Part shown: piece by piece, positions 1 to 25,552 of the stretch
Layout of the letters: each line of letters starts with the position of its first letter
Numbering within the stretch: position 1 is the first letter of the stretch
Assembly (NCBI GenBank): GCA_021786105.1
Contig: JAJYNW010000021.1
Span: 1-25,552 of the forward strand
Source: a bacterium
GTDB lineage: Bacteria > Patescibacteriota > Microgenomatia > Daviesbacterales > UBA10151
DNA length: 25,552 nt
Direction: 5' to 3'
The notes under the pieces: generated by a model
The model's input: only the letters and a program-made list of their open reading frames with translations
Databases searched by the model: none
Told to the model about the DNA's origin: nothing
Position numbers and translations under genes: made by a program

Positions 1-2
1 AT

Positions 3-50
3 ATTAATGGACAGTTCACCTTCTCTCAACAGGAGGTCCTGTCCATTAAT
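3..50. other. Stem-loop within the terminal repeat (possible terminator or element-end hairpin)
   Basis: ATTAATGGACAG (3-14) pairs with CTGTCCATTAAT (39-50); inner ACCTTCT/AGGAGGT stem with one G-U pair; short T run follows. Confidence 0.7.
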
Positions 51-116
51 TTTGCCCATAAGCTACCCCTTAAATGCAAATTAGTTAATTTCCTGGAATA
101 AGTGCAGGTGGGTCAG
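5..116. repeat. 112-bp inverted repeat, left copy
   Basis: 5..116 (TAATGGACAG...GTGGGTCAG) is the exact reverse complement of 25441..25552. Confidence 0.97.
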
Positions 117-217
117 AGAATTTTAATTAACTCTTCCACAAATGTATGAGTAAGCTTAAATTCCTAGTTTGCTTTTATAAGTTTCTATACCTATAATTAA
201 TTTAAATCTCTAAAATT

Positions 218-832
218 ATGGCTGAAGGGGATAAAGATTTAATTACAACCGACCAACGCAGTCTTTTACCTGATAAAGAATCTGATGATATTGGTAGATT
301 ACCTTTTGAGAAAAATATTATTGAAATTGGACGGATAATTGGCACTAACGGGCAGCCTGATAGAATCCACCCAGATAAGTTAACAAGGTCCTTTCGAGCA
401 GGTAATAATGATTCTATATATGGATTTGTAGACCTTACCCAGGAAGCATTTAATCCTTATATCGGAATTATTGAAACTGATCCTAATGATCCCGCAGTAC
501 AACTTTTCGCTGTTTTTTACGAACTCGATAATGAGATAGAAGTAAGTATTGATTTAACTAGCACACCAGAAGCAATTAAGCTATGGTATGCAGAATCAAT
601 TAAGGATACGGGGGATCCTCTCGTGTGGGGTGAAAAAGCAGGTTCCTGCGAGCGAGGCGAACAAGTAGATAGCAATGGTAAGAAATGCCCTTGGGTAAAA
701 TTTATCCGCAGACCCGAACAATTTAGTCCCAAAACAGTTCAGTTCCTGAATTCTAAAACTGAAACTTTGTTAAAAGCGTTTCAATCTGCCGGAGCAGCTT
801 TACTACCTGGGCAATCTTTACAAAAAGCATAA
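218..832 (+). CDS. Hypothetical protein (204 aa)
   Basis: Long ATG ORF behind an AT-rich upstream region; no recognised motif. Confidence 0.7.
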   Translation: MAEGDKDLITTDQRSLLPDKESDDIGRLPFEKNIIEIGRIIGTNGQPDRIHPDKLTRSFRAGNNDSIYGFVDLTQEAFNPYIGIIETDPNDPAVQLFAVFYELDNEIEVSIDLTSTPEAIKLWYAESIKDTGDPLVWGEKAGSCERGEQVDSNGKKCPWVKFIRRPEQFSPKTVQFLNSKTETLLKAFQSAGAALLPGQSLQKA

Positions 833-844
833 GAATATCTGCTA

Positions 845-894
845 TTAATCCAATTTTTCTCTCTGGGCTCTTAGGAATAGGAACATTGTTCAAA
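845..894 (-). pseudogene. Relic duplicate of the 3' end of the 1517..3088 gene
   Basis: 42/51 identical to 1517..1567; reads FEQ(W, 1-nt deletion)FLFLRAQREKLD* versus FEQWFLFLRTQREKLD*. Confidence 0.88.
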
Positions 895-909
895 ACATTT
901 CTTTTGCCC

Positions 910-918
910 TGATATAAT
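910..918 (+). promoter_or_regulatory. Extended -10 element
   Basis: TGATATAAT, 8 nt before ATG 927. Confidence 0.5.
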
Positions 919-926
919 AAAATCAA

Positions 927-1259
927 ATGGAGCTTCCAAACGGCAAGAACGCTATTGTTTCTAAAGAGAAATTGACTGATTATCTTCTTTCAGAAACTCA
1001 TCCAGTAGGCAGCTCAAAAGCCAGATACTTCCGTAAACTGGGATTTAACAAATTAAATATAAGCCGGTTAGAAAAATTGCTGTTAAAAATAGCAGGTAAT
1101 AATAAAATTAAAAACACTAAAGAATTTACCTATGGTATCAATTATGTTATTGAAGGGAAAATTAAGACTCCGAGTGGAAAAGTAGTCACGATTGCAACAG
1201 TTTGGTTTACAAAAACAAAAGAAAGCAAACCTAGTTTTGTAACAGCATATCCGGTATAA
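927..1259 (+). CDS. DUF6883-like protein (putative toxin/nuclease-type domain)
   Basis: KLTDYLLSETHPVGSSKARYF, GKIKTPSG, TVW and FVTAYP match the DUF6883 pattern as I recall it. Confidence 0.75.
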   Translation: MELPNGKNAIVSKEKLTDYLLSETHPVGSSKARYFRKLGFNKLNISRLEKLLLKIAGNNKIKNTKEFTYGINYVIEGKIKTPSGKVVTIATVWFTKTKESKPSFVTAYPV

Positions 1260-1278
1260 TTGGAGAAAGGAAATAATT

Positions 1279-1515
1279 ATGTACAAGTTCAAAGATTTAG
1301 AAACAGTAATTCTTACCCACGATCTTAAAGAACACGGCCTTCGTGCTGGAGATATGGGCGCAGTAGTTAATGTTTATAATAACGGCAAAGCAGCTGAAGT
1401 AGAATTTGTCACTGCAACCGGTAAAACGGCTGCATTAGTTACACTGAATATTGATGATGTCCGGGATATTAAAAACGACGATATGCTTCACGTCCGGGGT
1501 TTTGCTGCAGTTTAA
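1279..1515 (+). CDS. DUF4926-like protein (putative immunity/antitoxin partner)
   Basis: V-L-DL..GLRAGDMGAVV..EVEF..G.T.ALVTL pattern; SD-like GGAG/AAAGGA upstream. Confidence 0.82.
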   Translation: MYKFKDLETVILTHDLKEHGLRAGDMGAVVNVYNNGKAAEVEFVTATGKTAALVTLNIDDVRDIKNDDMLHVRGFAAV

Positions 1516-1516
1516 T

Positions 1517-3088
1517 TTAATCCAATTTTTCTCGTTGGGTCCGGAGGAAAAGAAACCATTGTTCAAAGAAAGCAAAGATTCCTTTGAATGGTGTTTCGAT
1601 AATAAAGTCAAAAATAAAGAGAATAATGTTAATAGAAGAAATAGCCAAGGTTAATCTCCTGCCGACTTGAATAAATGGCATAAAGAAAAAGTCAAAGAAC
1701 AATGAGCCAAGATTTTCCTTTTTGTCTTTTAAGATATACATATTCGCAGTTCTGTTAATTCTGTAAGCAATAAAGGAAACAATTGCCAAGAAAAACATAA
1801 ATATCGCTTGAGAAACTGGATTAAAGTGTAATTTTGTCAAAATAAATATTATTGCCCCAAAACTTAGAACAAATGTTAAGATCCACATCACAATAAAAAC
1901 AAGCCAAAGTAGGGGATCGATTTTATTGGGTTTTTTCTTAACTATTAAAGGCGGGTCAAGCAGAGGAGGATCATCATACAAAATAGTATCAATTTTTTTC
2001 AAAATTCTCATTGAATTCTCCCGGGAAGGGGTGGGCACTAAAAGTCCCACAATAATCATCAAAATTGGTGGAGTTAAAGTATTTAAAGCAATTGAGGACC
2101 AAAGCGTTTTCCCATAGATAATTCTTTCAAAAGTTCCTTCGACAAAAAAGGCAAATATTGCTTTGGTAAAGAATATAAAGATTACGCTTCTAACAATTGC
2201 CCTTCTTACTTTCCCAGAAATTGCTTTATAGCGAGCATTGCAAGCTGAGAGGATTTCTGAATTAATTAAGTCTTGATTTGAAGCTATTGAATAAGCCTTA
2301 CCTCGATATTTTCTTAGAACATCATCCAAAATCAAAAAGGGGATAGTCTGTTTTTTTATGTAAGTATAAATTCTATCCCTTGCTGCATATTTAAATTGAT
2401 CTTCTATTTGTTTTGTTGCCTCCGGAAAATGATCGGCAATTTTCTCCACATTTGATTCGGTCATTTTTTCAAAATATTGTTTAAATAGGTGATAACGAAG
2501 CAAAGCTAAATCATCATTGGCGTAAGCACGTCTGACAGCAATAAAAACTTGTAAATCTTTTATTTGTTCTGTGTCATCAGTAATCGTGACTCTGCTTTTA
2601 AAAACCCCAAAAATAAAATTACTCATAATATCTTTGGGGTCAGTAGGTTTTAGAATATGCTCAATTTCTGAAGATAATAAGTTAAAAATCCACTCGCCAA
2701 CTTTTCCTTTATTAACCCGGTGTTTTTTATTTACCAATTCTTCCAACTTCAAATACAAGTCTATTTCGTTTGAAACTTGAGTTATTTGAGACTCGGCAAT
2801 TGTGGAATCGGGGAAATAACGAGCCCAAACTAATTCCCTAATTAAAGGTGCAGCCACTGATTTACCACTTCCGCCTAAAATTAAGCGCCTTTTTAGAATT
2901 CTTTCAATTGTGGTACGCAAGATAACCTCATCTTCGTGATAATCCATGGCGGTACGGAATTTTTCATACCAAGTGGCCAATTCCGCAACTAACGGATTGA
3001 CGGAAATAGTCCTGTCATGATGCGGAATAGATGCCCGGTCGTAAGCTGCAACTAAAGCAGCTGATAGTTTATTTACTGTTTTTACCAT
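1517..3088 (-). CDS. Hypothetical membrane protein (soluble N-terminal half, several C-terminal TM helices)
   Basis: 523-aa ORF with hydrophobic segments in the C-terminal half; extended -10 upstream. Confidence 0.85.
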   Translation of the reverse strand: MVKTVNKLSAALVAAYDRASIPHHDRTISVNPLVAELATWYEKFRTAMDYHEDEVILRTTIERILKRRLILGGSGKSVAAPLIRELVWARYFPDSTIAESQITQVSNEIDLYLKLEELVNKKHRVNKGKVGEWIFNLLSSEIEHILKPTDPKDIMSNFIFGVFKSRVTITDDTEQIKDLQVFIAVRRAYANDDLALLRYHLFKQYFEKMTESNVEKIADHFPEATKQIEDQFKYAARDRIYTYIKKQTIPFLILDDVLRKYRGKAYSIASNQDLINSEILSACNARYKAISGKVRRAIVRSVIFIFFTKAIFAFFVEGTFERIIYGKTLWSSIALNTLTPPILMIIVGLLVPTPSRENSMRILKKIDTILYDDPPLLDPPLIVKKKPNKIDPLLWLVFIVMWILTFVLSFGAIIFILTKLHFNPVSQAIFMFFLAIVSFIAYRINRTANMYILKDKKENLGSLFFDFFFMPFIQVGRRLTLAISSINIILFIFDFIIETPFKGIFAFFEQWFLFLRTQREKLD

Positions 3089-3095
3089 TTAGTGT

Positions 3096-3104
3096 AGTAT
3101 AACA
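3096..3104 (-). promoter_or_regulatory. Extended -10 element
   Basis: Minus strand TGTTATACT, 7 nt before ATG 3088. Confidence 0.55.
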
Positions 3105-3130
3105 GTATTATCACACATCATAAATAATTT

Positions 3131-4234
3131 ATGACTAATGAAGAAAAATTCAATTTAATAACGAGGAATTTGGAGGAAGTTTTAACTCCAGAAGAGTTAA
3201 AACATTTAATCGAATCTAATACGCCACTTAATCATTACATCGGCTTTGAAATCTCAGGAAAAGTTCATTTAGGCACCGGTTTTGCCTCCATGCTAAAAAT
3301 CAGAGATCTGCAGAAGGCAGGAGTTGAAACTACCGTTCTTTTGGCAGATTGGCACACCTGGCTTAATAAAAAATTGGATGGAACCTTAGAAACAGCAAAG
3401 AAAATGGCTAAGGATTACTTTGAAGAAGGATTAAAAGCCGCAGCGATTTGCGTAGGAGCTGATCCTAATAAGATTGAATTTGTTTTAGGTAGCGAACTTT
3501 ACGATAAATTAGGCAACAAATATTGGGCAACAGTTATAAAGGTTTCCAAAGCCACTACCGTGGCCCGCATGCTCCGATCTACTACTATTATGGGTAGAAA
3601 AGAAGGAGAAATTTCCGATGCCGCCATGCTAATTTACCCAGCCATGCAATCAGCTGATATTTTCACTATGAGTATTAATTTGGCGCAAGCCGGTACCGAC
3701 CAAAGAAATGTTCATGTTGTTGCCCGAGACACAGCTAAAGAAGTAGGTTACCCAAAACCAATAGCTATTCATCACCACCTACTGCAAGGGTTATTAAAAC
3801 CATCTATCTGGCCTATTCCAGAAGGGGATAGAGATCAAGTTGCCGAAGCAATGAAAATGAGTAAATCAAAACCAGATAGTGCGGTTTTTATCCATGATAG
3901 TCCCGAGGAAATCAGGAGAAAAGTTAACAATGCCTTTGCTCCAGAAGGAGAAGTAGCCTATAACCCCATTTTAGATTGGACCAAATATTTAATTTTTTAT
4001 GATCCAGATTCTAAGCTGGAAATTAAACGGCCAGAGAAATTTGGTGGAGATATAACTTATACTTCTTACAAAGAGTTGGAAAAAGATTATTTGGAGAAAA
4101 AATTACATCCAATGGATTTAAAAATGGCTGTAGCTGAGTGGTTAATCCAAAAATTAGAACCAGCCCGAAAATATTTTGAAGATCCCAAAAGAAAAACTGC
4201 TTTGGAAGAGATCGAAAAATTGGCTGCAAGGTAA
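3131..4234 (+). CDS. tyrS: Tyrosine--tRNA ligase, archaeal/eukaryotic type
   Basis: YIGFEISGKVHLG (HIGH-like), YPAMQSADI, GTDQR, KMSKS, LHPMDLK; no C-terminal S4 domain. Confidence 0.92.
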   Translation: MTNEEKFNLITRNLEEVLTPEELKHLIESNTPLNHYIGFEISGKVHLGTGFASMLKIRDLQKAGVETTVLLADWHTWLNKKLDGTLETAKKMAKDYFEEGLKAAAICVGADPNKIEFVLGSELYDKLGNKYWATVIKVSKATTVARMLRSTTIMGRKEGEISDAAMLIYPAMQSADIFTMSINLAQAGTDQRNVHVVARDTAKEVGYPKPIAIHHHLLQGLLKPSIWPIPEGDRDQVAEAMKMSKSKPDSAVFIHDSPEEIRRKVNNAFAPEGEVAYNPILDWTKYLIFYDPDSKLEIKRPEKFGGDITYTSYKELEKDYLEKKLHPMDLKMAVAEWLIQKLEPARKYFEDPKRKTALEEIEKLAAR

Positions 4235-4236
4235 TT

Positions 4237-4404
4237 CTACAGTGAGGATAAAGCTATCAATCCAATAGCAGCAACAGTACTATAACCCAAGACTTTCCAG
4301 GCAAATCTTTTCCAGGTTCTTTCCTTTCCTACCCCTGAATCAGATAGAAAACTAAATCTTTTTCCCTCAATAGAGGATAATCTGGTCTTTAATTCAGTCT
4401 CCAT
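4237..4404 (-). CDS. Small protein with C-terminal hydrophobic helix (55 aa; not in the ORF track)
   Basis: Manual translation METELKTRLSSIEGKRFSFLSDSGVGKERTWKRFAWKVLGYSTVAAIGLIALSSL*; stop abuts the tyrS stop. Confidence 0.55.
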   Translation of the reverse strand: METELKTRLSSIEGKRFSFLSDSGVGKERTWKRFAWKVLGYSTVAAIGLIALSSL

Positions 4405-4418
4405 AGGCAGTTACAAAC

Positions 4419-4444
4419 AAAAGAAAAGTATATACTTTTCTTTT
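4419..4444. promoter_or_regulatory. Perfect 26-bp palindrome between divergent small ORFs
   Basis: AAAAGAAAAGTAT|ATACTTTTCTTTT; the palindrome is certain, the regulatory role is inferred. Confidence 0.6.
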
Positions 4445-4479
4445 TCCATTTCAAGAGTTAGAATATTTACAGGCTAACC

Positions 4480-4587
4480 ATGATGTATTCACAAAAATTC
4501 AAAATTTTCTGGATTATCTTATCGGTAATTTCCGGCATCGCCATTATCCTTTTCTCCCTTTTACCGCTTCTTACTAATCTTCGGTAA
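4480..4587 (+). CDS. Small single-pass membrane peptide (35 aa; not in the ORF track)
   Basis: Manual translation MMYSQKFKIFWIILSVISGIAIILFSLLPLLTNLR*. Confidence 0.6.
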   Translation: MMYSQKFKIFWIILSVISGIAIILFSLLPLLTNLR

Positions 4588-4589
4588 AT

Positions 4590-4598
4590 TGGTATAAT
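4590..4598 (+). promoter_or_regulatory. Extended -10 element for recG
   Basis: TGGTATAAT, 6 nt before ATG 4605. Confidence 0.55.
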
Positions 4599-4604
4599 TC
4601 CCTC

Positions 4605-6731
4605 ATGGATTTGAGAACTCCGTTAAAACAGATTACCGGCATCGGGCCGTCGCTTTTGTACCGGCTTGGCCGACTTAACTTAAACACCGTTGAGGATTTA
4701 ATTTATCATTTCCCGTACCGCTATGATGATTTTTCTAATACCACTTCGGCTCTGGAAGCCCAAATCGGACAAACTGTCACTTTGCAGGGGGAAATCTGGT
4801 CTATTCAAAATATTTTTACCAGATCCCGAAAAATTATTACTAAAGCTGTTTTTAATGACGGCACCTCACCCATAGAATTGACCTGGTTTAATTCTTCCTG
4901 GTTAACCAAGCAAATCCAGACAGGAGACAGATTGCAGCTTTCCGGCAAAATCAGCAAGTATAAAAACAAACTTTCAATAATTGCACCCAAGTGGGAAAAA
5001 CTCTCCGCTGATCTACAAACCCCCCAACCCACTGGAGCGCCCGGTCTCCATACCGGCAGACTGGTGCCTGTTTATCCTGAAACCGAAGGGCTATCTTCCA
5101 AATGGCTGCGGACTAAAATAGACAAACTTTTACCTCAAGTTTTATCCGGAATACAAGACCCGCTCCCTGATCAAATCCGGGATAAAATGCTGCCTCTGAC
5201 CGAAGCCATCCAACAAGTCCATTTTCCAAAAGATTGGAAAGAGGTAGAAAAAGCAAGGGAAAGATTGGGCTTTGATGAGCTATTTTATGTTTCTTTGGCT
5301 ACCCAGAAAGCGAGGGCAGAATGGAGTAAAAAACCGCTTATTAAACCCTTAAAGATTAAGCGAAGCGATATTAAGGATTTTATCAGTAAGCTGCCTTTCA
5401 AATTAACCTCTGCCCAGGAAAAAGTTTTGAAAGATATCCTGGATGATTTAAAAGAGAACCAACCTATGAACCGTCTGGTCCAGGGAGAAGTCGGTTCCGG
5501 GAAAACAGTTGTTGCCGCAGTTATTACTTATTTGGTTTGCAAAAATAATCTGCGGACATTGTTCATGGCTCCGACTGAAATTTTGGCATTCCAGCATTAC
5601 GACACGTTAAATAAACTTCTTTCACCTTTTGGAGTTAAAGTTGGTATTTATACCGGTTCGAAAAAATTTACCTCTTCTGTCATTGCGAGGAACGTAGCGA
5701 CGAAGCAATCTTCCAACTCAAATGGAAAGATTGCCACGCTCCCTTCGGTCGCTCGCAATGACAATGGAAAAATCCCAAATATTATAGTTGGAACCCATGC
5801 TTTATTATCAGAAAAATTAAACATACCAAATGTAGGACTGATCATTGTTGATGAACAGCAGCGCTTTGGTGTCGGGCAAAGGACCTTGCTTCGCTCCAAA
5901 GCCGAAATTCCACATTTCTTAACAATGACTGCCACCCCCATTCCCAGAACCGTAGCTTTAACCTTATACGGTGATTTGGATATGTCGGTGATTGACGAAT
6001 TACCCAAGGGCCGCCAAATGGTAAGAACTTATGTAGTACCGGAAAAAAGACGGGCAGATTCGTATAAATTTATTGCAAAAAAAATTGGGGCAGGAGACCA
6101 GGTTTACATCATTACACCTTTAATCGAAGCTTCGGAAACTTTAACTTCAGTCAAAGCCGCCAAAGTAGAATTTGATAAACTCAAAAAGGTTTTTCCTGAT
6201 CTTCAACTTGACCTTTTGCATGGCAAAATGAAGGGAAGCGAAAAGGCTAAAACTATTGAAAATTTCCGCTCCGGGCAAACTGATATTTTAGTCTCCACCT
6301 CAGTTGTAGAAGTAGGAGTAGACAATCCAAATGCCACCATCATTATCATAGAAGGGGCGGAACGGTTTGGTCTGGCTCAGCTGCACCAGCTCCGGGGCAG
6401 AGTGGGCCGTGGCACCAAAGAATCCTTCTGTTTTCTCTATACATCCAATTCATCAAGTGATGAACAGAACCGTCTCAAGTTTTTAGAAACCACTTTTGAC
6501 GGGCTAAAACTGGCTGAACTTGATTTAAAAATCAGAGGCTCCGGCCAAATTTTCGGCACGGCGCAATCAGGCCGATTTGAGTTTAAAATTGCTTCTTTTT
6601 CCAACTTAACCTTACTGGAAAAAACTAAACATGAAGCTGAAAAATTATTAGCCAAAGATCCTGCACTTGACAAATACCCGCTTCTCAAGGCAAAATTACA
6701 AGACATCACATCCGGTGTTATGCCGGATTAA
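4605..6731 (+). CDS. recG: ATP-dependent DNA helicase RecG
   Basis: MNRLVQGEVGSGKT, VDEQQRFGV, MTATPIPRT, AERFGLAQLHQLRGRVGRG; N-terminal wedge domain. Confidence 0.97.
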   Translation: MDLRTPLKQITGIGPSLLYRLGRLNLNTVEDLIYHFPYRYDDFSNTTSALEAQIGQTVTLQGEIWSIQNIFTRSRKIITKAVFNDGTSPIELTWFNSSWLTKQIQTGDRLQLSGKISKYKNKLSIIAPKWEKLSADLQTPQPTGAPGLHTGRLVPVYPETEGLSSKWLRTKIDKLLPQVLSGIQDPLPDQIRDKMLPLTEAIQQVHFPKDWKEVEKARERLGFDELFYVSLATQKARAEWSKKPLIKPLKIKRSDIKDFISKLPFKLTSAQEKVLKDILDDLKENQPMNRLVQGEVGSGKTVVAAVITYLVCKNNLRTLFMAPTEILAFQHYDTLNKLLSPFGVKVGIYTGSKKFTSSVIARNVATKQSSNSNGKIATLPSVARNDNGKIPNIIVGTHALLSEKLNIPNVGLIIVDEQQRFGVGQRTLLRSKAEIPHFLTMTATPIPRTVALTLYGDLDMSVIDELPKGRQMVRTYVVPEKRRADSYKFIAKKIGAGDQVYIITPLIEASETLTSVKAAKVEFDKLKKVFPDLQLDLLHGKMKGSEKAKTIENFRSGQTDILVSTSVVEVGVDNPNATIIIIEGAERFGLAQLHQLRGRVGRGTKESFCFLYTSNSSSDEQNRLKFLETTFDGLKLAELDLKIRGSGQIFGTAQSGRFEFKIASFSNLTLLEKTKHEAEKLLAKDPALDKYPLLKAKLQDITSGVMPD
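5678..5763. repeat. RPE-like palindromic element in frame within recG
   Basis: TGTCATTGCGAG...CTCGCAATGACA 12-bp arms; inner GCAATCTTCCA/TGGAAAGATTGC stem. Confidence 0.88.
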
Positions 6732-6741
6732 GGAGAAAACT

Positions 6742-6936
6742 ATGGCTGGAGAACCAAAAAGAAGACATTCTAAAGCAAGGAAAAGAACCAGAAGAGCGGC
6801 TATTAACTTAGCAGTAAGTTCGGTAACCTGCAAAAACTGTGGCAAATTAACTATACCTCATACCGTTTGCAGGGAATGCGGATTTTACGGAGGGAAAGCG
6901 GTTACCAAAGAAAAAGTTCAAGTTACCCGCGCATGA
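6742..6936 (+). CDS. rpmF: 50S ribosomal protein L32 (zinc-ribbon type)
   Basis: MAGEPKRRHSKARKRTRR, CKNC...HTVCRECGFY; SD AAGGAG; start corrected from 6667. Confidence 0.95.
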   Translation: MAGEPKRRHSKARKRTRRAAINLAVSSVTCKNCGKLTIPHTVCRECGFYGGKAVTKEKVQVTRA

Positions 6937-7298
6937 AGAAAAAGTCTGACCCAAGACACCTCAACAGAACAAAGCTCATGCAAGACTTATTTTCCTGGCA
7001 ATTCAGACCTGAAAAAAAAGGCAGTTCCAAAATCCAACCAATAATTGCTAAACTTCCGGAAATTGACGAACTGATTGCCCAATCTGCTCCTGATCGCCCA
7101 ATCTCAGAAATTAATAAAATTGATTTATCCATCTTGCGTCTTGCAGTTTTTGAGTTAATAATAGATAAAGGGGTTCCCCCGAAAGTGGTTATTGATGAAG
7201 CGGTAGAGTTAGGCAAAGAGTATGGTTCTGATTCATCAGCAAGTTTTATTAATGGCGCTTTGGGAAAATTGATTGAAATAAAGAAAATTAAAATCTAA
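6933..7298 (+). CDS. nusB: Transcription antitermination factor NusB
   Basis: IDLSILRLAVFEL, PKVVIDEAVELGKEYG, FINGALG; ATGA overlap with the rpmF stop; start corrected from 6867. Confidence 0.93.
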   Translation: MKKKSDPRHLNRTKLMQDLFSWQFRPEKKGSSKIQPIIAKLPEIDELIAQSAPDRPISEINKIDLSILRLAVFELIIDKGVPPKVVIDEAVELGKEYGSDSSASFINGALGKLIEIKKIKI

Positions 7299-7303
7299 CT
7301 ACA

Positions 7304-7543
7304 ATGGACATCGAACAACAAATTATTAAAGCAATAGCCGAACACTTAGGCCTTTCACCGGAAGACGTAGACAGGCATGCACTTTTACGAGAGGAGCTAA
7401 ATTTAGGCCCGATTGAGCTAAACGACCTGTTGGCTGATTTATCCCAAAAATTTAATGTCACTTTTGATGATGTGGAAACAGAAGACTTAAAAAGAATTGA
7501 TGATTTAATTGTCTTAGTCGAGGATAATTTATTAGAAGAATGA
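7304..7543 (+). CDS. Acyl-carrier-protein-like protein lacking the phosphopantetheine serine
   Basis: 79 aa, acidic, ACP-like pattern, directly upstream of rnc; ELNLGPIEL in place of DLGxDSLD. Confidence 0.72.
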   Translation: MDIEQQIIKAIAEHLGLSPEDVDRHALLREELNLGPIELNDLLADLSQKFNVTFDDVETEDLKRIDDLIVLVEDNLLEE

Positions 7544-8229
7544 CAGATAATGATCTTTCAGACCTCCTCAATCAGCTAAATATAACATTCAAGGATCCAA
7601 AACTTCTACAGCAAGCCTTCTTGCACCGCTCTTACTTAAACGAGGTAAAAATTAATATGCTGTCCAATGAGCGCTTAGAATTCTTAGGCGATTCAGTCTT
7701 GTCTTTGATCATCTCTTATTACCTTTATACGCTAAGAACGACGGATTCTGAAGGTGATCTAACAAACCTCCGGGCTCATATAGTAAAAACTAAATCCTTA
7801 GCAGAAGCAGCCAAAAAGCTTGAGTTAGGAAAATATTTAAAACTCTCCAAAGGAGAGGAACTTTCCGGAGGAAGAAACAACCCCCAGCTTTTGGCCAATA
7901 CTTACGAAGCACTGATAGGAAGCATATTCTTAGATCAAGGCTTAGAGGTAACCAAAAATGTTGTCAGCCAAACATTACTGCCTCTTTTTGAGAAAGAACT
8001 AAAAATGGGCCCGCCAAAAGATGCAAAATCCAGTCTGCAAGAAGTAGTGCAGCAAAGACTTAAGGAATCACCACATTATAAAATTATGGAAACCAGAGGA
8101 CCGGATCACGCCAAACAGTTTACTGTAGCCGTATATATTGGCGGGAAGGAAATGGGCCGGGGTTCAGGTAACAGCAAGCAAGTAGCCGAAGAACAAGCTG
8201 CAAAATCGGCCCTGGAAAAGCTCACTTAA
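7540..8229 (+). CDS. rnc: Ribonuclease III
   Basis: NERLEFLGDSVL signature; C-terminal dsRBD (GPDHAKQF, SKQVAEEQAA). Confidence 0.97.
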   Translation: MTDNDLSDLLNQLNITFKDPKLLQQAFLHRSYLNEVKINMLSNERLEFLGDSVLSLIISYYLYTLRTTDSEGDLTNLRAHIVKTKSLAEAAKKLELGKYLKLSKGEELSGGRNNPQLLANTYEALIGSIFLDQGLEVTKNVVSQTLLPLFEKELKMGPPKDAKSSLQEVVQQRLKESPHYKIMETRGPDHAKQFTVAVYIGGKEMGRGSGNSKQVAEEQAAKSALEKLT

Positions 8230-8236
8230 ACCCTTC

Positions 8237-8265
8237 TTGCGCTAGCTTCAGCTTTCGTATATACT
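8237..8265 (+). promoter_or_regulatory. Sigma70-type promoter of rpsP
   Basis: TTGCGC-17 nt-TATACT, 7 nt before ATG 8273. Confidence 0.6.
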
Positions 8266-8272
8266 TATCCCC

Positions 8273-8773
8273 ATGCTAAAAATTCGTTTAATGAGAATCG
8301 GCACTAAAAAGAAACCATTCTACCGGGTGGTGGTGGTTGACGAACGCTCTAAAAGAACCGGAGCTTACATCGAACTGCTAGGTACCTACAACCCTTTGAC
8401 AGAACCAAAAGACATCAAACTAAAACAAGACAGAATTGACTACTGGACCAAACAAGGCGCCCAACCTTCCACCGGATTTTTACGCATAATTGGCAAAGCT
8501 CCTCAAAGACTGCCCAGAAAACCAAAGAAAGCTGGCAAACAAGGGACAGTGGAAAACGAACAACCAAAAGCAGAAGAGCCAGCAAAGAAAGCACCGACTG
8601 AAGAAGCCGCACCAGAGAAACAACCAACTCCTGAAGCACCTGTAGAAGAAACAGCAAAACCAAGTGAATCAGAAGCAACTGAAACGCCAGCAGAAGAAAC
8701 TGAAGCAAAACCTGAAACTCAAGAATCAACAGAACCAGAAAAGTCGGAATCTAACCAAGAAGAAAATAAATGA
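8273..8773 (+). CDS. rpsP: 30S ribosomal protein S16 with long E/P/K/A-rich tail
   Basis: [39 protein letters not shown]. Confidence 0.96.
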
Positions 8774-9054
8774 AAGACCTTTTAAGCTTTATAGTTACCA
8801 GTTTAGTCACTAAACCAGATGCTGTGGTAATTGACGAGCAAAAAGTAGATGGCGGCATTACCCTCAACTTAACGGTTGACCCTTCTGACATGGGGCTAAT
8901 TATTGGCAAAAGCGGACAAACAATCAGAGCCATCAGAAGACTTCTAACTGTCAGAGCTATTGCAGAAAACGTCAGAATAAATTTACAACTGACAGAACCT
9001 CAAGGAGAATCAAAATCTGAGAGTCAAGAGTCTAGCGAAGAATCAGCTTCCTAG
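8770..9054 (+). CDS. khpA: KH-domain RNA-binding protein KhpA
   Basis: [17 protein letters not shown] (GxxG); usual position after rpsP. Confidence 0.9.
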
Positions 9055-9080
9055 TATCTAGACTCTAATAACTAGACTCT
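9051..9080. repeat. Degenerate heptamer tract
   Basis: CTAGTAT CTAGACT CTAATAA CTAGACT CT fills the khpA-trmD gap. Confidence 0.7.
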
Positions 9081-9788
9081 ATGCGCATCTCCATTATTAC
9101 TCTCTTCCCGGAAGTCTTTGAACCTATTCTTAATTCCTCAATTTTAAAGCGCGCGCAAAAGAAAGGGTTAGTGGAATTTGAATTAGTTAATCTGCGAGAT
9201 TTCGGTGAAGGCAGACACAAAATAGTTGACGACCGGCCTTATGGTGGTGGAGTAGGGATGGTTTTACGCGCTGACATCCTTGCCAAAGCTATTACCTTTA
9301 TCACAAACTTTGATGCGACCGTCCAAAATTATGTTATCCTAACTTCTGCATCAGGTAGACCATACCAACAAGCAAAAGCACAAGAATTTTCTCAGCTGGA
9401 TCACCTGATCGTCGTCTGTGGTCACTACGAAGGAGTTGATCAAAGATTTATTGATAAATATGTGGATGAGGAAATCTCCATTGGGGATTATGTATTAACC
9501 GGCGGAGAAATTCCCGCTATGGTAATAGCTGATTCTATTACCAGGCTGATTCCCGGAGTTTTAGAGAAAGAGGAGGCAACCGCAGAAGAAAGCTTTTCCC
9601 CGACCACTTCAGGTCAACTGGAATACCCGCACTATACCAGACCAGAGGAGTTTGAAGGGGAGAAAGTGCCGGAAATTTTACTTTCCGGAAATCATGGCGA
9701 AATTAAAAAATGGCGAGCACAAAAATCTTTGGAAAAAACTAAGAAAGTAAGACCGGATCTGCTCCGCAACCATGTCAGAAACAATTAG
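9081..9788 (+). CDS. trmD: tRNA (guanine37-N1)-methyltransferase
   Basis: VDDRPYGGGVGMV, CGHYEGVDQR, SIGDYVLTGGE, LEYPHYTRP, LLSGNH. Confidence 0.97.
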   Translation: MRISIITLFPEVFEPILNSSILKRAQKKGLVEFELVNLRDFGEGRHKIVDDRPYGGGVGMVLRADILAKAITFITNFDATVQNYVILTSASGRPYQQAKAQEFSQLDHLIVVCGHYEGVDQRFIDKYVDEEISIGDYVLTGGEIPAMVIADSITRLIPGVLEKEEATAEESFSPTTSGQLEYPHYTRPEEFEGEKVPEILLSGNHGEIKKWRAQKSLEKTKKVRPDLLRNHVRNN

Positions 9789-10392
9789 AAAAGATTGTCT
9801 TCCATTTTACCATGTACCAGACGGCAAAATTGAAGAAGGATTACATAGTGATATTTACGGTTTGGATGACAATTGGGTCATAAAAAAAATAAAGCCGTTC
9901 TGGAAAAAGGGGGATTGGAAGGAAAGACTTACTCAAGACTTCTCGCTGCTTGACCGCTATTTAAATCCATTTATCCCATCTACTACTTTCATTGAATGTA
10001 GTGAAGATGGATTAACAAACACCTTGCTGATTGTACAGAAAAGGATTATTGGAAGACCATTACGAGTTTTGTCATGGGATGAATTAGTGCATAACAGGAC
10101 AGTAGTTGAAGGCTTAATCGAATTTGGAGATTGCGTAGAACAAATGTACAAGGAAACTGGAATGACCCCAGATTTGCATGGCGGAACAAGAAATATTTTA
10201 CGGCAATATGATTTCAAATATTCAAATAATCTGTTAATAGATAAAACAGCCCAAATCTGGTGGACGGATATAGACCGGCTCGGCCCACTTTGGTCACCTA
10301 ATTGGATCGGCGGCAAAATTCACATGGCTCTTATGATGAGGTCTCTTTCCCGATTTATCTATGAACTTCAAGCACACAATCACAAACTTTAG
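9772..10392 (+). CDS. Hypothetical protein, possible kinase-like fold
   Basis: IEEGLHSDIY, WVIKK, IVQKRIIG, PDLHG...NNLL, WTDID resemble kinase subdomains in the expected order. Confidence 0.5.
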   Translation: MSETIRKDCLPFYHVPDGKIEEGLHSDIYGLDDNWVIKKIKPFWKKGDWKERLTQDFSLLDRYLNPFIPSTTFIECSEDGLTNTLLIVQKRIIGRPLRVLSWDELVHNRTVVEGLIEFGDCVEQMYKETGMTPDLHGGTRNILRQYDFKYSNNLLIDKTAQIWWTDIDRLGPLWSPNWIGGKIHMALMMRSLSRFIYELQAHNHKL

Positions 10393-10417
10393 TGCGGCCG
10401 TATATTAGTTTGTGATT
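10378..10417. repeat. CGGCCG-centred imperfect palindrome upstream of the PaaX-like gene
   Basis: AATCACAAACT-N6-CGGCCG-N6-AGTTTGTGATT with perfect 11-bp arms. Confidence 0.85.
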
Positions 10418-10434
10418 TATGATAATATTAGTTC

Positions 10435-10948
10435 ATGTGGGTTAAGAAGAACTCTTTAAGCTACTTTATTCTCTTAGCCCTAGAAAAAACCATTGATGGT
10501 TACGTCAGATTGGAAGATTTCCTTTTTAATCCCGGATACTATGCTTATGGTAACGGATGGAAATTTCCTTCAGACAAATCAGAATTATCTCAAGCTATTA
10601 AAAGACTGAGAGAAAGAGGGTTAGTTTTAAAAGATACTGCAAACACTGATCAGGTAATTCTAAGACTTACGGATATGGGAAGGGAGGCGCTTGGTATCAA
10701 CCCTGAAGAGGAATGGGACGGAAAATATCGCATTGTGATTTTTGATATTCCGGAACAAAAAAGAGTAATCAGAAATCTTTTTAGAAGGAGATTAAAAGAA
10801 TGGGGATTTAGAAGATGGCAGCAAAGTGTCTGGATTACGAATAGAAGATTGGATTGCTGTAATTGAATCAGACGATGCCAAATTGGTAACAAACTATTGG
10901 ACGGCCGTCCAATATGATGTAATTTTTAGGAAGATTATTTTAGATTGA
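10435..10948 (+). pseudogene. PaaX-family regulator-like gene, probably frameshifted near 10840
   Basis: wHTH (LSQAIKRLRERGLV, RLTDMG) plus WDGKYRIVIFDIPE...GF..WQQSVW; the ORF stops at 10866, but the +1 frame from 10841 reads IEDWIAVIESDD... to a stop at 10948. Confidence 0.7.
10895..10914. repeat. Perfect 20-bp palindrome downstream of the PaaX-like ORF
   Basis: TATTGGACGG|CCGTCCAATA. Confidence 0.9.
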
Positions 10949-10955
10949 CTCAAAA

Positions 10956-11654
10956 TTATTCAAAAGGATTAGCTTTACCCCTCGGAGATGATCCCACAGA
11001 ATCAGAAGAGGGGCTTGTCTCAGCATTCTTCATCAGAGCAATAATCATTTCCTGGTCTTTCTCACTGAGTTCAGGTACCGGAGCGTCTATCGACCCTTGG
11101 CTTTGAGACAACTGCGAGTATAAGACTTCGATCGACAGCAGTGCACTAATAGACTGGGCTGTTTGACCCGACAGAACCTCAATACTGCTTACCCTAACAA
11201 GACGGGGAGAGCTTTCCAAATTATCCAGCAAAGTTTGGAATAAAACTTTAGCACCTTTTACCTCTAGTTTAACCGGAAAACTATTAACAGAACCCATCTT
11301 GGTTGAGGTAGTACCCAAAGAAATTGAACTAACAGTAAACCCTGATTCTGTAACTAATTTTTGCAGCACCCCCAAAATATTTAAAAAATCTTTATCTGCA
11401 GGTAAAGCTGCCAAAGCATATTTAGCTTTTTGGGATAAATCTTCCCCGTTGTAACCTTCCAAAGCAGACACCTTAGTTTCCAAAAACTCTGATCTTTTAA
11501 CAAGATCGCCCATAGTTTGCTGATTACTAATTAATTTCATTGTCTGTGGATAAATAGCAAAGACAATTAAAAACAAACTAGAAAGAGCAACTATTGTGGG
11601 AAAAATGTAGAACCTGTATTTGAAATAGAATTTTAACAATTCATCCTTTTTCAT
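10956..11654 (-). CDS. pilO: Type IV pilus assembly protein, PilO-like
   Basis: N-terminal TM, coiled coil, ALP motif, LDNLESSPRLVRV; follows pilM and pilN. Confidence 0.75.
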   Translation of the reverse strand: MKKDELLKFYFKYRFYIFPTIVALSSLFLIVFAIYPQTMKLISNQQTMGDLVKRSEFLETKVSALEGYNGEDLSQKAKYALAALPADKDFLNILGVLQKLVTESGFTVSSISLGTTSTKMGSVNSFPVKLEVKGAKVLFQTLLDNLESSPRLVRVSSIEVLSGQTAQSISALLSIEVLYSQLSQSQGSIDAPVPELSEKDQEMIIALMKNAETSPSSDSVGSSPRGKANPFE

Positions 11655-12199
11655 TATTTGGATGCCACCTTTAGACTCATCCTATAAATCCCATCTCGGC
11701 CCCGGCTCAAGCTTTCTATTGAAACTTGCCCAAGCTTGTCCTCGTTATCATCCTTATTAGTAAGATTATCTAACAAAGTATCCAAATTTACGGGATCAGG
11801 CACCAAGGCAGAAAACGTTATATCACCTGTTTTATTGACGGAAACCGCAGTAACCATAACAGACGGAGGTATTATTTTATCAATCAATTTATACAGAGAG
11901 GATTGTTTCGACGGCACTCCCAGATATTGGGTAATCACCGTTAATCTATCTTTTAAAAGCAGTAGTGAGGCTTGGGTGTCTCTAAGATCCGCGACCCTTT
12001 GTTCCCCTTCGCTCAGTTTCGCCTGAACAACTTCAATGTTGCGGCTTTGCAAAATCCTTAAAGCGAGAGTTAATGACGTTAAAAAAACCATTACCAGAAT
12101 AATACCTATGCCGACAAACTGGATTTTATAGAATCTGGTTTTTTTTAACTCCTGCGCTATGATCTCAGGCGGCAGTAAGTTAATAGAAATCTTAGCCAT
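11654..12199 (-). CDS. pilN: Type IV pilus assembly protein, PilN-like
   Basis: SINLLPP motif then TM; ATG at 12199 with upstream GAGG. Confidence 0.82.
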   Translation of the reverse strand: MAKISINLLPPEIIAQELKKTRFYKIQFVGIGIILVMVFLTSLTLALRILQSRNIEVVQAKLSEGEQRVADLRDTQASLLLLKDRLTVITQYLGVPSKQSSLYKLIDKIIPPSVMVTAVSVNKTGDITFSALVPDPVNLDTLLDNLTNKDDNEDKLGQVSIESLSRGRDGIYRMSLKVASK

Positions 12200-12201
12200 A
12201 A

Positions 12202-13239
12202 TCAATCCTCTCTCAAAGCCAGTCCAACTGCCACCGAATAAGAGGGTGCGTCTTGAGCCAGCTTCGAAGCCGAGTTTTTATCTTTCATGATTGAATACCA
12301 AGGATCAGCTTCCTGAACCTCTAACCCTAAAACGCCTGCCAGATAAATTACCATTCCCGGCATCTTTGCCCCACCGCCTGAAACAACCACCCTCTTGATA
12401 GGGTTTGAAGGATATTTTGTCTCGAAAGCCTGGATAACCCTCCTGGCTTCACCTGCAATAATATTAACAATCGGTTTTAAAGCCTCAACTACTTTTCCTT
12501 CTAGCTGGTCTTCCATCAAACCATAAATTCTTTTATATTGTTCCGCCTGATTAAGCTCAAAATTAAAACGCTGGGCAATAGACCGGGTTAGAGCCATGCC
12601 ACCGCTGGAAATCGAGCGGGTAAACCAAATCAACCCTTTGGATACTGCCGCAAAATCCGTTGTCGTAGCCCCAAACTGCATAATTAGGGTACTGGGGGAG
12701 AAAGGGTTATTTCCAACCAAAGACCTGGTTACGGCTATTGTCTCTGTTTCCAACGCCTTGGGGCGTAGTCCGGCCATATCCAACACCTTCAAATATTTGG
12801 CCACCACATTTCTAGGAGAAGCTATCACTAAAACTACTGTTCTGGCATTTTTATCATTTGCTGCTGATCTTATTAGGATCTGCCAGTTCAAGTTAACATC
12901 CGAAAGCGGCATCGGAATAAATTCTTCTGCCGCATAGCGGATGGCTGAAGAAAGCTCATTATCTGAAAGGTATGGCAAATCATCAATTATCCTGGTAAAA
13001 ACTCTTGATTCGGGAAGTGCTACTATCACATCTCTTTGATCAATCCGGGTGGCAGCAAAAAGCTTTTTGATGGCATTTGCCAAGTTTTCCAAATCTTCCT
13101 CCGTATCAGACGCCATACCTGGCTGCGGGGTGGGAATAGACCCCAATGAAACCAGCCTGAATTGTTCTTTTTCTTTCGATAACGCTACTACTTTAATAGC
13201 GGAAAAACCGATATCTAAACCAACAGTAATTTTTGCCAT
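12202..13239 (-). CDS. pilM: Type IV pilus assembly protein PilM
   Basis: VGLDIGFSAIKVV, VVSGGGAKMPG, YSVAVGLALR (actin-like fold). Confidence 0.93.
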   Translation of the reverse strand: MAKITVGLDIGFSAIKVVALSKEKEQFRLVSLGSIPTPQPGMASDTEEDLENLANAIKKLFAATRIDQRDVIVALPESRVFTRIIDDLPYLSDNELSSAIRYAAEEFIPMPLSDVNLNWQILIRSAANDKNARTVVLVIASPRNVVAKYLKVLDMAGLRPKALETETIAVTRSLVGNNPFSPSTLIMQFGATTTDFAAVSKGLIWFTRSISSGGMALTRSIAQRFNFELNQAEQYKRIYGLMEDQLEGKVVEALKPIVNIIAGEARRVIQAFETKYPSNPIKRVVVSGGGAKMPGMVIYLAGVLGLEVQEADPWYSIMKDKNSASKLAQDAPSYSVAVGLALRED

Positions 13240-13283
13240 ACGAGCAGGATCTAGTAACTAGCCTAAAATTATTCTAAAACAAA

Positions 13284-13325
13284 CTATACCCTAAACGCTA
13301 TACCCTAAACGCTATACCCTAAACC
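13284..13325. repeat. 3 x 14-bp tandem repeat (two alternating heptamers)
   Basis: (CTATACC CTAAACG)x3 with the last base C; abuts the stop codon at 13326. Confidence 0.92.
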
Positions 13326-15128
13326 CTATCTTACCTGGTATGTTCCCTTAACCAAGGAGAATGAGCCGGCCGGCCCTGATGAGAAAAATGTCGAAGCAAG
13401 GCCTGATTGGTAAGTAAGCGTAGAAACATTACCCAAATCAATCTCCCAAGCTGTCAGTTCATTAAAGCTCGAACCATTTGCCAATTCCACCTTTCCATAA
13501 GGGGCATAGATAATTCCGCTGAAAGAAGAATTACCACTATCAATCGCTTCTACTCCGCCATTTAAAACCGAGTTATAGGTAGAAAGCAACATTAGGTAAC
13601 TACCGGAGGTTCCCGATCCTGCAAAATCAACTGAATTACCTAAAATTGTTTTTCCGTCTACAATAATCATGCCTGAACCTGCTCCAAAGCTTGAATCAAG
13701 CATAAACCTAGTACTGTTACCCACATTTAAGGCCCCTGTAATCCAAACAGGGGAAAAGACTTTAATGTTACAGCTGTTTCCCAAAGATACATTACCGTTT
13801 ATCTCACCCGGGCCAAGAGTTGACGGGCAGCCTGAAACATTTCCGTTTGTAATCCCGGCTGCAGCAGCCTGGTTTTTCCAATCAGTAATGTTGGCATCAG
13901 AAATAGGGAAAACAGCCGGAGCAGGATCGGTAGATCCCGGATATTTAGTACCGGAAACCGTGACAGAAGGACCCAGGGTTTGATAATAAGCATCCTTGGA
14001 AATAGTCATATTGCCGGTAACGGTATTGGCATGGACACTACCATTAACCGCTGAGCCATTAGTTAAATTTAGTGATGTCGGTGCACCTCCCATGTAAGTC
14101 TGGAACCCCAGATCCCCGGAAATGCCAGTCCAAACCGGGCTACCCGCCTGCCAGCTGGCAGACCACTTGGCAGCGCCTTGAGTGTAGCTTCCAGCTAAAT
14201 CAAGCGACCAAACCCAATAGTTTGAGTTATCTAATGATTGAGAATGAATCATAATCCAATAGGGAGTACCATTGTTTAAATTAGGTGACGTGCTGAATGT
14301 TACATCTACAAAACTATATTGATTTGTTACTAAATTAGCTGATAACGTCCCAGTTGCTAAAATTGTATTTTTGTTTGGCTTACCGCTGGAATCAGCCATA
14401 ATCCTGACCGTGGGATTAGCTGGTGTTCCAACCTTTTTAAGCTTTAAGGAAACTTTATTTAATATCCCATCAACAAAAGGCCTAAAGCTCTGAGCCACGT
14501 CCTGACGATTTTCTCCTCCTACATTTTTCCCAAAGATATAATCCTGACAATTTGCATCAATACAATCACTTTGCTGATCAGCAGTTGGTTGGCTAGCTCC
14601 GGCTATATAAACATCACCGGTAAATGTATTACCATCTCCTCCTAAGATATTGCCGTTTGAGTAAATAGAACCCTTGATAGTATTGGTATTTCCCATCTGC
14701 AAACCCCCATTGCCAATTTGCATGCCATAATTAAAGGAAAGACCTTCGCCTTTTGAAGCTTGTATGGTAATTGTCCGTTTTACTTTAGGGTTGGCTTTAT
14801 TGGGAATATAACCGGTGACCTGCAAAATTTTAGTGGCTGCATCTTTATCAGTCACTATTACAGAATACGATCCCTCACCAAAACTAGTTTCAGCTTCACC
14901 GTTATAACTGCCGCCGGTCTTATTTAAAGAAGCCAAAGCCTTGTCAACTCCGGCCTCAGCTATTGCCATGGCTGACTCGGACCGGTAAGAATACTGGGCA
15001 TTTTGGAAATAAACTTGGGAGCCGGCAATAACAAACAGCACTGTAAAAAGCGCAATTCCCAAAGCCGCAAAGGTCAGAATTAAAATCTGCCCAGACTGAT
15101 CCTTTAGATAGCCAGAAAAATTAATCAT
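13326..15128 (-). CDS. Large PilX-like minor pilin / putative tip adhesin (600 aa)
   Basis: SG|QILILTF leader without Glu5, AMAIAEAGV, inserted beta domain (AQSF...VSLKLKKVG...YWIMI), GIIYAPYG beta-rich C-terminus. Confidence 0.78.
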   Translation of the reverse strand: MINFSGYLKDQSGQILILTFAALGIALFTVLFVIAGSQVYFQNAQYSYRSESAMAIAEAGVDKALASLNKTGGSYNGEAETSFGEGSYSVIVTDKDAATKILQVTGYIPNKANPKVKRTITIQASKGEGLSFNYGMQIGNGGLQMGNTNTIKGSIYSNGNILGGDGNTFTGDVYIAGASQPTADQQSDCIDANCQDYIFGKNVGGENRQDVAQSFRPFVDGILNKVSLKLKKVGTPANPTVRIMADSSGKPNKNTILATGTLSANLVTNQYSFVDVTFSTSPNLNNGTPYWIMIHSQSLDNSNYWVWSLDLAGSYTQGAAKWSASWQAGSPVWTGISGDLGFQTYMGGAPTSLNLTNGSAVNGSVHANTVTGNMTISKDAYYQTLGPSVTVSGTKYPGSTDPAPAVFPISDANITDWKNQAAAAGITNGNVSGCPSTLGPGEINGNVSLGNSCNIKVFSPVWITGALNVGNSTRFMLDSSFGAGSGMIIVDGKTILGNSVDFAGSGTSGSYLMLLSTYNSVLNGGVEAIDSGNSSFSGIIYAPYGKVELANGSSFNELTAWEIDLGNVSTLTYQSGLASTFFSSGPAGSFSLVKGTYQVR

Positions 15129-15717
15129 TCCTCAAATTTACCTCCGATACTGCAGTATTGGTTTCAGTGTTTATGCCATTTTTCTGCTTCAATATTAAAG
15201 TCGTCCTGATTTTTACCGCCTGAGTAGGAGAGACCTCGACCGGCGGAATAGCCGAGTTAAGATACTGAAAACTCAAACTGTCAACACTATTGGAAAAAAT
15301 CCTATCTGCTGATTTCCTGAAACTTGAAGAATTCGGAAAAACCTTGTAATGCAAAATCTTTTGGTCAGTATAAATAACCATAAAATCATAAGCATTGGCA
15401 ATTATATTACCGGAGGAATCTATCGAGGATACCTTCAAAACCAGTTGGCTGGCGCTGGTGGTATAAGTCGTTGAACCACTTGTATAGGAGGCAGCCACTG
15501 AGCTTGCCAACTTAACGTTGTTGCGGATCGCTGCCAGAGCATCATTAATATTTAAACCTTCCTGAATCTGGGAAGACTGCTGATAAAATATCCCGGCGCT
15601 GTTTGTGATAATTACCACCAGCAGTATACTTGCCGTTACAGCTATCCCCAAGGCCACCAAGACTTCTATAAAGGTTAGTCCTTTTTGATATTTGATATTT
15701 GATATTTGATATTTTAT
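15121..15717 (-). CDS. Minor pilin; N-terminus extends upstream of the tracked TTG at 15660, start uncertain (ATA at 15717 proposed)
   Basis: In-frame upstream translation (I/M)KYQISNIKYQKG|LTFIEVLVAL restores the prepilin motif. Confidence 0.7.
   Translation of the reverse strand: MKYQISNIKYQKGLTFIEVLVALGIAVTASILLVVIITNSAGIFYQQSSQIQEGLNINDALAAIRNNVKLASSVAASYTSGSTTYTTSASQLVLKVSSIDSSGNIIANAYDFMVIYTDQKILHYKVFPNSSSFRKSADRIFSNSVDSLSFQYLNSAIPPVEVSPTQAVKIRTTLILKQKNGINTETNTAVSEVNLRND
15684..15711. repeat. (TTTGATA)x4 perfect heptamer repeat in a pilin leader
   Basis: Read directly from the sequence. Confidence 0.93.
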
Positions 15718-16145
15718 TGGTTTATCCCTCCTTCTCCAATCATGGTTTTTAATGTTAAGGTTTGGGGTTTATTATTATCCTGCCAGTTAACCGTAACTGT
15801 GACTTGCTTAATAGACTCTCCGTTTGTACAAACAGAAGTCTCGCAATTTGCCCATACTCCCGGCGATGTTTCTATTCCCACCACTACCGTTCCGCTTCCT
15901 TGAGGTAACGAACTTAATCGCGAATCAGCAATCGGGGTACTGCCGAGCGGTATGTTGATATATTTAACCGTTCTCTTGTCCTCAATTTGCTTGACCGCTA
16001 TTTCCCTGGCTAAACTCATATGCTGACTTTTACCCACCAGCACCAAAGCGTTGGGGATATTGGCCAATAAAAAAACCGCCGAACCAATTACCACGATAGC
16101 CAATAACGATTCAATCAAAGAAAATCCGCCTTCTTTTTTCTTCAT
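15714..16145 (-). CDS. Minor pilin (prepilin cleavage/methylation motif)
   Basis: MKKKEGG|FSLIESLL; VTVTVNW. Confidence 0.88.
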   Translation of the reverse strand: MKKKEGGFSLIESLLAIVVIGSAVFLLANIPNALVLVGKSQHMSLAREIAVKQIEDKRTVKYINIPLGSTPIADSRLSSLPQGSGTVVVGIETSPGVWANCETSVCTNGESIKQVTVTVNWQDNNKPQTLTLKTMIGEGGINQ

Positions 16146-17086
16146 TTACTTATCGCCCCTGAGGAAAAGATGGCATAGTCAAAATAAGGGGGAACTACCT
16201 TTTGTACCTGAAACAGCTTAACTTTCCTTTGGGTAGTCCCGGAAGTCCCGATAGCAGTCAGGGATCTGGCTTGAGGAGGAATAGAGTAATCCCGGCAATC
16301 AGCAGTGCCGACAGGGCAAGTTATAGCCTGAACCGCAAAAGGCTGGAAAGTACTGTTATAAAGCAGTCTCGCCCGGATTAACATCAGTTGAGCATTAACC
16401 GGTATAGGAGGTTGCAAGGAAGCAAAGGAAATATTTCTTTGACATGCATAAGTATAAGGGCTGGAGCTACCATCAGCATATATTAAAGGAATACTATTAG
16501 TGCAATTAGCACTATTATCAGTAAAACTATTAGAGGCAACTCTTCCTGTATCACTCTCCAAAAAAATTTTTGAATTTTTATAAGTGGTACTTGAAGGATC
16601 ATAATAAACCACTGTTAATTCCAAAGCAGACTTGTCTCCTTTGATGGCGGCCGCCGCATCTCCCCAATACACATTTATACTGCTTTGTCTGTAAAACTGT
16701 GCTGGAGGATTATGGGTGGAATCATTCAGATCAGCCAGCCAAACATGGGCAGTTTCCTCCTTTGCCAAAGGAGGAAACTCAAAAGGATCTTGCTGGCCGG
16801 AGGAGGGGACCGCGGGGATTAAACCTGTATCAGTGGCAGTAACTTGTGAATTATTTGGCAAAGAAAACGGTGCCGTAGAGCCAGTTCCCAAAGCCTTTTC
16901 AATTCCTGCTTCTGCCGCAGAATAAGCTCTGGAAGACTGCTCCACTTTGGAAGCCGTGGAGATATCCGAAAGAGAACGCTGGATCACTGATAAACCGATA
17001 GCCAAAGCGACCGTCATGACCAAAATCAGCAGCAGAATAATTTGGCCTTTTTGATCCTTCATATATCCATTATAACCGTAGTTCAT
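16142..17086 (-). CDS. PilX-like minor pilin
   Basis: QKG|QIILLLILVM, RAYSAAEAGIEKAL. Confidence 0.85.
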   Translation of the reverse strand: MNYGYNGYMKDQKGQIILLLILVMTVALAIGLSVIQRSLSDISTASKVEQSSRAYSAAEAGIEKALGTGSTAPFSLPNNSQVTATDTGLIPAVPSSGQQDPFEFPPLAKEETAHVWLADLNDSTHNPPAQFYRQSSINVYWGDAAAAIKGDKSALELTVVYYDPSSTTYKNSKIFLESDTGRVASNSFTDNSANCTNSIPLIYADGSSSPYTYACQRNISFASLQPPIPVNAQLMLIRARLLYNSTFQPFAVQAITCPVGTADCRDYSIPPQARSLTAIGTSGTTQRKVKLFQVQKVVPPYFDYAIFSSGAISK

Positions 17087-17781
17087 CTTAGTTGAATAGT
17101 AGTTTGGAAAATTACCGAATCAATCTGACCGGACAAAGACGGAGGCACGGCCACGCCCGGATTCATAATAAACGATATGCTCACACCATCTTTAGATCCC
17201 GACTGAATACTTCTGGTAAATAAACCGCTGCTACCTGCTAATCTATCCACCGACACACCTAACTGAGTATTGGTATCAGTTAAAGAATTTGGGCTAGGCA
17301 TGGGGTCTGTACAGACAGTACTAACAAACGACCCAACATCCATCGGTGAAGGCGCCGGAGAATTCATCATGCAAGGAGCGGACGGATTAGGCTGAGGATA
17401 ATCAACCTGAATCTGACCATTTTGAACCGGGTTTGGGCTGGGACTGGGAGCAACAAATCGATACCTGGTGTAGCAACCATCCTTCACAATGACTAAAGTA
17501 TCAGATGATCCGGCTGCGCTTGGACATACCACATTATCAGAACCTCTAATGCTTTTATCCAAACCCTCCAGTACCGCCTGCCCATTTTGTTTAATAACTG
17601 CCAATATCTGTGCTTTATTGCTGCCACGCAAAGTGCTGGCAAAAATTGCCACAATTATTACCCCGATAACAGAAACTATAGCAATAGCTACCAAAACCTC
17701 CACCAGGGTGAAACCATCTTCCTTGTCATCCCGACGAATGTCGGGATCCATAAATAATTTACATTGAACCATTATCTTCAA
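17083..17781 (-). CDS. Minor pilin (PilW/PulJ-like)
   Basis: DG|FTLVEVLVAIAI; FQTTIQLR C-terminus. Confidence 0.87.
   Translation of the reverse strand: MKIMVQCKLFMDPDIRRDDKEDGFTLVEVLVAIAIVSVIGVIIVAIFASTLRGSNKAQILAVIKQNGQAVLEGLDKSIRGSDNVVCPSAAGSSDTLVIVKDGCYTRYRFVAPSPSPNPVQNGQIQVDYPQPNPSAPCMMNSPAPSPMDVGSFVSTVCTDPMPSPNSLTDTNTQLGVSVDRLAGSSGLFTRSIQSGSKDGVSISFIMNPGVAVPPSLSGQIDSVIFQTTIQLR
17725..17750. repeat. Short REP/dRS3-like palindrome in a pilin leader
   Basis: GTC-ATCCCGAC-GAAT-GTCGGGAT-CCA. Confidence 0.7.
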
Positions 17782-18341
17782 AGCTTTCTTAATATTGTTA
17801 TCAATCTTGATTCATGTATTCCGGTTGTATCGCTCCACTGAACAATAACGGTAATTGTTTTTTGGGTCGCATAACTTGTGGAATCATCTGATAGAATGAT
17901 CACCCTTTTAAATTTACCATTAAGAAGGTCTTCAGCACTACTTGGCATATCCGAACGCGTAGTTAAATAGTCTAAATTAACAGAAGCACTAGAATTAAAC
18001 CTAAAATAGGCATTTCCTCCGCTACCATAAGAATTATATAATTGGCAACTCCAGATGGAGCTACAAGAAGCATCCCCATTCCATGAACAAACAGGATTAC
18101 CGGATACAGGACAATTAGCAGTGCCTGTTAAATTTCCAATTCTTCCATCTCTATCCCTGCTTGTTCTAACCATTTCCATTCCTTCCTGAGCTAATTTAGT
18201 GGCTTGGGCTGAAGCTTTAGCGAAATTAGCATCCCTTAAAGAAAACAGCGTGGCAAAAACTAAAGCCGCCACCACTAAAATGCCCACGGTGGCTGCCACT
18301 ACCACTTCCAGAATACTTTGACCTAGCTGATCATTGGACAT
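17778..18341 (-). CDS. Minor pilin (PilV-like); start probably 18341, possibly 18362
   Basis: LG|QSILEVVVA, ATKLAQEGMEMVR, ITVIVQW. Confidence 0.82.
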   Translation of the reverse strand: MSNDQLGQSILEVVVAATVGILVVAALVFATLFSLRDANFAKASAQATKLAQEGMEMVRTSRDRDGRIGNLTGTANCPVSGNPVCSWNGDASCSSIWSCQLYNSYGSGGNAYFRFNSSASVNLDYLTTRSDMPSSAEDLLNGKFKRVIILSDDSTSYATQKTITVIVQWSDTTGIHESRLITILRKL

Positions 18342-18951
18342 AAATCTTGCCTCCCTGTTCAATAATTAAAGATTTTGTATTTGTGGTTTTGGTATTCCGC
18401 AGCGTAATGGTGAGTGAAGTACATCGCGCATCGTCTCCAATATTTATCTTACCAGTAAGAGGATCAAATCTTACGGCAAATGCAGTAAGCGGCGGAGCAC
18501 TGGGACAGTATGAACAGCTGGAAACCATACCACATTCTCCGGTTATGGATTGTATTGTAATATTTGCCCCTAATTTAAAGGTTTTTTTGGTAGTCAGAGC
18601 AGGCGTAGGAGAGGGGAGGGGAAAGGAAAGCGGAGAAGGTAACAACTGGCAATTTAAGTTAGTCGTAATAAGATCATTTGAGAAATAAACCTGCCAGGTA
18701 GTACCAAATTGATTACTGGCACATGCTGAATTAGTAGTAGCATTGGTTTGAGCTAAACGAAGCTGGTTCTGAAAATCTAAGACTGCATTTTTTAAATTTT
18801 GGTCTTCACCGAAACCACTATAGTTTGCTAGTGCATAAATGCTAGTTATAGCAATAATTGCTATAACTACTAAAAGCTCAACTAAGGTAAAGGCATTCCG
18901 GACAGTTTTGCCCATATTTTCATTGTACATTGTATATTTTTCATTGTACAT
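18331..18951 (-). CDS. Minor pilin (FimT/GspH-like)
   Basis: NA|FTLVELLVVIAII, LRLAQTNA, IEQGGKI. Confidence 0.85.
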   Translation of the reverse strand: MYNEKYTMYNENMGKTVRNAFTLVELLVVIAIIAITSIYALANYSGFGEDQNLKNAVLDFQNQLRLAQTNATTNSACASNQFGTTWQVYFSNDLITTNLNCQLLPSPLSFPLPSPTPALTTKKTFKLGANITIQSITGECGMVSSCSYCPSAPPLTAFAVRFDPLTGKINIGDDARCTSLTITLRNTKTTNTKSLIIEQGGKIYVQ

Positions 18952-18952
18952 T
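18917..18952. repeat. Heptamer-period tract in a pilin leader
   Basis: CATTGTA CATTGTA TATTTTT CATTGTA CATT; encodes MYNEKYTMYNEN. Confidence 0.8.
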
Positions 18953-18953
18953 C

Positions 18954-19442
18954 CTAAGGAGGACCGACTGTAAAATTATATGAGCCACCGGCTTCGCAAC
19001 TGCCGACTACAGAAGAAGTATTCGCTAATTTGGCGCAAAGAGAATAATTATTGCAGTTGCCATTTACAGCTGAATTATCACAGATTGCAGGACTAATAGG
19101 TAAAGCAGTATAGGAATACTCCGGACTGCCGGTTGGGTCAGTCGGAATGGTGTTAAGGTAGGTTTTTTTGCCGGTCGGATCTTTTAAAGCACAGCCGAAC
19201 TTAAAAGCACCATTGGTGCAGCTAGTACCTGCTGCTGGATAATAACCCTGGTCTGAATAGTATTGCTCCAAGGCTGATTGTATTGATCTTAAGTCTGACT
19301 GTCTTCTTGCATCCTGGCCTTGCTTGATGGCAGTAGAGTAAACAATCAAACCAATTGCCGAAAGTATGGCTATTATTGACATACTAACCATCAGTTCAAT
19401 TAAAGTGAATCCGTTGTTTGTAAAACCATTCTTTTTGGGCAT
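18954..19442 (-). CDS. Type IV pilin, GspG-like
   Basis: NG|FTLIELMV, DARRQSDLRSIQSALEQYYSDQGYYP, IPTDP. Confidence 0.9.
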   Translation of the reverse strand: MPKKNGFTNNGFTLIELMVSMSIIAILSAIGLIVYSTAIKQGQDARRQSDLRSIQSALEQYYSDQGYYPAAGTSCTNGAFKFGCALKDPTGKKTYLNTIPTDPTGSPEYSYTALPISPAICDNSAVNGNCNNYSLCAKLANTSSVVGSCEAGGSYNFTVGPP

Positions 19443-19449
19443 TAGTTTT

Positions 19450-19479
19450 ATTTTAGTGAAAAAGTAATTGAAAGATCAA
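19450..19479 (-). promoter_or_regulatory. Putative promoter of the minor-pilin operon
   Basis: Minus strand TTGATC-18 nt-TAAAAT, 7 nt before ATG 19442. Confidence 0.45.
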
Positions 19480-19495
19480 GCTACCTGTAAGTACT

Positions 19496-20968
19496 TCACT
19501 TGTGTTTAAGCTCATATATCAATACTTTATAACCGCCGTCATCAACTTTTATTACGTTAATTACATTCTCCTGCAAATAATTATCGAGCATTGATCCAAT
19601 AAACGCATTGGAAAGTGGCGCATTAATTACTACATAATCCAAATAATCTAATAAACCTTTAAAATCATCCTGGTTAGTTTTTACCTGAGGAAACTCATAC
19701 AGCTTGTAATCTCCATCAGACCGGAATGCATAGTACAAATCGGGAATGCTGGACAAAAACACTATTTTTCCTGCCGGCACAATAGACCTAACCTTTTCTG
19801 CAAAGTTAGTATAAGATTTATCAGCACTATTTGAAACCACTGAAAGATAATTATTTATTCCTAAAATAAGCAAGACTGCCGAGATTGATATCGCCGAAAC
19901 CCTCAAATCATGCATAAGAAGCTTTTTCTTGCTACCAATTGAATAAACTAGCAGCAAAATTAACGCCGCGTAGGCAAACGGAGTAATGTAAACCGAATAC
20001 CATTCAATTTTTCCAAAAAAGGCATACATCCAAGCCGCTCCTAGCATCAAACTAATAAGCAACCAATGTGCTCTTTTAGTTAACGCTGAGAGAACGAAAA
20101 AAGTCAGAGTAATAATAAAGTAGATTAAAAAACTTAGCCTGTACACCAAAGGCAGGGAAGTAAATGACATATTTAACCAGCCAGGGGTCATATTTCTACC
20201 CTGAGCCTCTAAATTTAACTGACTGCTTAAAACACTCAAGTTGGGTAAGATTGTCAAAAGCCAAAGCAAAGACGGCAAAGCAGCTGAAGCGACAAAAATC
20301 CAGAAACTTTTTTTATTAAAAAAATTTCTTTCAGAGAGGGCTAGAAAAAACACCAAGGCTAATACAAACACCCCAGCCAAAAAATGGACCATGGGTGCCA
20401 TACCAACTAATAGCCCCCCAACAACCAAAAACAGCTTTGAATGAATATTTTTTAAATCGAGCATTTTCAAAACCAACGCTGCCGCACCTACTACCAGAAT
20501 CATTATTAACATTTCCGGTCGACTAACTATGGCAGATTTGGAAAAAGTTGGATCTATAATCAACAAGAAAGATCCGAGAAATGCCAAAAAGGCGGATTTT
20601 ATCTCAGATATTTTTGGCGCTTCTTTATTAATAAGAAGTTTAGAAAAAATAAAGAAAACATCAAGAAAAACACAACCTAATACAATTGACAGCAATCTTT
20701 GATTAACAATAGAAAAACCAAAAAACTTAAACCAAAAAGATAGTAGGTAAAGAAAAACCGGTGGGTACCAAAAAACTTCATGGGAAACACTTGATATTAA
20801 ATTACCCCAAAGCTCTGTGGTAGGTTTACCATTTCTTATAATACCTAAAGCCACGTCTCCCAGTGAAGACTCATCCGGCCAAACTGGAAAAAGATCTAAT
20901 AAGTGAGGTACATTAAGAAATAAAAAGATAGCAATAAGCAAGGACAAAAGGATAAAGTGAAGCTTCAC
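19496..20968 (-). CDS. GT-C fold membrane glycosyltransferase (ArnT/PMT-like)
   Basis: WPDE after TM1, YPPVFLYLL, RLLS, SRPE; many TM helices. Confidence 0.8.
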   Translation of the reverse strand: MKLHFILLSLLIAIFLFLNVPHLLDLFPVWPDESSLGDVALGIIRNGKPTTELWGNLISSVSHEVFWYPPVFLYLLSFWFKFFGFSIVNQRLLSIVLGCVFLDVFFIFSKLLINKEAPKISEIKSAFLAFLGSFLLIIDPTFSKSAIVSRPEMLIMILVVGAAALVLKMLDLKNIHSKLFLVVGGLLVGMAPMVHFLAGVFVLALVFFLALSERNFFNKKSFWIFVASAALPSLLWLLTILPNLSVLSSQLNLEAQGRNMTPGWLNMSFTSLPLVYRLSFLIYFIITLTFFVLSALTKRAHWLLISLMLGAAWMYAFFGKIEWYSVYITPFAYAALILLLVYSIGSKKKLLMHDLRVSAISISAVLLILGINNYLSVVSNSADKSYTNFAEKVRSIVPAGKIVFLSSIPDLYYAFRSDGDYKLYEFPQVKTNQDDFKGLLDYLDYVVINAPLSNAFIGSMLDNYLQENVINVIKVDDGGYKVLIYELKHK

Positions 20969-21017
20969 TAAAAAATGATATCATATTGACTTATCAGCCT
21001 GTAATTGCAATGATCAT

Positions 21018-22916
21018 ATGGTGAAAATTAAGAAACTTCTGCAAAACCGCAAAATCCAGTTAGCAATCATTGTTCTGGTAACCATTATTGCCTATATAAA
21101 TATTCTTCCTAATGGTTTTGCCTGGGATGACCGGGATTTTTTTATTGACTGGCCACAAATTAAAAACAGTGAAGGCTTGCCGGCTTATCTAAGCGTTCCG
21201 GCTTTATTGGAAGGTGATTTACCCCTAAATCACCGAGGTATATATCGGCCTCTCAGGAGTATGTATTATTTAGCCAGTTATGCAATCTGGGGACAAAATC
21301 CTCTTGGTTATCATATTCAAGCAATCATTGTACATACGCTAGCGGCTTTAGTTATTTACCTTATCGTCGAATTAATTACTAAAAAAAGATTGCCCGCTTT
21401 TTTTACGGCAGTTCTTTTTGCCACTCACCCCATTCACACCGAAGCAGTCACTTATATTACCGCCAGTATGGATACCGTAGGAATTCTTTTTTTCTTTCTC
21501 TCTTTTTATCTTTACTTAAAATCAACCAAAGAAAAAATTAAGAAAAATACCTATTTACTGGCTTCGGTGATTTACGGTTTTTTAGCTATTTTTACTTATG
21601 AAATGACTTTAGTATTACCATTAATGATCCTTTTATACGATTTCTGTACAAATAATTTTTCCCTAAAAAAGCTATTATCCAAAATTAATACTTACAAATA
21701 TTTTATTTTATTGCCAGTTATTTACGCTCTAATCCGATTTGTAGTTTTAAGAATCGGTAATAGAGCTGATTATTTAGGCGTGGGCTGGCAAGTAGCGGCT
21801 AACCAGGCCCGGGTTAGCTTCCCGGAAACAATTGCCCATTATCTTTCACTACTTGCCTGGCCGGTAAACTTAACCATCAGCCCGGAATTATCCATAAAAT
21901 TACTAGACGCTTTCATGAAATTATTATACAAAATAAGTCCTACCGGCTATTTAGTTGATCTATCCACTCATATTGTTTTTATTTTTCCGGTGATCTACTC
22001 TGCGCTGGCTATTTTGATCGCCTATAAAATCTGTAAAAAATATCCATTAGTATTTTTTGGAGTCTGCTGGATTATTATTACCTTACTACCGGTATCAAAT
22101 ATCATTCCGCAAGGCGCTACGATCGCAGAAAGGTTTTTGTATATACCATCTTTTGGCTTTGTCTTTTTAATCGGATTCTTACTTTATCATTGCTTTATAT
22201 TTTTGGAAAAGAATAGAAGATTAATATACCGGCGCTTTTCCCTTGCATTAATCCTATTCTTTCTGCTGACAACTGCTTTTTATACTTTTCAAACAATCAA
22301 ACGGAATGCGGACTGGAGAGATGAAAAAAACATTTGGCTGGCCGCCATGAAACTTTCTCCAAATCAACCGCGCTCTTATATTGCCTTGGGTGTAAATTAT
22401 AGTCGGGATGGCCAATACGACAAAGCAATCAGTTTTTATAAAAAAGCCGCTGATTTGGATCCATCGGATGTTACTATTATTATTAGTCTTGGTTTAACCT
22501 ATACCCAAAAAGGCGAGTTTGAAAATGCTAAAGCTCAGTATCAAAAAGCAATAAATATTAGTCCAAAATATTATCTGGCTCATGTTGATCTGGGTGATGT
22601 TTATATTAAACAAGGAGAATATGAATTGGCAAGGAAGGAATACCAATCTGCCCTGGATATTAAAAAGAATGACCCGGCTATCTTGTCTTATTTGGGAAGT
22701 GTTTACTATAACGAAAAAGAATACGACAAAGCTATCGAAGCCTTTAATAAATCATTAGAGCTTGATTCAAACCAACCAAAAGTATATTTGGGACTGGCCA
22801 GTTCTTATAAGCAAAAAGGGGAGATTCAAAAAGCCATCGAGATCTTAAAAAGAGCCAACAAAGATCTAAATAATCCGGAAATTCAGAAAGAAATAAAAAA
22901 TTTAGAGAACAGTTGA
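21018..22916 (+). CDS. TMTC-like GT-C membrane protein with C-terminal TPR repeats
   Basis: FAWDD, YRPL, LFATHPIHTEAV, AERFLYIPSFG, RNADW, then several TPRs. Confidence 0.85.
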   Translation: MVKIKKLLQNRKIQLAIIVLVTIIAYINILPNGFAWDDRDFFIDWPQIKNSEGLPAYLSVPALLEGDLPLNHRGIYRPLRSMYYLASYAIWGQNPLGYHIQAIIVHTLAALVIYLIVELITKKRLPAFFTAVLFATHPIHTEAVTYITASMDTVGILFFFLSFYLYLKSTKEKIKKNTYLLASVIYGFLAIFTYEMTLVLPLMILLYDFCTNNFSLKKLLSKINTYKYFILLPVIYALIRFVVLRIGNRADYLGVGWQVAANQARVSFPETIAHYLSLLAWPVNLTISPELSIKLLDAFMKLLYKISPTGYLVDLSTHIVFIFPVIYSALAILIAYKICKKYPLVFFGVCWIIITLLPVSNIIPQGATIAERFLYIPSFGFVFLIGFLLYHCFIFLEKNRRLIYRRFSLALILFFLLTTAFYTFQTIKRNADWRDEKNIWLAAMKLSPNQPRSYIALGVNYSRDGQYDKAISFYKKAADLDPSDVTIIISLGLTYTQKGEFENAKAQYQKAINISPKYYLAHVDLGDVYIKQGEYELARKEYQSALDIKKNDPAILSYLGSVYYNEKEYDKAIEAFNKSLELDSNQPKVYLGLASSYKQKGEIQKAIEILKRANKDLNNPEIQKEIKNLENS

Positions 22917-22920
22917 AGAA

Positions 22921-23364
22921 TTATTGAGCGTTTCTTCTACAGTAAAAACCATTAGCACCGCCAGTTGTTCCTAAGTTAGCACCAGTTGTACTCGTTGCGT
23001 TCCCAATGCTTGTTTCTAGAGTAGCACAGAGAGTATAACCTGCAGTGCTCAATGATCCAGTTCCGCTAGGACCAGAACTTGCATAAGCTGAGGCACCTCT
23101 TGGATCGACAGGTACAGTTTGATCAGAAAACCAAGTAGATGAAACTGTGGTTGGATAAACATTATTTTGATAGTTAACTTCCATGGCTTTAGACATAGCG
23201 ATAATATCTTGAATTCTTTTTGAATCTCGGGCTTTTTGTTGGGTAGAAGTAAATAGGGCAATACCGACAACAGACAAAATAGCAATAATGGCGATCACAA
23301 CAAGTAACTCAATTAAGGTAAAACCTTCAGGGTTATTTATTGTTTGGGGCAGATATTTTTTCAT
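22921..23364 (-). CDS. Type IV pilin
   Basis: EG|FTLIELLVVIAIIAILS, ARDSKRIQDI, VPVDP, YTLCATLE. Confidence 0.92.
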   Translation of the reverse strand: MKKYLPQTINNPEGFTLIELLVVIAIIAILSVVGIALFTSTQQKARDSKRIQDIIAMSKAMEVNYQNNVYPTTVSSTWFSDQTVPVDPRGASAYASSGPSGTGSLSTAGYTLCATLETSIGNATSTTGANLGTTGGANGFYCRRNAQ

Positions 23365-23439
23365 TAAATTTTTGCTTACAATCCATTATTCACATAACCA
23401 AAAAAGTCTGTCAAGACCCAGTTTAGCCTCAATAATAGT

Positions 23440-23487
23440 TCAAAATTCAAAAATCAAAAGTCAAAAGTGCAAGTAAAAAGTCAAAAG
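23440..23487. repeat. TCAAAAN heptamer arm (left)
   Basis: TCAAAAT TCAAAAA TCAAAAG TCAAAAG TGCAAG TAAAAAG TCAAAAG. Confidence 0.85.
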
Positions 23488-23855
23488 TTTTTAGCTTTTA
23501 ACTTTAAAACACCCGCTGCCAACATATTGGCAATTTCAGTTGCTTCAGCGAGTAATTCATCCGCAGTTTTTATATTAGCTATTCCTGAATCTTTAAGTAA
23601 ACTAAGCCAATATTTTGTCTCATTAGCACTTTTAAGAGCGGTTTCATAAAACTTTTTATATTCTAATCTAGAACTGGCAGCGCTACCTTCAATAAGATTC
23701 GCACCGATAGACATAGCAGAACGCAAAAGTTGATCTGCTATTATCCATGCTGCTCTTTTATTCGGTAAAGTATCCATAAACGTAATCATAGCTAGGCTAA
23801 ATTTATAGCATCTTGTCTTTATATCACTTTTAAATTTTGAACTGTAATTTTGCAT
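23481..23855 (-). CDS. Four helix bundle protein (23S rRNA IVP-like family)
   Basis: DQLLRSAMSIGANLIEG, ALKSANETKYWLSLL. Confidence 0.92.
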   Translation of the reverse strand: MQNYSSKFKSDIKTRCYKFSLAMITFMDTLPNKRAAWIIADQLLRSAMSIGANLIEGSAASSRLEYKKFYETALKSANETKYWLSLLKDSGIANIKTADELLAEATEIANMLAAGVLKLKAKNF

Positions 23856-23874
23856 TTTGAATTTTAACTTTTGA
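23827..23874. repeat. TCAAAAN heptamer arm (right, inverted)
   Basis: Reverse complement reads TCAAAAG TTAAAAT TCAAAAT GCAAAAT TACAGT TCAAAAT TTAAAAG. Confidence 0.85.
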
Positions 23875-23875
23875 C

Positions 23876-24823
23876 TTATCTACCTATATGCAAATACCAT
23901 TCCACAATTTCCTGTCCCCAGAAAAGCATTATCAAACTTCCCAAAACCAGGAACGGACCAAAAGGGATAGTCTGACCAAAACTCTTTTTACCGACAAGGA
24001 CTAACCCTACTGATAATACGGCACCTGTTAAAAATGACAAAACCATAGCAAATAATGCCTGGGGGAATCCCAGCATCACTCCGATAAATGCTCCCAGCTT
24101 AACATCGCCGCCGCCCATCCCTTTTCCGCGCGTTACAATAATCAGGCTTAAGAAGAACCCGCCGATTAAAATACCCATCAATAAAGATAAAAGAAACGGC
24201 TCAGCTATCATTAATACATGTCTTTGAAAATAATCACTTTTAGGAGGAAGCAACAACCGGCCTATTGCAGATTGAGATAGCGCGTAATGAAGGAAACCTA
24301 TTTTTGTTATTGTGATTATTAAATTAAGAACAACCCCGATAATGATTGAGGGCAAAATTACCCGGTCGGGAATGAACATCTTTTTTAAATCCGTCAAGAA
24401 AAGAACTGTCAAAACCGTTATAAAAAAGGTTTTAAATATCAGCTCCAAACCAAAAACTAAAAATTGAAAATTTTGGACACTTAAAGCTAGCTGAAACTGA
24501 AAATCGGAGATTGGAAACGGAAAATTTTTAAAGCTTTGCCAAAATAAAAACCCCACCAAAATCCCCATCACCACTTCTATAGTCAAATACTCGACACTTA
24601 TCTTATCTTTGCAATACCGACATCTGCCCTTGAGGATTAAAAAGGATACAACAGGAAGAAGGTCATACCAAGCTAATGTATGTTTACATCGCGTACAGTA
24701 TGACCTTCCCCTAAATGACTTATTATTAAGGCTTCGATCCGCTAATACTTTTAAAAAGCTTCCCAGGATCGTACCTATAATAAAACCTACTAAAATAAAC
24801 CAAACCACAGTATTAATAAGCAC
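23876..24823 (-). CDS. pilD: Prepilin peptidase (A24)
   Basis: GSFLKV, RSYCTRC, GRCRYC, LTDL, MGGGDVKL, IPFGPFL. Confidence 0.95.
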   Translation of the reverse strand: MLINTVVWFILVGFIIGTILGSFLKVLADRSLNNKSFRGRSYCTRCKHTLAWYDLLPVVSFLILKGRCRYCKDKISVEYLTIEVVMGILVGFLFWQSFKNFPFPISDFQFQLALSVQNFQFLVFGLELIFKTFFITVLTVLFLTDLKKMFIPDRVILPSIIIGVVLNLIITITKIGFLHYALSQSAIGRLLLPPKSDYFQRHVLMIAEPFLLSLLMGILIGGFFLSLIIVTRGKGMGGGDVKLGAFIGVMLGFPQALFAMVLSFLTGAVLSVGLVLVGKKSFGQTIPFGPFLVLGSLIMLFWGQEIVEWYLHIGR

Positions 24824-25373
24824 AGACCAAACTCATATCAGAGCCGACAGCGTACGAATTATTATCAGTATCCCCATCAGTCGACATCTTGCCTCTTTGT
24901 TGCTGTGATTCTAACCGCGCCTTAATTATCCACTTTGCGCCATCACCACAATAAGTGTAGTGATATTCAGTACTGGCTGCGCCGTTATTAGTCGGATCAA
25001 CCGGCAAAGTTGGCACTGTGACATTTGACTGTCCGGCAAAATTAATTTGTACCCATCCCGTACCATTAGTCAGCCTTGTGTTAGCACCTGATGGATAAGT
25101 CCTGTTAGGACCACAAGTCACACCAGTAGCAGTATTATCATTACAGGCAGGAGACTGTTGAGCTGCTGCTGAGCCTTCCTGTAAAGCCACATTAATGGCA
25201 TTTTGTAAATTCATCAAATCGGAAAGCCGGGCCGCATCTCTACCTCGCATGGTTAACTCAAGCGGATTAATGATAAGCACCACAACTGCAGCCAAGATGG
25301 CAATAATTGCAATTACAACTAAAAGTTCTACAAGTGTAAATCCTTTATGTAGAACTTGAGCAGATTTTTTCAA
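24813..25373 (-). CDS. Type IV pilin, candidate major pilin
   Basis: KG|FTLVELLVVIAIIAILA, RDAARLSDL, LPVDP; strong SD AAAGGGGGTGAG before the TTG start. Confidence 0.92.
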   Translation of the reverse strand: MKKSAQVLHKGFTLVELLVVIAIIAILAAVVVLIINPLELTMRGRDAARLSDLMNLQNAINVALQEGSAAAQQSPACNDNTATGVTCGPNRTYPSGANTRLTNGTGWVQINFAGQSNVTVPTLPVDPTNNGAASTEYHYTYCGDGAKWIIKARLESQQQRGKMSTDGDTDNNSYAVGSDMSLVCAY

Positions 25374-25440
25374 ACTTTCTCACCCCCTTTATAATCCATT
25401 GTAGACACAACTTATAATAGCTAGTCAAGGGGCCAATTAG

Positions 25441-25552
25441 CTGACCCACCTGCACTTATTCCAGGAAATTAACTAATTTGCATTTAAGGGGTAGCTTATG
25501 GGCAAAATTAATGGACAGGACCTCCTGTTGAGAGAAGGTGAACTGTCCATTA
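25441..25552. repeat. 112-bp inverted repeat, right copy (runs to the window edge)
   Basis: Exact reverse complement of 5..116. Confidence 0.97.

Follow-up and report, generated by a model that had tools for sequence, protein, structure and literature searches.

In a genome of the Patescibacteriota, a small gene lies wedged between a prepilin peptidase gene and a pilin-like gene, with both of its ends buried in tandem arrays of a 7-nt unit. What is this combination of gene and arrays, and how did it come to lie among pilin genes? The gene belongs to PF05635/TIGR02436 (S23p), the "23S rRNA intervening sequence (IVS) protein" family, and to our knowledge the function of this family has remained unknown ever since rRNA intervening sequences were described. 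An earlier sequence-only reading of the locus had proposed an undescribed, transposase-free mobile cassette. We find that the architecture is real and recurrent, namely, an IVS-type cassette outside rRNA, with arms made of heptamer arrays and with hairpin derivatives. On balance, we favor the view that the stretch from about 23435 to 23879 is an IVS-like mobile cassette and that its protein probably recognizes its own repeats. The linkage of gene and heptamer arms is apparently undescribed: The open-access literature and preprints that were searched held no description of the general architecture, with a paper on the Coxiella IVS as the only related report.

A four-helix-bundle gene enclosed by two inverted heptamer arrays

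The window, i.e., the whole 25,552-nt stretch of DNA that was analyzed, is contig C13 of a 26-contig genome (G000; 1.04 Mb, ~40% G+C, 92% complete). On its minus strand, a pilin-like gene, a pilD-like prepilin peptidase gene (pilD), a 124–amino acid open reading frame (ORF), and a second pilin-like gene follow each other in this order (Table 1), and the pilin-pilD-pilin order is conserved in relatives. The pilD gene is co-oriented with the cassette and lies directly upstream of it. The cassette site is thus located between the pilD stop codon and the pilin promoter and not in a 23S rRNA helix, and no Rfam match at E ≤ 1 was found in 23200-24100.

Table 1. Features of the cassette locus and orphan heptamer arrays in the window.
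Feature	Position	Strand	Basis or remark
Orphan heptamer/14-mer array, CTAAACC type	13284..13329		Fills gap between co-oriented genes, overlaps the upstream gene's stop
Orphan heptamer array, TTTGATA × 4.4	15684..15714		Abuts the stop codon of ORF 15714..16145 (−)
Orphan heptamer array, CATTGTA × 4.6	18921..18952		Directly after the stop of ORF 18954..19442 (−)
Pilin-like gene with N-terminal methylation motif, downstream of cassette	22921..23364	−	ORF and profile, synteny
Promoter-like TTGACA-18-AATAAT, 5′ of the downstream pilin-like gene, outside the cassette	23385..23414	−	Same motif at relatives' empty sites
3′ arm (gene orientation): inverted copy of the 5′ arm	23435..23488	−	Repeat search, TRF
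Four-helix-bundle gene, 124 amino acids, PF05635/TIGR02436 ("23S rRNA intervening sequence protein")	23481..23855	−	Profile scores, 2RLD match, AlphaFold model, Foldseek
5′ arm (gene orientation): ~7 TCAAAAG-type units with one 6-mer	23826..23879	−	Repeat search, TRF
Prepilin peptidase, pilD-like, A24 peptidase	23876..24823	−	PF06750, PF01478; relatives keep synteny with flanking pilin-like genes
Pilin-like gene on the far side of pilD	24813..25373	−	ORF and profile

The two arms share one layout. When 23827-23874 is reverse-complemented, it agrees with 23440-23487 at 36 of 48 positions, and both stretches consist of four heptamers, one 6-mer, and two further heptamers (4 × 7 + 6 + 2 × 7). The stop codon of the four-helix-bundle (4HB) gene (23481-23483) lies inside the left (3′) arm, and its start codon (23853-23855) lies inside the right (5′) arm. 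Alignment and tandem repeat finding (TRF), which returned period-7 arrays at 23440-23488 (7.1 copies) and 23828-23874 (6.9 copies), thereby confirmed the architecture that had been read from the letters. A repeat search extended the arm pair to 54 nt with 74% complementarity, and a repeat scan of 23300-24000 yielded, besides the heptamer arms, short chance pairs only. The claim that the unit starts one base after the pilD stop holds for the 48-nt arm, which ends 1 base short of that codon (23876-23878), but not for the wider 54-nt similarity, which overlaps it.

The arms are A/T-rich and built from a simple unit, and some similarity between two low-complexity stretches of this kind would be expected by chance. 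However, in the shuffled control that had been suggested for the arm similarity, 5000 mononucleotide shuffles of one arm gave at most 30 matching positions and never the observed 36 of 48, and the 6-mer interruption is common to both arms.

The encoded protein belongs to the IVS protein family

The window protein scores 81.4 bits against PF05635 (cutoff, 33.8) and 91.2 bits against TIGR02436 (cutoff, 24), and it matches a solved Bacteroides protein (PDB 2RLD) by sequence (E = 9.4 × 10−14). Its AlphaFold model (pLDDT, 90.9) contains helices at 6-27, 34-58, 63-89, and 95-121, and a Foldseek search placed 2RLD (TM, 0.82) and 2GSC (TM, 0.81) on top, followed by Avd, the accessory protein of diversity-generating retroelements (DGRs), at a TM of 0.70 to 0.74 (8UB7 and 4DWL). 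Both the family assignment and the Avd-like fold of the sequence-only reading were thus borne out. The likeness to Avd is one of fold: The window protein gave no match to NF033474 (Avd), a paralog (L001) showed a weak sequence relation (29.8 bits, below the cutoff of 80), and the repeat scan of 23300-24000 gave no sign of a template/variable repeat context. As no reverse transcriptase (RVT_1) match was found in the whole 92%-complete genome, an Avd-like retro-mechanism is unsupported here.

The entries 2RLD and 2GSC hold five chains each, and a Xanthomonas protein of the family is cited as a homopentamer (PMC4990558). Profile searches recognized no recombinase or nuclease domain in the 4HB protein, and the cassette, whose sole ORF is the PF05635 gene, contains no transposase of known class; the term transposase-free is accurate for the cassette's own coding content. 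The PF05635/S23p family is very large, with at least 8000 candidates by profile search, nearly all of them significant. Among the matches listed, homologs of the window protein were all of Patescibacteria type, the closest being labeled Daviesbacteria, Levybacteria, or Patescibacteria.

Gene and arms are gained or lost as one unit

We compared the pilD site with 19 other loci from the genus and family. At 10 of these, pilD and the pilin gene are separated by a spacer of 10 to 82 nt that contains the same promoter motif and no heptamers, i.e., by an empty site of the kind that had been predicted to occur downstream of pilD. One relative (G005) carries an orphan four-unit heptamer array at this position, and another (G014) a remnant (5′ arm ~90% identical, ~75 nt, degenerate 3′ arm) from which the ORF is gone. 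A third (G001) has an orthologous cassette near pilD, beyond an inverted pilin gene. At four loci the insert is of another kind, namely, an ORF of the Y1 type accompanied by hairpins of its own (three relatives) or what remains of it, and the remaining two differ otherwise. In addition, a 221-nt metagenome contig joins 23419 to 23876 via 16 letters, and its two flanking stretches of 56 and 149 nt contain 1 and 3 mismatches, respectively. This single contig (98% identical on both sides; depth, 2.5) is an empty allele of a near-identical relative. A comparison of filled and empty pilD sites revealed no clear direct repeat, with boundaries fixed only within ~5 nt. Overall, the gene and its arms are gained or lost as one unit.

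A comparison of the orthologous cassettes of G000 and G001 showed stronger conservation in the arms than in the ORF, with nucleotide identities of 91 to 93% for the arms, 79% for the ORF, and 69% for pilD. Conservation of this kind would suit an alternative in which nothing is mobile: A 4HB ring would read heptamers on RNA or DNA as a regulator, the flanking arrays would serve autoregulation, orphan arrays elsewhere would be operators for translation or termination control, and presence and absence would reflect ordinary gene gain and loss. It is at odds with such a regulator, however, that the arms arrive at the pilD site together with the gene.

Contexts other than pilD led to the same picture of a discrete unit. 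In four congeners (L019, L020, L070, and L116), blastn homology was confined to ~1448-1863 (~416 bp, comprising arms and ORF), and none of the six pairs showed similar flanks by tblastx. Likewise, two cassettes from different genera (L029 and L125) are 85% identical over 597 nt and have unrelated flanks, and several sites that are filled in relatives are empty in G000. Related cassettes hence occupy unrelated contexts, and their homology stops at the outer ends of the arms, an exactness that again counts against the regulator.

Stable synteny had been named beforehand as an observation that would weigh against mobility, and here the outcome was mixed. Many of the 75 4HB protein pairs at ≥60% identity have homologous flanks, and many cassettes are syntenic between species, which fits vertical inheritance and indicates that movement is rare. 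For the window cassette itself, one congener has an ortholog near pilD and a second one has a remnant, while the family of L019 resides in unrelated contexts. A site type with homologous flanking genes holds cassettes in G000/G018, G009, G020/G024, and G004, with proteins that are only 16 to 43% identical and with different heptamers. Since the flanking genes are possibly tandem paralogs, we read this as reuse of a site type and not as proof of replacement at a single site.

Heptamer arrays flank homologs in related genomes and on plasmids

At least one PF05635 match was present in 38 of the 41 related genomes that were searched, and a single genome of ~0.9 to 1 Mb can have as many as 14. From 26 genomes we surveyed 103 loci, in which a custom profile detected 91 4HB ORFs, 90 of them with full flanks. 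These were divided into a short set (79 genes of ≤140 amino acids from 25 related genomes) and a long set (11 genes of >140 amino acids), and 58 ORFs in the same loci that lie >200 nt from any 4HB gene served as controls. Lags of 4 to 12 were compared, and thresholds were set at a flank local score of ≥24 and a lag-7 array score of ≥8. In the short set, lag 7 was the best lag in 57 of 79 upstream and 58 of 79 downstream flanks (lag 8 in 8 and 9, respectively), and lag-7 arrays flanked 36 genes on both sides and 61 genes on one side or both. Complementary, i.e., inverted, flanks were found for 55 of the 79 short homologs versus 0 of the 58 control ORFs, where the maximum score was 22. Directly similar flanks were seen in 16 of 79 versus 2 of 58.

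The proposal that inverted heptamer flanks would recur around homologs was therefore confirmed. Together with the shuffles, the control ORFs refute chance resemblance of the arms, to which we assign a practically negligible probability; moreover, other contigs contain this arm pair as well.

The heptamer sequence varies from locus to locus, and some homologs have direct rather than inverted arrays. The ORFs are intact, with conserved polar residues. Cassettes usually sit in a tight intergenic gap directly 3′ of a co-oriented gene, and the upstream neighbor was co-oriented with the cassette in 54 of 61 cases. The 11 long genes showed a tendency to 9-mer arrays and no complementarity, and several of them carry a TIGR04258 suffix domain.

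Thirteen plasmid-borne homologs from five phyla, picked from 48 tblastn-matched records, extended the comparison, and most of them agreed with it. Inverted period-7/8 arrays abut the start and stop codons in eight (Calothrix, Aulosira, two Nostoc, Trichormus, Picosynechococcus, Riemerella, and Geminocystis), and the copy from Stanieria has weaker arrays. The others vary in arrangement: The Pseudanabaena copy is flanked by ~12 and ~10 direct heptamers and the Gemmatirosa copy by direct 8-mers, the Azospirillum copy lies inside an apparent 23S rRNA gene with heptamers downstream, and the Legionella copy has an upstream 8-mer array only. Two plasmid cassettes were located inside cas operons, one between cas10 and cmr3 and the other between cas6 and cas4.

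Hairpins without the gene and orphan arrays

The arms also occur without the gene. In G005, a full cassette lies between two convergent genes, and the same site in G000 (C8:25047-25122) consists of a 5′ arm, 14 nt, and a 3′ arm; it is just as conceivable that this hairpin is the older state and that G005 acquired the ORF within the loop. At least six metagenome contigs link the two arms of the window via 1 to 27 unrelated letters, and in an 8.6-kb metagenome contig these arms enclose a different sequence of 331 letters. Across public metagenomes, the summed contig depth of the arms was 10 to 40 times that of the ORF, and arm-only contigs end sharply at 23439/23440, 23486-23493, 23826-23828, and 23877-23879. 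ORF-less arm-loop-arm hairpins of the same arm families thus exist.

By analogy, the relation of hairpin to cassette resembles that of MITEs (miniature transposable elements with inverted repeats) to their autonomous parents, which likewise have terminal inverted repeats, presence and absence at a conserved site, multiple contexts with sharp ends, and short noncoding derivatives that share the ends of the coding element. Unlike a transposon, the cassette has no transposase domain. No target-site duplication was apparent within the ~5-nt precision of the boundaries at the pilD site. Its arms are, furthermore, tandem arrays with a unit that differs by family, and some of them are direct.

ORF-less hairpins outnumber cassettes, as would be expected if the hairpin arms were substrates of another enzyme that acts in trans (e.g., a Y1/HUH transposase, or replication and repair on cruciforms) and the 4HB gene were a passenger in the loop. 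Although G000 has five Y1_Tnp matches and a Y1-type ORF flanked by hairpins of its own occupies the same site 3′ of pilD in three relatives, the hairpins of that Y1-type element are different and not built from heptamers. Heptamer units that vary so widely between cassettes would be ill-suited to one sequence-specific enzyme, PF05635 is the only gene found in such loops, across phyla, and arrays stay at background density in the three sampled genomes without PF05635 (see below). We regard mobilization in trans as rather improbable.

Beyond the cassettes, G000 contains 62 period-7 arrays of at least three copies, compared with 2 to 15 for each other period from 5 to 11, and many of them are close inverted pairs that fill gaps between co-oriented genes. 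Sharing of at least seven exact 7-mers connects 16 of these 62 arrays with arms of the genome's own cassettes and 30 with cassette arms of the congener G018. Three orphan arrays of the window are listed in Table 1; the unit type of the one at 13284..13329 also makes cassette arms in relatives (TAGGGTT-type arms at L006, L007, and L012). Part of the orphan heptamer tracts is explained by ORF-less arm pairs that belong to the same families, and the earlier suggestion that the cassette might explain these tracts stands to that extent.

We next relate array density to the presence of the gene, using 49 to 200 kb sampled from each of 16 other genomes (17 with G000). Period-7 arrays occurred at 0.5 to 1.4 per 100 kb in all three genomes without PF05635 and at 6 to 25 per 100 kb in 11 of the 14 genomes with PF05635; despite PF05635 matches, density was low in G023, G034, and the G024 sample. 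Few 4HB genes accompany many arrays in G012, G009, and G011, and the reverse was seen in the G024 sample. The Spearman correlation between array and gene density was 0.53 (p = 0.03, n = 17 related and non-independent genomes), with 0.97 for the first nine genomes. Given this weak correlation, we treat the link between arrays and gene as qualitative and retain the contrast between presence and absence.

A nonmobile regulator also finds some support in these orphan arrays. Their positions coincide exactly with gene boundaries, right next to stop and start codons, their density is at background level in the three genomes without the gene, and direct-arm variants are compatible with binding sites; translational control has, in addition, been proposed for TAACTGA arrays that end just 5′ of start codons (PMC4679880). 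Yet many orphan families of G000 have no resident cognate gene, as the matches to its own (16 of 62) versus G018 arms (30 of 62) illustrate, and array density is not proportional to gene number. With the evidence from the filled and empty sites, we consider the regulator unlikely, if somewhat less so than mobilization in trans.

RNA stem versus recognition of the arrays

Can the arms act as an RNA stem that loops out the ORF, as the sequence-only reading had it? In the predicted fold of the gene strand, the arms are paired in both the minimum free energy (MFE) and the centroid structure (z = −2.9; 0 of 100 shuffles as good), in line with that idea. Across 63 cassettes, however, arm mismatches on the gene strand comprised 60 G-U, 50 A-C, and 140 other pairs, i.e., no excess of G-U over A-C, and homologs with direct arms cannot pair. 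In view of the lack of wobble bias and the direct-arm variants, a selected RNA stem cannot be the common denominator of these elements, and in light of the same two observations we prefer to see the shared feature in the encoded oligomer's recognition of the arrays. Excision at the RNA level would come in addition in copies with inverted arms.

The strongest form of the RNA view is a pure IVS, whose arms would form a stem that RNase III cuts to excise the ORF from the pilD-pilin transcript, with incidental heptamers and a protein that is dispensable cargo. Along with the predicted pairing, it can draw on an RNase III gene within the window (7594-7983), on the co-orientation of upstream neighbors (54 of 61), and on the Coxiella IVS, where a 28-bp terminal stem is cleaved by RNase III in vitro and the S23p ORF is apparently decaying (PMC4990558). 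The ORFs studied here are, by contrast, intact and retain conserved polar residues, with 91 of them matching the profile, and the period of 7 persists across differing unit sequences, although a stem by itself would not call for it. Adding the missing G-U bias and the direct-arm homologs that are unable to form a stem, we find a pure RNA-level IVS improbable.

Because 7 is not a multiple of 3, slippage-prone heptamers could alternatively switch the frame or expression of the gene, making this a contingency locus in which the inverted likeness of the arms is secondary. The arrays do extend over the start codon and into the beginning of the coding sequence, phase variation through heptanucleotide repeats has been described in Haemophilus, and in Coxiella three tandem heptamers precede the S23p start in a number that varies among strains (PMC4990558). 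But no arm indels were present in metagenome contigs from four runs, and switching would leave the matching arrays on both sides, the ORF-less hairpins, and the insertion as a unit unexplained. We deem a contingency locus very unlikely.

We return to the mobile cassette, in which the start and stop of a PF05635 gene are embedded in two inverted arrays of one heptamer. The encoded oligomer would recognize the heptamer arrays of its own cassette, with about one subunit per repeat, and its solved relatives are five-chain rings; that the protein binds the arms is something we purely infer. Such recognition may underlie the propagation and/or maintenance of cassettes and hairpins. Transcripts of copies with inverted arms could, in addition, fold into a long stem, a candidate substrate for RNase III as in rRNA intervening sequences, and cutting of this stem would limit the harm to the host operon.

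A broader proposal is offered more tentatively, as a possibility that we hold to be less likely than not to apply in full: PF05635 may be the dedicated factor of unrecognized, transposase-free mobile hairpin cassettes across phyla, with an oligomer that reads its own heptamers. Much of the heptamer tandem-repeat load of bacterial genomes that lacks an explanation might then derive from cassettes and their ORF-less derivatives, including the cyanobacterial STRR-type repeats, the heptamer hairpins in small genomes of Patescibacteria type, and the stems of rRNA IVSs.

Relation to known systems

The closest known relatives are the 23S rRNA IVSs of Coxiella, Leptospira, and others, where the same protein family is encoded within a loop that is closed by a stem of terminal inverted repeats. 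The resemblance extends to an ORF that is co-oriented with the host transcript, to a length of ~430 to 440 nt, and, in Coxiella, to tandem heptamers by the ORF start (PMC4990558); the Azospirillum plasmid copy in an apparent 23S rRNA gene has heptamers as well. The window element differs in lying between pilD and a pilin gene instead of in rRNA helix 25 or 45, and both of its arms consist wholly of heptamers, with an excision that is here predicted. ORF-less hairpins and direct-arm variants are apparently undescribed for IVSs.

Bacterial heptamer tandem repeats are familiar as the STRR of cyanobacteria. Published units include GGGAATC in Xanthomonas and GGGGA(T/C)T in Nostoc (PMC4692102) and TAACTGA in Beggiatoaceae (PMC4679880), which form intergenic arrays of 3 to 7 copies, often as convergent pairs, at gene boundaries (PMC4692102 and PMC4679880). 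According to one of these reports, no detailed literature on such repeats existed (PMC4692102), and terms for S23 or a four-helix-bundle gene have zero occurrences in the available portions of both (PMC4692102 and PMC4679880). The same kind of array flanks 4HB genes on cyanobacterial plasmids. What sets the cassette arrays apart from the published repeats is that they are tied to a gene and to insertion/deletion behavior.

The REP/RAYT system is similar in its many-copy, short intergenic hairpins and in a small associated gene flanked by them. The cassette gene, however, is not a Y1 transposase, Y1 genes being located elsewhere in the genome, and the cassette arms are tandem heptamers with many different units. 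TRAP binds (G/U)AG repeats, and it offers a functional analogy only, in that each subunit of a ring-shaped oligomer would read one short repeat of a single strand; its fold is unrelated, and the reading of repeats by PF05635 is putative.

The reproducible physical link between gene and heptamers provides a testable handle on both S23p function and bacterial heptamer repeats, and a little-known type of mobile DNA may explain many 7-base repeats of bacteria. It also accounts for small "hypothetical" genes that are wedged in operons, including cas operons. In uncultured lineages, the cassette is a possible marker of recent insertion or deletion. For annotation, it carries the warning that heptamer arrays may mimic other repeat classes. 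PF05635 ORFs have been reported inside 16S and 23S insertions in a survey of rRNA insertions in CPR bacteria (PMC11270868), and the label "23S rRNA IVP" appears in a figure legend of a CRISPR survey (PMC10910872).

Arm layout and insertion sites

Some cassettes carried a third arm. At a locus on contig C17 of the genome that holds the window (L001), and at two further loci among those collected (L006 and L016), we observed a composite layout of arm, gene, arm, loop, and inverted arm, where both ends of the gene carry the same arm as a direct repeat (35 nt in C17) and a short loop then leads to the third, inverted arm. In the C17 copy, the upstream ORF apparently continues into the arm and terminates at a stop codon that the arm supplies. 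The site that this copy occupies (C17:41653-42278) has homologues in five related genomes, viz., G018 (L079), G009 (L016), G020 (L119), G024 (L091), and G004 (L082). Across these loci, the flanking genes are homologous, while the proteins of the cassettes are merely 16 to 43% identical and the heptamers of the arms are different. This suggests that one kind of site has been used repeatedly. The genes on either side are possibly tandem paralogues.

The 3′ end of pilD, next to which the window cassette lies, also holds a different insert, of ~0.8 kb, at the same site in three relatives (L035 in G003, L042 in G018, and L051 in G010), and remnants of it are found in a fourth (L045 in G012). The insert is an ORF on the opposite strand that reads like a putative Y1/RAYT-type transposase. 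It is bounded by copies of a short palindrome rich in G+C, and in L042 by what looks like a duplicated 3′ end of pilD as well. The pilD stop region looks like a hot spot for insertion. In contrast to the other empty sites, the 199-nt spacer between pilD and the pilin gene in G006 (L049) contains a palindromic stretch of higher G+C content and may represent another small insert.

Variation of the arms and arrays

Within the right arm of the window cassette, position 23842 is a C, versus a T in 10 (X1) and 46 (X6) other metagenome contigs with this arm. The window copy accordingly differs, at the 6-mer interruption, from the form that is most common in the arm family. For a longer four-helix-bundle subfamily, the flanking arrays tend to be built from 9-mers rather than heptamers, and no complementarity was detectable between them. 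Three single heptamer arrays in the window stand within a long series of co-oriented genes, where each array begins at the upstream gene's stop codon or overlaps it.

Locations of features in the window and on other contigs of the same genome.
Feature	Location	Strand	Remarks
RNase III gene	window 7594-7983	+	PF14622, 130 bits
Heptamer array	window 13284-13329		single, without inverted partner
Heptamer array	window 15684-15714		single, without inverted partner
Heptamer array	window 18921-18952		single, without inverted partner
Composite cassette (L001)	C17:41772-42231		
Longer-subfamily member (L003)	C3:13699-14110		TIGR04258 suffix domain; subfamily of 161-213 aa, with L088, L106, L086, L139, and L110

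The window that holds the cassette also carries an RNase III gene. On two plasmids, four-helix-bundle cassettes were located within CRISPR-cas operons, between cas10 and cmr3 in Picosynechococcus (L068) and between cas6 and cas4 in Pseudanabaena (L145). A published figure legend includes “23S rRNA IVP” among the CRISPR-linked domains that it lists (PMC10910872), an entry that might stem from cassettes in cas operons or from their flanking tandem arrays.
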